Source of the DNA: an uncultured Acidobacteriaceae bacterium
GTDB lineage: Bacteria; Acidobacteriota; Terriglobia; Terriglobales; Acidobacteriaceae
Direction of reading: 5' to 3'
Assembly: GCA_963830295.1 (NCBI GenBank)
Contig: CAWHLT010000005.1
Coordinates: 292,202-356,201 of the forward strand
DNA length: 64,000 nt
The notes below the pieces were generated by a model. The model worked only from the letters and a program-made list of their open reading frames with translations, was not told the origin of the DNA and made no database searches. Of the stretch, positions 1-64,000 are shown in pieces. Within the stretch, counting starts at the first letter, position 1. Each line of letters begins with the position of its first letter. Both the position numbers and the translations under genes were made by a program.

Positions 1-2562
1 TGCACCAATCCGCTGTTCGGCCCGTCTCTCGGATACAGCAACAGTGCGGAAGCCAACTGCAACAACCCGAACCTTGATGGAGCAAATGGACGGGCCGACG
101 TCATCGATACGGTTGGGGGCTCGGGAGGAGTGAGCAATTGCACCACCCCCACCGGCTCCAGTCCCTTGAATTGCGCCGGAGGATACAGCAAACCCTCCTG
201 GCAAACCGGAATCGGCGTGCCGCCTGACGGCAAGCGCGACTTGCCCGATGTGTCGCTATTTGCCAGCAATGGCTTTGTGAACTCCGCCTACATCATTTGC
301 CAGTCTGACCAAACTGGCGGCTGCAACTTGCAGTCGGAGGAGTTTCTCCTCTTTGGCGGCACTTCCGTCTCCTCGCCCGCCTTCGCCGGAATCATGGCCC
401 TCGTCAACCAGCAGACCGGATCGCGCCAGGGCAACGCCAACTACGTCTTCTACAAACTGGCAGCCCAAGACACGCTCTCGAGCTGCAACTCCAGCTCCAG
501 CCCCGCCAGCACCTGCATCTTTAATGACGTTACCTATGGGACAAACGCCCTGCCCTGCGTCGCCGGCAGCCCCAACTGCACCACCTCTTCCGGCGACAAG
601 TACGGCATCCTCAACGGCTACAGCGCCGGCACCGGCTACGACCAGGCCACCGGCTTAGGCTCGGTGAATGCAAACAATCTGGTGACGCTGTGGAATTCGG
701 TAACTACGCTGCCCTCGACTACGACGCTGAACAGCCTCACGCCCACAACCATCACACACGGCCAGCCAGTAACTTTCAGCGTCACCGTGAAGCCGCAAAC
801 AGGGGCAGGAACGCCCACTGGTGAAATCTCGCTGCAAGGCGGTTCGGGGGGAACAACTCCAGCCAGCACGGCCGTCAACTTGTCGAATGGCGCGGCCTCA
901 GGGACCACTGATCTTCTGCCCGGCGGAACGTACTCGGTGACAGCCCACTATCCCGGCGACAGCACATATGCCGCCAGCGATTCCACTCCGATCAGCGTGA
1001 CGGTCAACAAAGAGAACAGCCAGCCTCAGGCTTTCCTGATCACATTCGACAGCAGTGGAAGCATCATTAGCAGCAACACCAATACAGCCGTCTATGGCTC
1101 GCCCTACATATTGCGGGTGAACGTGGAAAATTCTGCCGGAGCAATGTGCACGGCAGTCAGCGCCACAGCCGCAACCGCATGCCCCTCCGGCACCGTCACC
1201 ATGACCAACAACGGCTCCGCACTTGATGCTGGGGCCTACACGCTAAACAGCTATGGATACTTTGAGGACCTCACCGTTCAACTCCCCGGCGGAACAGACT
1301 CGGTGAAGGCTACGTATGCGGGCGACACCAGCTTCAACGCCAGCATGGCAACACAAGCGATTACCATAACACCCGCGACCACGACCGCCACCGCGCCGAA
1401 TCTCGGCGGAGATGCGTGGGCCTTGGTTGGCGTTGAAACAAGCGTAGGCACTCTCGTGCAAACCCACAGTACAGGCGCGGCGCCGACTGGCACCGTTACA
1501 TTCTCCAGCAATGGGACCCCGTTGCCCGGCACCGTCTACTATTCCCCCGTCGCGGGTTCTGGCACGGCGACAGCTTACCTCGGTGCGTACCTGTACACTA
1601 CATTCTCCGCGGCGGGCACCCTGATGGTCACCGCTACCTATAGCGGTGACGGGAATTACGGTCCTTCAACCTCCATAGTAGGAAGCATCAAGGTGATATA
1701 TCCGCAGCCCACCCTGACGCTTTCTCCCACTTCTCAGTCAGTTCCGGCCGGAACTAATGTGGCGTTGACCGCATTCGTTGACACCACAAGCAAGGGCGCT
1801 ACGCCAACGGGCACCGTGACCTTTTACAACTCGCTCAACAGCTCGCCGATACAGAGCGTGCCGGTGACTGGAACTACCGATATGAGTGGCAACACAGCCG
1901 CTCAAGCCGTATTGTCGTTCGTTCCGCCAACCTCCGAAACCGTGTACGCTCTCTACAACGGCGATGCGAATTACTTCTCCACGCAGTCGACCTCCTCAGT
2001 GTCCTTCACTGTCACCGGAACCGACTTTGGAATCTTCTCAAACCCGACCAGTGTGACAGTGCTGAAAGGAGGAGGAGGAGGAGTTAACCTAAGTATCGTC
2101 GGCCAGTCCAACTACACCGGTACCATCAACTTCACGCCATCCTCGTGCTCCGGTCTCCCGGCTGAGACCACCTGCAGCTTCTCGCCTGCATCCCTCACGG
2201 GGAGCGGTCCAGTCTCCATAACTATCCAAACCACCCCTTTCCAAGCCCAGAACCGGCCTGGGGGCACTTCCGGCAGCATGGTCGCCCGGGCTGCGGCAGG
2301 CGGACTCATTCTCGGCGGGATATTCCTGTTCGGGGTTCCATCGAAGCAGCGCCGCAAATGCGCACTGGTCGCGCTGGTATTGGTCGCGTTATTGACGATC
2401 CTTCCCAGCTGTGGCGGTGGAGGAGGGGGTGGCGGCGGTGGTGGGGGCGGCGGGAATACCGGCACTCCGACCGGCATCTCCACGATAACCGTGACGGCGA
2501 TGAGCGGTTCCGGCAGCACTGCATTGACACATACAGCAACCTTCCAACTGGTCGTGCAGTAA
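1..2562 (+). CDS. Sedolisin (S53) family serine peptidase, C-terminal part of the catalytic domain, followed by a long array of bacterial Ig-like repeats. The 5-prime end lies outside the window.
   Basis: Frame 1 is open from base 1, upstream of listed ORF 130..2562. GGSGGVS and GGTSVSSPAFAGIMAL match the oxyanion and catalytic-Ser region of S53 peptidases. About 650 aa of Thr/Ser/Gly-rich repeats with Y-x-GD-x-x-Y/F motifs follow, then hydrophobic C-terminal segments. Confidence 0.8.
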   Translation, partial: CTNPLFGPSLGYSNSAEANCNNPNLDGANGRADVIDTVGGSGGVSNCTTPTGSSPLNCAGGYSKPSWQTGIGVPPDGKRDLPDVSLFASNGFVNSAYIICQSDQTGGCNLQSEEFLLFGGTSVSSPAFAGIMALVNQQTGSRQGNANYVFYKLAAQDTLSSCNSSSSPASTCIFNDVTYGTNALPCVAGSPNCTTSSGDKYGILNGYSAGTGYDQATGLGSVNANNLVTLWNSVTTLPSTTTLNSLTPTTITHGQPVTFSVTVKPQTGAGTPTGEISLQGGSGGTTPASTAVNLSNGAASGTTDLLPGGTYSVTAHYPGDSTYAASDSTPISVTVNKENSQPQAFLITFDSSGSIISSNTNTAVYGSPYILRVNVENSAGAMCTAVSATAATACPSGTVTMTNNGSALDAGAYTLNSYGYFEDLTVQLPGGTDSVKATYAGDTSFNASMATQAITITPATTTATAPNLGGDAWALVGVETSVGTLVQTHSTGAAPTGTVTFSSNGTPLPGTVYYSPVAGSGTATAYLGAYLYTTFSAAGTLMVTATYSGDGNYGPSTSIVGSIKVIYPQPTLTLSPTSQSVPAGTNVALTAFVDTTSKGATPTGTVTFYNSLNSSPIQSVPVTGTTDMSGNTAAQAVLSFVPPTSETVYALYNGDANYFSTQSTSSVSFTVTGTDFGIFSNPTSVTVLKGGGGGVNLSIVGQSNYTGTINFTPSSCSGLPAETTCSFSPASLTGSGPVSITIQTTPFQAQNRPGGTSGSMVARAAAGGLILGGIFLFGVPSKQRRKCALVALVLVALLTILPSCGGGGGGGGGGGGGGNTGTPTGISTITVTAMSGSGSTALTHTATFQLVVQ

Positions 2563-2627
2563 AAGGGGCTCGGTCTAGGCGGAGGTTGGCGCACTCTAAA
2601 TCGTCTACGGACGGGTGGCCCGTCCAA

Positions 2628-2654
2628 GCTCCGCTTGGGCGGGGCTTTTGATTT
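2628..2654 (+). terminator. Rho-independent terminator candidate downstream of the S53 gene
   Basis: GCTCCGC-TTGG-GCGGGGC stem-loop (7 bp, one G-U pair) followed by TTTTGATTT, 66 nt after the stop codon. Confidence 0.55.
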
Positions 2655-2872
2655 CCACAGATTTGCACAGGCAACCTATGTGACATCTGACCTTGCGCCT
2701 CACAAAAAATTCATTCATGATTGCCCTGGCAAAGGCGGTACGGATCGCTAGCACGCCGTTGGAGCGCACCCGGCCCGCAACTCCTTTGTTATCTAGATGT
2801 TGACCCGTAAGTCCTTTGTTTGAAGGATTTTGCGGGCCAAAACATGCTTAACTCGATGATTCCAAAGATCGA

Positions 2873-2893
2873 GGGGGGAGGGGGGAGGGGGGG
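2873..2893. repeat. G6-A-G6-A-G7 tract in non-coding DNA
   Basis: Read directly: ggggggaggggggaggggggg, 19 of 21 nt are G. Confidence 0.9.
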
Positions 2894-3116
2894 TACCCTG
2901 TTATAAGAAGGCAAGATTATTCACTTGACAAAGGGTAACGGTAATGGCAATATACTGTCATGGTTGCCGTTACCCATTTCCTTTCTGCGGTTTATCCGGT
3001 AACGCGGGCGTCCCGGAACGCAGCATTCGGCGTAGGTCTCTCTTTATCCCAGCAACCAGCTTCCGTGTTGGCACCCGTTGTAGCGGTGACTTCTTTTCGG
3101 CTTACGAGGTTCTGTC

Positions 3117-4016
3117 ATGACACTCCCTGAGGTTAATACTCTCTACCCTACCGATGATCGCTGCCGTGAACTCTTGGAACGGCTGCGCTGGCCCGAAGGC
3201 GTTATGTGTCCACGCTGCAAGGATACCCACATCTCCCGCCTGAAAGAATACGCCCGGTATGAATGTGCTGCCTGTGAGTACCAGTTCACCGCGACCAGCG
3301 GAACGATATTCCACGATTCCCATCTTCCGTTGCCGATCTGGTTTGTTGCCGTCCTGTTGCTCTGCGAAGCGAAGAAGGGCATGAGCGCGATGCAACTCAA
3401 GCGTACCTTGTGGGGACAGCACAAAGGTTCCTACAAGACTGCATGGTATCTCTGTCACCGAATCCGAGCGGCCATGAAAGAAGTAGATCGGCCTATGCTG
3501 GACGGTACTGTCGAAATGGACGAAACGTATGTGGGCGGAAAGCATGCTGGGCCATGGCTCAAGGCTGCGATGAAGCCAAGGAAGTTGTTATCGGCATTCG
3601 GCAGCGCAATGGTGATCTGCGGTTCTTCCATGCAGCAAGATGCCAAGAGCGGAACACTGGCGAAGTACATCCGAGAGAACGTGAGCACCGATGTGGAAGT
3701 GATTGTGACGGATCGAACTCCCGCCTACCCAAAGCAATGCGGTCTGGCGATGCGGAACACAAGACCGTCAATCACGGCGAAAGAGTACGTCCGTTAGGAA
3801 TGGCGATATTCACACCAACACCGTGGAGTCCGCGTTCTCGCTGCTCAAGCGCGGCATCATGGGAACTGGCACAAGATCAGCGCAAAGCATCTCCCAGCCT
3901 ACCTTGACGAGATGACCTTCCGCTTCAATCGCCGGAAACGCTCCGATTTGTTTATCGACACCTTGCGTCATATGGTTACCGCTGACCCTTTGACTTTCGA
4001 GAAGTTGACGGCTTAG
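3117..4016 (+). pseudogene. IS1595-family (ISXO2-like) transposase, decayed by multiple frameshifts
   Basis: There is an N-terminal zinc ribbon (CPRC..CAAC). DDE_Tnp_IS1595-like segments are readable only by switching frame about six times: ..DETYVGGK / KEVVIGIRQRNGDLRFFH / DAKSGTLAKYIRENVSTDVEVIVTD / AEHKTVNHGE / DIHTNTVESAFSLLKRGIMGT / WHKISAKHLPAYLDEMTFRFNRR. Final stop is at 4014-4016. Confidence 0.85.
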
Positions 4017-4842
4017 GGGGTTGGTTCAGCAACTCCTCGTCAATCAAAGAAAACACCCTTCCCTGTTCAGCGTTCCACCACCTTTTTCGGAATGCGGACT
4101 CCCACCCTTCAATGACTTCTCTTTTCAGCCAGGATGCTTCCGTGGTAGGGAGCATCTGACCTCCGCTAGGCCCCTCCACAATCTTCGATCTCCTAATCGA
4201 CACGACAGTGGTGTACTTGCCGCATGATTCAACGGACTCTTTCGTCATGAAGATTATGTAAGCTGCTAGAACTTCGGCCTGCTCAACAGACATGCCGCGC
4301 CACAGTTTCCCTAAAAATAGTTCGGCAAATGTGCTACCCATCCCTATAGCCTTGCACGGAAAGGCGGGATTGATGACGGTTTTTTCTGTTGTAAAGAATG
4401 CCGTTATGTTATGGCGCTGAACTGCAAACAGCATCTCCACTTCTGGCCGCTTTCGCTCAGGGAGAGGGGAGAATGGGATAATGTGTTCTTTGTAGAAAGT
4501 CTTTATGCATTGCTCAAATTTGTGGTTTAGTGTCTCTGCTTTAGGGAGTGCCTTCGGCATGGCCACAGCTATTTCTGGCATCCCTTGAATGGGAAGTTTT
4601 GGATTTGACAAGAAGACGCCCCCCATTCGCCCAGTCAATGCTTGAACATATCCTGAGTCACCCGCCCCAGCGATAACGCAACTCGAAATACACCGCCCAC
4701 GAAACGTATCGGGTTCTCCTTCTGGACAGTAAAAGCACTGAATCTTTCCCTTCGTCCCCTTCATGTAATCGCCAGTGCTTTCTTGTGAATCAGCGGCGAC
4801 CACTAACCCTTCGTGCGCCATCACTCCTATGGCGATTGTCAT
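3976..4842 (-). CDS. Proteasome-beta / HslV-like (MEROPS T1, Ntn-hydrolase) protein with a C-terminal extension. The 3-prime end overlaps the IS1595 remnant.
   Basis: M-TIAIGVMAHEGLVVAADSQESTGDYMKGTKGK gives Thr1, Asp17 and Lys32/33 spacing. IAGAGDSGY and AIGMGSTFAE..MSVEQAEVLAAYII match later T1 motifs. GAGAGGAAG lies 6 nt upstream of the ATG at 4842. The listed ORF extends to 4902. Confidence 0.6.
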   Translation of the reverse strand: MTIAIGVMAHEGLVVAADSQESTGDYMKGTKGKIQCFYCPEGEPDTFRGRCISSCVIAGAGDSGYVQALTGRMGGVFLSNPKLPIQGMPEIAVAMPKALPKAETLNHKFEQCIKTFYKEHIIPFSPLPERKRPEVEMLFAVQRHNITAFFTTEKTVINPAFPCKAIGMGSTFAELFLGKLWRGMSVEQAEVLAAYIIFMTKESVESCGKYTTVVSIRRSKIVEGPSGGQMLPTTEASWLKREVIEGWESAFRKRWWNAEQGRVFSLIDEELLNQPPKPSTSRKSKGQR

Positions 4843-5023
4843 TTGCTTCCTCTCTGGAAGCCGCTCTTGTATCGGATACGGCTTCGGAAACGGCTTAATC
4901 ATGCGCCGCCTCCGTACCCTTGGTCAAGGGTATAATCGTGTAAGAAGGTAAACACCGTCGGCTGGGTGGACGACCCATTTTGAAACTGGTGTACGATTTA
5001 CTCGCGTCTATCCATCCACCAAA

Positions 5024-6028
5024 ATGAAACTCTCTCAGATCGCCTCTGCCCTCAACGCGCGCCTCGACAATGGCTCTCCCGATACCGAGATCACCGGCCT
5101 AAACGGCATCGAACAAGCCGGCCCCTCGGAAATCACTTTCGTCGCCAACCAAAAATATGCTTCCGCAGCTAAACATACGAAAGCCGCAGCCGTGATCGTC
5201 GCTGAAACATTTCCTGTCATTCCAGCAGCCACGCTGCGCGTTGAAGATGCATATTTAAGCTTCGCGCGCGCTTTGGAACTCTTCCACCAACCGCTGCGCT
5301 ATGCCCCTGGAATTCATCCCACGGCAATCATCGACCCCAACGCAACAATCGGAAAGAATGCCCACATCGGCCCTTACGTAGTCGTCGACGAGAATGTCGA
5401 GATCGGCGACAACGCCGTGCTGTTAGCGCACGTCGTGATCTATCGCGGCGTGAAGATTGGCAACAACTTCTTCGCGCACGCGCACGCTGTGGTCCGCGAG
5501 AACTGCCGCATTGGCAACAACGTCCTCCTGCACAACGGAGTCGTAATCGGCTCCGACGGCTTCGGTTTCGCCAAGACTCTCGACGGACATTGGCACAAGA
5601 TTCCTCAGCCAGCTCCAGTCGTAATCGAAGACGACGTCGAAATCCAGGCCAACTCCTGCATCGATCGCGCCAGCGTAGGCGAAACCCGCATAGGCCGCGG
5701 AGTAAAGATCGACAATCTCGTGCAGGTCGGTCACGGATCGCAAGTCGGCAAAGATGCCCTGCTCTGCTCGCAAGTAGGCCTTGGAGGCTCAACCGAAATC
5801 GGCAATCGAGTGATTCTGACAGGCCAGGTTGGAGTCGTCGGCCACTGCAAGGTTGGCGACAACGCCATAGTCACGCCACAAAGCGGCGTAGCAAACGACA
5901 TCGCCGCTGGTGCGCTGGTCAGCGGTGCTCCCGCAGTCGATCACACATTGTGGCTGAAGTATTCCGCAGTCTTGCCAAGATTGCCGGAAATGGCGCGGGC
6001 GCTAAGAGCCAAGACACCGAAGGAGTAA
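5024..6028 (+). CDS. lpxD: UDP-3-O-acylglucosamine N-acyltransferase
   Basis: N-terminal LpxD-type domain (ITGLNGIEQAGPSEITFVANQKY) followed by a long hexapeptide-repeat left-handed beta-helix. 334 aa. Confidence 0.9.
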   Translation: MKLSQIASALNARLDNGSPDTEITGLNGIEQAGPSEITFVANQKYASAAKHTKAAAVIVAETFPVIPAATLRVEDAYLSFARALELFHQPLRYAPGIHPTAIIDPNATIGKNAHIGPYVVVDENVEIGDNAVLLAHVVIYRGVKIGNNFFAHAHAVVRENCRIGNNVLLHNGVVIGSDGFGFAKTLDGHWHKIPQPAPVVIEDDVEIQANSCIDRASVGETRIGRGVKIDNLVQVGHGSQVGKDALLCSQVGLGGSTEIGNRVILTGQVGVVGHCKVGDNAIVTPQSGVANDIAAGALVSGAPAVDHTLWLKYSAVLPRLPEMARALRAKTPKE

Positions 6029-6042
6029 CAGGGAAAGCTGAA

Positions 6043-7044
6043 TCAGTGAACGTAATTTAAAGCCACGACCGGAGTAATGGTGCGATCTGCGTTGCGCGCG
6101 GGCCCGATCAGCCTTGCTCCAAAGATCACGCCCACGCTGCGGTTCCAGTTGTATTCGATTGCTGGCGCGAAGCCAAACTCCTGGCTCAAACCCGAGTTCA
6201 GTTGCACGGGTTGGTTGGCATCCAGACTGTTGTAACCCGTCACCGCCGTATTGCCCTGATGACGGTAAATAGCATCGAACGCCAGCACCCAACTGCGCGT
6301 CACGCTATATTCCGCCGCCGCGTCGATGAGTAAAGTGCTCCCGGGACTGGCGTGTCCACGGAATCCTTCTGCCGTGCCGTAAACACTGACGTCCCGCACG
6401 TTCACATTGCTCGAAAACGCCTGCGTCAGGTTAAAACGCGCACGCAGAATGCGGCCCTTCGGAAGCCAGAAAAATGTCTGCGAAAAAAGACCGATGGTCG
6501 TGGTGTAGGCTCCCGCCCCGAAGCCGTCGCTCGCTCGACTGCCGAGTTGGTCGTACTTTCCAGTGGGAAACGTCTCCTGCACGTTAATGGAAGTCGTAGG
6601 AATCCAGCGGCCATCGTGAAATTGCGAGAGTCGATATTGAGCTTGCGCGGTGAGGTCGCCAAGCCCAATGCCGGCGCTATTAAGGCCCGCGCTCACGTCG
6701 TTGTAGCCGAACGTGGGAATCAGACCAAACGTGAACTTGTTCGCCAAGCCATAGTTGATGTAGGTTAGCGATCCGAATCCGTTGGAATGCGGAGCGCTGA
6801 CACGAGCGCCGCTTGCATTGTAGAAACCTTGCGTAGTCACATCGTAGACATAAGGCTCGATCAAAATATGTCCGCGCGGCAGGGTCGCAGCCGAAGGCGC
6901 CAGCAGCGGGCCGGTCCACCACGCATCAGCGAGCGACTGACGAGCCGCGTTGGATGGCGCGGGTTGCTGTTGCGCGTGGATATCAGCACCCGCCAAACAC
7001 AAACTTACGATCACCCGCGCTGCACACTTAACAAGTCTCACCAT
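6043..7044 (-). CDS. Putative outer-membrane beta-barrel protein (transporter / MetA-pathway-like family, tentative)
   Basis: Signal peptide MVRLVKCAARVIVSLCLAGADIHA at an internal Met. Alternating beta-strand pattern with Gly/aromatic-rich sequence. The listed ORF 6043..7146 has an implausible N-terminal extension. Confidence 0.5.
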   Translation of the reverse strand: MVRLVKCAARVIVSLCLAGADIHAQQQPAPSNAARQSLADAWWTGPLLAPSAATLPRGHILIEPYVYDVTTQGFYNASGARVSAPHSNGFGSLTYINYGLANKFTFGLIPTFGYNDVSAGLNSAGIGLGDLTAQAQYRLSQFHDGRWIPTTSINVQETFPTGKYDQLGSRASDGFGAGAYTTTIGLFSQTFFWLPKGRILRARFNLTQAFSSNVNVRDVSVYGTAEGFRGHASPGSTLLIDAAAEYSVTRSWVLAFDAIYRHQGNTAVTGYNSLDANQPVQLNSGLSQEFGFAPAIEYNWNRSVGVIFGARLIGPARNADRTITPVVALNYVH

Positions 7045-7199
7045 GGCCTGAGTGTTACGGCATGAATTGGACGAGTGTCCACGCCTGATGTCACGATGAT
7101 CGATCCTACTTCTTGAACATTCAAGTAAGCCAGGGTCACAATACAAGAAGTGGATTTGGAGTCACAATAATACGTTTCAAAGTGACAAAGCTTTCGACT

Positions 7200-7925
7200 T
7201 CAAACTTTCGTGGCTTGCTGCGTTCGGCAGTCTTCCGGCAGCCCGCTCTCGATCGCCGCTCTCACTTTTTCCATCAAACATTCGCGACTGCCGAAATCTT
7301 TCGGCTCAATCGGCGGATGAAAAATCACCGTTGCCCTTCCCGGCTTGATGGCGAACCGTCCCTTCGGCATCAAGTAATGCGTGCCCGTGATCGTCACCGG
7401 AACCACTGGAACTCCGCATTCCATCGCCAGATAAAACGGTCCCTTCTTGAACGGAATCAGCTTGCCGTCGAATGAACGATGGCCTTCCACATAAATGGCC
7501 ATGTTGACGCCCTGCTCGATGACCTGCTTTGCGATCTTCACCGATTCAATCCCCGCATCGCGATTGCCGCGATCGACCGGCACCAGCGACCCCATCCGCA
7601 TCGCGCGCCCCAGAATCGGAAAGCTGAACAACTCCTTCTTCACCATCACCGAAGAGCGCCGCGGTATCAGGGGAATCGTAATCGGGGGATCCAGATTCGA
7701 CACATGGTTCGACATGAAGATGTAAGTGCGCGCCGGATCGAGCTTGTCGAGCCCAACGGCCTGCACGCGCAATCCAATCAACCGCACGCCGTTGAACGCG
7801 CCAAACATGAACATGCGATAGAGCAGGCGAACATCACCGGTGATGAACGTCCAGGGAAATCCGATCAGCGCCGCCACCGGCGCAGCCAGTCCCCAGAAAG
7901 TCAGCATCACGAGTGTCCGGATCAT
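7200..7925 (-). CDS. plsC: 1-acyl-sn-glycerol-3-phosphate acyltransferase
   Basis: NHVSNLDP (H-x4-D) and YVEGHRS acyltransferase motifs, with an N-terminal TM segment. Confidence 0.8.
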   Translation of the reverse strand: MIRTLVMLTFWGLAAPVAALIGFPWTFITGDVRLLYRMFMFGAFNGVRLIGLRVQAVGLDKLDPARTYIFMSNHVSNLDPPITIPLIPRRSSVMVKKELFSFPILGRAMRMGSLVPVDRGNRDAGIESVKIAKQVIEQGVNMAIYVEGHRSFDGKLIPFKKGPFYLAMECGVPVVPVTITGTHYLMPKGRFAIKPGRATVIFHPPIEPKDFGSRECLMEKVRAAIESGLPEDCRTQQATKV

Positions 7926-7938
7926 CTTGAAATGTTCC

Positions 7939-9750
7939 CTAGCGCGGGCCTTCTGCCTCGCCCTTCAGCCACGCTGTCCGTCGCGCGCGCTGCTGTGCGG
8001 TAACGTTTTCCATGTCTTTGAGTTCGTAGGAGATTTCTTCGCGGCTTTCTACTTTCCACTTCAACTCGCGCTCTGCACCGCGCCGCCCGCGGATTTTCAC
8101 GGTAATCGTGTCGCCCGGATTCAGCCTTGCCATCTCCTGGGAAGATTCTTGTCCTGCCATCTTTCCATCGATCTCAACAACAGTGTCACCCACCTGCAGG
8201 CCGGCACGTTCCGCCTCACTGCCCGCCGTCACCGCAGCCACAGCCATTGGACCATCAAAGTTTCGCGAGGCCACAAACCCGGCATCCGCGATTGTGTTTG
8301 TCCCTTGCACCACATGCAGTCCCACACTGCGGAAAAAGTCATTCCACGGAATCTCATCGGTTCCCGAAACATACTTCGTGAAAAACCATCCCAGGTCCGC
8401 GTGGCTGACGGCTTCGGCAGCTTCGCGCACGCCGTCTGAGTCGGCGAAGAAGCGTCCCTTCTTAGCATAGTTCTGATTCATCCATTGAAAGACCTCGCGC
8501 AAGGACGCCTGTCCGTGGCTGGCCTCGCGCACCGCAAGATCGAGCGTGATGCCCAGCAACTCCCCCTTGTTGTAATACGAAATGCTGCGCTCCGGACGCC
8601 GGTAGTATGCGTCGCCCTCAAGCCACGCATCCAGACTCGACTCTTCCGCTGATTGCGTCAGGTGGGCTGGACGCCGCTCCAGTTCGCTGATCCCAGCCGC
8701 CAGGTCCTGCTCGAAGCGGGGTTCGCCGAGCAGGCTGCCGCGTAACTCGATGATGTCTGCCGCCGTGCTGGTGCATCCTTCGCTGAACCAGAGAGCCCGC
8801 GTGTAATTTTCTTTCGTATAATCCACCGGTTCCAGCGTCTGCGGGCGGATGCGTTTTACATTCCAAAGATGAAAGAACTCGTGCGCCGTCACCGAAGCCA
8901 GCGCGTCGGGGGCGCGCGCCAGGGCCTCGGCATTCAGAGAGATCGCGGTCGAGTAAGCGTGCTCCATGCCTCCGCCCGCCGGTCCGTGCGGAAAGTGATA
9001 AAGAAACATGTAGCTGTCGAAGGGACGATCGTTCATCCAACTGGTGGCAGCCGCGACGATCTTGCGCAGCATGGCCGTAAGCTTTTCCATGTCGTAGTCG
9101 CCCGGTTCGGCGTCGACAATCACGCGATAGTGTCCGCCGCCCTTGTCAAAATCAGATTCCTGAAACGTTCCGATTTCAACCGGAGAATCCACCAGCCGAT
9201 CATAGTTGTCAGCGCTAAAACCGCCTTCCGGGATTGAAGACAGTGGCGTAGCCACGCGCCATTTCTCGGGGACGTGAGTGAACCGCACGACCATCGGCCC
9301 GTTGCGCGCGTCCACGGGATACATAAGAACCTGCGCCAGATTGAAAAATGCATGATGCGAATTAAACTGCGCACCAAACGGCCCGAAGGAATCGACAAAC
9401 ATCTGATATTCGACGACGGCGCCGCCCTGCGCGCCCGCGATCTGCCAGCGGCTCTTATCGAGCGCACGCACTGTGAGCGCGTGGCCCGGCCGATCTTTCG
9501 CGCGCACCCAATTCACGTATTGCGCGAAGTCGCGTACCTGGTACAGCGCATTCCATACTGGAAGCTGCAACTCCCGTTGTGCCGCGCCTTCCGGCAATTG
9601 GATCTGCACCTCGACCAGATGCTGCTCAGGATTCGACAGCGAAATTGTGTAGTTGGTTGCGGCGCCGCAACGAGCCAGGGCCATCCCGAAAAACAGCGCG
9701 AAGCGAAACATCTGTCGAGTAGTATGTGCGGTCACGATCGAATGCCTCAT
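7939..9750 (-). CDS. M61 family glycyl aminopeptidase with C-terminal PDZ domain
   Basis: HEFFHLWNVKRIRP zinc motif typical of M61. C-terminal GLQVGDTVVEIDGK PDZ-like segment. A signal peptide is likely from Met14 (alternative start 9711). Confidence 0.85.
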   Translation of the reverse strand: MRHSIVTAHTTRQMFRFALFFGMALARCGAATNYTISLSNPEQHLVEVQIQLPEGAAQRELQLPVWNALYQVRDFAQYVNWVRAKDRPGHALTVRALDKSRWQIAGAQGGAVVEYQMFVDSFGPFGAQFNSHHAFFNLAQVLMYPVDARNGPMVVRFTHVPEKWRVATPLSSIPEGGFSADNYDRLVDSPVEIGTFQESDFDKGGGHYRVIVDAEPGDYDMEKLTAMLRKIVAAATSWMNDRPFDSYMFLYHFPHGPAGGGMEHAYSTAISLNAEALARAPDALASVTAHEFFHLWNVKRIRPQTLEPVDYTKENYTRALWFSEGCTSTAADIIELRGSLLGEPRFEQDLAAGISELERRPAHLTQSAEESSLDAWLEGDAYYRRPERSISYYNKGELLGITLDLAVREASHGQASLREVFQWMNQNYAKKGRFFADSDGVREAAEAVSHADLGWFFTKYVSGTDEIPWNDFFRSVGLHVVQGTNTIADAGFVASRNFDGPMAVAAVTAGSEAERAGLQVGDTVVEIDGKMAGQESSQEMARLNPGDTITVKIRGRRGAERELKWKVESREEISYELKDMENVTAQQRARRTAWLKGEAEGPR

Positions 9751-9752
9751 TC

Positions 9753-11228
9753 TTATTGCTTCCCCGCCGCGTTTGCGGCGTTGACCGCTGTGGGTTCGGC
9801 CCCCAATGCCCTCAGCCGCGCCGGAAGTTTCTCATAGATGCCGCCAAAGCCGCCGTTGGAAAGAATGGCCACCACATCGCCGCCGCGCATCTCCGGAGCG
9901 ATCGTCTGCACGATCGCATCCGCATCCGCAATCAACCGCGCGCGCCCGCCAAGGTTCTGAATATCCGCCGCCAGTTCCGGCAACTCGAGGCGCTCGTTGG
10001 CCGGCACAGCCTCCGACCGGAAGACACCGGCCACGATGACTTCGTCCGCCAGCGCGAGACTTCGCGCCAGATCGGCTTGCAGCACGCGCCGCCGCAGCGT
10101 ATTCGACCGCGGCTCCAGAATGGCCCACAACCGCGCGCCCGCATAACGCGCCCGCAATGCCTTCAGCGTGCCCGCAATCGCCGTGGGATGATGCGCAAAG
10201 TCGTCAATGATGGTGACGCCGTTCACCTGCGCCTTCACTTCTAAACGGCGCTTCACGCTCTTGAAGGTCTTCAGCGCCGCTGCAATTTCCTCTTTCGAGA
10301 TGCCGTAGGCCGCAGCCAGTGCCGCCGCGGCGGTCGCATTCCATACGTTGTATTCGCCCGCCAGCGGGAACTGGAGCTCCGCCCAGAGTTGTCCATGGTG
10401 CAGCACAGACCACAATGTTCGCCCAGCCTCGAATTTCAGATCCGTGATTCGCCACTCTGAGCGCGCGTTTGCGCCATAGCGCTCCACCGGGCAGAACGCC
10501 TTGCTCAACGAGCGCTCGAGGCTGGGGCTTTCGGGGGCATCGCCGGCCATTCCGTCGAAAGCGATGATGCGGCCGCGGCGCGGAATCAGATTCACCAGCC
10601 GCTTGAACGCAATCTCGACCGCATCCAGATCTTTGTAAATATCGGCGTGATCGAACTCCACGGAAGTCAGAATCACAGCATCGGGAAAGTAATGCAGAAA
10701 CTTCGGTCCCTTGTCGAAAAACGCCGTGTCGTATTCGTCGCCTTCCAGGATGAAATGTTTCCCCTGGCCCAGATGAAAGCTCGATCCAAAATTCTCCGCG
10801 ATGCCGCCGATTAGAAACGACGGCTGCATGCCCGCGGTGTGAAAAATCCACGCCAGCATTGAAGTGGTCGTAGTTTTTCCGTGCGTGCCCGCCACCACCA
10901 GAACTTCCTTGCCGCAAAGAAACTCCTCACGCAGCAGTTGCGGCAACGAGCAAAATGGAATGCGCTGGTCGAGCACTTGCTCCAATTCGGGGTTGCCTCG
11001 CGAGATTGCGTTGCCAACCACGATCAAGTCAGGGCGCGGATCAACATTCCGTGGATCAAACGGCTGGGCCACGGGAATGCCCAGTTCCGTCAAAAAATCC
11101 GACATCGGCGGATACGCCGCAGCGTCCGACCCGGTCACGCGAAACCCACGCTGCTTCAGCATCCCTGCCAGCGACGCCATGGCCGTGCCGCAAATGCCGA
11201 TCAGATGAATGTGCTTGTTTTCGTCCAT
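9753..11228 (-). CDS. mpl: UDP-N-acetylmuramate:L-alanyl-gamma-D-glutamyl-meso-DAP ligase (murein peptide ligase)
   Basis: Collinear similarity to E. coli Mpl as I recall it: IHLIGICGTAMASLAGML, AGTHGKTTTTSM, EGDEYDTAFFDK, DDFAHHPTAI, SNGGFGGI. Confidence 0.9.
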   Translation of the reverse strand: MDENKHIHLIGICGTAMASLAGMLKQRGFRVTGSDAAAYPPMSDFLTELGIPVAQPFDPRNVDPRPDLIVVGNAISRGNPELEQVLDQRIPFCSLPQLLREEFLCGKEVLVVAGTHGKTTTTSMLAWIFHTAGMQPSFLIGGIAENFGSSFHLGQGKHFILEGDEYDTAFFDKGPKFLHYFPDAVILTSVEFDHADIYKDLDAVEIAFKRLVNLIPRRGRIIAFDGMAGDAPESPSLERSLSKAFCPVERYGANARSEWRITDLKFEAGRTLWSVLHHGQLWAELQFPLAGEYNVWNATAAAALAAAYGISKEEIAAALKTFKSVKRRLEVKAQVNGVTIIDDFAHHPTAIAGTLKALRARYAGARLWAILEPRSNTLRRRVLQADLARSLALADEVIVAGVFRSEAVPANERLELPELAADIQNLGGRARLIADADAIVQTIAPEMRGGDVVAILSNGGFGGIYEKLPARLRALGAEPTAVNAANAAGKQ

Positions 11229-11240
11229 ATTCTTTTTATG

Positions 11241-11323
11241 GCCTTTGCTTTTCGCGTCTTTTCTTTGCGTCTTTTCTTTGCGTCTTTCGCGGATTTTCTT
11301 TGCGGCTTTTGCGGTTAGCTCTT
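11241..11323. repeat. CTTTGCG-word tandem array (class C repeat) between ldcA and mpl
   Basis: gcgtcttttctttgcgtcttttctttgcgtctttcgcggattttctttgcggcttttgcggttagc. Read on the minus strand it is TAACCGCAAAAGCCGCAAAG... following the ldcA stop. Confidence 0.8.
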
Positions 11324-11340
11324 GACTTTGAATTTCGCGC

Positions 11341-12297
11341 CTAAACAGCAGTGACCGCCCCTTCCAAAATCCTCAAGCTCACCTGCCCGCCACGCACCGT
11401 CAAGCCAGCCCGCACGCCGAAAGGCAGCGTGATGTTCCCCGCCGTCACATGCCCGGACCGCACTCCATAAGCAACCGGCACTCCCAATGAGCCCGCAATT
11501 CGCAACACAACTTCTTGCAGCGTGTAGCCCTGATTCGCGTTCTGCAAGCAGTCGCGCATTTCGCCGAAGACAATGCCGCGCACTCCGTCCAACTTGCCCG
11601 CCAGCTTCAACTGCATGAGCATACGGTCGATCTGATAAGGCTTCTCCGCCACATCCTCAAGAAACAGGATCGTTCCCTCCGTGCAAATCTCATAAGGCGT
11701 GCCCAGCGACGCCACCAGAATAGACAGGCAGCCGCCGTACAAAATTCCTTCAGCGCTTCCCTCCACCAAACCGATTACCCCGGAACCCGCGCCCAGATTG
11801 AGTTCCCAGGCAGACGCGCCGGCCAGTGCCGCTTGCCATGAAGCCATATCCACGCCATCGTCACGCGCCCAATCTTTCGCCACCATTGGACCGTGAAAGC
11901 TCACCAGGCCCACAGCATCGGCAAAATAGGTAAGCAGCGCAGTGTGATCGCTGTAGCCGACAAAAATCTTGGGATGCGCTTTAATCTTCTTCGGATCCAG
12001 CACTGGCAGCAGATAATTCGCGCCATACCCGCCGCGCGCGCACACAATCGCCCGCACCTCGTCGCGCGCAAACATATCTTCCAGTTCGCGCGCGCGGCGC
12101 TCCACCGATCCCGCAAAGTAAAGGTGTTGATCGAGAATGGAGTCGAAATAAAACGGCCGATAGCCCGCGCGCCGCAGCCCTTCGCAGCCAGCCTCCAGAT
12201 CGCCGCGCTTGACGTTGCTGGCGGGCGCCACAATGCCGACCGTATCGCCCGGTCGAAGGGCAGGCGGCTTAATCCGGGGAGTAGTTGATGAAGACAT
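11341..12297 (-). CDS. ldcA: LD-carboxypeptidase (S66, muramoyltetrapeptide carboxypeptidase)
   Basis: GDTVGIVAPAS, GYSDHTALL and a C-terminal His region typical of S66. Adjacent to mpl. Confidence 0.8.
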   Translation of the reverse strand: MSSSTTPRIKPPALRPGDTVGIVAPASNVKRGDLEAGCEGLRRAGYRPFYFDSILDQHLYFAGSVERRARELEDMFARDEVRAIVCARGGYGANYLLPVLDPKKIKAHPKIFVGYSDHTALLTYFADAVGLVSFHGPMVAKDWARDDGVDMASWQAALAGASAWELNLGAGSGVIGLVEGSAEGILYGGCLSILVASLGTPYEICTEGTILFLEDVAEKPYQIDRMLMQLKLAGKLDGVRGIVFGEMRDCLQNANQGYTLQEVVLRIAGSLGVPVAYGVRSGHVTAGNITLPFGVRAGLTVRGGQVSLRILEGAVTAV

Positions 12298-12393
12298 TCA
12301 ACAAGACGGCCGTATGAAAATACGATTCAAACGCTTCGGTTCTTGCACCCAAGGATTGTGAACGGCAAAATCGCATCCAGAAAAGCGAGCAAT

Positions 12394-13209
12394 CTAACTC
12401 AGAAAAAACCCTCCCCGGCAAACCAGTCGCGCCGCCCCGCGAAGAAACACGCGCTTGCCTTCCTGACGCACCGCCTGGATTCCCCCCGGAGCATGCACCC
12501 GAACCGGCGATCCTGCCCTGCTCGCCGCCATCGCAGCGACAGCCGCCGCGCAAGAGCCCGTCCCGGAAGATTGCGTCTCTCCCACTCCTCGCTCAAAAAA
12601 GCGCGCGCTCACATCATGCTTGCCATCGACCACAACCATCTCAATATTCACGCCGTGTTTGAACTGCGAACTGCGCTGAATTTCCGCAGCTCGTGCTTGC
12701 CAGTTCGCGGCAAACTCGGGCACAAACAAAACATAGTGCGGATTCCCCATCGAAACCGGAATCCCGCGCGCTTCACCCGCGCCTACCTTCACCGCCAATT
12801 CCGTACCCACGGCGGCTTCGCCCATTTCGACCTCGAACTCGTATTCGGCTTCGGTGCGGCCAGTCAGCACGCAAGTCTTCAATCCCGCCCCGGTCTGGAT
12901 CGTGATTTTCTCCAGCCCGCGCTCCGCGCAAATATAAGCTGCAACACAGCGCGTGCCATTGCCCGAGATCTCCGCCTCGGAACCATCGGCGTTGATCAGC
13001 CGAATCTCCACATCCGCCGACGAGTGCGGATACATCCATTCCACTCCATCCGCGCCGACGCCTTCGTGCCGGTCGCACATGCGTTGCGTGAGCGCCGCCT
13101 TGTCGGCAGGAGCGGCTGCGTCTGCGATGACCGCGGCATCGATCAAGAGAAAATCATTGCCGCAGGCGCTCGCCTTTACAAACGGAATCACCGCGCCAGC
13201 CCGACTCAC
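12394..13209 (-). CDS. dapF: Diaminopimelate epimerase
   Basis: FVKASACGNDFLLID, NADGSEAEISGNGTRC and GETQSSGTGSCAA contain the two catalytic Cys motifs. Confidence 0.9.
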   Translation of the reverse strand: MSRAGAVIPFVKASACGNDFLLIDAAVIADAAAPADKAALTQRMCDRHEGVGADGVEWMYPHSSADVEIRLINADGSEAEISGNGTRCVAAYICAERGLEKITIQTGAGLKTCVLTGRTEAEYEFEVEMGEAAVGTELAVKVGAGEARGIPVSMGNPHYVLFVPEFAANWQARAAEIQRSSQFKHGVNIEMVVVDGKHDVSARFFERGVGETQSSGTGSCAAAVAAMAASRAGSPVRVHAPGGIQAVRQEGKRVFLRGAARLVCRGGFFLS

Positions 13210-13910
13210 TCCAGTTCCACCGGTCCTAACGATGTTACGCTGCCCAGCACCGGCGATGCCTTCAGGCCGCTCAAAATCTCCTGCTGGTCACGGTTGCACC
13301 CAGCTACGTCAAACTGCATCCGCACGTGCTGGCCCGTATTTCCAGTCAAAACGTTCTGCATCAGGCGATGCTTGTGTTCGAGAATGCGGTTCACCTCCTG
13401 GCTGATCTCGTCAACGTTTCCGCCCGTGACCTCATAGCTGGTCAACAGTCTCTTCAAGTTGAACGTCCGCTCCAGATGGCCCAAAGCGAACAGTACGATC
13501 AAAACCACCCCGGTCGCGAAGATCGCCGTCACGTAGAGTCCGCCACCCGCAGCCATTCCCACCGATGCCACCACGAATAAGGTTGCAGCCGTGGTTAACC
13601 CCGTGGTCAGGCCGCGCATGTGCAAAATCGATCCCGCGCCGATGAATCCGATGCCGGGAATGATCTGAGCAGCAATGCGGGTATAGTCCGAAGGCTCGGC
13701 CGCAATCGCCCGCGATAACACGGTGAACAGCGCCGCGCCGAAACAGATGAACATGTTCGTGCGCAGCCCGGCGGGGCGGTGCTTCATTTCCCGCTCCAGT
13801 CCTATGATGCCGCCTAGAATCGCCGCCAGCGCCAGGCGTGTGAGAGTGGTCGCGGCAAATCCACTCGCCATCTCTCCGTGCATCGACTCGAAAATACGCT
13901 GCCAATTCAT
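13206..13910 (-). CDS. MgtC/SapB family membrane protein
   Basis: LAAILGGIIGLEREMKHRPAGLRTNMFICFGAALF is the MgtC signature. C-terminal soluble ACT-like domain. 4-nt overlap with dapF. Confidence 0.8.
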   Translation of the reverse strand: MNWQRIFESMHGEMASGFAATTLTRLALAAILGGIIGLEREMKHRPAGLRTNMFICFGAALFTVLSRAIAAEPSDYTRIAAQIIPGIGFIGAGSILHMRGLTTGLTTAATLFVVASVGMAAGGGLYVTAIFATGVVLIVLFALGHLERTFNLKRLLTSYEVTGGNVDEISQEVNRILEHKHRLMQNVLTGNTGQHVRMQFDVAGCNRDQQEILSGLKASPVLGSVTSLGPVELE

Positions 13911-13999
13911 GGGCTAATGTTTCACATTCGGCAAAGACTGCGGATGGCCGGATTTTACCACTGGAATGGACAGACATTGGCCCGTTGCAGTAACCCGCG

Positions 14000-15746
14000 T
14001 GATTACCGCGTCTGTTCCTGGCCGCGTGCTTGCAGTCGTCCCTGAAAGATCACCGCCGGAGGCTGACCCGTAGTGTGGATCTCGACCAGCGCCTTCAGAT
14101 GCCGATCCTCCGCCGCCTTCCACACTGGATCGCCCTCGAAGCCCACGGCATAATCCGCGAACGCAGCTGGATCCGCCAACGCCCGCTCCCACAAACCTTC
14201 CGGATCCACCGGCCGCACCCACACTCGATGATTGCCTTCGTTGATCACCCTCTGCAACGGGATTCCTCCCTGCTCGAGCGCACCCGCGTGCTCGCCCAGA
14301 TACATCAGCAGGGTGGAATCCCGGCAAAGATTTGATCCACCCCGCGAGTTGTCCATCCAGCGCCACACGCCCGCGCATATTGGCGGCAGCTTCGCGGTAG
14401 CAGATCGGCTCCGCGCGCCAGATCACGGCATAGCTTGCAATCACCAGCACCAGTACGCCTGCCAACGCCGCGACCTGCGCCCATCTCGGGGAAAGCTCAA
14501 TGCGAAAAATATTGATCGATGATTCCACAAGAAATGCAAGACCCAGCGGCACAAACACTGCGAATGCCGGAAGCAATTGCAATCCGTAGCGCAGGTTGTA
14601 ATGGGAAAACGGCCACCACGGCGGTACAAAGATCGGGACGCTCCCATAGGCAACGGATAATGCGTAAAACGGCAGCGGAGTCCACAGCACCAAGGCAATT
14701 CGCCCGCGCCCGCGGAATGCCGCCACCAGACTTCCCAGCAGAGCCAGCGCCAGCCAGAGCCGTCCCAGCCACTTCGCCTCGCCCACATTCAGTTCCGCAG
14801 CCTTCAGAAAATACGCGCCGGCGGCCAACGGATTTCTTTTTGCCGGATTCACAGTGGCGGTCTTCTGTTCGATCGCTTTCGCGGAATAAGGCCCGCGGGC
14901 GAACTCCAGCGGATCCCGATAGACGATGCTGTTGTAACCGAGCCAAAGCACCGGGCCAGCGGCCGCCAGCAAAACAAATTTCGCCAGCAGCGTCCGCGAT
15001 GATGAAAGAGATTTGAGGTCCAAAGACCTGGGCGCCTCAGTTCTCGCGTCTTTTGCGAGAAAGCCTGTCCTGAGCTTGTCGAAGGATGGGGCTCTGTCCG
15101 TCACTACCAGAGCTCCAACCACCAAAACCGCAGACAGGAACCACCCGTCATACCGTGTCAAACAAGCTGCGAACAAACACAATCCGCATTTAGTCAGTGC
15201 CCGGCCAGGTTTAGCTCCGCCGCGAGCGAACTCGGCAAAATACAGGACCGCCCAGATGAAGAACGCCAGATACAGCGACTCGCCCATCGCCGTAGCCTGC
15301 ATGTAAATCAAATTTGGATTTGCAGCATAGATGCCGGCCGCCGCCCACGCCCCAAGCTTCGCCGTCCCATCCAATTCCCCATCGCGCGTGAACGCCGCGC
15401 GCACCAGCCGGAAGATTCCCAGAACTCCGAACACAAATCCCGCCATCGACGGGATTGAGCCTCCCGAACCGCTCTGCCACATCTGTTTCGACAGGATGAA
15501 CGGCATAATCAGCAAATGCGGCAGGGGCAGCCACACCGTTCCCAACTCCAGCAGACCGGGAGTTTTCGAGTCGAAGACGCGGCGCGCGATATTGATGTGC
15601 GCCACGGCATCGCCGTACAGCAGCACATCTCCATGCCGGTAGTAGAAGAGAAAGGAAAATACCGAGACGAAAATCGCCAGCCATACCAGGCGCACGACCT
15701 CAATCTCGGAATACGGCCTAAGCGGGGCAGGTTGCGGCTTCTTCAT
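14000..15746 (-). pseudogene. Polytopic GT-C-type (ArnT/PMT-like) membrane glycosyltransferase, frameshifted once. Family assignment is tentative.
   Basis: Many TM helices and a YGDAVAHINIARR loop. The listed ORF 13914..15746 becomes Arg/Gly-rich junk after ..GWIKSLP. ORF 14003..14368 continues plausibly (DSTLLMYLGEHAGALEQGGIPLQRVINEGNHRVWV..). This implies a 1-nt indel near 14318-14330. Confidence 0.6.
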
Positions 15747-16666
15747 TCGAGGTGCGTCAGTTCGCGAAAAATCTGAAAGCGTGCGTCAATCTCTTCGCGC
15801 GTAAGGGACTGCAACCGCTCTGTGCCAAAGCTTTCCACGGCGAATGACCCCATCACTCCGCCATAAAACAGCGCCCGCTTCAGCACTTCGCGGTTCAACG
15901 TTTCCTGCGATGCCACATAGCCCATAAACCCGCCGGCGAAGGAATCCCCTGCTCCAGTCGGATCCTTTACTTCATCGAGCGGTAGAGTCGGCGCGCGAAA
16001 TGGATGACGCCCAATCCCGAATGCTCCTTCGCGAAAGAAAATCGTCGCCCCATACTCGCCGTGCTTGATCACCAGCGCCTGCGGGCCCATGGCCAGCACT
16101 TTCTGCGCCGCACGCGGCAGGCTGGTTTCGTGCGCCAGCATCTTCGTCTCGGTATCGTTGATCAGCAGCACGTCAACCAGCTTCAGCGTTTCGGCCAGTT
16201 CCGAGCGCGCACCGTTGATCCAGTAATTCATGGTGTCGCATCCGGTAAGCCGCACGCCGTTCATCTTGCGGCGCACGTTGGCCTGCAACGTGGGCTGGAT
16301 GTTGGCCAGAAACAAGAACTCCGTGTCCTCGTACTCTTTTGGGATGCGCGGCTGGAACTTTTCAAACACATTCAGATCAGTGAACGTCGTCTTGGCTTCG
16401 CTCAGGTTCTCGCTGTAGGTCCCGCCCCAGCGAAACGTTTTTCCCGAGGCGCGCTCGATGCCGCGCGTATCCACGCCGCGCTTTTTCAAAACCTGTTCAT
16501 GCTCCGGGCCAAAGTCGTCGCCCACCACGGCGACCATGCGCACCTGGGTGAAATAGCTGGCCGCTAGCGAGAAATAAGTCGCCGCCCCGCCAAGTATCCC
16601 CTTCACGTTGCCCGAAGGCGAAGCGATGTCATCAAAAGCAACTGAACCAACAACCACAATGCTCAT
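15743..16666 (-). CDS. PfkB-family carbohydrate/nucleoside kinase
   Basis: N-terminal GSVAFD and C-terminal DPTGAGDSFAGGF ribokinase-family motifs. ATGA overlap with the downstream gene. Confidence 0.8.
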   Translation of the reverse strand: MSIVVVGSVAFDDIASPSGNVKGILGGAATYFSLAASYFTQVRMVAVVGDDFGPEHEQVLKKRGVDTRGIERASGKTFRWGGTYSENLSEAKTTFTDLNVFEKFQPRIPKEYEDTEFLFLANIQPTLQANVRRKMNGVRLTGCDTMNYWINGARSELAETLKLVDVLLINDTETKMLAHETSLPRAAQKVLAMGPQALVIKHGEYGATIFFREGAFGIGRHPFRAPTLPLDEVKDPTGAGDSFAGGFMGYVASQETLNREVLKRALFYGGVMGSFAVESFGTERLQSLTREEIDARFQIFRELTHLE

Positions 16667-16690
16667 TGCGCTGCTCTCTTCCTTCCGTAA

Positions 16691-16774
16691 GTGGTCAGTG
16701 GCCAGTGGTCAGTGGTCAGTAAAATCTCTTATGCGGGGGTTTCTACTGACCACTGACCACTGATCACCGACCAC
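16691..16774. repeat. Heptamer-array hairpin (class B): (CAGTGGT)n arm, 24-nt loop, complementary arm
   Basis: The arms are 16691-16720 (gtggtcagtggccagtggtcagtggtcagt) and 16745-16774 (actgaccactgaccactgatcaccgaccac). 27 of 30 positions are complementary. Confidence 0.9.
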
Positions 16775-16779
16775 TGCCT

Positions 16780-17655
16780 TCAACCACTGCCTTCCACGTA
16801 CTTTCCGATAATCAATCTAAGTTTCTTTTTTGCAGCTGCCGGAATCTTCTTAGGATCGGTCAAGATCGCGTGTGCCAGGGCAGACCCGCACTTGCACGAT
16901 CGCTCCCGCGGCATCGCAGCTATCGTCTCACGTACAACTTTCGCGGCATTCTCCGCATTCTTCCCCAGCACCGCGATGACTTGATCGACCGTCACGGCAT
17001 CGTGATGCGGATGCCAGCAGTCGTAATCCGTCACCATCGCCACCGTCACGTAGCAAAGCTCGGCTTCGCGCGCCAGCTTCGCCTCCTGCAAATTAGTCAT
17101 GCCGATCACATCCATACCCAGCCCGCGGTACACATTCGATTCCGCTTTCGTCGAAAACTGTGGCCCCTCCATGCACAAATAAGTTCCGCCGCGTTTGGCG
17201 GTGACGCCGGCCTTTTTGCAGGCAACCTCAACCACGCCCGCCAGTTCGCTGCATATAGGATCGGCAAACCCAACGTGCGCCACCACTCCGCCACCGAAGA
17301 ATGTATCCACGCGATGCCGCGTGCGATCGAAGAACTGATCCGGGATCACGAAATCCAGCGGCTTGTGCTCTTCTTTCAGCGAACCCACTGCGGAAACCGA
17401 AACAATTCTCTCGACTCCAAGCTGCTTGAACCCATGAATATTCGCGCGAAAATTCAGCTCGCTGGGCAGAATGCGGTGGCCTCGCGCATGCCGCGCCAGG
17501 AACGCGACTTTGCGCCCCTCCAGCGTGCCGCAAACATAAGCGTCCGAAGGAGCGCCAAACGGAGTCTTCAAGCGCACTTCTTTCACACGGCTCAGCCCCG
17601 GCATGGCGTAAAGCCCGCTGCCGCCGATAATTCCAATCTCCGCCTGTACCAACAA
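16780..17655 (-). CDS. mtnP: S-methyl-5-prime-thioadenosine phosphorylase
   Basis: [10 protein letters not shown], a purine nucleoside phosphorylase fold and MVTDYDCWH typical of MTAP. Confidence 0.9.
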
Positions 17656-17835
17656 TCCTCCAAAGTCGCGCGCCTTACAGAAATCGTCCGCGAGCCGCGA
17701 CCAAACCTGTGATTATACAAGACCCTCTGTGAACCTCTGCCTGCCCTGTATCGCCGAAGCTCCGCGCCGAGGCTCGGGGCAGCCGAAGCGCGCCCTCTGT
17801 GGTTGAACGTCTTCCTAAGCCGCTACAATCGATCT

Positions 17836-19098
17836 ATGCGATGCCGAGCCCTTGTCGTTTTAATTCTCAGTGCAGCTTCCATCGCACAAAACGTCCCCAA
17901 GCCAGCACGCCAGTCCGAACCCAAATCCGTAACGGTCCCCTTCATCCTGGATCACAACCGCATCATCATCGACGTTGGCATCCCGCTTCCCAACGGGACA
18001 ATGCAGCGCGTTCGCGCCTGGATCGAGAATGGAAATCCCGAGCTGGACATGTCGGAGCGGCTGTCCGGACTCACAGGTGGGTCGATCTCTTGCGACGGGC
18101 AACACTGCTCTGCCGCTCCGCCCCCGGGGATGAGTATCAGCGGTATGACGATCACGATCGGGGCGGGGATCAAAGAAGCAAAAGTCCCGGCCGGTAACGC
18201 TCCGATCGCTCCCGGCATGAGCGCCGAGATCAACATTCCCTCCACCATCCTGCGGAACTACGACGTGCTCATCAATTTTCCAGACAAGGAACTAACCATC
18301 GCCCAGCTCGGAAGCCTGAAGTTCAAGGGGGTTGCGGCAAAGGTGATTGTCAATGCCACGAACGGCCTCATCCAGGTCCCCAGCCAGATTGAAAACAAAA
18401 AATACAATCTTGCGCTTGATCTGGGCTCGCCCATCAGCTTTCTCGCAGCCGACCTCTTCGATAAACTCTCCGCCGCGCACCCCAACTGGCCGCACATGAT
18501 TGGCGCCATCGGTCCCGCCAATATGTGGGGATTAGTTGACGAACCAAAGTGGAAGCTGATGCGCGTGGACCGCCTGCAGTACGGCCCGCTATTTCTTACT
18601 GACGTAGCAGTCGTTGACTTTGCTACGGAAACGGAAAAAGATCGGATGGCCTTCTTTGAAAAGCGAGCCGGCGTTCCCACCGCCGGCCTGCTCGGTTCAG
18701 AAGCCCTGCTCAATTACCGCATCGGTATCGACTACGCCCACTCCACCGTCTATTTCGATATCGGCCGGCTGTTTAACTTCCCCGACTTCGATGTGATTGG
18801 CCTAATCCTTCGTCCCGAAGACGATGGACGGTTTACGATCCTCGGCGTTGCCGATTACGAAGGCGAGCTCGCGGTTGCTGAAGTCCAGGCCGGCGACCAC
18901 TTGGTTGCAGTCGATGGCCTGCCCGTCTTAGGTTCGACGATGGGGCAAGTCTGGTCGATGCTGGGAGGCGAACCGGGCAAAGAGCGCAAGCTAAGCCTTG
19001 AGCGCGGCGGCAAGCAGTTCACAGTCACCGCCAAGGTGCAGCATTTTTTGGGAGAAACTGAAGAAGACAAATCGAGAGGAAAGTCGCAGAAGAAGTAA
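17836..19098 (+). CDS. Secreted two-lobed retropepsin-like protein with degenerate active-site motifs, fused to a C-terminal PDZ domain
   Basis: Signal peptide MRCRALVVLILSAASIAQ. ENGN and DLGS sit where bacterial retropepsin-like domains carry D-T/S-G-A. The C-terminus has a PDZ segment (VQAGDHLVAVDGLPVLG). Confidence 0.55.
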   Translation: MRCRALVVLILSAASIAQNVPKPARQSEPKSVTVPFILDHNRIIIDVGIPLPNGTMQRVRAWIENGNPELDMSERLSGLTGGSISCDGQHCSAAPPPGMSISGMTITIGAGIKEAKVPAGNAPIAPGMSAEINIPSTILRNYDVLINFPDKELTIAQLGSLKFKGVAAKVIVNATNGLIQVPSQIENKKYNLALDLGSPISFLAADLFDKLSAAHPNWPHMIGAIGPANMWGLVDEPKWKLMRVDRLQYGPLFLTDVAVVDFATETEKDRMAFFEKRAGVPTAGLLGSEALLNYRIGIDYAHSTVYFDIGRLFNFPDFDVIGLILRPEDDGRFTILGVADYEGELAVAEVQAGDHLVAVDGLPVLGSTMGQVWSMLGGEPGKERKLSLERGGKQFTVTAKVQHFLGETEEDKSRGKSQKK

Positions 19099-19149
19099 CC
19101 TGTCAAAAACTGACCAGTAAAAAACTGAGAACTGAGAACCGAGAACTGC

Positions 19150-20718
19150 TCACTTTCCAAACACTTCCCTCTCCAGCGTCTCCGTCGTAGCCGCATCCAG
19201 GCTTTCGCTCACCAGCACAGTATCGCCCTGCTCCTCAATCACTACCGTGCCCTCCTCAGTAGTCCAAACATGCCGGCCGTTCAGAACTTCGACCTTGTAC
19301 TCCGGATGCTCCTGAGAAGGTTCACTGGAAGCATTCCCCATCTCTTCGGCCTTCTTGTAGCGCTGTTTCAGCGAGCGCGCATAAATTTCGGCGAACTCTG
19401 AAGCCTTCTCGGCGCTCGACCAGCGCGACACATAGATCAGCCCGAGCGGCGCGGCGGCGTTGTTCTTCGGGCGCGCGGCGTAGTAATACCCACCCCGCCA
19501 CTCCGGATACAGCCGGTCCGACAACTTCTTCCCCGCATACTGCTCAACCAGCACCGCGACGTCGAACTCGCCCATCGCGCCGATATCGAACTTCACGTAA
19601 TCCTTGAAGTCGCGCTTGAACTCCGGCACGCGCATGGGCTCGATCTTCTCGCCGGACAAGTACGTCTCGGGCTGCATAATCTGCCGCGTGGTGTGGGGAG
19701 GGTTCGCAAGCACGCCGGCAAACGCCTTCTCCTTGCCGCCCTTCTCCATCACTTTGATCACGAACTTCATTCCGTAGCTGTAAGGGAAGGTCAGCGACTC
19801 TTTCAGGAAAATCGGCGCGTCTTTAAAGACCTTCGAATCGTCTGTCCCACTGGACATCTGCGCTTCCATGGCTTCGACCAGTTCCGGAGAATCGGCGATC
19901 GACCGTCCTACCGGCGCCAACTCATACTGCATCATCACCGTCTCAGCCTGTCCCTCGACTACGGCTTCGCGCGCGTCGGCCATCTCATCGTTCTCGATGT
20001 CCTCAGGCGTGGGGTCGTGTTTGATCTCGCCCAAATCTTTGTCGCCCTTCTTCATCCACTTGTCGAGTCCGACCGACTGATCCTGCAACGCATGCGTCAA
20101 TTCGTGAGCCATCACCGGCTCCTGCTCTTCCATCGGGACCCAGTCCAGCAGATTCACCGTCTTGGTCTTTGGATCGTAGTAGCCGGCCACTTGCTCGCGC
20201 AGCAGCGCCACCAGCAGCTTTTCTAGATCGAAGTCGCGCGGCAGCAGGCCAAACTTTTTCAGCACCAGCTCTGAGCGCTGCAACTTTTTCACGTCTTCGT
20301 CCTTCATGTGCTTGGTCAGGTACGATTCCACCTCATCGCGGCTGGTAAGCCGGCGCTTGACCTGCTTCTTCACCGGCAATCCGGTCTGCTTGCTGTCAAA
20401 GGCCAGAATCTGGTCGACGGAGTGAAATAGCTCCTCCGCCTGCCGCGGCGTGATCTTGACTTCTTTTTCTTCAGTGGAAGGATTGGTAGCGCTGGCATCT
20501 GGTTTCGTAGCGCCAGCGTCCTCGCCGGCTGGTTTCTGATTCTGTGCAGGAGAAGCCTGCGTGGAAGGATCTTGTGTGGCTCGGACACTCTTGTCCGACT
20601 GCTTTTGATTTTGATCTTGTGTTTGATTTTGATTTTGCCAAGAGGTCGCAGCCTGCGCTGAAACTGCCGCAGCAGAAACCACTGCAACGAAAATCATTAA
20701 AGCACATAACTTCTTCAA
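19150..20718 (-). CDS. Secreted HExxH zinc metalloprotease-like protein, family unresolved
   Basis: MAHELTHALQD motif. A TTG start at 20718 gives the signal peptide (M)KKLCALMIFVAVVSAAAVSAQA, preceded by AGGA; an ATG at 20697 is the alternative. The listed N-terminal extension to 20811 is translated repeat DNA. Confidence 0.6.
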   Translation of the reverse strand: MKKLCALMIFVAVVSAAAVSAQAATSWQNQNQTQDQNQKQSDKSVRATQDPSTQASPAQNQKPAGEDAGATKPDASATNPSTEEKEVKITPRQAEELFHSVDQILAFDSKQTGLPVKKQVKRRLTSRDEVESYLTKHMKDEDVKKLQRSELVLKKFGLLPRDFDLEKLLVALLREQVAGYYDPKTKTVNLLDWVPMEEQEPVMAHELTHALQDQSVGLDKWMKKGDKDLGEIKHDPTPEDIENDEMADAREAVVEGQAETVMMQYELAPVGRSIADSPELVEAMEAQMSSGTDDSKVFKDAPIFLKESLTFPYSYGMKFVIKVMEKGGKEKAFAGVLANPPHTTRQIMQPETYLSGEKIEPMRVPEFKRDFKDYVKFDIGAMGEFDVAVLVEQYAGKKLSDRLYPEWRGGYYYAARPKNNAAAPLGLIYVSRWSSAEKASEFAEIYARSLKQRYKKAEEMGNASSEPSQEHPEYKVEVLNGRHVWTTEEGTVVIEEQGDTVLVSESLDAATTETLEREVFGK

Positions 20719-20720
20719 GC

Positions 20721-20807
20721 TGTCATCCTGAGCGGAGCAAGCGTCAGAGCGAAGCGAGTGCGCTTGCGGAGTCGAAGAGCCTGCCCTGAGCTTGCCGAAG
20801 GGACCCC
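20721..20807. repeat. Class A repeat, left end (TGTCATCCTGAGCGGAGC...GTCGAAG...CCTGCCCTGAGCTTGCCGAAGG)
   Basis: The 18-nt terminus is identical to the reverse complement of 20979-20996. The inner part is similar to 15062-15090. Confidence 0.8.
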
Positions 20808-20930
20808 TCACCTGCTCAAGCTATCACAGACCTCGTCGGGAGTTCTTGCGGCGCAGTTTCGGGTTGAGTTCGGACCAGCCCGGCCGCTCGCAGGGAGAAC
20901 TCCCTGAGACAGTGCACTAAGGCAGGCAGT

Positions 20931-20996
20931 GCAGGGATCCTTCGACTGCGCGAACCGATTCGCGATGCGAATCGGTTCGCTCCGCTCAGGATGACA
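20931..20996. repeat. Class A repeat, right end, with an internal perfect 14-bp hairpin
   Basis: gcgaaccgattcgc-gat-gcgaatcggttcgc at 20950-20980, then gctccgctcaggatgaca. Overlaps the last 3 codons and stop of the dehydrogenase gene. Confidence 0.8.
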
Positions 20997-22125
20997 CGAC
21001 CCTCTCCGCCACCCACTCCCCCGCCTCCCGCGTGCCCAGCGTTCCCCCGATATCTTGCGTAGTCTTCTTCTGCCGCACAGCTTCGAGCACCGCCGCTTCA
21101 ATCTTTTCTCCTTCGCGAAATAATCCCAGATGTCGCAGCATCATGGCCGCAGTCAGAATCGCGCCGAATGGGTTCGCTACATTCTTCCCCGCGATCGGCG
21201 GCGCAGAGCCATGCACCGGCTCAAACATCGACGTCTTCCCCGGATGAATATTCCCGCTGGCCGCCATGCCCAGGCCGCCCTGCAATCCGGCGGCGAGGTC
21301 GGTGATGATGTCGCCGAACATATTGTTGGTTACGATTACATCGAAGCCGCGGGGATCGCGCACCATCTGCATGCACAGCGCGTCCACATACATGTGCTGG
21401 GTTGCGATCTGCGGATACTCCGCGCTCACTTCCTTGAAGACTCGCTGCCACAAGCCGCCGGCATGCGTCATGGCATTCGACTTGTCGCACATCAGCACCC
21501 GCTGCCGGGCAGAGCCATCGAACTTCAGGTTGCACTCGCAATACTCAAACGCGTAGCGGATAATGCGCTCCACACCCTTGCGCGTATTGATGTCTTCCTG
21601 AATCGCGACCTCATCCGCCGTGCCCTGCTTGAACACTCCGCCGGCATCGGTGTAAACGCCTTCCGTGTTCTCGCGGATGACAACGAAATCCACATCCTTC
21701 GGCTCGACGCCTTTCAGCGGGCACAGAGCCGCATCGAGCAACCGGACCGGACGAACGTTGGCGTAGAGATCCATCTTGAAGCGCATGCCGAGGAGGATCT
21801 CTTTAGCGTGGATGTTCGTCTTGACTCGAGGGTCGCCGAACGCACCAGCCAGAATGGCGTCAAAGTCACGGGCAAGCATGGCGAAGCCATCGGGAGGAAC
21901 AGTGACTCCATCGCGAAGATAGCGATCGGCACCCCAGTCGAATTCGTGCAGTCCAACGTCGGCTCCCGACGCCCGGATTACTTTGAGAGCCTGGGGGATG
22001 ACTTCCTGGCCGATCCCGTCCCCGGGGATGACGGCGATGCGTTTTTTGGAAGGCTGGTGCGGGTCTTTTTGTGGGTCCACGGCAGAAAAGCTAACACAAG
22101 CCGAGCCGAATGAGTAGGTTGCCAC
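20986..22125 (-). CDS. Isocitrate/isopropylmalate dehydrogenase family enzyme (3-isopropylmalate or tartrate/D-malate dehydrogenase)
   Basis: [13 protein letters not shown] and [25 protein letters not shown] family motifs. I cannot tell LeuB from tartrate dehydrogenase by eye. Confidence 0.75.
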
Positions 22126-22448
22126 GGTTATTCGCTAATAGCTATATATCAGCAGAACTGGACCCGAGTCTCAGGAACCTCCGCCGCCGATCCGACCCAC
22201 CTATAAAACCGACGCTAGGGCACCTAGGAAGCGCGCACAACGACTTTTTCGTCCTGGGTGGACCCGGACATCCTCCCCTCAGCCCGAGGCTCTAGAAACG
22301 CCGGGAAACCCCTCAGCGTTAACTTCTGGCTAAGTCGTTGATTTCCGGTGGAAGTTGTTGATTCTTGGTGGAAAGTGCTGATTCTAAGCAGTTGCCAGCG
22401 GCCCGTTGCACAGCCGGCAGCTTAGAGCAGTCACGGCGCCGATGAGCA

Positions 22449-22464
22449 ATTGCCGATCGGCAAT
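22449..22464. promoter_or_regulatory. Perfect 16-bp palindrome ATTGCCGATCGGCAAT upstream of ygfZ (candidate operator)
   Basis: Read directly. It lies 19 nt upstream of a TATAAT at 22484-22489, which is itself 10 nt before the ygfZ ATG. Confidence 0.3.
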
Positions 22465-22499
22465 GAATCATTACGCCGTTCGCTATAATCAATATTCCG

Positions 22500-23624
22500 A
22501 TGCTCCCTACACCACTCCAAGAGGCATTGCGGGCGCGACCTAAGAGCACGGCACACCCGGTCGTCGAAGCTGATTACCGCGGAGCCACAACCACAGCGCG
22601 CTTTACCGATTTTCAAGCTGAGTTCGCGGCTATGCAGTACGGCTGCGGACTCTACGACCTCGGTTTCCGCGGCTGGCTCTCGCTTACCGGCGGCGATCGC
22701 GTGCGCTGGCTGAACGGCATGGTGACGAATAACATTCGCGACCTTGCCGTTGGCTACGGTGTCTATGCGTTCCTGCTCAATCCGCAGGGTCGCATCCTCG
22801 GCGATATGGATGTCTATAACCAGGGCGAGGCGCTGATTGTAGAGACCGACCGCAGCCAGGTGGAAAAGATCCTCGCCGCCTTCGACCATTACATCATCAT
22901 GGACGATGTGGAAGTGACCAACATCAGCGAGAAGCGGACCGCTCTCGGCCTGACCGGGCCTAAGTCACGCGCTATCCTGAATAAGGCAGGAATCGAAGTT
23001 CCAAATCTGGAGCCCTTGCAGATGATCACCCCGCAGTGCAGTTGCGATTGCAGTTGCGTGCAGTGCACAGTGATCTGTGGCGAGTGTGAACCGCAGGAAT
23101 CTTATGAAATCTGGCTCGCGCCGCAGGATGTATACCAGACCTGGCAGGCGCTGATTGCCGCCGGGGCAACCCCAGTGGGTACGGAAGCGCTGGAGATGCA
23201 GCGTATCGTGGCCGGCACTCCGCTGTATGGCGTGGATATTCGCGAGCGCGACCTGCCGCAGGAGACCGAACAGATGCGCGCCCTCAACTTTAACAAGGGC
23301 TGCTATGTGGGGCAGGAAATCGTTGAGCGCATTCGCTCGCGCGGCAACGTGCATCGCAAATTTACCGGCTTCGTGGCAGAAGGCGCCGCGGCAATCGCTG
23401 CCGGAGAGAAGATCTTTTCCGGCGAAAAGGAAGTGGGCGAAGTGACCAGCGTTGCCGTTGTTGATGGGCCCTCCGGCTCGCGGACCATTGCCCTGGGATA
23501 CATTCGACGCGAAGTGGGAGTGCCCGGGCGCGAGGTCAGGATCGGGAGCGTTAAGGCTACGGTGGTTCAGTTGCCGATGGAAAGCACCACTCTGCGGCCG
23601 TCGGAAACCTCGCTGTCAGCGTAG
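22500..23624 (+). CDS. ygfZ: YgfZ/CAF17 folate-binding protein (GcvT-like fold) with a Cys-rich insert
   Basis: KGCYVGQEIVERIRSRG signature and an N-terminal aminomethyltransferase-like domain (GLYDLGFRGWLSLTGGDRVRWLNGMVTNN). Confidence 0.8.
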   Translation: MLPTPLQEALRARPKSTAHPVVEADYRGATTTARFTDFQAEFAAMQYGCGLYDLGFRGWLSLTGGDRVRWLNGMVTNNIRDLAVGYGVYAFLLNPQGRILGDMDVYNQGEALIVETDRSQVEKILAAFDHYIIMDDVEVTNISEKRTALGLTGPKSRAILNKAGIEVPNLEPLQMITPQCSCDCSCVQCTVICGECEPQESYEIWLAPQDVYQTWQALIAAGATPVGTEALEMQRIVAGTPLYGVDIRERDLPQETEQMRALNFNKGCYVGQEIVERIRSRGNVHRKFTGFVAEGAAAIAAGEKIFSGEKEVGEVTSVAVVDGPSGSRTIALGYIRREVGVPGREVRIGSVKATVVQLPMESTTLRPSETSLSA

Positions 23625-23626
23625 GA

Positions 23627-23690
23627 AAAAGCTTTTAACCGCAAAGCCGCTAAGGACTCGCTAAGGACTCGCTAAGCACGCAAAGAAGAG
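23627..23690 (+). repeat. Class C 3-prime element: AAAAGCTTTTAACCGCAAAG followed by (CGCTAAGGACT)x2.7
   Basis: Starts 2 nt after the ygfZ stop. Its head matches the reverse complement of 48755-48775 at 20 of 21 positions. Confidence 0.8.
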
Positions 23691-23736
23691 TTTCATCGAG
23701 ATTTTCGGCAAAATAGATTTCATAAGGACAGACGCT

Positions 23737-24366
23737 ATGGCTGAGAAGAGACAAGAATCAAGTTTCACTGTAACCGACCGCCGCATGTTCACGGAGGACG
23801 GGGAATTGCGAAAGGATGTTCGCGAGGAAGTGGAGCCACCGAAGGCCGCGACTCCTCCCGCGCCGGCTGCGCCTTTAAATACAAGCGCGGCTGAACAACC
23901 AGCGCCGGCCGCGAAGTCTGTAGCCACTTTCCCCGCGGCGGCGGACGGAGTTGCGGGTGCCGAAGTGCCGCCCCCTCCTACTGCGGACGAGCAACAAGCG
24001 CAGGCCGACGCTTACCGCGCATCGTCGAAAGATCTGGATTCGCGCGTGGAGCTTAGCGGGCGCTCCGCTAAAGAGTTTGAAATGACCTTCGAGCGATTCC
24101 TAGCGTCTTTGTACATGACGGCGATGCTGCAACTGGGATTGATGCACGAACAGGGCGGCCAGCCTCGCATTGACATCATCGGCGCCCGCCAGACCATCGA
24201 CACGCTCTCCCTGCTAGCGGAAAAAACCAGGGGCAATCTGACTCCCACGGAAGAAGCCTTCTTGCAGAACAGCTTGTACGAAGTTCGCATGGCTTACGTT
24301 GAAGTGACCAACGCGCTCTCGCGTCCGCCGCAACCAGGCGCTGCCACCGGGACCAGCGGAAGATGA
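23737..24366 (+). CDS. DUF1844 domain protein
   Basis: FERFLASLYMTAMLQLGL...IDLLSLLAEKTRGNLT-type C-terminal domain as in DUF1844. Pro/Ala-rich N-terminus. Confidence 0.75.
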   Translation: MAEKRQESSFTVTDRRMFTEDGELRKDVREEVEPPKAATPPAPAAPLNTSAAEQPAPAAKSVATFPAAADGVAGAEVPPPPTADEQQAQADAYRASSKDLDSRVELSGRSAKEFEMTFERFLASLYMTAMLQLGLMHEQGGQPRIDIIGARQTIDTLSLLAEKTRGNLTPTEEAFLQNSLYEVRMAYVEVTNALSRPPQPGAATGTSGR

Positions 24367-24368
24367 AA

Positions 24369-24553
24369 TCAGTGGTCAGTGATCAGTGGTCGGTGGTCAG
24401 TGACCCCCTTTAGTCATCGCTCGACGACTCGCCGCTATTCTTGAGGAGTAAACGCGGCGGGGGTTGAGGCAGCAACCAGCGGGCAGCGTCCAGTTAGTCA
24501 GTGGTCAATCGGGAAGGTTTCACGGACCACTAGCCACTGACCACCGCCCACTG
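24369..24553. repeat. Class B heptamer arrays in inverted orientation, about 120 nt apart
   Basis: Forward arrays are 24369-24405 (tcagtggtcagtgatcagtggtcggtggtcagtgacc) and 24491-24512. The complementary array is 24524-24553 (ggaccactagccactgaccaccgcccactg). Confidence 0.85.
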
Positions 24554-24578
24554 CTCTTGAAACCATGAAGGCTCACGA

Positions 24579-25352
24579 ATGAAGGCGACGCTCACGGTGC
24601 TCGGCAGCGGCACGTCCATGGGCGTGCCCACGCTGGGCTGCGACTGCGCGGTCTGTCGCTCGAAAGATCCGCGCGACCGGCGCACCCGCCCCTCGGTAAT
24701 GATTGAGTACGCAGGCAAAGTCGTGCTCATCGATACCTCGCCTGATTTCTACGCGCAGGCCATTCGCGAGAAAATTACGCGCGTGGACGCAGTTTTCTAC
24801 ACTCACACGCACGCCGACCACATTCTGGGCATCGACGACCTGCGCCCGCTCAGCTTCCGGCACAAGCCGGCAAAGTTGCCGCTCTATGCGCGTCCGGATG
24901 CGGCCGCGTTCCTGCGCAAGATGTTCAGCTACATCTTCGACGCCGATTACAAATTTGGCAGCTTGCCGCAACTTGAGTTGCGGCCGATTGACGGCCCAGT
25001 CGAGCTTTTCGGCGCGAGCTTCGAACCAGTACGGCTGATTCATGGCGAAACTGAAATTTACGGCTTTCGTTTTGGATCGGCGGCGTATCTCACCGATCAC
25101 AGCGAAATACCGGAGGCGTCATTCCATCAGTTGGAAGGGCTGGATATTCTTTTTCTGGATGCGCTGCGGCACAAGCCGCATCCCACGCACTCGACGGTGG
25201 AGAATTCGCTGCGCATTGTGGAGCGGGTGAAGGCGAAGCGCGCATTCTTCACCCATATTTGCCACGATCTGCCGCATGAGGCAACGAACACAACACTGCC
25301 GGCGCATGTGCGATTGGCTTATGACGGGATGAAGCTGGAGTTTGAAATCTAG
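24579..25352 (+). CDS. MBL-fold metallo-hydrolase (PhnP/GPMB-like)
   Basis: LGSGTSMGVPTLGCDCAVC and YTHTHADH motifs. Confidence 0.8.
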   Translation: MKATLTVLGSGTSMGVPTLGCDCAVCRSKDPRDRRTRPSVMIEYAGKVVLIDTSPDFYAQAIREKITRVDAVFYTHTHADHILGIDDLRPLSFRHKPAKLPLYARPDAAAFLRKMFSYIFDADYKFGSLPQLELRPIDGPVELFGASFEPVRLIHGETEIYGFRFGSAAYLTDHSEIPEASFHQLEGLDILFLDALRHKPHPTHSTVENSLRIVERVKAKRAFFTHICHDLPHEATNTTLPAHVRLAYDGMKLEFEI

Positions 25353-25442
25353 GGGCCAGGGGCCAGGGATCAGGGATCAGGGATCAGTGAAAGCCGCGCG
25401 TAGAGCTGACTTTCTGGCCCCTGACCCCTAACCCCTGATCCC
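25352..25442. repeat. Class B-like heptamer arrays (GGGGCCA/GGGATCA)x5 and a C-rich complementary array
   Basis: ggggccaggggccagggatcagggatcagggatcag starts at the last base of the stop codon. The partner ctggcccctgacccctaacccctgatccc is at 25414-25442. Confidence 0.85.
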
Positions 25443-25453
25443 TTGCCATTGCA

Positions 25454-26389
25454 ATGCATGTCTTTCACAAACTCGAAGACGTTCCGGCCGGCTTTGGTCC
25501 TTCGTTGGTCAGCGTGGGCAATTTTGATGGCGTGCACCGGGCGCACGCGCATGTGCTGGGCGAAATTGTGCGGGGGGCGCGGCAGAGTGGGGGCAAGGCT
25601 GTGGCGATCACGTTTGAGCCGCATCCGTCACGCATCCTGCGCCCGGATTCTGGCCTGAAGCTCCTCACTCCCCTGCCGGAGAAACTGCGCCTGCTCGAAG
25701 CCACCGGGATTGATGCGGTACTGGTGCTGCCCTTCGGGCGCGATCTTTCGCTGATGACGCCGCGCCAGTTCGTCGAGCGCATCCTCAAGAAAAAACTGCA
25801 TGCGCGCGAAGTGCATGAGGGATACAACTTCCGCTTCGGGCACAAGGCCGCCGGGGACGTGAACCTGCTGGCGCAACTGGGGCAGGAGATGGGCTTTGAA
25901 GTAAAGGTCTACTCGGAAGAAAAGTTGCGCGGCGAGCCGGTTTCGAGCAGTCATATCCGTAAACTGATCGGCGAGGGCCGAGTAAGCCGGGCGCGGCATC
26001 TGCTGGCGCGTCCTTTCTGCATTCTGGGCAATCCCGGCCGGGGCCGCGGGCTGGGCTCGAAGTACACCGTTCCCACCATCAATCTGGCGCGCTATGAAGA
26101 ACTTGTTCCCAAGGATGGCGTCTACATCACGTGCACGCGCGTCGGAGACGAGCGTTTTGATTCCGTCACCAACGTGGGCAATCGGCCCACGTTTGGGGCG
26201 GATTCATTCGCCATCGAGACTCACCTGTTGAACTTTCATCCCATTGAGCTGACGCCCGATAGCGAAGTCGAAATCTGTTTCCTCGACCGGTTGCGCGATG
26301 AGATCAAGTTTCCGTCGGTCGAGGCGTTGCGCGAGCAGATCGCGCGCGACGTGAAGAAGGCGCGAAGGTATTTTCATTTGCTGTGCTAG
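25454..26389 (+). CDS. ribF: Bifunctional riboflavin kinase / FMN adenylyltransferase
   Basis: GNFDGVHRAH, an N-terminal FAD synthetase domain and a C-terminal riboflavin kinase domain (PTINL..GVY..). Confidence 0.9.
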   Translation: MHVFHKLEDVPAGFGPSLVSVGNFDGVHRAHAHVLGEIVRGARQSGGKAVAITFEPHPSRILRPDSGLKLLTPLPEKLRLLEATGIDAVLVLPFGRDLSLMTPRQFVERILKKKLHAREVHEGYNFRFGHKAAGDVNLLAQLGQEMGFEVKVYSEEKLRGEPVSSSHIRKLIGEGRVSRARHLLARPFCILGNPGRGRGLGSKYTVPTINLARYEELVPKDGVYITCTRVGDERFDSVTNVGNRPTFGADSFAIETHLLNFHPIELTPDSEVEICFLDRLRDEIKFPSVEALREQIARDVKKARRYFHLLC

Positions 26390-26485
26390 TCGCCTTGCCC
26401 GCCAATTGCCAGGAATCCACAGCCGTGGTTGTGAGTGGTGCCCGTATGCCCGTTCACTAATGAGGTGCCTTTCGACAGAGGTAAA

Positions 26486-27088
26486 TCAAGGGTGCGAATT
26501 CTGAGCTTCAGAGGGCTGCAGCAAGCGTAGTCCTCCAACCGGACACACATCTGGATACTCAGCGTCTTCAAAGGATTTTCCCTCCTTAGGCTGGAAACCT
26601 TGAAGCCAATCTACGAGTTTGGACACCGAAGCTGGAAATGGGCTCTCGCCGTCTGGATTTAGCCACTGCATGCGCCAAACTTCATGTTCCACCCAATTCC
26701 CAGCTGCATCCTGGCCGTCGCGCAAAGGAATCTCCGCTGCAAAGCTCTTGGCTTCCTGGCGAATCAGACCGCCATGGTCTCCCGACAGGCGTCGGAAGTC
26801 AGCCGCTCCCAGCAGTTTGGTCAACTGGCGAAGTTCTTCCTTCGGCATCTTGCCGTGTAGCCGCTGGGTCTGGCCGTTATCCAGCGACCGCACAATCCGA
26901 TAATCTCCATTCCGAGAAATGGCAGCACATACGTGGCGCAGATTCCCCTGCCGCACCATTCCGGAATTGTCGTAGGAAAGCCGAGCCATCAGGTCAGGAT
27001 CAGGGGGATGGTACCGTTCCTGAGCGATTGAACTTGAGGCGAGGAGAAGGGTCGCGGCTGTAAGCAGTGTTTTCGGCCGGAGACGCAT
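26486..27088 (-). CDS. Secreted hypothetical protein
   Basis: Signal peptide MRLRPKTLLTAATLLLASSSIAQ. Coding-like composition. No motif recognised. Confidence 0.5.
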   Translation of the reverse strand: MRLRPKTLLTAATLLLASSSIAQERYHPPDPDLMARLSYDNSGMVRQGNLRHVCAAISRNGDYRIVRSLDNGQTQRLHGKMPKEELRQLTKLLGAADFRRLSGDHGGLIRQEAKSFAAEIPLRDGQDAAGNWVEHEVWRMQWLNPDGESPFPASVSKLVDWLQGFQPKEGKSFEDAEYPDVCPVGGLRLLQPSEAQNSHP

Positions 27089-27263
27089 TGTGACCTCCAA
27101 AAGACTGACTTCGACATTCTATCGCCGGAACGTACCAGACCGCACTTCTTGCGAATATGCAGGGCGTCAATTGGTGATAAATCGCGATTTGGTCAACCAC
27201 TCGAAAACTGGCCACTACCATGGGGACTCAGATGACGCAGGCGCGGGAGCAAGTTAAACTCAG

Positions 27264-30046
27264 GTGTTGCCGTACACTCCGTTTCAAGTCGTTGGTCGGC
27301 TGGCTGGCGTGCGCCGCTGCCTTTTCCTTTCCTTTCTGAAACCTGCGGTAGTTCTCTTGGCGTTGATTGCGCCGGCGTGGCTGCGTGCCGACACGATCTC
27401 CGGAACCGTTCAGGATCCCTCCGGCGCGGTCATTGCCGGGGCGCGGATCGAGATCACTGGCGGAGACCTGACGCAGCCAGTCGTGCTTTCATCGGACGGA
27501 CAGGGAAAATTTGCGTCCCTGGATCTCAAGGCTGGAACGTACTCCGTGCGCGTCACTCGGGAAGGTTTCGAGCCTCTGGTGAAGACTGTGATGTTGCCCG
27601 GAGCGGGCCCGTTGTTACTGACGCTCAGCATTGCGACACAACAGGAAGTCATCTCAGTTCCGGGGAGGAGCCTGGCATTCGCCAACTCCGACCCGGTTTA
27701 CCGGCAACTCCGCGGCCTTGGGCTGGGCGAAACGTTTCGCTTCGACAATTTCACTTTGATTTGGGATGCTGCGACCTTCCGGTTTCAGAAAGGCACACTC
27801 ACATTCCTGAGTCCGGTGAACGGAGTTGTGACTGGCGCAGTCTTCATCGGAGAAGGACATTTCAACCTCAAGCCGGTAATTTCTCTCGACGCCCGCGAAC
27901 TGAACCGGCGCATTGGCGCGGGCGAGGTCTAGCGAAGACTTCACTGAGGCGGTTTTCCGGTTTACGGGGGACGCTCACACGAGGTTCCTTCCTGGCTTGG
28001 GGGATAGAACAGAAGCGCCCGAGGCCGGCGCTGTTCTCAGCCACTGGCGCGAGAAGATGCGGCAGCGCCGCGAGCAGGCCGCTGGGTTTTACTCAGTATC
28101 TGCTGCAGGGCGAGACCATGGACAACGTGGACGCCGACATTCTGGCCGCGGTCTACAATCCCGCGCATCCGGAATTCTTCAATGCCTATCTCCGCGGCAA
28201 GAAGCACAAAGATCTTCGTTTTTTCGTGAGGAATCGCGTGGGGGCGCTGCCGCAACTCGATTCACCCGAGGAAGTCGCGCTGATCAACTACGATCCGGAA
28301 GGCTTGGACGACGGCGTCTGGTACCTGGCGCACTTGAAGTCGGAATACTTAAGCCACACGGCAAGTTCCGCTGAAGATCGACGCCTGTTTGCCACGCACC
28401 GCTACAAGATCGAAACCGTCATTGCGAAGAACGGGCATTTGTTCAGCAGCGCCACCATCAGCTTCGAGCCTCTGGTCGCGGGCGAACGAGTGCTGAAGTT
28501 CTGGCTTGCTGCCGAATCTGCGGGTCACGCGGGTTACCGACGATCAGGGTCAGGATCTTTATTTCATTCAGGAAAGCCGCAAAGAGGATGGTTCGTTCTA
28601 CGCCATACTTCCGCAGGCGCCGCCGCTCGGCAAGGAACAGTCGATCAATGTCGAGTACGCGGGCGACAAGGTGCTGGCAGAAGCGGGAGAAGGAAGTTTC
28701 TACGTGACTGCCCGAACTTCCTGGTATCCGAATCTGAATGGATTTGGTGAAAAAGCTCTTTATGATCTGACGTTCAAGGTTCCGCGGAAATACAAAGTCA
28801 TCAGCGTGGGGCAACTGAAGGCAGAATCGATTGAGGGCGACCTGGCAGTGAGCCACTGGGTCACGCCGATCCCCGTGGCGGTGGCCGGATTCAACTATGG
28901 CGAGTACGTGAAGCTCGATCTGCCAGACGACATAACCGGCTATAAGATTTCGGGCTACTACCTGAACGAGTTGCCCGACAACATGCGCAGTATCGCGTGC
29001 GCTCCAGTCGCTGGCGCCGCGCAGCATGACGAAATATGCTCTCGAACAGACTCGCGCCCAGTTGCAGCTTTGCACTTATTATTTTGGCAAAAGTCCTTAC
29101 GAGGAAATCTACGTCACGGAGCAGCCGAATTTTAATTTCGGGCAATCCTGGCCCAACCTGGTTTACCTTCCCATCTCCGCCTACACCGATTCGACCCAGC
29201 GATGGATGCTCTTCGGACAGATCAACACCAAGTTCACCGGCTTCGTGCAGGAAGTAACCCCTCACGAAGTTTCGCACCAGTGGTGGGGACACGCTGTGGG
29301 CTGGGCGTCTTACCACGACCAGTGGCTGTCAGAGGGTTTTGCGGAGTTCTCCGCGGGGCTGTTTCTGCAGCAGGCAGTGGCCGGAGACTGGCGGAAGGAT
29401 TACATCGAATTCTGGGAGCGCTTGCGCAAGCGCATTCTGGAGAAGAATAATTTCGGCGTCGCTCCCAACGACGCCGGGCCGCTGTGGATGGGGCTGCGGC
29501 TGATTTCTCCGCGCACCGAGAGTGCCTACCAGAACGTCACCTATCCCAAGGGCGCCTACGTCCTGCAAATGTTGCGTTCGATGATGCGCGGCACTCAGGA
29601 CGAGGATAAGGACAAAGACGCGGCATTCATTGCGATGATGCACGACTTTGTGGAGAGCCATCGCGAGAAGCCGGCAACCACGGAATCTTTCAAGGCCATT
29701 GCCGAGAAACACATGACCAAGTCTATGGATCTCGGCAGAAACGGCCGCCTGGACTGGTTCTTCGACGAGTGGGTCTATGGCACGCAGGTGCCGCGATACC
29801 ACTTCGAATATCAGACTCACTCCGGCCGAGGGCGGCAAGGTGAAGGTGCACATGACGATCATCCAGAGCGAAGTTGACGAACACTTTGCCATGCTGGTTC
29901 CCGTGTTCGCCGACTTTGGCAAAGGCATGATCCGCCTTAGCCAATACGCGATGGTCGGCAACAGCACTCGCGACGTCGATATCATCGTGCCCTTCCAGCC
30001 GAAGAAAGTCGCGTTGAATGCTTACAAAGAGATTCTGGAGCGGTGA
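27264..30046 (+). pseudogene. M1-family aminopeptidase with N-terminal carboxypeptidase-regulatory-like domain, five frameshifts
   Basis: ISGTVQDPSGAVIAGARIEI..GTYSVRVTREGFEP at the N-terminus. HEVSHQWWG-x18-WLSEGFAEF is the gluzincin motif. Continuity requires frame switches near 27928, 28080, 28500, 28992 and 29815 (ORFs 27264, 27913, 27377, 28506, 29026, 29777). Confidence 0.8.
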
Positions 30047-30060
30047 GGAAAGAGTCCACG

Positions 30061-30504
30061 TCAGTGCGGCAAATACCCTGATTCCATGGGCAGTTTGCCG
30101 TCGACCTTTACCACGTGGATGGTGTTGTCGATGGAGTGGATTTCCACCAGGCCAATTGCTCCGGGAGTGTACTGCACAAGGCGGATTACGTCGGCGTCTG
30201 ACTCTGCCATGAGGATCGAATCCTTGTGAGTGGCGATGAGGGCCTTCAATTCCGCGGGACTCATCTTGATCAGGCGCTCGAGCGTTTCGGTTTCGCCCTC
30301 GGAGTCTTTGTGCAGAACAAGGATTACGGCTTTGCCGTCGGGCCACTTTTTAATCTCTGCGCGCAACATTTTTCCTAAATGCACAGCCGTGACGTTTTCC
30401 ACCTTATTCTCTTTGTTGACCACGACGGCCATGTGGTGGGCAAAACAAGGTGTGAAGAACATCAGGAGAAACACAGGAAGCAAAGCGACCCGCTGAAATC
30501 TCAT
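30061..30504 (-). CDS. Small secreted protein with PstS/PBP-like domain fragment
   Basis: Signal peptide MRFQRVALLPVFLLMFFTPCFA. IKKWPDG and YTPGAIGLVE resemble phosphate-binding-protein-like domains. Tentative. Confidence 0.4.
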   Translation of the reverse strand: MRFQRVALLPVFLLMFFTPCFAHHMAVVVNKENKVENVTAVHLGKMLRAEIKKWPDGKAVILVLHKDSEGETETLERLIKMSPAELKALIATHKDSILMAESDADVIRLVQYTPGAIGLVEIHSIDNTIHVVKVDGKLPMESGYLPH

Positions 30505-30652
30505 AAGCACATCCAATTTCAAAGCGTCGTGACGTGAAGTGCTACAACGAGGCTAACTCAGAATTCCGCGGCCTCAAGTAAAAACATTGTCAAATGCGGG
30601 AGCGTACCAAGGTTGGAAACATCTGCTTACTGCGAGTGCTTACTGCGAGGGC

Positions 30653-31198
30653 TTACTGCGGACTCCAGGTCAGATCTATGCGCACCGGAATTTCGTTCTT
30701 CACCTTGATCGACAGGAGCGAAGGCGGGTCAATCTTGAAATCGGTGAGCGTCGCAGGTATCGTCCCGGTAATTCGTATCCCCTTCCCTTGTCTAACGAGT
30801 TGGAATGGAACCTGTTTGTACTGGGCGGTCTGGCCGGCGAATTGGATTTCAAGATCGGCCTGAATGGTGGCGGAGGCGGAGGCGGATTCCGGCAGCCGCG
30901 TGCGCACCGTGACCATGGGAAATTCTGCGCCTCGCGTCACCTGAATCATGTGAAGATCGCGGTTGCTGTCGCCCGAATCGAAAGATTTGACCTGGACGGC
31001 GATGAGGAAGTCGCACTGTCCCTCGTGGCAAACCCCTTTGCCGCGGGCCTCATGGCTGACACCTTCAGACTCGTGCAGCGTATGTGATACGTGATAAGTG
31101 AGAGTGCCCTGTTGCAGAACCCATTGACTGTCGGCGGCGGAGGCTAGCTGCGGAAGAGCCAGGAGCAGGCATGCGGCGATTCTGGTAAGCAACGTCAT
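30653..31198 (-). CDS. YceI family periplasmic protein
   Basis: Signal peptide, then VKSFDSGDSNRDLHM matching the YceI core motif region. 181 aa. Confidence 0.8.
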   Translation of the reverse strand: MTLLTRIAACLLLALPQLASAADSQWVLQQGTLTYHVSHTLHESEGVSHEARGKGVCHEGQCDFLIAVQVKSFDSGDSNRDLHMIQVTRGAEFPMVTVRTRLPESASASATIQADLEIQFAGQTAQYKQVPFQLVRQGKGIRITGTIPATLTDFKIDPPSLLSIKVKNEIPVRIDLTWSPQ

Positions 31199-31204
31199 AA
31201 CATT

Positions 31205-31936
31205 TCAGAACTTCACAGAAACTGACAGCAGCGCGGCGCCGAACGCTCCTGCGGTAACAATGGCTACCGGCCCATGCGCCTGGGCGATTCCATGAACTTT
31301 CTCCCCTTTGTTCTTTTGATCGAAGGCCATGATCCCCAGAATGGGCGTCGCAATCATTCCGGGGCCGTGTATCCAGGCCATGACCTTGTGGAAACGGATG
31401 GGACCGCGAGTCTCGGTTCCCGGCACTCGGGGCGCGCGAATCGCGTAGTAAGCAGTCATGAAATACAAATCCCCGGTAAGCCCGCCGAGAGCCGTGTGCA
31501 GGTCGCGAGAGGCCGTGCTCGTATTCTTGCCTCCGGCGTTGAGCGAGGTAACGACGGTGGCGATGAGCGGAATTGTAGTGATCAGGCCCAACCGTTGATG
31601 CACTTTGAGCATGTGCGTCCGCTTGTCGAGCAAGGCCTGTCGCTGAGCATCGCCTTGCGCTTGAGAGGCGGAAAAGCCAAGGTCTTCTAACGAAGGCTCG
31701 GTTTTGGTGCTCGAGGGGGCATTGGGCAGATCATTAGGAGGCTTGGTAGCCGGCTGCTGTCCGGGTTGCGGTTTGTCTTGTGATTGTGGCGTTGTTTTCT
31801 GATCCTGCGCTGCTGGCTTCTGGGCACCCTGAGTACTGGATGTTGCCGGGTCAGGAGTTTGCGCGAAAGACAGGAATGGAACGCCAAACAGACACAGGGC
31901 CGTCAGCGCAATGGTTCCTTTCTGGATCGCTTTCAC
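31205..31936 (-). CDS. Membrane protein with a Pro/Gln-rich periplasmic region and 4 His-containing TM helices (possibly cytochrome b561-like)
   Basis: GTG at 31936 gives the signal-like VKAIQKGTIALTALCLFGVPFLSFAQ. The C-terminal half has 4 hydrophobic helices carrying His. The start is uncertain; the listed ORF runs to 32104 and overlaps the EamA gene. Confidence 0.4.
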   Translation of the reverse strand: MKAIQKGTIALTALCLFGVPFLSFAQTPDPATSSTQGAQKPAAQDQKTTPQSQDKPQPGQQPATKPPNDLPNAPSSTKTEPSLEDLGFSASQAQGDAQRQALLDKRTHMLKVHQRLGLITTIPLIATVVTSLNAGGKNTSTASRDLHTALGGLTGDLYFMTAYYAIRAPRVPGTETRGPIRFHKVMAWIHGPGMIATPILGIMAFDQKNKGEKVHGIAQAHGPVAIVTAGAFGAALLSVSVKF

Positions 31937-32081
31937 GACGATTGCAGACCTCCGGTACAAGATCAAATCATCGAAGCCAGACTGGAATGCAGCCCCGCGA
32001 ATGCTAGGGATAGATGCGGCCCTTGCGGCACGGGATGCCTGTCTATCCGAAAGCCTGAGTCGCAAGGCTACTTTGGGAATT

Positions 32082-33143
32082 CTACTCGATCGGCTCGACC
32101 ACAACGAAATCTTCGGCGACCCTGCGGCTGGGGCGCTGCACGATCACGATAGCCGCGAGAACAAAGATAATTCCCACGGTCTGGATCGGGCGCAGCACTT
32201 CTCCTAACAACAGAGCGGCGAGAACAATGGAGAATACGGGCTCCAGACAGCTGGCGATGATGGCGCGCGTCGGCTCGAGATGCTGCAGGCCGAGGAAGTA
32301 AAGCGAGAACGCGCCGAGCACCGAGATCATCGAGAACACAAACAGGAACAGCCATTGCGCCGGTGCGTAGTGGGCGGCAATGACGTTCCACGGAGGATTG
32401 ACGACCAGCCAGAAAGCAGCGGCGGCGGCGAGCGTCCAAACCAGCACGCGCCAGCGATCGTAGCGAGCGAGAATACGATGCCCGCTGATGTTGTAAAAGG
32501 CGAAGGAGAATGAGGCGAGCAGAGCGGCGATCAGGCCATAGGAATCGAGGCGCAACGCGCGTCCTTCACTTGATTTTGTTCCGGCGATGCCGATTACCAG
32601 CGCGATTCCGGCAACTGCCAGCGCCACGGCAACCACTTTTTGCAATGACAGTTTCTGCTGACGGCGAGCCACTACATAGAACAGAACCCACACTGGGGCG
32701 GTGTATTGCACGATGATGGCGGTGGCAACATTCGTTCTCTGAATGGCGACATAATAAAAGTAATTCGAGACCGCGACTCCGAGTGTCCCCAGAAGAAAGC
32801 AGTAAGCCAGATCGCGCGCGGGGAGCTTGATGCGCTGCCACCCTTGCGATGCGACAAGAAGAGGGAGCAACACAAGCAGCGAGAATGTGGTGCGGGTCTG
32901 CGAGAGGATGAGTGGATCGATCGGGCGCAACGCGGCTGAACTTAACGGCAGCTTTCCGGTAAAAACAGCGCGCCCGAGGGCAGCGGAGACTCCCCAGAGA
33001 AACGCCGCCGAGGCGATGAAAAAATAACCACGCAGAGGATGCGGGCGCGGGCCTTGCTGTGTTGACTCCGGCTGATTTGAGTTTGGGATATCGCCCTCTC
33101 GCGAATGGTTTCGATGATCAGGCAGCCGGGAGGAAGGGGTCAA
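32082..33143 (-). CDS. EamA/DMT family transporter
   Basis: Ten hydrophobic helices in two EamA-like halves (FIASAAFLWGVSAALGR..). Confidence 0.8.
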   Translation of the reverse strand: MTPSSRLPDHRNHSREGDIPNSNQPESTQQGPRPHPLRGYFFIASAAFLWGVSAALGRAVFTGKLPLSSAALRPIDPLILSQTRTTFSLLVLLPLLVASQGWQRIKLPARDLAYCFLLGTLGVAVSNYFYYVAIQRTNVATAIIVQYTAPVWVLFYVVARRQQKLSLQKVVAVALAVAGIALVIGIAGTKSSEGRALRLDSYGLIAALLASFSFAFYNISGHRILARYDRWRVLVWTLAAAAAFWLVVNPPWNVIAAHYAPAQWLFLFVFSMISVLGAFSLYFLGLQHLEPTRAIIASCLEPVFSIVLAALLLGEVLRPIQTVGIIFVLAAIVIVQRPSRRVAEDFVVVEPIE

Positions 33144-33154
33144 GGCGCGACCGT

Positions 33155-33556
33155 CTACGCGTCCACATATTCGATTTCAAATGTGATTTTCGCGGTCTTC
33201 TCGAGCATGGCCGAGACGGAACAGTATTTTTCCTTGGAGAGGCGGACCGCATCCTCAACTGCCTTGCGAGACACTTTGCCACCGACGCGGTAGATCAGCT
33301 TGATTTCTGTATAGACAGAAGGCGGATCGGCGGCGCGCTCGGCTTCGGCGCGGACGTCGAGGCTGGTAAATGGCTCGCGCTTTTTCTGCAGAATGGAGAC
33401 GACGTCGTAACCAGTGCAGCCGCAGAGGCCGATGAGCACGAGTTCCATCGGGCTGTTCCCTGCTGCTTTGTCACCATCGACCACGATCTGGTGTCCGCTG
33501 TCAGAGATGCCGCTGAAACGGTGTGTTTCAATCCATGTTGTGCGAGCTTCGGTCAT
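33155..33556 (-). CDS. OsmC family protein
   Basis: SPMELVLIGLCGCTGYDVVSILQK with paired Cys, typical of OsmC/Ohr. 133 aa. Confidence 0.85.
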   Translation of the reverse strand: MTEARTTWIETHRFSGISDSGHQIVVDGDKAAGNSPMELVLIGLCGCTGYDVVSILQKKREPFTSLDVRAEAERAADPPSVYTEIKLIYRVGGKVSRKAVEDAVRLSKEKYCSVSAMLEKTAKITFEIEYVDA

Positions 33557-33591
33557 GAAACCTTCCTACTCTCGACGTCTATTTTACAAAT

Positions 33592-33948
33592 CTAAGAATG
33601 CAATCTCCAGGCTGGAATCAGCGAATCGTAATGGAGCGCTGAACTTAACAAGACATGGAACACGATGTAGATCGCCCAGATTAGGACGTAGGCGAAGAGC
33701 ATCTTCCGCAGTGTCCTCAGAACATACCACAGCAGAAAAAAGTCCAGAGGAATCGGCGCAGCGACGACCAGCCAAATCGGTGCGCCCATACTTTGCACGC
33801 TGTAACCGATGAGGCAGACGAAGCACCCGATCGCCAGCGAGGCGAAGACGTGAACTTGCTTATCGACCAGGTACATACCTAAACCCCAGGACAATGCAGT
33901 GAAGAGGATCGCAATGTCCAGCAGAATGGGCGCGGGCAATGAGTTCAT
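33592..33948 (-). CDS. Small integral membrane protein (about 4 TM), hypothetical
   Basis: Hydrophobic 118-aa ORF, 5 nt downstream of the CDF gene on the same strand. Confidence 0.45.
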   Translation of the reverse strand: MNSLPAPILLDIAILFTALSWGLGMYLVDKQVHVFASLAIGCFVCLIGYSVQSMGAPIWLVVAAPIPLDFFLLWYVLRTLRKMLFAYVLIWAIYIVFHVLLSSALHYDSLIPAWRLHS

Positions 33949-33952
33949 AACT

Positions 33953-35383
33953 TCATCTTCTGTTGTCGGTGCTGGGTTCGGGATGAATCAGCACGCGAAA
34001 CAATTCCGGCGCGGCCTGCTTGAATTTGATTTCGAGTTCGGTTTGGATGTCGTGGACGCGGGCGAGCGACAAATCGTCGGAGAGCGTGCAATGGCACGAA
34101 ACATAAAGGCGCCCGCGAACCAGTTTGATGATGAAGTCATGCACATCAAGAATTTCCGGAAACTGCCCTGCTACTGATTTCAAACGGCGCTCGAGATCGG
34201 CGTCGCGCACCAGTTCGTCGCCGGTTTCAATGGTCGCGGGTTCGCTTTCGATGTGCGTGAGGATGTCGGCAATCTCGGGCACGTCGTGGCGCATGTCGGC
34301 TTCGAGTTCCGTGACCTGGTCGTGAGCGGTTTTCAGGGTCAGGTTTTCGTCGAGTTCAACATGCTGTTCGACATGGAGATGGCCGTTGAGATCCTGCACG
34401 CTGATGTCGTGGACGTTGAGGTTGTGGCGAGTGGCGACGGCGCGAATGCGGTCGAAGATATTCTCCGAACGCTGCGCGCGTGGAAGCGGTTGAACGGTGA
34501 CGTCAGCGTCGGGAAGGATGCTGTGAACAGCGGCAGTTACAGCGGCTACTAACTGTTCGGATCGTTGGAAGGTTACAGTGCGGGCAAATCCTACGGCGAG
34601 ATCGGCGAAGTAGCGGTTGCCGGCGCGGCGAATGCGCACGCGTCCGATTTCGAGCACGCCGTCAACGTGCGAGACTGCGTCGGTGATCTGGGCGCGAACT
34701 CCAGCGGGAGCTGCGTCGAGCAGGGCGTCGACAGTGCGGCGCGCGAGTCTCCAGCTTACGGAGACGATCACTCCAGCGACGAACAGCGCTGCTATTGGAT
34801 CGGCTAGGCGAAGCCAATCGAGATGATAGATGCGGCCCAGCAGGATCAAGATAAGGCCGAGAACGACTACGCCTGCGGACCAAACATCGGTTGAGAAGTG
34901 CAGCGCGTCGGCTTCGAGAGCCTGGCTTTCGTACTTGGTGGCGATGCGGCCGAGCGCGCGCGAGCGCCATACATCGACGAGCATCGATATCAACATTACG
35001 GCGAAAGCCCAGATGGAAGGCTCGACTTCAACGTGGCGGAAGAACAGGCGCATGACCGCTTCGTAGACAACCCACGCGCAAGTCAGCAGAAGCAAGCCGG
35101 TTTCCACGAAAGCGGAAAAATTCTCGACCTTGCCGTGACCGTACTGGTGGTCGGCGTCGGCGGGCTTGTCGGAAACTCCGACAGAAAAATACGTTAATAA
35201 CGCTGCGACCAGATCGAGGGCGGAGTGCGCTGCTTCGGAGAGGATTCCCAGGCTACCGGTGGTTACTCCGACTACGATTTTCCCGGCGGTGATGAATAGC
35301 GCGGCCAGGACCGAGTTTCCGGCGACTGCGCGCTTTTCGGCGCGCATGGCGTTGGGCGAGTACAGGGCCGGAGTCCCGGACAT
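33953..35383 (-). CDS. Cation diffusion facilitator (CDF) transporter with three tandem C-terminal cytoplasmic domains
   Basis: The TM domain has HSALDLVAALL and HGKVENFSAF motifs. It is followed by three segments that each fit the ZT_dimer pattern (..V..VHD/R-x..G....V..H..V....T...AH.I...E......P....V.IH.EP). Confidence 0.85.
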   Translation of the reverse strand: MSGTPALYSPNAMRAEKRAVAGNSVLAALFITAGKIVVGVTTGSLGILSEAAHSALDLVAALLTYFSVGVSDKPADADHQYGHGKVENFSAFVETGLLLLTCAWVVYEAVMRLFFRHVEVEPSIWAFAVMLISMLVDVWRSRALGRIATKYESQALEADALHFSTDVWSAGVVVLGLILILLGRIYHLDWLRLADPIAALFVAGVIVSVSWRLARRTVDALLDAAPAGVRAQITDAVSHVDGVLEIGRVRIRRAGNRYFADLAVGFARTVTFQRSEQLVAAVTAAVHSILPDADVTVQPLPRAQRSENIFDRIRAVATRHNLNVHDISVQDLNGHLHVEQHVELDENLTLKTAHDQVTELEADMRHDVPEIADILTHIESEPATIETGDELVRDADLERRLKSVAGQFPEILDVHDFIIKLVRGRLYVSCHCTLSDDLSLARVHDIQTELEIKFKQAAPELFRVLIHPEPSTDNRR

Positions 35384-35610
35384 GATGGGATTATCGCTGG
35401 TTAGCTTGGCTTGCGCCAGTTTATCCAGTGTGCCGGGTATCTAGCTCCTAAGCTCCTAGCTGCTGGCTAATGACGAATGGGCTAACGAGAGGGCAGAGAG
35501 ACACAGGGTAAATCTTTTTATTTTATTGTTATCCGGAGGACCGCGTTTTCTGCGGGCTGAGCGGCCTGTGGATTTGCCGGCAGCGCCCCTGGCGCCAGCG
35601 AGTTGCACAG

Positions 35611-35665
35611 GTCCTTCCTCAGGAGTCCCCGGCTTCGCCGAGGACTCCGCTTCGTCAGGATGACA
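35611..35665. repeat. Class A repeat copy (reverse orientation)
   Basis: Reverse complement reads TGTCATCCTGACGAAGCGGAGTCCTCGGCGAAGCCGGGGACTCCTGAGGAAGGAC. Confidence 0.75.
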
Positions 35666-35676
35666 ATCGGTGGCCG

Positions 35677-36941
35677 TTAGGGCGTAATTTTGAAGACTGT
35701 GCCGTTGTTGTAGGTGCCGCCGTAGATTGTGGTGCCGTAGAGATTGCCGGCGGAATCGGGGATGAGCCGGCGGTGGACTGCTGGCCGTCGATGCCGTCGT
35801 CGGCGAAGTTATGCAGAATGACTTCGGTCCAGGTCCCAGTGGCGGGCTCGAGTTCGAAGACAATCCCGCAGCCGATTACGATGCCGATTTGAGTGCACTG
35901 GCCGGATCCGCCATCGAGGGTGGTGCCGTAGAGGTTGCCGGCGGAATCAAAGATCAGATTGGATTGGGGGTTGAAGCCATCGGCGCCGCCGTTGTAATTG
36001 AAGCTGTACAGAATGGTTTCGGTCCAACTGCCGCCCGAGGATGGCGACAATTTGAAGACGACGCCGGCGCCCTGTGGCCCGCCGCCAGCGGTGGTGCCGT
36101 AGAGATTGCCGGCGGAATCGAAAACCAGGGTGGCCATGGGATTGGTGCCGTCGCTGCCGTCGGGATTGAAGTCGTGCAGATCCGTCTCGATCCATTCCCC
36201 GCTGTGGTTCGTCAAAACAAAAACGGTGCCGAAGTTGTGAGCGCCGCCGTCGTTGGTGGTGCCGTAGAGATTTCCGGCGGAGTCGAAGACGAGGCCGCCC
36301 CTGGGGTCGGCGCCGTTGTATTTATGAAAGTTGTTAAGCACATCTTCGGTCCATGGACCGCGGGTTGTGGGGATCAATTTGAAAACCGCACCGTCATCGT
36401 TCCTGCCGGCGGATTGGGCAGTGCCGTAAAGATTGCCTTGCGAATCCATAATCAGGCCAGAGTAGGGAGTGTCGCCTTCAGGGCCAAACTTGAAGCTGAA
36501 TAACGCCCGCTCACCCCAGGTGCCACCGGGTCTTGGGACTAGCTGGAAAACCATACCCTTGTTATTGAGGCCACCGTATGCGGTGGTGCCGTACAGATTG
36601 CCGGCGCCATCGAAGATCAGCGCGCCGGTGGGGACTTTTCCATCGAAGGCGCTATTGCCAAAGCTGTACAGGGTTTTCTCGGTCCAGCCGCCGCCGGATT
36701 GTGGCATAAGCTCGAAGACTGTGCCGTAGCCGTTGGCACCGCCTGCGGCGGCCACGCCATAGAGATTACCGGCCGCGTCAAAGGTCACGTTTGTCACGGG
36801 ATTGATTCCGTCCGCACTGGTGCTGCCGAAGCTGTACAGAACGCTTTCCTGGGCGGCGGCGCGCGTGCCTGCCAAAAGTTGAGTGAATGTAAGGATCGCC
36901 AACATTGCTGTCGTTGCGACCGAGAATTTGCTGCCTTGCAT
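35677..36941 (-). pseudogene. Secreted GloVer (Gloeo_Verruco) repeat protein, one frameshift near the 3-prime end
   Basis: About 8 repeats of G..P.G.L.FD.AGNLYGTT..GG..G.GTVF.L. The last repeat reads LIPDSAGNLYGTTIYGGTYNNGTVFKITP-stop (stop 35677-35679) only after a 1-nt shift near 35763-35772. Start is ATG 36941 with GGGAGA upstream. Confidence 0.75.
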
Positions 36942-37166
36942 GGGGAATTCTCCCTGGGTCTTTGAATAGGGTTTGGATGTGAGATGCGGTCTCACTTAGG
37001 GAGGGAAGTGGATGGTAACCGCGGCGACTTCTGCCGTCAAGATGAAGGATTTTGCAAGCTGCGAACGAGTTGTAGTCGCGGCTACTGCAGGGACGCGCGG
37101 GTATGCTAGGATGCTAGGTTCGGGTGGTTCAACTTCCTGATGTACCAATCCTTGGAGGAATCTTGT

Positions 37167-38426
37167 ATGCGTAAGAGTTGGTTGGTGTGTGTGTTGATGG
37201 GAACGCTGGCTTGGGGACAAGCGCAGCCAGCGGCGCCGGCAGCCTCGGCTCCGGCACAAGCGGCCCCGGCGGCGAATGCCGAGAATAAAACCGAAAAGCC
37301 GGCGGCTCCGGCTGCGGAAATTTCGATGAGTGCGGCGGTCATCACGGTCAAGGGTGTTTCCTGCCCTGATTTCATGCCGGCGACTGCGCCGGCTGCCGCT
37401 GCGGGAAAAACGGCCGCGGCCACAGGCACTGGAAAGACGGCTGCTGCCGCGAAGAAACCGGCGGACTGCGTGATCACGCGGTCGGAATTCGAAAAACTGG
37501 CCAAGGCGCTGCAACAGGGAGCGACTCCGCTGAATGCGCAGCAGAAGCGCACTTTGGCGAATCAGCTTCCCAGCGCAATTGCCATGTCGGAGGCCGCGAA
37601 GAAGAAGGGTCTGGATAAGTCCGAGGGCTATAAAGAGACGTTGAAGTTCGTCAAGATGCGGATTCTGGCGACCAAGATGCAGGACGCCGTGCGGGAAGAT
37701 GCGGACAAGGTTCCGGCGGAAAAGATTGAGGCGTATTACAAGGACAATCCGGAAGCGTACGAGCAGTTCTCGTTGGACCGGTTGTTTGTCCCGAAGAACA
37801 AGCAGGCAACGGCTGAGGAAAAGGAAGAAGCCAAGGAAGAATCGAAAGAGAACGAGAAGATGTCCGAGGAGCAGCAGAAGGCACATGAGGCTGCGGAGAA
37901 GGCCAAGCAGGAAAAAGGCGAACAGGAGATGAACGAGTTGGCCGAGACCCTGCGGCAACGGGCCGCGGCGGGTGAGGATATCACCAAGCTGCAGAAAGAG
38001 GCGTTTGAGGCGGCGGGCACGAAGGTGGAGAATCCGACGGTGAATCTGCCAAAGGTGCGGCGCACGGGACTGCCTCCGGCGCACGCCGCGGTGTTTGAGC
38101 TGAAGGTGGGCGAGGTATCGGCGGTGATCAGCGACCAGGGCGGCCACTACGTGTACAAGGTAGTGAGCAAAGAAGTACTGCCGCTGGACACGGTGAAGGA
38201 AGAAATTCACAACAAGCTCAAGGGCGAGCGCTTGAAGGAGATGATGGAGAAGTACACGAACTCCTCGCAGGCGGTGATGAACGAGCAGTATTTTGGACCA
38301 GCACCGGCGCCCGGGCCGGCGCGCCGTCCGCGAATGACTCCGCCAGGTGCGCCGCAGGGTGCGGCAAGCCCGACTACGCCACCGGCTGCCAGTACACCGG
38401 CACAGGCTCCGGCGAAGCCGAACTAA
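37167..38426 (+). CDS. SurA/PpiD-like periplasmic chaperone with a degenerate parvulin-like domain
   Basis: Signal peptide MRKSWLVCVLMGTLAWGQA. Lys/Glu-rich helical region. FELKVGEVSAVISDQGGHYVYKV resembles the end of PpiC-type domains. Pro/Ala-rich tail. Confidence 0.55.
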   Translation: MRKSWLVCVLMGTLAWGQAQPAAPAASAPAQAAPAANAENKTEKPAAPAAEISMSAAVITVKGVSCPDFMPATAPAAAAGKTAAATGTGKTAAAAKKPADCVITRSEFEKLAKALQQGATPLNAQQKRTLANQLPSAIAMSEAAKKKGLDKSEGYKETLKFVKMRILATKMQDAVREDADKVPAEKIEAYYKDNPEAYEQFSLDRLFVPKNKQATAEEKEEAKEESKENEKMSEEQQKAHEAAEKAKQEKGEQEMNELAETLRQRAAAGEDITKLQKEAFEAAGTKVENPTVNLPKVRRTGLPPAHAAVFELKVGEVSAVISDQGGHYVYKVVSKEVLPLDTVKEEIHNKLKGERLKEMMEKYTNSSQAVMNEQYFGPAPAPGPARRPRMTPPGAPQGAASPTTPPAASTPAQAPAKPN

Positions 38427-38472
38427 GTGAGTTCGGGCCAGGTCAGGTCGAGCTAGAGTCAGGCTGAGCTAA

Positions 38473-39555
38473 ATGGAGAGCGCGAAACCTGTTGTCGTGG
38501 TCACTGGCATTGCGGGGAACCTGGGACGGAGGCTGCTCCCGCTGCTAGGGGACTTTGCAGTGATTGGGGTGGACCTCGGTCCACCCCAAACTGATTTACC
38601 GATGCAGTTTGAGCGTATGGATTTGGGCGAAGAGTCCACCACGCGCGCGTTTTACGAACTGCTGCACAACACGCGGCCGGTCTCGGTGGTGCATCTGGCG
38701 TTTGTGATCGATCCGGTGCGCACGGGGGTGCTTGAACCGGAGCGCATGTGGCAGATCAATGTGGCCGGCACGGCGCGGGTGATGGAAGCGATCACGGAGG
38801 CGAACCGGTCGGCGGATTCTCCGATCCGGCAATTCATTTTTCCCAGCAGTGTTTCCGCGTACGGGCCTAACCTGCCGAGGCCGGCTACGGAAGATTCCGC
38901 CATGGCGGCGCACACGCTGCCCTACGCGATCCACAAAAAACAGAGTGATGAAGTGGTGCAGCAGCGCGCGCCGGCGCTGCGGGGATGCAGCGTTTACATT
39001 CTGCGTCCGCATATTTTTGCCGGGGCCAGCGTGGAGAATTATCTGCTGGGAGCGTTTCGGGGCACGCCCAACGGAAAAGGCGCGCAGGCGGAGAAAATGC
39101 GGAGCGAAGGCAAGCGACTGCCCTGCATGCTGCCGCGCGGGCAACAATATCTGGACAACAAGATTCAGTTCGTGCACGTGGACGATATGGCGCGGCTGAT
39201 CGCACACATTCTGCATCGCGATCCGGAGGCGCAACGGTTGACCATTCTGAACGTAGCTGGGCGCGGCGAGCCGCTCACGTTCGGGCGCTGCATTGAAATG
39301 GCGCACGCGAAGCTGGTGCGCGTGCCGGGAAAATGGGCGATGAAGCTGGCGCTGCAATTTCTATGGAAGCGGCAGATCTCGGCGATACCGCCGGAGGCGC
39401 TGCCCTATATTACCGGCGAGTACATCATGAACACGGACCGGTTGCGGGGGTTTCTGGGTGCGGAGTATGAGAGTGTGATGCGGTACACGATTGCCGATGC
39501 GTTTGCGGATAGTTTTCCGCAGGCGGATAACGCAGCTGCGGCGGTGGGAAAGTAG
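38473..39555 (+). CDS. NAD-dependent epimerase/dehydratase (extended SDR) family protein
   Basis: VVVTGIAGNLGRRL Rossmann motif and a YAIHK catalytic Y-x3-K. Confidence 0.8.
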   Translation: MESAKPVVVVTGIAGNLGRRLLPLLGDFAVIGVDLGPPQTDLPMQFERMDLGEESTTRAFYELLHNTRPVSVVHLAFVIDPVRTGVLEPERMWQINVAGTARVMEAITEANRSADSPIRQFIFPSSVSAYGPNLPRPATEDSAMAAHTLPYAIHKKQSDEVVQQRAPALRGCSVYILRPHIFAGASVENYLLGAFRGTPNGKGAQAEKMRSEGKRLPCMLPRGQQYLDNKIQFVHVDDMARLIAHILHRDPEAQRLTILNVAGRGEPLTFGRCIEMAHAKLVRVPGKWAMKLALQFLWKRQISAIPPEALPYITGEYIMNTDRLRGFLGAEYESVMRYTIADAFADSFPQADNAAAAVGK

Positions 39556-39560
39556 CCCGC

Positions 39561-41036
39561 TCACGGAACCGGCTTGGCCGGAATGTCGTGTCCGGGGATG
39601 TGCAAAACCATTTGAACGACGCGGCCCTGGGCGTCAGTTTCGAAGGTATAGACGTCATCGGCAATGGTGTAGAACTGTGTCGGACTCTCGGGCAGAAGGT
39701 CTTGCTTGGGTTCGTCGTTCTCCTGCACGGTGAGATGGCTGGCTTCCCAGCGGACCGTGAGAACGACGTTTGGAGCTGCCTCGGGAGGTATCTGGTAGCG
39801 GCCAACGTAGCGCTGCTGGATGGCGGCCTCCACCGCAATTTGCTTGTGTTGTTTGAGGGGCGGGCGCGGAGGCAGTTTGTCGTACGGGATGTAACCTTCC
39901 CATTCGGGCGTGTAGGTGTCTTTCAGCAAGGTCTCCAGGAGGGACAGAAAAATGCCCTCGCCATTTCCGCTGTTGGTCATGATTATGATGCCGGTTTTCG
40001 GACGCTCGAAGCAGACCGTATAGTTTCTCCAACCCGCGTCGTGGCCTTCCTTGAAAAAGGCTTGCCCGTAGGGGCTCTGAAAAAGGCCCCAGCCGAGTCC
40101 GTAGCTGAGATGGATCGCCTTATTGGCGTCGGTCGTATCGTCGCTCAGGGTGGGGAATTCATGCCTCGATGTAATCTCGATTTGCGAGGTGAGCATCAGC
40201 ATGCGAGTTTTGTTCTGCAAAAGCTTACCGTCCATGACCGCCTGCACGAAGCGGGCGAAGTCAGACACGGTGGTCTGCATTGAACCGGCGGCGTCGGCGT
40301 GGGTGCGCTTCTGCGGACCGAGAGGACGTCCGTACTCGTCATAGCCATTGGCGAAGTCACTCTCGAAGCGGCCCTGCCAAATCATGCTGGTGCGAGTCAT
40401 GCCCAGAGGACCAAAGACGTGTTGCTGCATCAATTCTTCCAGGGGCTTTTTGGTGATCGCCTCCACCACGACTTGCAGCAGGTCGATTCCTTCGCCTGAG
40501 TATGCAAATCTCGATCCGGGCGTGAAATGGATTTTGAGTTTGCCGTCATCCTCAAAGGCCCGCCAGTTGGGAAATCCACTGGTATGGCTTAGCAGCATTC
40601 TGGCGGTGATCTGCTTGTAGCGTGGCTCGTTTGCCAAGTCCGCATAGTTGGGATAATCGGGGAGGGGCTTGGGCAAATATTGATACACCGGCTTATCCAG
40701 ATCCAATACGCCTTCATCCACCAGTTGCATCACCATGTATGCGAAAGCCACTTTGGAAAATGACGCGGCGGACATGACGGAATCGACCGTCAAGGGCAAG
40801 CTGTGTTCCTTGTCGCGGAAGCCATAGGCCTTCAGGTAGACGATTTTATTGTCATTAAAGATCGCAATACCCGCTCCCGTCACTTCCGCTGCATTCATGA
40901 GCCGCGCGACAGTTTGGTCGATTTCAGCGGAATTGATTGTGCTGCCATCCAGCCGTTTGATGGTTGAGGCTTCATGGCCAAAGGAGAAGATGCTGACTGC
41001 CAGCAGCATGGCCAGACTTAATAGGGTTCGACTCAT
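39561..41036 (-). CDS. Serine hydrolase of the beta-lactamase (class C / PBP4-star-like) family with a C-terminal extra domain
   Basis: Signal peptide, S-x-x-K (SFSK), YSGEG (Y-x-N-like) and HTSG motifs. Confidence 0.8.
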   Translation of the reverse strand: MSRTLLSLAMLLAVSIFSFGHEASTIKRLDGSTINSAEIDQTVARLMNAAEVTGAGIAIFNDNKIVYLKAYGFRDKEHSLPLTVDSVMSAASFSKVAFAYMVMQLVDEGVLDLDKPVYQYLPKPLPDYPNYADLANEPRYKQITARMLLSHTSGFPNWRAFEDDGKLKIHFTPGSRFAYSGEGIDLLQVVVEAITKKPLEELMQQHVFGPLGMTRTSMIWQGRFESDFANGYDEYGRPLGPQKRTHADAAGSMQTTVSDFARFVQAVMDGKLLQNKTRMLMLTSQIEITSRHEFPTLSDDTTDANKAIHLSYGLGWGLFQSPYGQAFFKEGHDAGWRNYTVCFERPKTGIIIMTNSGNGEGIFLSLLETLLKDTYTPEWEGYIPYDKLPPRPPLKQHKQIAVEAAIQQRYVGRYQIPPEAAPNVVLTVRWEASHLTVQENDEPKQDLLPESPTQFYTIADDVYTFETDAQGRVVQMVLHIPGHDIPAKPVP

Positions 41037-41865
41037 TCGCCTGTCCTTTCATGCTTCTTCCCCCGGTATAAGCCTGCTATGCCGAAAGTGTAGGGGGTCC
41101 AACTGGCTTCCCGAAAGCCGGCTTGGCGCATGCGGGCTAGCATTTCTTCTGGCTCGGGAAAGCGTTCGACTGAATTGGGGAGATAAGCGTAGGGGCCGCG
41201 GACACCGGAGAGCATGGTGCCGACGCGGGGCAAAACTTGCTTGAAGTAAATACGATAGAGATTCCCGATCAGGCCCTTGGGTTCGCTGAAGTCGAGGATG
41301 CCGCACTCTCCCCCGGGACCTTAGTACGCGCACGATCTCGCGCAGGCCGGCATCGTAGTCGGCTAGATTGCGAAAGCCGAAGGCTGAGGTCACCAGGTTG
41401 AAATGTTGCGTCGGGAAATGGAAGGCAGAGGGCGTCGGCTTCGATCCAGCGCGGTGCGCATGCGATGTGTGGCCTTATCTTTCTTTGATCTTGTCGCGCG
41501 ACTTCGCATGGGCGCGCTGCAGCATGGCGTGAGAGAAGTCGGCGCCCACAATTTGCGCAGTGACTGTCCCTGCCTGCTTGCGCAAGGCGAAGGTCATGTC
41601 GCCGGTGCCGCAGCAGAGATCGAGAATGCGGGCGTCCGGCTGGGACAAGAATGTGCGCGAAGGTGCGCGCGGTGCGACGCCACCACAGGCGATCGATGTT
41701 GAACGACAACACGTGGTTCAGCAGATCGTAGCGCGGAGCGATCGAGGTAAACATCTCGCGGACGGCGCGGGCGGCAGCGTCGCGTCGCGTGGCACCTTCG
41801 GGGGCGGCGCCGAGTACCGCTCGATCCTTGAGGTTCGGATTTCTAGTCGAGCCACGCCGTTTCAC
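41033..41865 (-). pseudogene. ubiE: Demethylmenaquinone/ubiquinone C-methyltransferase, about 4 frameshifts
   Basis: [68 protein letters not shown] and [23 protein letters not shown] are all present but lie in different frames (switches near 41650, 41490, 41405, 41320). Confidence 0.8.
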
Positions 41866-42979
41866 TTCTTCCTACCCAGCCGCCGTGGGACAGGCGGCGC
41901 AATTCTTCGACGGCATTGATGACGACTTTGTCCGGCACATCGGCAGGCGATTTCGACTTTGCCGATTTCCCGCGGCAGCACGAAGTGCACCGCGCCGTTT
42001 TGGGTTTTCTTGTCGGCCTGCAGGCGCGCGAGAATCTTGCGGGCGCTTACTTTTAGTTCCGGCAAACGGCCCAGGCTGAGCACGGCGTCGGCGATGCGGC
42101 CGGCGGTCACGCTGTCGGTGCGGCCGACGGTAAGGCGCGATGTTGGTGGCGGCAATGATTCCCCAGGCGACGGCTTCGCCGTGAAGCAGGCTCTGGTAGC
42201 CGGTTTCGGCCTCGAGCGCGTGGCCGATGGTGTGGCCGAGATTGAGCACGCGGCGCAGGCCGCCTTCGTGCTCGTCGGCGGAAACGACTTCGGCTTTCAA
42301 CTTCACGGACTGCGCGATAAGGCCTTCCAGTTCCACCGGATCGCGCTTCAGAATCTGCGCGCGCTTTTGTTCAAAGCGCAGGAAAAGATCGAGATCGCCG
42401 ATGATGCCGCACTTGAGCGCCTCGTAGAAGCCCGGCGCGAAACTCGCGGTCGGAAAGCGTGCGCAAAACTTCGGGGTCGATCAGAACCACGCGGGGATGG
42501 TGATACGTTCCCAGCAGATTCTTCCCTGCCCCAAGATTGACTCCGGTTTTGCCGCCGACCGATGCATCCACTTGCGCCAGGACTGTGGTGGGAATCTGCA
42601 CCAGTTCGATGCCACGCATGTAAAGCGAGGCCAGCAATCCGGTGACATCGCCGACCACGCCTCCGCCGAGAGCGATCAGAACGGCTTTGCGGTCCGCGCC
42701 CAGGCGAGACAATTTTTCGGCCAGGGTTTCAATGGTCGCCAGCTTCTTGGCAGGCTCGCCGTCGGGCATTTGCAAAACTTGCGGCTTGAAGCCCGCGGCG
42801 GCCAGCGAACTCAGCAGTTTGCTGCCCCAGCGGCGGCGCACAGGCGGAACCGTTACCACAAAAAGTTTGCTGGCTTGCGGCAGCAACTCCGCAAGCAGAG
42901 CTCCGGCCCGCGCCAGCAGGCCGTTCTCAATGCGCGCCTGGTAGGGCCGCGGCGGGACGTGGATGGTGACTTGCGCCAT
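41843..42979 (-). pseudogene. aroB: 3-dehydroquinate synthase, about 3 frameshifts
   Basis: MAQVTIHV..ALGGGVVGDVTGLLAS..QIPTTVLAQVDASVGGKTGVN..LNLGHTIGHALE..HGEAVAWG is readable across ORFs 42371, 41872 and 41862 plus a fourth frame. Switches are near 42445, 42145 and 41935. Confidence 0.85.
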
Positions 42980-43064
42980 GGAATTCCATAATAGCGCTAA
43001 GCGGCAGGCGCGGTTTTGGATCGAGTGAGACTTGGCCCGGGGAAGTGGTACCATTTGCCCGTCT

Positions 43065-44640
43065 ATGAAAGGTCTTCCAGCCGAGACCGATTTCGTGGTC
43101 ATTGGCGCCGGGGTTGCGGGACTGCGCGCCGCCATCGAACTGGCGAGCGCGGGGCGGGTGTTGGTGCTGGCGAAGAAAGAGGTCATCGGTTCCAATACGC
43201 AGTACGCGCAAGGCGGCGTCGGGCCGCGCTCAGCGATGAAGATGAAGTCAGCCTGCACCTGCAGGACACGTCTGGTCGCGGGCGATGGCCTGTGCCGTGC
43301 CGGAAGCGGTGAAAACGCTGGTGGAGGAAGGGCCGGAGCGCATCGAAGAATTGATCGCCTGGGGAAAGCAGTTTGACCGGAACGGAACCAAACTGGTGTT
43401 TGGACGCGAAAGCGCTCACAGCCATAACCAGATTCTGCAGCGCAGGGCGATTCCACGGGACGCGAAATCCTGCGCGCACTTCATGCCAAGGCGCAGAGCG
43501 TGCAAGAATATTTCCGTTGCGTGAGTTCGAGTTTTCCACCGGACTTGCTAACTGAAGGCGGTCGCGTGACCGGCGTTTCGCTGATCAACGAAAAGGGATT
43601 GCCGGAAGAGGTGAGTTGTTCGGCGGTTTTGCTGGCTACGGGAGGGATGGGGCAGATTTATCGCAATACGACCAATCCCGAAGCCTGCCACCGGCGACGG
43701 CATGGCCATGGCGTTCCGCGCGGGGGCGGAGGTCAGCGACATGGAGTTCATTCAGTTTTATCCCACGGTGCTGTACATGAAGAAAGCGCCGCGGTTTTTG
43801 CTCGCGGAGACGCTGCGTCGTGACGGCGCCTATCTGCGGAATATCGAACTGGATCGCTTCATGCAGAAATACCATCCGCTGGCGGAGCAGGCGCCGCGCG
43901 ACGTGGTGGCGCGGGCCATCATGCATGAGATGGAAGTCAGCCGCGCGAAAGATCCGTTCGTGTATCTTGACCTGACGCATATGAATGCGCGCCAGAGTGC
44001 AGAAACGCTTCCCGCGCATCTACGCGACTTTCATGCAGCACAACATTGACATTACTGAGGACGTGATTCCGATTCGCCCGGCGGCGCATTTTTCGGTTGG
44101 CGGCGTGCGCACGGATTTAAACAGCAAGAGCAGTCTTGCCGGACTTTACGCCGCAGGGGAAGCGGCTGCGAATGGCGTGCATGGCGCGAACCGGCTCGCC
44201 GGCAATGCGCTGCTCGAAGGTCTGGTGTATGGAGCGCGCGCGGGCAACGCCATGCGCGAAGAATTCACGCACGCGCGCAAGGCGGCAAGCGGACACAAGA
44301 AAGCCGTGTCACAGAACGGGCCCGTGGACGCGGGAATCGAAGAATTAATTGGGCAGATCCAGGACATTATGTGGAAGGATGCGGGATTGTGCGCATGCGG
44401 ACTGGAATGCAGGAGGCGATTAAGATGTTAGAGGGGCTGGCCCGCAGAGTGGCGCATCCGCGCACGCGGCGGGCTCACGAAGCCGCGAACCTGCATCTGG
44501 CGGGGCTGCTGGTGGCGCGTTCGGCGCTGGCGCGCGAGGAAAGCCGTGGGGCACACTATCGCATTGACTATCCCGGACATGATGACAAGAAGTTTCTGAA
44601 GCACTCGGTGGTTAAGGGGGAGACGGTGCGGTTTGTGTAG
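43065..44640 (+). pseudogene. nadB: L-aspartate oxidase, about 9 frameshifts
   Basis: DFVVIGAGVAGLRAA, TQYAQGGV, ATGGMGQIYRNTTNP, TGDGMAMAFRAGAEV, LAPRDVVARAI, PAAHFSVGGV, HGANRLAGNALLEGLV and ESRGAHYR are collinear with E. coli NadB as I recall it, but spread over all three plus-strand frames. Confidence 0.85.
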
Positions 44641-44654
44641 CCGCAATACATCAA

Positions 44655-44709
44655 TGATGATTGCTGATTGAAGAGCTCGATGACATAAGTTTTCAATCAG
44701 CAATCATCA
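44655..44709. repeat. Perfect 18-bp stem hairpin between convergent nadB and the TerC-family gene
   Basis: tgatgattgctgattgaa (44655-44672), a 19-nt loop, then ttcaatcagcaatcatca (44692-44709). No flanking U-tract. Confidence 0.85.
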
Positions 44710-44722
44710 ATCGCTCTCGGCA

Positions 44723-45640
44723 TCACTTTGATCTTGCGGGCAGCGCTATCGAAGCCGCGATCGAGACCAGCAGAACTCCCGCCACTACAGCCAGCGTCAC
44801 ATGCGTCGGGATCGGGAAGCGATCTGCAATTACCATCTTCATGCCAACCAGGATCAGCACCAGCGCCAGCCCGTAGTGCAGGAAGCGGAACACTTTCATC
44901 AGCCCCGAAACGGCGAAGTACATCGAGCGCAGACCCAGAATGGCGAACACATTCGACGTATAAACGATGAAAGCGTTGAGAGTGACGGCGAGAACAGCCG
45001 GAATGGAGTCGACGGCAAAAAGCACGTCCGTGGTTTCGACTACGGCTAGAACTACCAGCAATGGCGTGGCATAGAGCCCGGGATTACCCTTCCAGCCGCG
45101 AACAAAGAAGCGGCCATCCTGATAGTCATCGGTCACCGGAATCCAGCGGCGCAGAAGTTTCACCGCCGGGTTCTTCGCGGGATCGACTTGATGTTCGCCG
45201 GTGAACCCCAGGCGAATGCCGCTGTAAATCAAGAGCGCACCAAACACATAGAGAATCCAGTGAAAGCGCTGGATGAGGCCGACACCAGTGATGATGAAAA
45301 CACCGCGCATCAGGAGTGCACCGAGAACTCCCCAGAACAGCACGCCGCGCTGGTGCTGCTCCGGTACGGAAAAATAGCGGAAGATAACGAGGAAGAGGAA
45401 GAGATTGTCTACGCTGAGGGAGAGTTCAAGCACGTAGCCGGTGACGAATTCGAGCGCCACCTGGCGCCCTTGCCAGAACGAAAGCAAGACAGCGAACGCC
45501 AGGGCAAGGGCAATCCAAAGGGCGCTCCAGGCCAGGGCTTCGTGGGGACGCGCGACCCGGCCCCTGCGGTGGAAGACACGCAGGTCAAGCACCAGCAGGG
45601 CTACCGCGAACAGGTTGAAGAAGATCCAGAAATAGAGCAA
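44723..45640 (-). CDS. TerC/Alx family integral membrane protein
   Basis: YVLELSLSVDNLFLF and VETTDVLFAVDSIPAV paired TerC motifs. Confidence 0.85.
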   Translation of the reverse strand: MLYFWIFFNLFAVALLVLDLRVFHRRGRVARPHEALAWSALWIALALAFAVLLSFWQGRQVALEFVTGYVLELSLSVDNLFLFLVIFRYFSVPEQHQRGVLFWGVLGALLMRGVFIITGVGLIQRFHWILYVFGALLIYSGIRLGFTGEHQVDPAKNPAVKLLRRWIPVTDDYQDGRFFVRGWKGNPGLYATPLLVVLAVVETTDVLFAVDSIPAVLAVTLNAFIVYTSNVFAILGLRSMYFAVSGLMKVFRFLHYGLALVLILVGMKMVIADRFPIPTHVTLAVVAGVLLVSIAASIALPARSK

Positions 45641-45697
45641 GTGATTGCATTTGATTCCTTGGATGGAGGATGGTAATGAATCTGGAAATCGATTGTT

Positions 45698-47215
45698 TTA
45701 CTTCTGCCGGCCCAGGTGTCCGCTCTCCCAGGCGTCCCATAGGCCATTGGCCTTCAGCATTTCGTCGCTGTGAGTCTCGCGCAGGCTCTGGTCGATTTGC
45801 GCCCGCGTGAAGCGCGGGCCGATCTTTTCGGGAAGGTTGGCCAGTGCGAAGCTGAACTCGGCGGCCTCGGCTACGTGTTTCTTGAGTTGCGTGAAGTCGA
45901 CTTTGTCGTAGGTATCGGAGACGGCATGGTAGTTCTCCAGATAGTTCGCCTCCTCCTGATCGGCAACGAATGTCGGCACACCTTCCAGCATGAAATCGAA
46001 ATGGTCGGTGCCCCACTCCATGTCGGTTTTCACTTCTGTCAGGCCAAATTGTTTTAACGGAGCGATGAGGCGCCTGGCGGTTTCGACTATATCCTTGCGA
46101 CCTCCATCAGAGAATCCCGTGGTCTTGCCGATGCCTGAATCCCACACGACGACACCGGCCGCTTTGTCGAGCTCCGCGCGGTGGGCTCGCGAATAGGCCC
46201 GCGAGCCGAGCAAGCCCTCCTCTTCGCCGGAGAAAAGAATGAAGCGGATGGAGCGGCGAGGCTTAAGTCCGGAGGCTTTGATCGCGCGCAGTGCGTCAAC
46301 TACCAGCGCGGCATTGCAGCCGTTGTCGAGCGCGCCGGTGCCCAAGTCCCATGAATCCAGATGCGCACCGAGGATTACAAACTCTTCCGGCTTCTCGCTG
46401 CCCTTGATTTCGGCGATCACGTTGGCCGTGGTGATGGGTCCGCCGATTTGGTTGGGGATGCTCAAATCGGCCCACACGGGATGACCTGACGCGAGCAGGC
46501 GGCCGATGCGTTCGCCATCCTCGCGCGCCACCAGCACCTGCGGGATGCGATCGATTTCTCCTTCGTTCGAATTCGTGTGCCGATAGAGAATATCGTGCTC
46601 GCGCGTGGCGATGAAAGCGACGGCCTTGGCTTTGCCCTTTACGGCCGCGGCGACCACAGGCGGAGCGATCGTATACTCGGCGAACAGGTCGTCCCAAGTC
46701 TTGAGCACGACCGAATGGACGAGCACGATTTTGCCCGAAATGTCTCCGGCCTTGGCGAAGTCGGCGGGGCTGCCGCTGCCCACATCGACCACCGGCACAT
46801 GTTTCACCGCGGCGAGCGCAGGCGCCCACGCGATGGAGACACAGCGCACGCGGAACTCGACTTTGGGAATGTGGGTGAGCTTCGGGTCGAGCGCGGTTCC
46901 GGTGGCGCTGACCGTCATCTCAGTTGCGCCTTCGGACCAGGAAAAGGGGATGGTGAAATCCTCGGTGCTCACTTTGTCGGCGCCGGCAGCCTTGAACATT
47001 TGCACGCCCCAATCGATAGCGTGCTGCATGGCGGGTGTGCCGGGCACTCGGCCGCCGACTTCGTCGGTGAGGCGGCGCAGATTGCTTTCTAGCGGGGAGG
47101 GTTGAAGGGCGGCTTGGATGATGCGGGCCGCATCGTCGGTTTCATTCGGAGGAGTTGCGGCTTGGCAGATGGCGCTCAGGGCCAAACACAGCCACAAGAC
47201 TTTCAGATTTCGCAT
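45698..47215 (-). CDS. M28 family aminopeptidase with PA domain
   Basis: Signal peptide. GAHLDSWDLGTGALDNGCNAA and FSGEEEGLLGS zinc-ligand motifs. Confidence 0.8.
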   Translation of the reverse strand: MRNLKVLWLCLALSAICQAATPPNETDDAARIIQAALQPSPLESNLRRLTDEVGGRVPGTPAMQHAIDWGVQMFKAAGADKVSTEDFTIPFSWSEGATEMTVSATGTALDPKLTHIPKVEFRVRCVSIAWAPALAAVKHVPVVDVGSGSPADFAKAGDISGKIVLVHSVVLKTWDDLFAEYTIAPPVVAAAVKGKAKAVAFIATREHDILYRHTNSNEGEIDRIPQVLVAREDGERIGRLLASGHPVWADLSIPNQIGGPITTANVIAEIKGSEKPEEFVILGAHLDSWDLGTGALDNGCNAALVVDALRAIKASGLKPRRSIRFILFSGEEEGLLGSRAYSRAHRAELDKAAGVVVWDSGIGKTTGFSDGGRKDIVETARRLIAPLKQFGLTEVKTDMEWGTDHFDFMLEGVPTFVADQEEANYLENYHAVSDTYDKVDFTQLKKHVAEAAEFSFALANLPEKIGPRFTRAQIDQSLRETHSDEMLKANGLWDAWESGHLGRQK

Positions 47216-47365
47216 GTTGGGTGCATTAGAAATGAAATTTTGGAAAAGAGCAAAAGCTCTTAACCGTGTATGAAGAGATCGGCGGAGTCAAGGCACACTT
47301 TGGCTGAGAGGAAAGATGGGTTGATGTTTTTGACTTTCCTCTTGTTGGAAGCTTTTGTTCTTGTT

Positions 47366-47407
47366 CTTGCTCTTGCTCTTGCTCTTGCTCTTGCTCTTGC
47401 TCTTGCT
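47366..47407. repeat. Hexanucleotide microsatellite (CTTGCT)7 with degenerate flanking units
   Basis: Read directly. It lies about 150 nt upstream of the M28 start at 47215. Confidence 0.95.
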
Positions 47408-47596
47408 TTCGTTCTTGCTGTGCCGACCAAGGCTCGCCTCTCAATCCTGCGGTGGGATTGGCCCCACCAGCCATGTATTCGATTCCGCCGCGAGGCGGAA
47501 CCATGATTGCTGCTTCGAACTCCCTCGCTTTCGAGGGAGGCAGGGAACCCATTCACTAAGTCGAGGATGGACTACACCCCAGCGGTTAAACCGGGC

Positions 47597-48622
47597 TTAC
47601 CCTGCATGCGAACCGGAGGCGCTGAGTTGGGCATAATCCACGCCCCGCCTCCACATCCACCACAACCGCACCGCCAGCTTGCGGGCCACGGCCACGACGG
47701 CAATCGAGCGGTTCTTGCGCATGGCCAGGCGGCGGTAATCTCGTTTCCACTGGGCCTCGTGCCGCACCGCCACGTGCGCCGCTTCCACCAGCAGACCGCG
47801 CAACATCGCGTTGCCCTGCTTGCTGATGTGTCCCAGCCGCTGCTTGCCGCCCGAGCTGTCTTCGCTGGGAATCAGTCCCAGATAGCTGGCTAGTTTTTTG
47901 CTGTTGGCAAACCGCGCGGGATCGCCGATCACCAGCACAAAAGCCAGCGCCGTAATCGGACCCACGCCGGGATGAGTCATCAGCCGCACCGCCGCAGGTT
48001 GTTGCGCCGCTTGCTGCGCGACTTCCTGGTCCAGCGGATCGGTGCGATGCAACAACTCGGCCAGCAATTCCAGATTGTCTTGCCGCCGCCGTCCCGCCCA
48101 CGGCGCCAACTCCAGGGCCTGAAACTGTTTTTGTCCCGCTTGGCTCCACAGCCCGGGCTTGCGCTCCATGCCTTCGCTGCTGGCCAGCGAACGCAACTGA
48201 TTCTTCACCCGCGTACGCATCTGCACCAGCCGGTGGCGATGCCACAGCAGCTGCCGCAGATCACGATTGTCCGCCGGCGGGATCCAGATGCGCATCTTCT
48301 CGAACTGCCCGCTGCATAACAGCTCGCGCAGATGCTCGGCATCGCGCGCATCGGTCTTTTGCTTGCGCGTCTCCGCCGCCCGAATCTTGGCCGCGTCCCC
48401 GATCCACAACTCGTGCCCCAACTCCCCCAGCAACCGCTCGAACCAGCGCGACGACCCGCCGGTTTCCATTCCCACTCGCACCGTCTGCCCCACCAGGCCG
48501 CGGTAAAACTGCTCCGCTGCTCCGCGGTGCTCTAAACGGCGCTGACCCCACTCCCCTCCTTCCGTATTGACAAACGCAATTTGCTGAAACCTCGGATGAA
48601 AATCACAGCCTATAATCCACAT
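47597..48622 (-). CDS. IS110-family transposase (DEDD/RuvC-like N-domain plus Tnp C-domain)
   Basis: MWIIGCDFHPRFQQIAF.. N-terminus and HPGVGPITALAFVLVIGDPARFANSKKLASYLGLIPSEDSSGGKQRLGHISKQGN C-domain signature. AAGGAG lies 6 nt upstream of ATG 48622. Confidence 0.85.
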   Translation of the reverse strand: MWIIGCDFHPRFQQIAFVNTEGGEWGQRRLEHRGAAEQFYRGLVGQTVRVGMETGGSSRWFERLLGELGHELWIGDAAKIRAAETRKQKTDARDAEHLRELLCSGQFEKMRIWIPPADNRDLRQLLWHRHRLVQMRTRVKNQLRSLASSEGMERKPGLWSQAGQKQFQALELAPWAGRRRQDNLELLAELLHRTDPLDQEVAQQAAQQPAAVRLMTHPGVGPITALAFVLVIGDPARFANSKKLASYLGLIPSEDSSGGKQRLGHISKQGNAMLRGLLVEAAHVAVRHEAQWKRDYRRLAMRKNRSIAVVAVARKLAVRLWWMWRRGVDYAQLSASGSHAG

Positions 48623-48724
48623 GTCGGCTCCTTTCCCCGAGCCTTGGTCTTGTTCAACGACAACCAATGTACTCGGCTAGGAGCCGATCTCTTCATGCCA
48701 TCACCGAGTGAAGAAGATCAATCC

Positions 48725-48775
48725 TTCTTTGCGCCCTTTGCGTAAGCCTGGCGATCTTTGCGGTCAAAAGCTTTT
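48725..48775 (-). repeat. Class C 3-prime element directly after the M28 stop codon
   Basis: The minus strand reads TGA-AAAAGCTTTTGACCGCAAAGATCGCCAGGCTTACGCAAAGGGCGCAAAGAA. Confidence 0.8.
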
Positions 48776-49792
48776 TCACTTTGATGGGAGCGAATCCATT
48801 TTATCTAGAATGCGGAGCGTTTCCATCATGGTGGCGCCTACGATTTCCAGGCTCTTCGGGCTCAGCTTGTCTACCGTGTCCTGGGGCGTATGCCAGAAGA
48901 CGTTTTCGTAGCCGTAGTCGAAGTCGATTATGTCGGCGGAGGGCACACTTCGCTTCACGAAGGGAAGGTGATCGTCGCTGACCTGCATGGTCCGCGCGAA
49001 GAAATGCGATTGGTAGCCCAGGCGGGTGGCAGCTTCTAGTACCACGGCTTCGAGCCATGGGGTCGAATTCGAATCGCGGTCGATGTTGAGATCGGCGTCT
49101 CCGATCATGTCAGCCAGCAGGAATGCTTTGATCTTTTTCAAGGTTCCGTCGGCTTCCCATTTTTCCGCGAGATGGCGGATACCGTAGAGGCTGTCGGCGT
49201 CACTCCATGTCTTCATGGCTTCTTCGGCATCGTCCCACACCAGCCAGATGCTGTAGCCGTCGCGCTTCTGGCCGCGCAACTGGTTGGCGAATTCGAGAAG
49301 CAGCGCGCTGGAGGAGGCTCCGTCATTCGCGCCGATGTATGACGTGTCGCGCAGAGGGTAGTTCGTGTCGTAATGGCTGGCGATGACGATAATGCCGTCG
49401 CGCGTTCCAGGAAACTTGGCGATGATGTTTCGCGCCGGGAACTTGCCTTCGGGAGTATCGGCGGTGAAGGAATCCTCCTCGACTGTGTCGCCCTTGAGAT
49501 GGGCGAGGATATAGTTTTCAACTTTTTTGTGATTGGCGCTGCCGATGGGACGCGGGCCGAGGGCTACGATCTCTTTCACATACTGGAACGCCCGGGCGGA
49601 ATCGATGGCGGGCGGCGGACCGGTGTCGGGTGGAAGCGAGAGTTTGGGAAGAGCGAGTTCGGCGGGAGCGGTTTGTTCCGGAGGCGCTATTCCCGCCGCG
49701 CTGGCGCCCTTTTCGTGGTCGCAGGCAACGAGGGTCACTGCTAATAAGAGCAATAGGACGGGAAAAGAAGCTCTCTTCATCGATTCGAACAC
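48776..49792 (-). CDS. M28 family peptidase (aminopeptidase / glutaminyl-cyclase-like)
   Basis: Signal/lipoprotein-like N-terminus (LLLLLAVTLVAC). IASHYDT and GANDGASSSALLLE motifs. Confidence 0.8.
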   Translation of the reverse strand: MFESMKRASFPVLLLLLAVTLVACDHEKGASAAGIAPPEQTAPAELALPKLSLPPDTGPPPAIDSARAFQYVKEIVALGPRPIGSANHKKVENYILAHLKGDTVEEDSFTADTPEGKFPARNIIAKFPGTRDGIIVIASHYDTNYPLRDTSYIGANDGASSSALLLEFANQLRGQKRDGYSIWLVWDDAEEAMKTWSDADSLYGIRHLAEKWEADGTLKKIKAFLLADMIGDADLNIDRDSNSTPWLEAVVLEAATRLGYQSHFFARTMQVSDDHLPFVKRSVPSADIIDFDYGYENVFWHTPQDTVDKLSPKSLEIVGATMMETLRILDKMDSLPSK

Positions 49793-49846
49793 CTCGAAAA
49801 CATCTCAGACTAAACTGTTCTTCCTGAGCGTGGACTAAAGCACGCT

Positions 49847-49946
49847 TGTCATCCCGAGTGAAGCGAGGGATCTTGGTTCGTGCCTGCGCCACCGGTATTG
49901 CCACTGCCTGCAAACACCATGATCCCTCGCTTCGCTCGGGATGACA
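49847..49946. repeat. 100-bp MITE-like unit with 26-bp terminal inverted repeats of the class A family
   Basis: tgtcatcccgagtgaagcgagggatc (49847-49872) against gatccctcgcttcgctcgggatgaca (49921-49946), with 1 mismatch. Confidence 0.85.
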
Positions 49947-49980
49947 AATCACGCGATGGCGATCCGCTTGCGATGACAAC

Positions 49981-50784
49981 TCAAGTTGCTTTTGTCTCTT
50001 TTCGTGCCCGCCGCTGCCTGGGATGGACGAGCCAGGCGATGCCGATGCTGGCAGCGTACAGGCCGACCATGGGAGCGGCAAAGACGAGCATGCTCATAAC
50101 GTCGGGACTCGGCGTGACAATTGCCGCAATGATAAAAATAAGAAGAATGGCGTAGCGAAAATTCTTCACCATGAACCCCGCGCTGATGATGCCCATCAGA
50201 GCCAGGAAAAAAATAATAATCGGCATCTCGAAAATCAGGCCCATGCCGAGGATGATGCTGAGAAATAGAGACGTATATTCAGAAATGGTGATCATGGGCT
50301 GAAACTGGCTGCCAAACTCGATCAGGAAATTCAAGGCTCGGGGGTAAACAACCCTGTAGCCGAAATATCCTCCGGCCGAGAACAAGGTGATTGTGGACGC
50401 CATGAAAGGCAGCACATAACGCTTTTCGTTGCGGTAAAGCCCCGGCGAGATGAACATCCAAACCTGGTAGAGGACGAACGGCGAAGTAAGAAACAGACCG
50501 GCCAGCGCGGCAATCTTCAAGTAAAGGTTGAAGGGTTCAACCGGGTTCAGATAGACGAGCTTTTCCGGCACGCCGTTCGCTTTGAGCGCGTCCATGATGG
50601 GCTTCTGCATGACCGCGTAGATTTTCAGGCGAAAGCCCCAGCAGGCGAAAAATCCCACAGCCACAGCGGCTATGGAGTAGACCAGGCGCCGGCGCAACTC
50701 CTCGAGGTGGTCGAGAAATCCCATCGTAGGCATGGCATCGGGTGTGGGCTCATCGCCGGAGGCCGCGGTCGCGGTTTCAAACAT
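49981..50784 (-). CDS. tatC: Twin-arginine translocase subunit TatC
   Basis: GFLDHLEELRRRL start and six TM helices with the TatC pattern. Confidence 0.9.
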   Translation of the reverse strand: MFETATAASGDEPTPDAMPTMGFLDHLEELRRRLVYSIAAVAVGFFACWGFRLKIYAVMQKPIMDALKANGVPEKLVYLNPVEPFNLYLKIAALAGLFLTSPFVLYQVWMFISPGLYRNEKRYVLPFMASTITLFSAGGYFGYRVVYPRALNFLIEFGSQFQPMITISEYTSLFLSIILGMGLIFEMPIIIFFLALMGIISAGFMVKNFRYAILLIFIIAAIVTPSPDVMSMLVFAAPMVGLYAASIGIAWLVHPRQRRARKETKAT

Positions 50785-51232
50785 GGGGCTCCTGCGAGGC
50801 CGGGACGCTGGGCTCGGTCACGGGATCGAGTGAAGGAGTGGGATTCGATGATTCGGTTGAAGATGATCCGGTTGAAGATGGTGCGGTCGGATTTGATTCC
50901 GCTGCATTCACGCTCGGCGAGTTCGCATCCAGCGGAGCAACTCCGATCATGGGAGGGACTAGAGTCTCAAGCGAGTCCTGCCGGGCCGGCACGCTTGCCG
51001 CCGGGTTCACGCCCAGGCTCGCGATACTGCCTCCCGGCGGGGGGGTGGGGGGGAGTATCTTCTGAACCTCCAGGCGCGTGATCTCGGTTTCGATCTGCGA
51101 CTTGAACTCGTTTGAGGCGCGGCGCAACTCGGCGAGAAGCTTTCCCGCTTGACGAGCCATCTCCGGCAACTTCTTGGGCCCAAAAAGAATGAGCGCCAGG
51201 AAGAACAGGAAGATTGTGTCGGAAAAACTCAT
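50777..51232 (-). CDS. TatA/TatB family Sec-independent translocase subunit
   Basis: MSFSDTIFLFFLALILFGPKKLPEMARQAGKLLAELRR at an internal Met. 8-nt overlap with tatC. The listed extension to 51385 covers repeat DNA. Confidence 0.8.
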   Translation of the reverse strand: MSFSDTIFLFFLALILFGPKKLPEMARQAGKLLAELRRASNEFKSQIETEITRLEVQKILPPTPPPGGSIASLGVNPAASVPARQDSLETLVPPMIGVAPLDANSPSVNAAESNPTAPSSTGSSSTESSNPTPSLDPVTEPSVPASQEPHV

Positions 51233-51402
51233 GGCCACATCATAATGCGGCGGGGCGAGGGCGGCAATGCGGTGAGAAAATGGTGTGGCCTCTGAGTTTG
51301 CCAGGCTCTGCGAAGGTGCGCCTCGCTTCGCTCGTCGGACAGCCGAGGCGGCTGTCGCCACATGAGCATCGCGGCTAGGAGCCAACCCAAGCGATGAGAT
51401 CC

Positions 51403-53454
51403 TTAAGGGGTGGGTTTGAGGACGACCGTGTTGCGCTCGTCGGTGGCGATGATTCGATAGAACTTTTTGAGGTCGTCGGCCTTGTTGACGGGCACGCTCA
51501 ACTCCTTCACCTCAAAGGTCCGGGTATAGCCCACAACGTTACCGTTCACGACGGTCTTGGAGTGGTAGCTGGCGAAGCTAAAATCGGCATCGACGGGTGG
51601 GGGAAGGTCATCGACAACGTAGCCTGCCGGTATCGTGATTTCGAAAGCGTCGGTGTCCCGCGTTGGCTCCTCGAACTCGATGGGGAACCTCCGGGGTTCT
51701 TTAGTCTCCAGGATTCCCGAGCCCTTGTTTCCGATCACGCGTGGCCGCACAAGTAAAAGACTGCCGGCGTTCTTGGCGTAGTTCGGTGACTCGAACGAGT
51801 AATTGAAGCCGAAAGGCTGATCGGTCTGGTGAAGATTGAGGATGGTGGCGTGGGTGATGCGGAAACTGGAAAGCGAACCTGCGAGCAGGTCCTCGATCGG
51901 TTTAATCTGGTCGATGTCCTTGGTGACGGTGCGCAATCGCCAGCGCTCTGAGGATGCACGCTGACCCAGTCGGCTCTCTTTTACCTCGCCCTTCAAAGTG
52001 CCCGTGGAGTCGAGCGTCAGCTTGGCGGTGCGGCGGATACTGTTCATGGCGGATGGTTGCTGCGGCAGTTCGATCAATTCGCCGCCCGCGGGCGTCACCA
52101 GCAAGCCATAGTTTGCCTGCAGGTAGCCGGGGAGTTGGCCGAACGGGATCAGGTCGTTGGTGGGGTCAAAAAACAGGATCCTGCCCAGCTTAGGGTGCTG
52201 GACGGTCGCGATCAGCGATGGATCAGCCATTCCGTCTGGCAACTTAATGGCGATAATCGCGTGATTGAATCCATGATGCGCGGGGGTCAGTGGAGTGATG
52301 GCGCCGCGCTCGGTGTAAATCGCGACGTGATAGCTCTCGATGCCGATCTGCTGCAGCATTGTACGCAGCAGCGTCGCTTTGTCTTTGCAGTCGCCATAGC
52401 GGTGCGAGAACACGTCAGTGGCGGGATGAGGCTGCCAGCCCCCGATGCCCAGTTCGATGGCCACATAGCGGATGTCGCGCTGCACAAACTCAGCGAGCGC
52501 CTCCATCTTTTGCAGGGGGGTTGCCTTCGAGGTAGTCAAAGCCGTAACTTCGGCTTTGATGGGCGCCGATGCATCCATGCGGCCGCTCACCAGATTCGCG
52601 TACCATCTGCCCATTCCGTCCCAGTCCGCGAACCCGTTCAGGGCGGGGCCGCCCGGCGGAAACAGCGACACGATCATCTTGCCGGCCACGCCATCGCGAG
52701 GTGGCATTTCCGGCTCCCTGCGGATGGCTTTGATGTCCGTGACCGCCCACTGGGCCAGACTGCCGCTGGCCTGCGTGGGCTTGACTTCAGGATAGTTCAG
52801 CCACGAAGCTTTGTACTCCCATCCCGGCGGGAGTTGGAGTGAATAATGACTTTCCCGTACGGGCTCCGTGCCCTGGAAATCCCACATATCCTGTAAAAAG
52901 AACGGCTGCTCCTCGACCTCGTATTCGTAGCCGACGATATTTCCGGGATCCGACGCCGGAATGCGCAGCACTTTGTATTTCACGTCTGAGATCAGTTCCG
53001 CGCCTGCGGTATTTGGCGATACCTCGATCGCATCTTTGTCCTTAACCTCGTAATCCTTGCCTTGCGCAGGAATGCACCACCCGTGAAGACTCTTGACCTT
53101 CCGTTGGGGATTGAAATGAACAAACACAATACCGGCATTGCGGCCGTTGGGACGGAGAATTCTATAGGCTTCGCGAACCTGCGTCCGGATTTTGTCGGTG
53201 GCAACAACGGTGACATTGGTTTCGGAATACAACAGCACCGCGTCGGTCTTCTCATCGTAGGAAGGCAGCGGAGCATTGACCTGGGCATGCATCCACTGCG
53301 GTGCGCCTCCGCCACTGCCGGCGGCGGCCGAGGGCATCCAGGCCAGCATGCAGGCAACGATCGAACCAGCCCACAGCAGGCCTCGCCCACCGGTTGCCCG
53401 CCAGTTAGTTGCTCGCGGTCGCGGCTCCGGTTTGCAGTACGATCTGTTCCTCAT
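51403..53454 (-). CDS. DUF3857-like N-domain plus transglutaminase-like cysteine protease core protein
   Basis: HRYGDCKDKATLLRTMLQQIGIESY is a transglutaminase-core Cys motif. Large secreted protein with a signal-like N-terminus. Confidence 0.7.
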   Translation of the reverse strand: MRNRSYCKPEPRPRATNWRATGGRGLLWAGSIVACMLAWMPSAAAGSGGGAPQWMHAQVNAPLPSYDEKTDAVLLYSETNVTVVATDKIRTQVREAYRILRPNGRNAGIVFVHFNPQRKVKSLHGWCIPAQGKDYEVKDKDAIEVSPNTAGAELISDVKYKVLRIPASDPGNIVGYEYEVEEQPFFLQDMWDFQGTEPVRESHYSLQLPPGWEYKASWLNYPEVKPTQASGSLAQWAVTDIKAIRREPEMPPRDGVAGKMIVSLFPPGGPALNGFADWDGMGRWYANLVSGRMDASAPIKAEVTALTTSKATPLQKMEALAEFVQRDIRYVAIELGIGGWQPHPATDVFSHRYGDCKDKATLLRTMLQQIGIESYHVAIYTERGAITPLTPAHHGFNHAIIAIKLPDGMADPSLIATVQHPKLGRILFFDPTNDLIPFGQLPGYLQANYGLLVTPAGGELIELPQQPSAMNSIRRTAKLTLDSTGTLKGEVKESRLGQRASSERWRLRTVTKDIDQIKPIEDLLAGSLSSFRITHATILNLHQTDQPFGFNYSFESPNYAKNAGSLLLVRPRVIGNKGSGILETKEPRRFPIEFEEPTRDTDAFEITIPAGYVVDDLPPPVDADFSFASYHSKTVVNGNVVGYTRTFEVKELSVPVNKADDLKKFYRIIATDERNTVVLKPTP

Positions 53455-55394
53455 CTCCCGACCTCACTGCCTCAAAAAAGGTTCGCAACGCAGGATAGTA
53501 CTTCGACTCCAACAGCATGAAATCCACTTTAAACTTGCGTGTCAGATGCAGTGTGTCCTTGCCGTTCTCGACTTTCAGGGCATAGGCGACAACATGAGCA
53601 TCCTTGTCCTGTCCGGGTGGAACGCTGCCCACTTTCCATCCCGTGGGAAGCTCAACGGTTATGTCATCCATCTTCTCGTGGGGGTATTCAACATAGATGG
53701 CGTGGACGCGGTTGGCATGTTCGAAGGTATGTTTTTCCGCAGCGGTGAAGATTCCGGCGGGAATCAGCAGACGCTTGCCGGCATTGGACGCCCAACCCGG
53801 AACCTTGATGTCAAACTCCGCGACCAGAGGGGTTTCCGAACTATTCCAGTCAGGCTGGTTGGTCAATTCCGCTTCCATGGCAACGGGTATCTGGGTTTTC
53901 ACACGTTCTTCCAGAAATTTCTTGCGCGTCACGTCGTCAGCGTGGCGCATGTCCAGCCGGTGGTACATGGCTTCCAAGCCGGTATACGTGATGATGAGCT
54001 TGCCCTCAAGGTCGCCGGCATCTGACAGCTTCAACTTGGCCTTGCGCTCGATGCGGGACTCCGAGCTTTCCGGAAGCGTGGTCCTGATCCAGGTTCCGCC
54101 ATCCTTGTCCAGACGCATCCCCTGGACTCCGGTTTCCGTCCATTCCAGCAAGCCAAAAGGTGCGAAACGCCCTCCCGGATCGAAATAGAGATCTTTTCCA
54201 TTCTGTTTGACCAGCACAACATTGGCATCCAGCTTGCCGCTTTGCATGGTGACTGGAGTAAAGAAGTAATTCCGCCGATCGGAAACCCAACAACCGTAGG
54301 CCTCAAATCCAGCAGCCCGGACGAGGCCGAGGTAAAGCCACGTCAGTTGTACGCCGTTGCCGTAACCCCGCTTCCAGACTTCCTCAACGTTTTCGGCAGG
54401 TTTTTCTTTTTCGCGCTTTGCTTCCTGCTCGGTTTTCCGCAACTCGAAGGAAGTGTTGCGGATCTGCTGCACGCGGTCGTAGATTTTTCGGAGCTTGATT
54501 TCCGGCGGGTCACTCGGCGAAACGATCTGGGATACAGCCTCTTCCATGGCCTTGCGCTTTCCCACAAAGCTTTCCAACTGGCCGTTTCGTTTCTTGCCCA
54601 CATTCTTCCAGAAGGTTTCCGCATCTTTCTCGGGAAGCTCTTCGCTGTAACTGAAATCTACGCGCGCCTTCAGTTCGTTGGCCGGAGGCATAAAATCCTC
54701 CTCCTGGAAAGCCGGGATGTTGTTCGCATCCATGCGCACGACATGGTCGGGGAATTCTTTGGGGACCGCGCCGGTCGGCAGGTCGTGCCAGCTCCAACGC
54801 AGGTTGACCGGCACATAGTTGCTTTTGTATGGCTTCAGAGAGAAGCGCGCGCTCTTGGTGAATAGCTCTTCACTTAAAATCCAATGGGAATCGTAAATGA
54901 AATGCTCACTTAAATCGTAGGTGTAAATGTACTCGATAATGCCGCCCACCTCGACATCAGGAAGCGTAAGGGTCTTCACCAGATAGCGCAGGCCCCTGCC
55001 TTTTACCAGCGACTTTTCGAAGACCTTTCCCATCAAAGGCAACGACGGAGCCATCAGGCTTGATGGATCGCGCTTTGATGCCGACGACGTTCTCGCTCTC
55101 CTTGAAAAAGGGGATCTCTACATTCGCATACTTCCGCCCTTCTTCGGTGAGGATTTTGATCCGCACGTAGTTGTCTTCGTGAGAGGTCTTTCCGTTGTCG
55201 TCGCGGTCGACCTGGCGGTAGAGAATGATGGCGGGCGCGCCTGGAGCGAGCGGCTCGCTGGTCATCTTCAATTCTTCAGGAGAAACGGGCTGGAAACCGA
55301 TGCCCGCGCGAACCGTGGAGGGAAAGTACTTACCCGCGGCCAGGACCAGAGACACTGCCAGACATGCAATCGAAACCACGCGACGAAGCCGCAT
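53405..55394 (-). pseudogene. Paralogous DUF3857/transglutaminase-like protein lacking the catalytic Cys, one frameshift
   Basis: ORF 54957..55529 (..IKARSIKPDGSVVAFDGK) continues in ORF 53405..55054 (VFEKSLVKGRGLRYLV..). This implies an indel near 55022-55032. RGYGNGVQLTWLYLGLVRAAGFEAY occupies the position of the G-D-C-K motif. Confidence 0.65.
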
Positions 55395-55576
55395 GTTGGA
55401 ACTCCCGAGCGCCTGCGATAACCAGAACGGGCCCCCTGCACGTTTGGTGACCGACACAATATAGCGAGATGGCTTCCTAGTCAATAGCGCTTTTGAGCCG
55501 TTAACGGCACTTCTGTCGACACCTCTCATTCATCCGGCTATGCAGGTCGCCACCGCTGGCCGTAAGATAGTCGGCC

Positions 55577-56494
55577 ATGCAGCTTTGGTTCGCCCGCGGG
55601 AGCGAAGTCAGCATTCGCGAACAGCTGGTCACGCAGGTGGTTCTCGGCATTCTGGGGGATGACCTCGCTCCCGGCCAGCGCCTGCCGAGTACGCGGGAAC
55701 TGGCGCGGCGCTTTCACCTGCATCCCAACACCGTGAGTGCGGGTTACCGGCAATTGGCGCGGGACCGCTGGGTTGAGCACCGGCGGGGGAGCGGTGTTTT
55801 TGTCCGGGCCAATAAACCCGACGTGCCTCTGTCCGCCGCATTCGCGCTCGATCAGATGATTGCCGGCCTGTTTCGCTCGGCGCGTAGGCAAGGAGTCTCC
55901 TTGCCTGTTTTGCGCTCGCGTCTGCGGCAGTGGCTGGAGTTGCAGCCGCCCGATCACTTTCTGCTGATTGAGCCCGACGAAGAACTGCGGCGAATTGTGG
56001 CGGCGGAGATGCTGCAGGCCGTGAGTCTTCCGGTAGTGAGTTGCGGGTTGGAGGATTGCCGGAACTCGCTCGAAGGCAGCATCGTGGCCGTCCTTCCGAA
56101 CCGCGTCACGACCGTGCGGCCAGCGCTGCCGGATGGCACCGAACTATTGACGCTTGGTTTTCGCTCGGTGCCGTCATCGCTGGGGAAGTGGCTGCCCGCT
56201 CCTTCGGGCTATCTGGTGGGGATTGCCTCAAGGTGGCCAGACTTTCTGAAGCTGGCACGAACCATGCTGAATGCCGCCGGTTTTCATCCCGACAGCCTGG
56301 TGCTGCGGGACGCTCGCGAGCCGAACTGGCAACTCGGGCTGAAACAGACGGCGGCAGTCGTTTGTGATTCGCTGACCGCCACAGAACTGCCTGCCGGATG
56401 CCGCGCCATTCCCTTCCCTCTGCTTGCTGAATCTTCGATTGACGAACTGCGGCGGTATGCGGAGTTTGTGAGCAAGCCGATTGAAGCTGTGTGA
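55577..56494 (+). CDS. GntR-family transcriptional regulator with a C-terminal effector domain
   Basis: LPSTRELARRFHLHPNTVSAGYRQLARDRWVEHRRGSGVFV is a winged HTH of GntR type. Confidence 0.75.
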   Translation: MQLWFARGSEVSIREQLVTQVVLGILGDDLAPGQRLPSTRELARRFHLHPNTVSAGYRQLARDRWVEHRRGSGVFVRANKPDVPLSAAFALDQMIAGLFRSARRQGVSLPVLRSRLRQWLELQPPDHFLLIEPDEELRRIVAAEMLQAVSLPVVSCGLEDCRNSLEGSIVAVLPNRVTTVRPALPDGTELLTLGFRSVPSSLGKWLPAPSGYLVGIASRWPDFLKLARTMLNAAGFHPDSLVLRDAREPNWQLGLKQTAAVVCDSLTATELPAGCRAIPFPLLAESSIDELRRYAEFVSKPIEAV

Positions 56495-56577
56495 CAGTCT
56501 CAATAGTGTCCCAGCCTCCCGCTTGAAACTCAAAACATTCTTTAGGCTGCACTTACCAAGTCTTGTGGAGGTGCGGC

Positions 56578-57024
56578 ATGAAGAAATTTGGGGCGTTCTG
56601 TTTGCTTCTGATTGTGTCTTTGCCCGCACTCGCGGTCGAAGACGGTCAAGTGATGTATGTGGGCGGGACGGCGCCGGGTGTGACCGCCGGGGTTGTCGGA
56701 CGCTTGGATACTACAGCGGAGACGGCGTTGATCTTCGAGTGCTCGGGAAACAAGCTGGCGATTCCTTACGACACCATCCAGTCGTTCGATTACTCGAAAG
56801 AAGTGACGCGGCATCTGGGCGTGCTGCCGGCGATTGCGGTCAGGACTGTCAAGATGCGCCGGCACCAACACTTCTTCCGCATTTCGTATCGTGATTCCAA
56901 CCAGGTCGAGCAAGCTGTTGTTTTTGAGGTGCCCAAGCACATGCCGCGGACGTTGCAGGCAGTGCTGGAGACGCGTGCTCCGCAGGCTTGCAAGCCGGTT
57001 CTGCGCCGCGCGGGACGGAGGTGA
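56578..57024 (+). CDS. Small secreted hypothetical protein
   Basis: GGAGG then ATG. Signal peptide MKKFGAFCLLLIVSLPALA. Confidence 0.5.
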   Translation: MKKFGAFCLLLIVSLPALAVEDGQVMYVGGTAPGVTAGVVGRLDTTAETALIFECSGNKLAIPYDTIQSFDYSKEVTRHLGVLPAIAVRTVKMRRHQHFFRISYRDSNQVEQAVVFEVPKHMPRTLQAVLETRAPQACKPVLRRAGRR

Positions 57025-57122
57025 CTGCGATGCGTGGAACTTCAGCCCAGTTTCGTTGTGACACTCGGGAAAGTATCACAGGAACACCCTTGCATGAGCG
57101 CACCCAGCGCTATTCTGCGTTC

Positions 57123-57686
57123 ATGAAAAATCTATACATCGTTTCAAGCATGCTTTTGTTGCTGGGATCAACGGCCATCGCGCAGTCGAATGACTGGCAG
57201 GCAGTCCGCGGCATTCTGCCGGGAACCACAATCAAAGTCAAACTCAAACACAAGCCCACATTCGGGCACTGCGCTCTGGAGGAAGTTACCGACGACGGAC
57301 TGGCATGTTATTCGCGCGAAACCGGGGAGCAGCAATTTGCGCGGGAAGATATCCGCGCGGTCTATGTTGCACATAATGCCAAGTTAATTGGGCTGGCGAT
57401 AGGAGCGGGCGCTGGAGCAGTGAATGGCGCTGCGAACAATCCAGCCACCGGGTTAAGCCGTGGCGGCAATGCGCTTGTGGCCGCATTGTTGCTGGGAGGC
57501 ATCGGAATGGCCGTTGGCGCTGCGACCGGACCCTTTTTCAACGGCAAGGCTATCTATCGGAGCGCGGACGGCCCACCGAAAAAAGCCAAGTGTCCGCCTT
57601 CGCTTGAACCCGCGAAAAGCACTGTGTCGGACAGCACTCTGCCGAAGCTCGATTCAGTCGCGCCGCAGACGCCTGCACATCAGTAG
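57123..57686 (+). CDS. Small secreted protein with a glycine-zipper segment
   Basis: Signal peptide MKNLYIVSSMLLLLGSTAIAQ. GLAIGAGAGAVNGA..LLLGGIGMAVGAATG. Confidence 0.5.
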   Translation: MKNLYIVSSMLLLLGSTAIAQSNDWQAVRGILPGTTIKVKLKHKPTFGHCALEEVTDDGLACYSRETGEQQFAREDIRAVYVAHNAKLIGLAIGAGAGAVNGAANNPATGLSRGGNALVAALLLGGIGMAVGAATGPFFNGKAIYRSADGPPKKAKCPPSLEPAKSTVSDSTLPKLDSVAPQTPAHQ

Positions 57687-57756
57687 AAAGTGTGACACTC
57701 CGGAAACTGTCATAGATCCGCAACCACGGTTCACACAGCTTGACTAGGATGCGCGT

Positions 57757-58386
57757 ATGAAAAATATAAAAACAATCTCCTTCCTGTTGGCGCCGGTTCT
57801 GCTGGCGTCGGTCGCATTGGCCCAAACCAGAGATGCACAAGGGGTAGATAATGCCTCGGCAGAGAACTCCATCTCGGCGGCGCGGAGTCAATACACGTTG
57901 CCGGACGCGAGCGGCACAACGCTTGCTCAGCTTCATCGTGGCGGATCGGCGCACCCATTTCCAGCCCAGCGGGGATATCCTCGAGGAACATACCAAACGC
58001 CGTGGATGGATCATGGGAATGCCGGACACATTCTTGTCGGGGCGGCAATCGGGTTTGGTGTGGGCGCGGCCCTCGGCGCGAGCGGCAGCGCTCGCAACGG
58101 GACCCCGGTCGCAGGCGGAATAATCGTCGGCGGCGGACTGTTTGCCCTGTTCGGCGGATGCGTTGGCAAGGCTGTCGGCGATTTGCAGGGCTTGCACTAT
58201 GCGTCTGCACATCGCAGACGAATTCATCGACCGTCCGCGCCCGAGGACGATGAAGAGAGCGAGGTCGGGTCTCATTCCAAGGCCAAAAAACAAGATCAAG
58301 AGGCACTGGTGAAGCCTGCCTCACCCGGCCAAGGCGCGGGTGGTGATGCAATGGCTCCGGCGTCACCGATGCCCGCAGCCCCATAG
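57757..58386 (+). CDS. Small secreted protein with a glycine-zipper segment
   Basis: Signal peptide MKNIKTISFLLAPVLLASVALAQ. VGAAIGFGVGAALGASG..GGIIVGGGLFALFGG. Confidence 0.5.
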   Translation: MKNIKTISFLLAPVLLASVALAQTRDAQGVDNASAENSISAARSQYTLPDASGTTLAQLHRGGSAHPFPAQRGYPRGTYQTPWMDHGNAGHILVGAAIGFGVGAALGASGSARNGTPVAGGIIVGGGLFALFGGCVGKAVGDLQGLHYASAHRRRIHRPSAPEDDEESEVGSHSKAKKQDQEALVKPASPGQGAGGDAMAPASPMPAAP

Positions 58387-58548
58387 CGGTTTTCTACTGC
58401 ATGAATGCGTCTCCTGATGCGCCCGTGCCAGCCTGGTTACCGGCGGTGACCATCCCGGCTCGAAGCCGTCTAAGCTGGTGATATACTCTGTATATTCAGC
58501 ACGGTAGCCGGGGAAGCTCGACAGCCCTCAACCGAAGGAAAATTCAAG

Positions 58549-60150
58549 ATGGCACGTAGTTCTCGCCGCTCACTCTTCCTGGTAGTTTTCTTTTTGCTTG
58601 CCTGCGGTTTTCTGGGAATTCTTTTTGCCCAGCGCACGGGACAGCAGTCATCGCTCTCGAGCGACTCCGACGTCAAAGACAGCCTGAAACAATTCACTGA
58701 CGTCTATGCGGTCATTGAGCAGAACTACGCGGAGCCGGTCAATCCGGATAAAGCCATCTATAACGGGGCGATCCCAGGCATGCTGCACGCGCTCGATCCG
58801 CACTCCAATTTCTTCGACCCCAAGTCTTATGCTCTGATGCGCGAAGACCAGCGCGGCAAATATTACGGCGTGGGCATGACCGTGGGCCCGCGCAACAACA
58901 AAGTGATCGTGATCTTCCCCTTTACGGGCACGCCCGCCTACAAGGCCGGCATTCATCCCGGCGATGTGATCATTGCGGTCGATGGCAAATCCACCGAGAA
59001 CATGAGCACGCCCGATGTGGCCGATATGCTCAAAGGGCCTAAAGGCACGACGGTGCACATCAGCATTTCGCGCGAGGGCGTAGAGAAGCCGATGGAGTTC
59101 ACGCTGATTCGCGACGAGATTCCCCGCTACAGCGTGGATGTGCATTTCCTGATCCGGCCGGGCATCGGCTATCTGCACGTGACCGGATTCAACGAGACTA
59201 CGGAAGAAGAAGTCGCAAGAGCGCTGGACGAATTTGGCGAACTCAAAGGTCTGATTCTCGATCTGCGGGGAAATCCCGGCGGCCTGCTCAGTGAAGGCGT
59301 GGGCGTCGCCGACAAATTCCTGAAGAAGAATCAGCTCATCGTCTCTCATCATGGCCGGGCTTCGGCAGAAAAGCGTTACGTCGCGCAGCACGGCAACGGT
59401 GGCAAGGATTATCCGCTGGTGGTGCTGGTAAATCGCTTGACCGCGTCGGCAGCCGAGATCGTTTCCGGCGCCATTCAGGATCACGATCGCGGCCTGATCG
59501 TGGGTGAGGTTACCTTTGGCAAAGGTCTGGTCCAGACTGTGTATCCGCTGTCGGAGAACACCGGACTCGCACTTACCACGGCGCATTACTACACGCCGAG
59601 CGGCCGCCTGATTCAGCGCGACTACAGCAACATTTCCCTCTACGATTATTACTACAACCGCCAGTCGGAATCCGGCGGCAATGCCAACCGCGAAGTAAAA
59701 CTGACGGACAGTGGACGCACGGTTTACGGCGGTGGCGGAATCACGCCTGATGTCGTGATTCCTCCGGTCAAGAGCAATCACTTCCAGGACACGCTGTTGC
59801 AGCACTATGCGTTCTTCAACTTCGCAAAGCGCTATGTCGTGACCCATCGCCCAACGAAGAGCTTCGAAGTCAACGACGGCACGATGCAGGACTTCCGCAA
59901 GTCGCTCGACGACGCCAACATTTCCTACACTCAGGCGGATCTGCTGGATAACAACGACTGGCTCAAAGCCAACATCAAAGCCGAAATTTTCGTGGACGCT
60001 TTTGGTCAGGATGAAGGCATGAAGGTGCGCGCAGAATCGGATCCGGAAGTGCTGAAGGGTCTGGACCTGCTTCCGCAAGCCAAAGCCCTGGCCGACAATG
60101 CCAAGAAGATCGTGGCCGAACATAACGGAACTGGCAATTTCGGACGGTAG
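58549..60150 (+). CDS. S41 family C-terminal processing (tail-specific) peptidase with PDZ domain
   Basis: GIHPGDVIIAVDG (PDZ), LDLRGNPGG, and VNRLTASAAEIVSGAIQDHDRGLIVGEVTFGKG with catalytic Ser/Lys motifs. Confidence 0.9.
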   Translation: MARSSRRSLFLVVFFLLACGFLGILFAQRTGQQSSLSSDSDVKDSLKQFTDVYAVIEQNYAEPVNPDKAIYNGAIPGMLHALDPHSNFFDPKSYALMREDQRGKYYGVGMTVGPRNNKVIVIFPFTGTPAYKAGIHPGDVIIAVDGKSTENMSTPDVADMLKGPKGTTVHISISREGVEKPMEFTLIRDEIPRYSVDVHFLIRPGIGYLHVTGFNETTEEEVARALDEFGELKGLILDLRGNPGGLLSEGVGVADKFLKKNQLIVSHHGRASAEKRYVAQHGNGGKDYPLVVLVNRLTASAAEIVSGAIQDHDRGLIVGEVTFGKGLVQTVYPLSENTGLALTTAHYYTPSGRLIQRDYSNISLYDYYYNRQSESGGNANREVKLTDSGRTVYGGGGITPDVVIPPVKSNHFQDTLLQHYAFFNFAKRYVVTHRPTKSFEVNDGTMQDFRKSLDDANISYTQADLLDNNDWLKANIKAEIFVDAFGQDEGMKVRAESDPEVLKGLDLLPQAKALADNAKKIVAEHNGTGNFGR

Positions 60151-60199
60151 GACAATTCAAAGTTTCAAGATCTGAAAGTTTCAAGGTTTCGGTGATAAC

Positions 60200-60229
60200 A
60201 GGTCCGGATAATTCCGGACCTTTGTTGTT
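60200..60229 (+). terminator. Rho-independent terminator after the S41 peptidase gene
   Basis: AGGTCCGGA-TAAT-TCCGGACCT is a perfect 9-bp stem, followed by TTGTTGTT. Confidence 0.65.
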
Positions 60230-60254
60230 CAGGGCTGCGAAACTTGTTCTTCCG

Positions 60255-60283
60255 TTGACTTCAGAATTCAGCTGTGTGAAAAT
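60255..60283 (+). promoter_or_regulatory. Candidate sigma-70-type promoter for the cpaA-tadE-tadE-tadG unit
   Basis: TTGACT, a 17-nt spacer, then TGtGAAAAT (extended -10-like), 28 nt before the TTG start at 60311. The consensus may not apply in this phylum. Confidence 0.3.
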
Positions 60284-60310
60284 CCGCCGCAGTAGGGCGC
60301 TGGAGACGGT

Positions 60311-60835
60311 TTGAAGCCGATTATCCTGGGACTGGCGGTCGCGTTGGCGCTGATCGCCGGCTACACGGATTGGCGCAGCCGGCGCATCCCAAACTGGCTC
60401 ACGATGCCGGGATTTATCATCGGAGTTTCGGTGAACGTGCTGGCCGGCGGGTGGGTAGGGCTGAAGACCTCCCTGCTGGGCGCGGGACTGGGCCTGCTTG
60501 TGCTATTGCCCTTTATTTTTCTGCGCAGCCTGGGTGCGGGCGACTGGAAGCTGGCCGGAGCCCTGGGCGCGTTCGTGGGTTGGGAAGCGATGGTGACTTT
60601 GCTGATGGGCTCGGTCTTCGTGGCCGGCATCATGGCTTTGGCCTTGGTGATTTACAAGCGGCGATTCAAACAAACGCTGCGAAACATTGGGAGGCTGCTC
60701 GCGTCCATGGTGACTTTTCACATGCCGGGGCCCGAGGTCTCGCTGGACAATCCGCAATCGCTCAAAGTTCCCTATGGCGTAGCATTAGCCTTGACCACAG
60801 TCTTGTTCGGCATCCGGAGGTTATGGGGAGCGTGA
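60311..60835 (+). CDS. cpaA: A24-family prepilin peptidase, CpaA/TadV type
   Basis: YTDWRSRRIPN and LGAGDWKLAGALG carry the two Asp motifs. 5-6 TM helices. TTG start. Confidence 0.75.
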   Translation: MKPIILGLAVALALIAGYTDWRSRRIPNWLTMPGFIIGVSVNVLAGGWVGLKTSLLGAGLGLLVLLPFIFLRSLGAGDWKLAGALGAFVGWEAMVTLLMGSVFVAGIMALALVIYKRRFKQTLRNIGRLLASMVTFHMPGPEVSLDNPQSLKVPYGVALALTTVLFGIRRLWGA

Positions 60836-61425
60836 GCGGCAAGTACAATTCGGGAGCCTTGCGCCGCCTTGCGCGCGGCACGCGCGGGAGCGAAATCATC
60901 GAATTTGCCATGGTAGTGCCGCTGCTATTTATGTTTCTGATGGGAATATTCTGGTTCGGGCAGGCGTTCCGCATTTATGGAACGCTGACGCAAGCCACTC
61001 GCGCCGGAGCGCGCGCGGCAGTGGCTCCGGTCTGCGCGACGTGCGTTTCCCCAGGACCTAATGGCGCCGCCCAAAATGCCCAGACCGCAGTCACAAACGC
61101 GATGTCGGCGGCGCATTTGAATACGGCTCAACTGGTTCCCACGTCTCAGTGGACAGCGCCAAATCTGTGCCAGTGCAACAGTGGGGGCTCGTCATCCTCC
61201 TGTTCCACCCCGGTCCTATGCAACGGCAGCATTACAAACATTTGCGTGCAACCGAACGTTCAGTTGTCCTATCCGACGAATGGCCAAGGGGGCATGGGTA
61301 CGTGCGGCACATCGGTGAGTTTGCGGTACAAGTATCCCTTCTCGTTCAAGATTCCCCTTACCAACCTGGATCTCGGAACCATACAACTTCCCGGCCAGGC
61401 GCAGATGAGGGCGGAGACGCAATGA
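60823..61425 (+). CDS. TadE-like pseudopilin
   Basis: GSEIIEFAMVVPLLFMFLMGIFWFG is an N-terminal TadE motif. GGAGG lies before ATG 60823. 13-nt overlap with cpaA. The listed ORF 60370..61425 is an out-of-gene extension. Confidence 0.7.
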   Translation: MGSVSGKYNSGALRRLARGTRGSEIIEFAMVVPLLFMFLMGIFWFGQAFRIYGTLTQATRAGARAAVAPVCATCVSPGPNGAAQNAQTAVTNAMSAAHLNTAQLVPTSQWTAPNLCQCNSGGSSSSCSTPVLCNGSITNICVQPNVQLSYPTNGQGGMGTCGTSVSLRYKYPFSFKIPLTNLDLGTIQLPGQAQMRAETQ

Positions 61426-62042
61426 CGGTAGATGCGATGACCCGGAGCGCAAAGGGAATTGCAATGCAGGCTTTTTCGTCAGCGAAACGAAGACGAGTGG
61501 GGACCGACGACCGCGCGTCCCAGATCGTGGAGGTTGCTATCTCGTTACCCTTGCTGGTTTTTCTGGTCGTCGGAATTTTTGACTTCAGCAATGCGCTTAC
61601 ACTCAAGCAAAGGTTGACCAACGCCGCGCGTGAAGGCGCCCGCGTAGCTGCGTCGGATCCGGCCACCGACCTCGTCAGCTATTCCACACCGGTCCCGGTG
61701 TCGGTTGGCGACGCCTTCCAGGTGGTGGACAACTATCTGGTATCCGAAAAGATCAACGACTGTGGATTGTCCACGGCGGGTGCGCCGGCGGTCAGCGGCC
61801 TGCAGTGGAAGTACACATCCACCGGTTCCTGTCCAGGAGCCGGGATCACCCTCATTATCAACCGGGGCTGCGTAAGCCCAATTACGACCAGTACCGGAAC
61901 CGTTGTCAATTTAATCGGAACCTGTGTCACCATCACGTATCCGTATAAGTGGGAGTTCAACAATGTAGCCTCGTCACTGGGGTGGACCGGTTCCGGCCCA
62001 AGTACGATGACTGTGCTGGCCGGGGCTTTTAACGAGAACTGA
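61422..62042 (+). CDS. TadE-like pseudopilin (second copy)
   Basis: SQIVEVAISLPLLVFLVVGIFDFSNAL. ATGA start/stop overlap with the preceding gene. Confidence 0.7.
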   Translation: MTVDAMTRSAKGIAMQAFSSAKRRRVGTDDRASQIVEVAISLPLLVFLVVGIFDFSNALTLKQRLTNAAREGARVAASDPATDLVSYSTPVPVSVGDAFQVVDNYLVSEKINDCGLSTAGAPAVSGLQWKYTSTGSCPGAGITLIINRGCVSPITTSTGTVVNLIGTCVTITYPYKWEFNNVASSLGWTGSGPSTMTVLAGAFNEN

Positions 62043-62048
62043 GACATC

Positions 62049-63527
62049 ATGCTTTCACCGCTAATCCGCCGCGCAGGAAAAAGCAGCAGCAAGGACGCGC
62101 GCTCGAAGGAGCGCGGCGTCACCCTTGCCCTGGTGGCTGCGGCAATGGTGGCAATGATTGGGATGGCCGCGCTCTCCATCGACATCGGCACGTTGTACCA
62201 GGCCAAGGCGGAAGCCCAGCGCGCTGCAGATGCGGCCGCCTTAACCGCAGCCCGAGTGATCTCGCTTTCCGGCGTCACAGGAGACCCGGATACGGCAGCT
62301 TCCTGGCAAGCCGTGTGCGGACCCAGCCCCACCGGCACCGCCACCGTCGCCGCGATCGCCATCGCCAAGGCTCAATGGAATTTTGTTGGCGGCGTTGCCG
62401 CTCCCACCGTAACGGTTACCTACGGTACTGGCGCGGGGGTGACGGACTGTTCCGGCCTCGCAGGATCAACCTCAAGCTTCACCGTGAATCCCACAGTTAC
62501 GGTTTATGTGCAACAGCCGAACGTGCCCACTTTCTTCGGCCGCATTTTTGCGTTGATACCCGGCGGCACGTCTTCAAATTCCGGCGTGAGCGCCACAGCG
62601 ACGGCGGAAGTTTACAACCCCTCCGGCTCGGCCTCGGTGGGGTCTGAGGTTATGGTTCCCGTGCAACCGCGCTGCGTGAAGCCATGGATCGTCCCGGATG
62701 CCGATCCAGTTAATGCGGGGAACAAATTTGTTGAAACGACCGGCACCATTTCAACGCCCGGGACCATCCTTGATGCGTCGCCGGGTGTAATCGGCGAAAC
62801 TTTCAATTTAGTCGCCGACTGCGCCGCGACCGGGACCTGCAACAGCAGCTCGGCTCCGCCCAAACCATATTTCGTTAACCCACCACAGGCTTGCGCCACC
62901 CCGCCGTGTGCTTCTACCACTGCACCGACACCCAACCTGGGATATGTTCCGGCTTGGGTGCAAAACTCTTCGCCAGCTTCTTCAAGCTGCGCCCCTGCGG
63001 GCAATGACTATCAGCAAGCCATAGCGGGGTGCGATAACACCACACCTTACCAGTGCGGCGTGCCAATCGACGACACGGTGACTCCAACTCAAGTGAATCT
63101 GAACGAAAATCCTTATGGAGCGGCCGGCGATACTTCTGTGGCGGCACAGTGCCTCATCCGTGCATCGGGAACCGGGCCGGGCGGCACCACGCAGGATCAA
63201 CTGGTGATGACTTCGTTTCCCTTTCAAATCATGCCCGGCTCATCGAATCCGCTGGGTATCAGCGGTACCGCGATCTCAGGCAGCACTTCCATTGTGTCCC
63301 TTCCGATCTATCAGCACACCACACTTCTGATGACTGGCACCCAGACTCCGGCGGTGACCATCATTGGCTTTCTGCAAGTATTCATCAACTACGTAAATGC
63401 AGACGGCAGCCTGAACGTGACGGTGTTGAACGTCGCCGGGTGCAGCAATCTCGCGACCGGCGCAAGCCCCTTCGTGACCGGATCTTCTCCAGTACCGGTG
63501 CGGCTGATTACACCGCCGACACCGTAA
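62049..63527 (+). CDS. TadG-like pilus assembly protein
   Basis: RGVTLALVAAAMVAMIGMAALSIDIGTLYQAKAEAQRAADAAALTAA is a Tad N-terminal domain. The C-terminal region is long and Thr/Pro/Gly-rich. Confidence 0.65.
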   Translation: MLSPLIRRAGKSSSKDARSKERGVTLALVAAAMVAMIGMAALSIDIGTLYQAKAEAQRAADAAALTAARVISLSGVTGDPDTAASWQAVCGPSPTGTATVAAIAIAKAQWNFVGGVAAPTVTVTYGTGAGVTDCSGLAGSTSSFTVNPTVTVYVQQPNVPTFFGRIFALIPGGTSSNSGVSATATAEVYNPSGSASVGSEVMVPVQPRCVKPWIVPDADPVNAGNKFVETTGTISTPGTILDASPGVIGETFNLVADCAATGTCNSSSAPPKPYFVNPPQACATPPCASTTAPTPNLGYVPAWVQNSSPASSSCAPAGNDYQQAIAGCDNTTPYQCGVPIDDTVTPTQVNLNENPYGAAGDTSVAAQCLIRASGTGPGGTTQDQLVMTSFPFQIMPGSSNPLGISGTAISGSTSIVSLPIYQHTTLLMTGTQTPAVTIIGFLQVFINYVNADGSLNVTVLNVAGCSNLATGASPFVTGSSPVPVRLITPPTP

Positions 63528-63584
63528 TTGCCACGCAGTAAGCCCAGCGAATTCACAGAGATTTTAAGGGAGCAATCCTAGAGG

Positions 63585-64000
63585 TTAGTTGGGAGCGTCA
63601 GTGTCGCTCGTCGCTGGCTTTGGAGGACCGTCAGAAGTAGCGGCCGGCTTGTCACTCGAAGAAGCGGGAGTGTCGGCTGGCGGAGAGGTCTTGGCCGGAC
63701 CAGGTTTAGGCTCAACATCGGCTTCAGGTTCCTCTTGTACGACCGCACGGGCTTGTTGCCGGGGCGGAGGCGGCATCGGCCCTTCGGGGCGCGAGCTGAG
63801 AATAACGCGATCCAGCGCGCGCGGGTCGGTGGTTGAACTCAGAATCAGAAAGTTAAACTTCGATCCATTCAGCAACTGAGACAGAACTTCGGGCGCGGGC
63901 GCAGGGCCGATCTCGGCTACAACCTGCTCTTGTTCCGCTCCCGCGGGAATCGCAATCTCCGCCCCGGTTTGCTGGTGAATCGCAAAAAGAACCTCAGACA
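63585..64000 (-). CDS. Hypothetical protein, C-terminal part. The ORF is open to the window edge.
   Basis: The reading frame has no stop between 63876 and 64000. Acidic Pro/Ala-rich tail. No motif recognised. Confidence 0.4.
   Translation of the reverse strand, partial: SEVLFAIHQQTGAEIAIPAGAEQEQVVAEIGPAPAPEVLSQLLNGSKFNFLILSSTTDPRALDRVILSSRPEGPMPPPPRQQARAVVQEEPEADVEPKPGPAKTSPPADTPASSSDKPAATSDGPPKPATSDTDAPN

Follow-up and report, generated by a model that had tools for sequence, protein, structure and literature searches.

Insertion sequences (IS) are usually regarded as coding for nothing beyond the needs of their own movement, and the conserved extra IS genes found so far (IstB, TnpB/IscB) have each revealed new biology. 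In IS21 (IstB), IS200/IS605 (TnpB) and IS1 (InsA), a second gene is kept inside the element through the IS lineage; none of these genes encodes a protease, and their roles are known (ATPase regulator, RNA-guided nuclease and repressor, respectively). Members of the IS1595 family that carry passenger genes have been termed 'transporter IS' (tIS; Siguier, Gagnevin & Chandler 2009, as relayed in PMC7986276 and PMC3129680). Proteasome-like peptidases have also been encountered on mobile genetic elements, namely the phage-borne homologues PPH (about 140 aa) and AAH, in a survey that includes 22 uncharacterised proteasome homologues such as PMI, WPH and PHI (Fuchs, Alva & Lupas 2021; PMC8665760). 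The survey gives no informative genomic context for the 22 and mentions neither transposons nor Acidobacteria.

Here, we examine a 64,000-nt stretch of DNA (the window) from an uncultured Acidobacteriaceae bacterium, in which a gene for a proteasome-family Ntn hydrolase lies within a small IS (table 1). The best explanation of the evidence as a whole, which we hold with considerable confidence, is that this gene belongs, as the conserved second of two genes, to an IS1595-family IS. A literature search found no description of a proteasome-family gene with an IS1595- or IS1-type IS, and the association of protease and IS seems to be undescribed so far; a named ISfinder entry may list the open reading frame (ORF) as 'hypothetical'.

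Table 1. Features of the IS1595-family element and its two genes (window positions).
Feature	Position	Strand	Details
Target-site duplication (TSD), left copy	2904-2911		TAAGAAGG, 8 bp; same octamer abuts both inverted repeats on the outside; perfect
IS1595-family element, complete	2912-4940		2,029 bp; two convergent genes; inverted repeats and TSD; non-autonomous copy
Left inverted repeat (IRL)	2912-2937	+	CAAGATTATTCACTTGACAAAGGGTA, 26 nt; 85% complementary to 4915-4940; inward-facing TTGACA -35-like hexamer
IS1595-family transposase pseudogene	3117-4016	+	Zn-ribbon and DDE; PF12760 48 bits; NF033547 89 bits (cut-off 75)
3'-terminal overlap of both genes, antisense	3976-4016		41 nt; Ntn tail STSRKSKGQR opposite transposase C-terminus DPLTFEKLTA
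Predicted proteasome-family (T1) threonine peptidase gene, Met-Thr start	3976-4842	-	288 codons; from fold, profile, homologues and start-codon test
Thr codon of the Ntn gene	4839-4837	-	would be residue 1 once Met is removed; Asp17 and Lys32 intact
In-frame upstream extension	4843-4902	-	20 codons, MIKPFPKPYPIQERLPERKQ; probably 5' leader; open and conserved in many loci, not all
Putative Shine-Dalgarno (SD) sequence, Ntn gene	4845-4850	-	GGAAGC; purine-rich, precedes start codon
Predicted hairpin	4845-4861	-	GCUUCC-AGAGA-GGAAGC; in minimum free energy fold, z = -3.5; would sequester SD
Invariant block	4856-4863	-	CGGCTTCC; 7/7 diverse loci, third-position wobble absent
Promoter-like site, Ntn gene	4898-4927	-	TTGACC-18 nt-CATGAT; putative, by consensus scan only; -35 hexamer within IRR
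Right inverted repeat (IRR)	4915-4940	-	reverse complement CACGATTATACCCTTGACCAAGGGTA, 26 nt; pairs with IRL; ends L110 homology
Target-site duplication, right copy	4941-4948		TAAGAAGG; identical to left copy

The Ntn gene is located within the IS and is bounded by the IS's own inverted repeats and TSD. A sequence-only reading of this DNA had taken it for an orphan abutting a decayed IS; the decay of the transposase stands, but the gene lies inside the repeats and is not an orphan. When the window is compared by blastn with the independent element L110, homology is confined to 2912-4943 and stops exactly at the tips of the inverted repeats, the flanks being unrelated. The IRL-type terminus is also found in L001, L002, L004 and 51 metagenomic loci, and each of the two genes starts near an inverted repeat bearing an inward-facing TTGAC(A/C) hexamer. 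The insertion site is 76 bp upstream of lpxD (TIGR01853, 350 bits), where TAAGAAGG was duplicated, and the only neighbours of the Ntn gene are the IS1595 transposase remnant and lpxD. The low GC content from which a foreign origin had been suggested is borne out (0.498 for the coding sequence and 0.522 for the whole element, against 0.598 and 0.579 in the flanks), the origin being a mobile element. No Rfam family was found anywhere in the window.

The decay of the transposase was judged by translation and by comparison with the intact transposases of L105, L002 and L110. The window copy has an in-frame stop (3795-3797) and, when set against an intact relative, eight small indels (3564-3867), and the block containing the catalytic Glu (NTVESAFSLLKRG) lies outside the reading frame; the intact transposases of relatives match both PF12760 and PF12762. 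The window copy, in which the transposase is dead while both IS ends and the Ntn gene are intact, lacks the autonomy of L105 and L110, whose transposases are intact, and can be mobile only with transposase supplied in trans. Truncation of the Ntn gene, with read-through into IS sequence, had also been considered, and is contradicted by the homologues: the C-terminus is conserved, and the 41-nt antisense overlap, which is real, is native to the intact elements L004, L008, L016, L105 and L110. IS1-type relatives have a 3' overlap of 23-74 nt. The transposase C-terminus within the overlap is itself conserved, and the basic tail of the Ntn protein encoded opposite it is probably a by-product. This tail was tried as a context-free marker of IS linkage on 146 database representatives and rejected, since tails differ between sub-clades.

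Membership of the window protein in the T1 (proteasome) family is based on profile, fold and relatives. The AF2 model (pLDDT 85.4, pTM 0.82) has the Ntn alpha-beta-beta-alpha sandwich, and a Foldseek search against the PDB gives 1,156 matches at E<=1e-3, the top 50 listed all being 20S subunits or Anbu at probability 1.00. Likewise, every PDB match listed for the family profile is a chain of a proteasome or of HslV, with E values reaching 4e-7. A search with PF00227 gives a divided answer: the window protein, at 20.6 bits, falls just below the gathering cut-off of 22.4, whereas six relatives (L010, L011, L013, L028, L077 and L101) pass it at 23-38 bits. On these grounds the ORF is assigned, by profile and model, to the T1 threonine peptidases as a divergent member, in agreement with the sequence-only reading.

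The active-site geometry that had been proposed also holds. When Thr22 of the 308-aa ORF (3976-4902, minus strand, present exactly as first described) is counted as residue 1, Asp38 becomes residue 17 and Lys53 residue 32; all are invariant or nearly so in 34 homologues, and in a profile alignment they pair with Thr1, Glu17 and Lys33 of the archaeal beta subunit 6z46_H. Across about 60 (63) IS-borne ORFs, the catalytic positions hold Thr in 56 and Ser in three, Asp in 59 and Lys in 59. The blocks IAGAGDSGY and AIGMGS, picked out as conserved from the letters, align with the Gly47 loop and the GSG motif, respectively, and the residues of the Gly47 loop are conserved. In the profile alignment, the places of Ser129, Asp166 and Ser169 in canonical beta subunits are taken by a variable residue, by Val224 and by Cys227, so full catalytic competence is not guaranteed; the nearby S190, E222 and E225 are candidates that might substitute for the missing supporting residues. 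The C-terminal extension is there as described, with about 70 aa; it is modelled as a beta-hairpin and a long helix at 261-292, and is conserved across the family together with the tail. The Ntn genes are under purifying selection, with a dN/dS of about 0.1 (0.08, 0.08 and 0.13, the last for the indel-free comparison of the window with L110).

Where translation of the Ntn gene begins is decided by the codon preceding the Thr. The internal ATG, at 4842-4840 with GAGAGGAAG just upstream, had been proposed as an HslV-like Met-Thr start, and in all 58 Ntn ORFs compared the codon at -1 of the Thr is a start codon (ATG in 35, GTG in 22, TTG in one). Because no other codon is found there, the Met directly before the Thr is taken as the translation start, and the true coding sequence, read in this way, is 3976-4842. 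The upstream 20 codons are probably a non-coding 5' leader. In the rival account the protein would be a 20S-beta-like zymogen made from ATG 4902, with a 20-aa propeptide removed autocatalytically between Met-1 and Thr1. An open upstream frame (median 27 codons) and a retained PKP...RLPxRKQ motif with some synonymous changes are consistent with such a zymogen. Nevertheless, the account is quite improbable: a purine-rich SD precedes the start codon, L071 has a stop codon two codons upstream, the upstream ATG is absent in many loci, and the CGGCTTCC block shows no wobble and is therefore constrained at the nucleotide level. In addition, autolysis during the maturation of 20S beta subunits normally needs Gly at -1. 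The -1 codon test rules out the propeptide form as the main form, and leaves room for a minor long isoform from ATG 4902.

Outside the window, the linkage of protease and IS was surveyed from both sides. A search from the transposase side, which took the 80 best among at least 589 matches to the transposase and is therefore biased upward in transposase identity, finds a convergent Ntn ORF in 67 of 80 metagenomic loci, or 67 of the 70 informative ones (about 96%). Among the 13 loci without one, the contig leaves no room for it in ten, one has arisen by deletion, and the slot of the other two holds different cargo. Both termini are found in 51 of the metagenomic loci, 36 of which have a perfect 8-bp TSD and the Ntn ORF inside. 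Conversely, a search from the Ntn side shows a convergent IS1595 transposase adjoining homologues of about 44% identity or more in all loci with usable flank. Dozens of different sites harbour the two-gene unit, and the termini bracket both genes in L001 (TSD ACTGAAGT), L004 (CCAAATCG) and L110 (ATTATTTT). More distant Ntn relatives are likewise placed in sister IS1-type elements of equal layout, as in L010 (inverted repeats and TSD CCCAGCCG), L106 and L108. In the survey as a whole, the most divergent ORFs were admitted by iterative profiles, which can drift, and Pfam independently supports five of the eight checked and has no match for the other three. Homologues nearly always sit in IS1595- or IS1-type elements instead of operons of the Anbu, BPH or HslUV kind, the context that would have refuted the sequence-only reading. 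The linkage is close to universal in the acidobacterial IS clade and recurs in the sister IS1-type clade. By tblastn, the Ntn protein has no match in plasmids.

Within this fixed layout, the Ntn genes are strikingly diverse. Median identity is 25% for the Ntn proteins versus 68% for the transposases. Co-divergence of the two was looked for as evidence of partnership and was not found (Mantel r = 0.14 over 57 loci; r = -0.18 over seven), which argues against a specific physical partnership. The window and L110 share 93% nucleotide identity over the Ntn half and 77% over the transposase half. The hyperdiverse Ntn modules undergo recombination between transposase backbones.

The element shares with tIS a Zn-ribbon and DDE IS1595 transposase, short terminal inverted repeats, an 8-bp TSD and a non-transposase gene that lies between the repeats and is mobilised with them, giving a length of 2-3 kb rather than about 1 kb. 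Its ends (...GATTAT...) resemble the consensus of the ISNwi1 group; the tIS subgroups include ISNwi1+, ISPna2+ and ISNha5. In contrast to tIS, the extra gene here comes from a single protein superfamily throughout about 96% of an entire IS clade, is always convergent with the transposase gene, usually overlaps its 3' end, and is also present in IS1-type elements. HslV (ClpQ) is another bacterial protein with the proteasome fold, a Met-Thr start without propeptide, and Thr1/Asp17/Lys33. The window protein exceeds HslV by about 110 residues and has insertions and, at the C-terminus, a hairpin and a long helix, and its gene has no HslU partner and lies on a transposable element; the HslV equivalog model NF003964 (NCBIfam) scores it at 13.9 bits against a cut-off of 137, and no hslU is adjacent. 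The best bacterial structural match is Anbu (5nyg and 5nyj; target-normalised TM 0.64-0.69, E about 1e-9), which similarly resembles both alpha and beta subunits and retains C-terminal elements. Sequence similarity to Anbu is at the superfamily level only, and its operon partners (ATP-grasp, alpha-E, transglutaminase) are absent from the window locus and from the Pfam-annotated homologue loci. The sequence-only reading was also right that the gene in the window has no ATPase, alpha-subunit or Anbu-operon gene beside it; no alpha-subunit gene occurs in any locus examined, a difference from 20S beta, as is the start codon always at -1. By description, the 22 surveyed homologues share with the window protein divergence, insertions and C-terminal extensions, retained active-site residues and the lack of an AAA+ partner. 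PPH, AAH and phrog_1040 ('peptidase HslV family', matched by L010 at E = 8.5e-12) are also proteasome-like peptidases on mobile elements, but are smaller and phage-borne, whereas the window type is IS-borne; the window protein itself has no match in PHROGs or PADLOC. The second gene of IS21, IS200/IS605 or IS1 offers a parallel in its retention, although the role of the Ntn gene is only inferred.

In the mechanism that these data suggest, methionine aminopeptidase would expose Thr1 as the nucleophile, as in HslV, yielding a predicted active peptidase; a connectase-like transpeptidase is a less likely alternative. Expression of the Ntn gene would probably be restrained by the SD-sequestering hairpin and by antisense transcription over the 3' overlap.

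What the peptidase does is a matter of several readings. A horizontally acquired orphan lying by chance beside an unrelated decayed IS, and perhaps truncated by it and read through, would be consistent with the decayed transposase, overlapping 3' ends and low GC, but is scarcely credible given the enclosing repeats and TSD, the identical architecture at dozens of unrelated sites and the conservation of C-terminus and overlap in intact elements. An improbable role is that of a host-beneficial housekeeping peptidase for stress or quality control (like ATP-independent 20S or HslV), spread among acidobacteria by the IS. Purifying selection and the persistence of the window copy without its transposase are in keeping with housekeeping, as is P0015, which is fixed at a single chromosomal position across 16 contigs of several samples; however, about 25% identity on near-identical backbones is unexpected for such a role, all 11 genome matches are single loci in different metagenome-assembled genomes (MAGs), and a chaperone or ATPase partner is absent.

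We favour, tentatively, an accessory protease that serves the element, for example by controlling the amount or the removal of transposase, or of some host factor restricting the element. Against such a service are the facts that most IS1595 elements transpose by transposase alone, that the Ntn gene is absent from the three distant plasmid-borne IS1595 copies examined, that it does not co-evolve with the transposase, and that in the window it has outlived the transposase, which a host benefit would fit at least equally well. Defence or addiction cargo is a close rival and quite possible: the IS slot would be a cassette site receiving recombined alleles of a hyperdiverse anti-phage, anti-plasmid or addiction protease, whose variable parts set specificity. 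Extreme diversity combined with purifying selection within lineages, the shuffling of modules between backbones, the intact Ntn gene of the window and the precedent of phage-borne homologues (PMC8665760) all point towards cargo of this kind; so do L082, where the slot holds a Trypsin_2 peptidase matching the PADLOC defence candidate PDC-S45 (E = 2e-9), and the small extra ORFs sometimes found beside the Ntn gene (L002, L022, L032). Yet PADLOC models match none of five diverse Ntn proteins, and no sensor or partner gene is evident. Moreover, ordinary cargo is sporadic, whereas the Ntn gene is near-constant among informative elements and keeps its orientation and 3' overlap over two IS families. 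Roles other than an accessory protease or such cargo are rather unlikely.

That a self-contained threonine protease is retained in essentially all of a diverse IS clade, and once more in its sister family, implies that proteolysis is under selection in the element's life, something outside current models of transposition control. It is quite possible that T1 peptidases form an unrecognised class of IS accessory proteins, acting in the element's interest as an integral, functional partner of a large IS1595/IS1 radiation that would amount to hundreds to thousands of 50%-identity clusters, so far in Acidobacteriota. Such proteins might control transposase abundance or removal, counter host restriction on transposition, or act as diversifying addiction or defence effectors. 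ORFs of this type are currently labelled 'hypothetical', 'HslV' or '20S subunit', labels that give no sign of a location within an IS. With two genes in 2 kb the system is small, and L105 and L110 provide intact copies, which makes genetic work in a surrogate host feasible. The survey of 22 homologues gave no clue from context, and the IS-borne family provides a concrete, testable one; were T1 peptidases indeed such a class of accessory proteins, genomic context would for the first time point to what a proteasome homologue does beyond the 20S, HslV and Anbu systems.

The proteasome-family (Ntn) gene of the window, a minus-strand open reading frame at 3976–4902, is part of a transposable unit. 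A 26-nt inverted repeat encloses this gene and the convergent IS1595-family transposase pseudogene, and the octamer TAAGAAGG abuts the outer side of both arms as a target-site duplication (TSD). The element extends over 2,029 bp (2912–4940) and includes the Ntn gene, because inverted repeats, TSDs and homology to an independent contig, L110, coincide; this homology is limited to 2912–4943, and the flanks are unrelated. L110 encodes an Ntn protein 93.8% identical to that of the window and an intact transposase of 305 aa, and has its own TSD, ATTATTTT. The sequence-only reading had described the 308-aa frame correctly, together with lpxD as its right-hand neighbour (TIGR01853, 350 bits) and its low GC content (0.498 in the coding sequence and 0.522 in the element, versus 0.598 and 0.579 in the flanks); its view of an orphan merely abutting an IS is not borne out, since the repeats and TSD bracket both genes.

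Boundaries of the element in the window
Feature	Position	Basis
Left TSD, TAAGAAGG	2904–2911	identical octamer outside the other repeat arm
Left terminal inverted repeat (IRL)	2912–2937	26-nt inverted repeat with 4915–4940
Right terminal inverted repeat (IRR)	4915–4940	26-nt inverted repeat with 2912–2937
Right TSD, TAAGAAGG	4941–4948	identical octamer outside the other repeat arm

The IS is decayed, as had been noted: its transposase has an in-frame stop at 3795–3797 and, relative to L110, eight indels between 3564 and 3867, which shift the block containing the catalytic Glu out of frame. Assembly error is disfavoured because the indels reach 8 nt in length, all fall within approximately 300 bp and spare the adjacent Ntn gene; the decay is thus considered real, with some caution as the source appears to be a MAG. 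The window copy is non-autonomous, with both ends and the Ntn gene intact. Directly outside the left TSD lies a G-rich run, GAGGGGGGAGGGGGGAGGGGGGG (2866–2895), within a 340-bp non-coding stretch of lower GC content (2563–2903) that separates the IS from the upstream gene. The latter (130–2562, plus strand, 810 aa), previously labelled an S53 gene, contains a run of 14 Gly, has as its sole match the NCBIfam 'lipo-invert C-terminal anchoring domain' (63.7 bits) and probably starts before the window edge.

The same arrangement recurs on other contigs. At the first three homologue loci, an intact, convergent IS1595-family transposase comes after the Ntn gene and the other neighbours are locus-specific. 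The same termini enclose both genes at L001 (TSD ACTGAAGT), L004 (TSD CCAAATCG) and L002 (no TSD). Seven aligned transposases were used to scan metagenome contigs, giving at least 589 relatives, from which the best 80 loci were kept. Among these, tblastn recognized a convergent Ntn frame directly 3′ of the transposase in 30; a profile search raised this number to 45, and five iterations of the profile to 67. Ten of the remaining 13 have too little contig, one (L046; 1.48 kb, with a TSD) is a deletion derivative, and in the last two, L040 and L082, the cargo is of another kind. As a check on profile drift, the eight most divergent frames were searched against Pfam: five match only PF00227, three of them above threshold, and three have no match. 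Both termini were located in 51 loci, with the Ntn frame inside the element, and in 36 of these the TSD is perfect (8/8), with many distinct target sequences. No Ntn-type gene was found in distant plasmid-borne IS1595 copies (transposases 35–39% identical), and therefore the linkage is limited to a clade; all 11 matches of a genome search were Acidobacteriota MAGs.

Several features vary between copies. In L025–L104, AT-rich palindromes of the form ACTNNAGT are frequent among the TSDs; ACTTCAGT occurs three times and ACTTTAGT twice, alongside ACTGAAGT, ACGTAAGT and ATTTAATT, which suggests target preference or recurrent hot spots. The derivative L046 (3298–4778; 1,481 bp) has an intact transposase, a perfect TSD (ACTTCAGT) and an Ntn gene reduced to a 36-aa N-terminal stub; it looks like a natural loss of the protease gene by deletion. 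Some elements (2.6–3.3 kb) have one or two extra small frames between the two genes (L002:10924–11373, L022:5946–6561, L032:3227–3775), and those of L002 and L022 have no match in NCBIfam. The element encoding the representative P0015 (L016–L021) was seen on 16 contigs from several JGI/ENA/Logan samples, each time at one chromosomal site and between identical neighbours. It seems to be an insertion at a single site that is fixed in one widespread lineage. A SLATT/DUF4231-domain gene lies approximately 400 bp beyond the IS end at L004 (9074–9562); this family is common in conflict systems, and its presence here may be coincidence.

The Ntn protein is a proteasome homologue. Evidence from the window sequence by itself is marginal: 20.6 bits against PF00227 (cut-off 22.4), E of approximately 0.03–0.06 with the NCBIfam HslV and archaeal beta models, and a top phmmer match in the PDB at E = 0.03. 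The family profile matches 180 PDB sequences at E ≤ 1, and the 60 listed are all proteasome alpha, beta or HslV chains (E down to 4.3e-7). In an alignment over the full length with 6z46_H, an archaeal beta subunit, Thr, Asp and Lys fall on Thr1, Glu17 and Lys33, and the GAG motif on the Gly47 loop; a variable residue, Val and Cys occupy the positions of Ser129, Asp166 and Ser169. The AF2 model (pLDDT 85.4, pTM 0.82) has 1,156 Foldseek matches in the PDB at E ≤ 1e-3, and every one of the 50 best listed is a 20S subunit or Anbu (5nyg/5nyj, target-normalised TM 0.64–0.69); phage HslV-like proteins are weaker, viral structural neighbours. Profile, model and Foldseek thus uphold the T1 identity proposed from sequence, and the alignment its catalytic geometry. 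The same proposal held that the gene might be truncated and read through into the IS. This was not the case: the C-terminal extension and tail are common to the 34 homologous clusters of the initial search, in which I23, A36, D38, K48, K53, G79-A80-G81 and P143 are invariant and T22 nearly so. In the model, a beta-hairpin and long helix (261–292) are appended to the core.

Translation begins at M-T (coding sequence 3976–4842), because the codon before Thr in 58 IS-borne frames is always a start codon (ATG 35, GTG 22, TTG 1, with no other Val or Leu codon) and is preceded by a purine-rich Shine–Dalgarno (SD) sequence. The HslV-like Met-Thr start suggested earlier, at the internal ATG 4842 with GAGAGGAAG upstream, is thereby supported. 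The frame upstream is often open, with a PKP...RLPxRKQ motif; L071 has a stop two codons before M-T. Also upstream, within 4845–4863 on the minus strand, is a block, CGGCTTCC, that is invariant in seven diverse loci, one of them an IS1-type relative with 33% identity, and shows no third-position wobble. It is complementary to the GGAAG SD in a predicted 6-bp hairpin (z = −3.5) that would mask the ribosome-binding site. By inspection, some loci look compensatory, such as L045 (CUUUC...GGAAAG), and others, L016 and L022, disrupt the stem. The sole promoter-like site, a consensus match, has its −35 hexamer within IRR.

An exhaustive profile search returned 2,559 clusters, formed at 50% identity, with E ≤ 1e-3; 1,187 of them reach E ≤ 1e-10 and 323 reach E ≤ 1e-30. 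More distant members again converge and overlap with a transposase, here one of the IS1-type DDE class (PF03400). L010 (3942–6102) is a complete element with 21-nt inverted repeats, GGTAGTGGTCTcGTTTCAAATT, and TSD CCCAGCCG; the genes overlap by 71 nt at L106 (3001–4708) and 74 nt at L108 (1550–2963), and adjoin at L012 (2971–4933). At L013 and L024, the most distant relatives examined, no recognizable transposase is adjacent. The IS1-paired proteins mostly begin MTIALGIL, and a tail, KRGRKGQPPSxE, that recurs among database representatives is probably a marker of the IS1-type 3′ overlap.

The Ntn gene is constrained and highly diverse. Among 63 hyperdiverse frames, the catalytic positions are Thr in 56 and Ser in three, Asp in 59 and Lys in 59, and both Gly motifs are kept in more than 95%. 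The dN/dS is 0.082 for L044/L063, 0.083 for L001/L002 and 0.129 for the window and L110, with no indel across 867 nt. In 57 unique elements, pairwise identity is 62–77% for transposases (median 68%) and 20–32% for Ntn proteins (median 25%), a contrast inflated by the choice of loci by transposase similarity. This choice cannot account for pairwise reversals: where transposases are at least 80% identical, Ntn proteins are mostly 19–34% identical, and the window and L110 form a recombinant mosaic, with 93% nucleotide identity (dS 0.24) in the Ntn half and right end, and 76–77% (dS approximately 2) in the transposase half and left end.

As to role, a protease that serves the element is tentatively favoured, on the grounds that the gene is old, nearly universal and constant in position. 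A specific complex with the transposase is disfavoured, since the two do not co-evolve (Mantel r = 0.14 for their divergences in the 57 elements). A close second, possible but somewhat less probable, is a diversifying conflict cassette, to which point the hyperdiversity of Ntn proteins, the shuffling of their modules, the persistence of the gene beside a dead transposase and its replacement at L082. There, the Ntn slot (1151–2158, minus strand) holds a 336-aa Trypsin_2 peptidase (PF13365, 28.3 bits) that matches the PADLOC phage-defence candidate PDC-S45 (E = 2e-9); in this IS1595 element the position is taken by a protease of another class. MetAP would mature the protein, Met removal exposing Thr1 as in HslV; the SD hairpin would restrain its translation, and antisense interference would act over the conserved 3′ overlap.

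The IS family, the concept of a transporter IS with a passenger gene and the protein fold are already known. Among the recorded features of the IS1595 family are a TSD of 8 bp and additional 'passenger' genes (Siguier 2009, as relayed in PMC7986276 and PMC3129680). Fuchs, Alva and Lupas described 22 new proteasome homologues, reported no function-suggestive genomic contexts for them and mentioned neither transposons nor Acidobacteria (PMC8665760). A literature search combining proteasome and IS terms, outside ISfinder, found no account of the pairing, on which a review of acidobacterial mobile elements is also silent; public names of such proteins are 'hypothetical', 'HslV subunit' or '20S subunit'. 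The conserved pairing of an IS with a proteasome-fold protein appears to be new: a two-gene IS mobilises a catalytically plausible T1 peptidase gene, in a partnership that is near-obligate in this IS1595 clade and mirrored in IS1-type elements.
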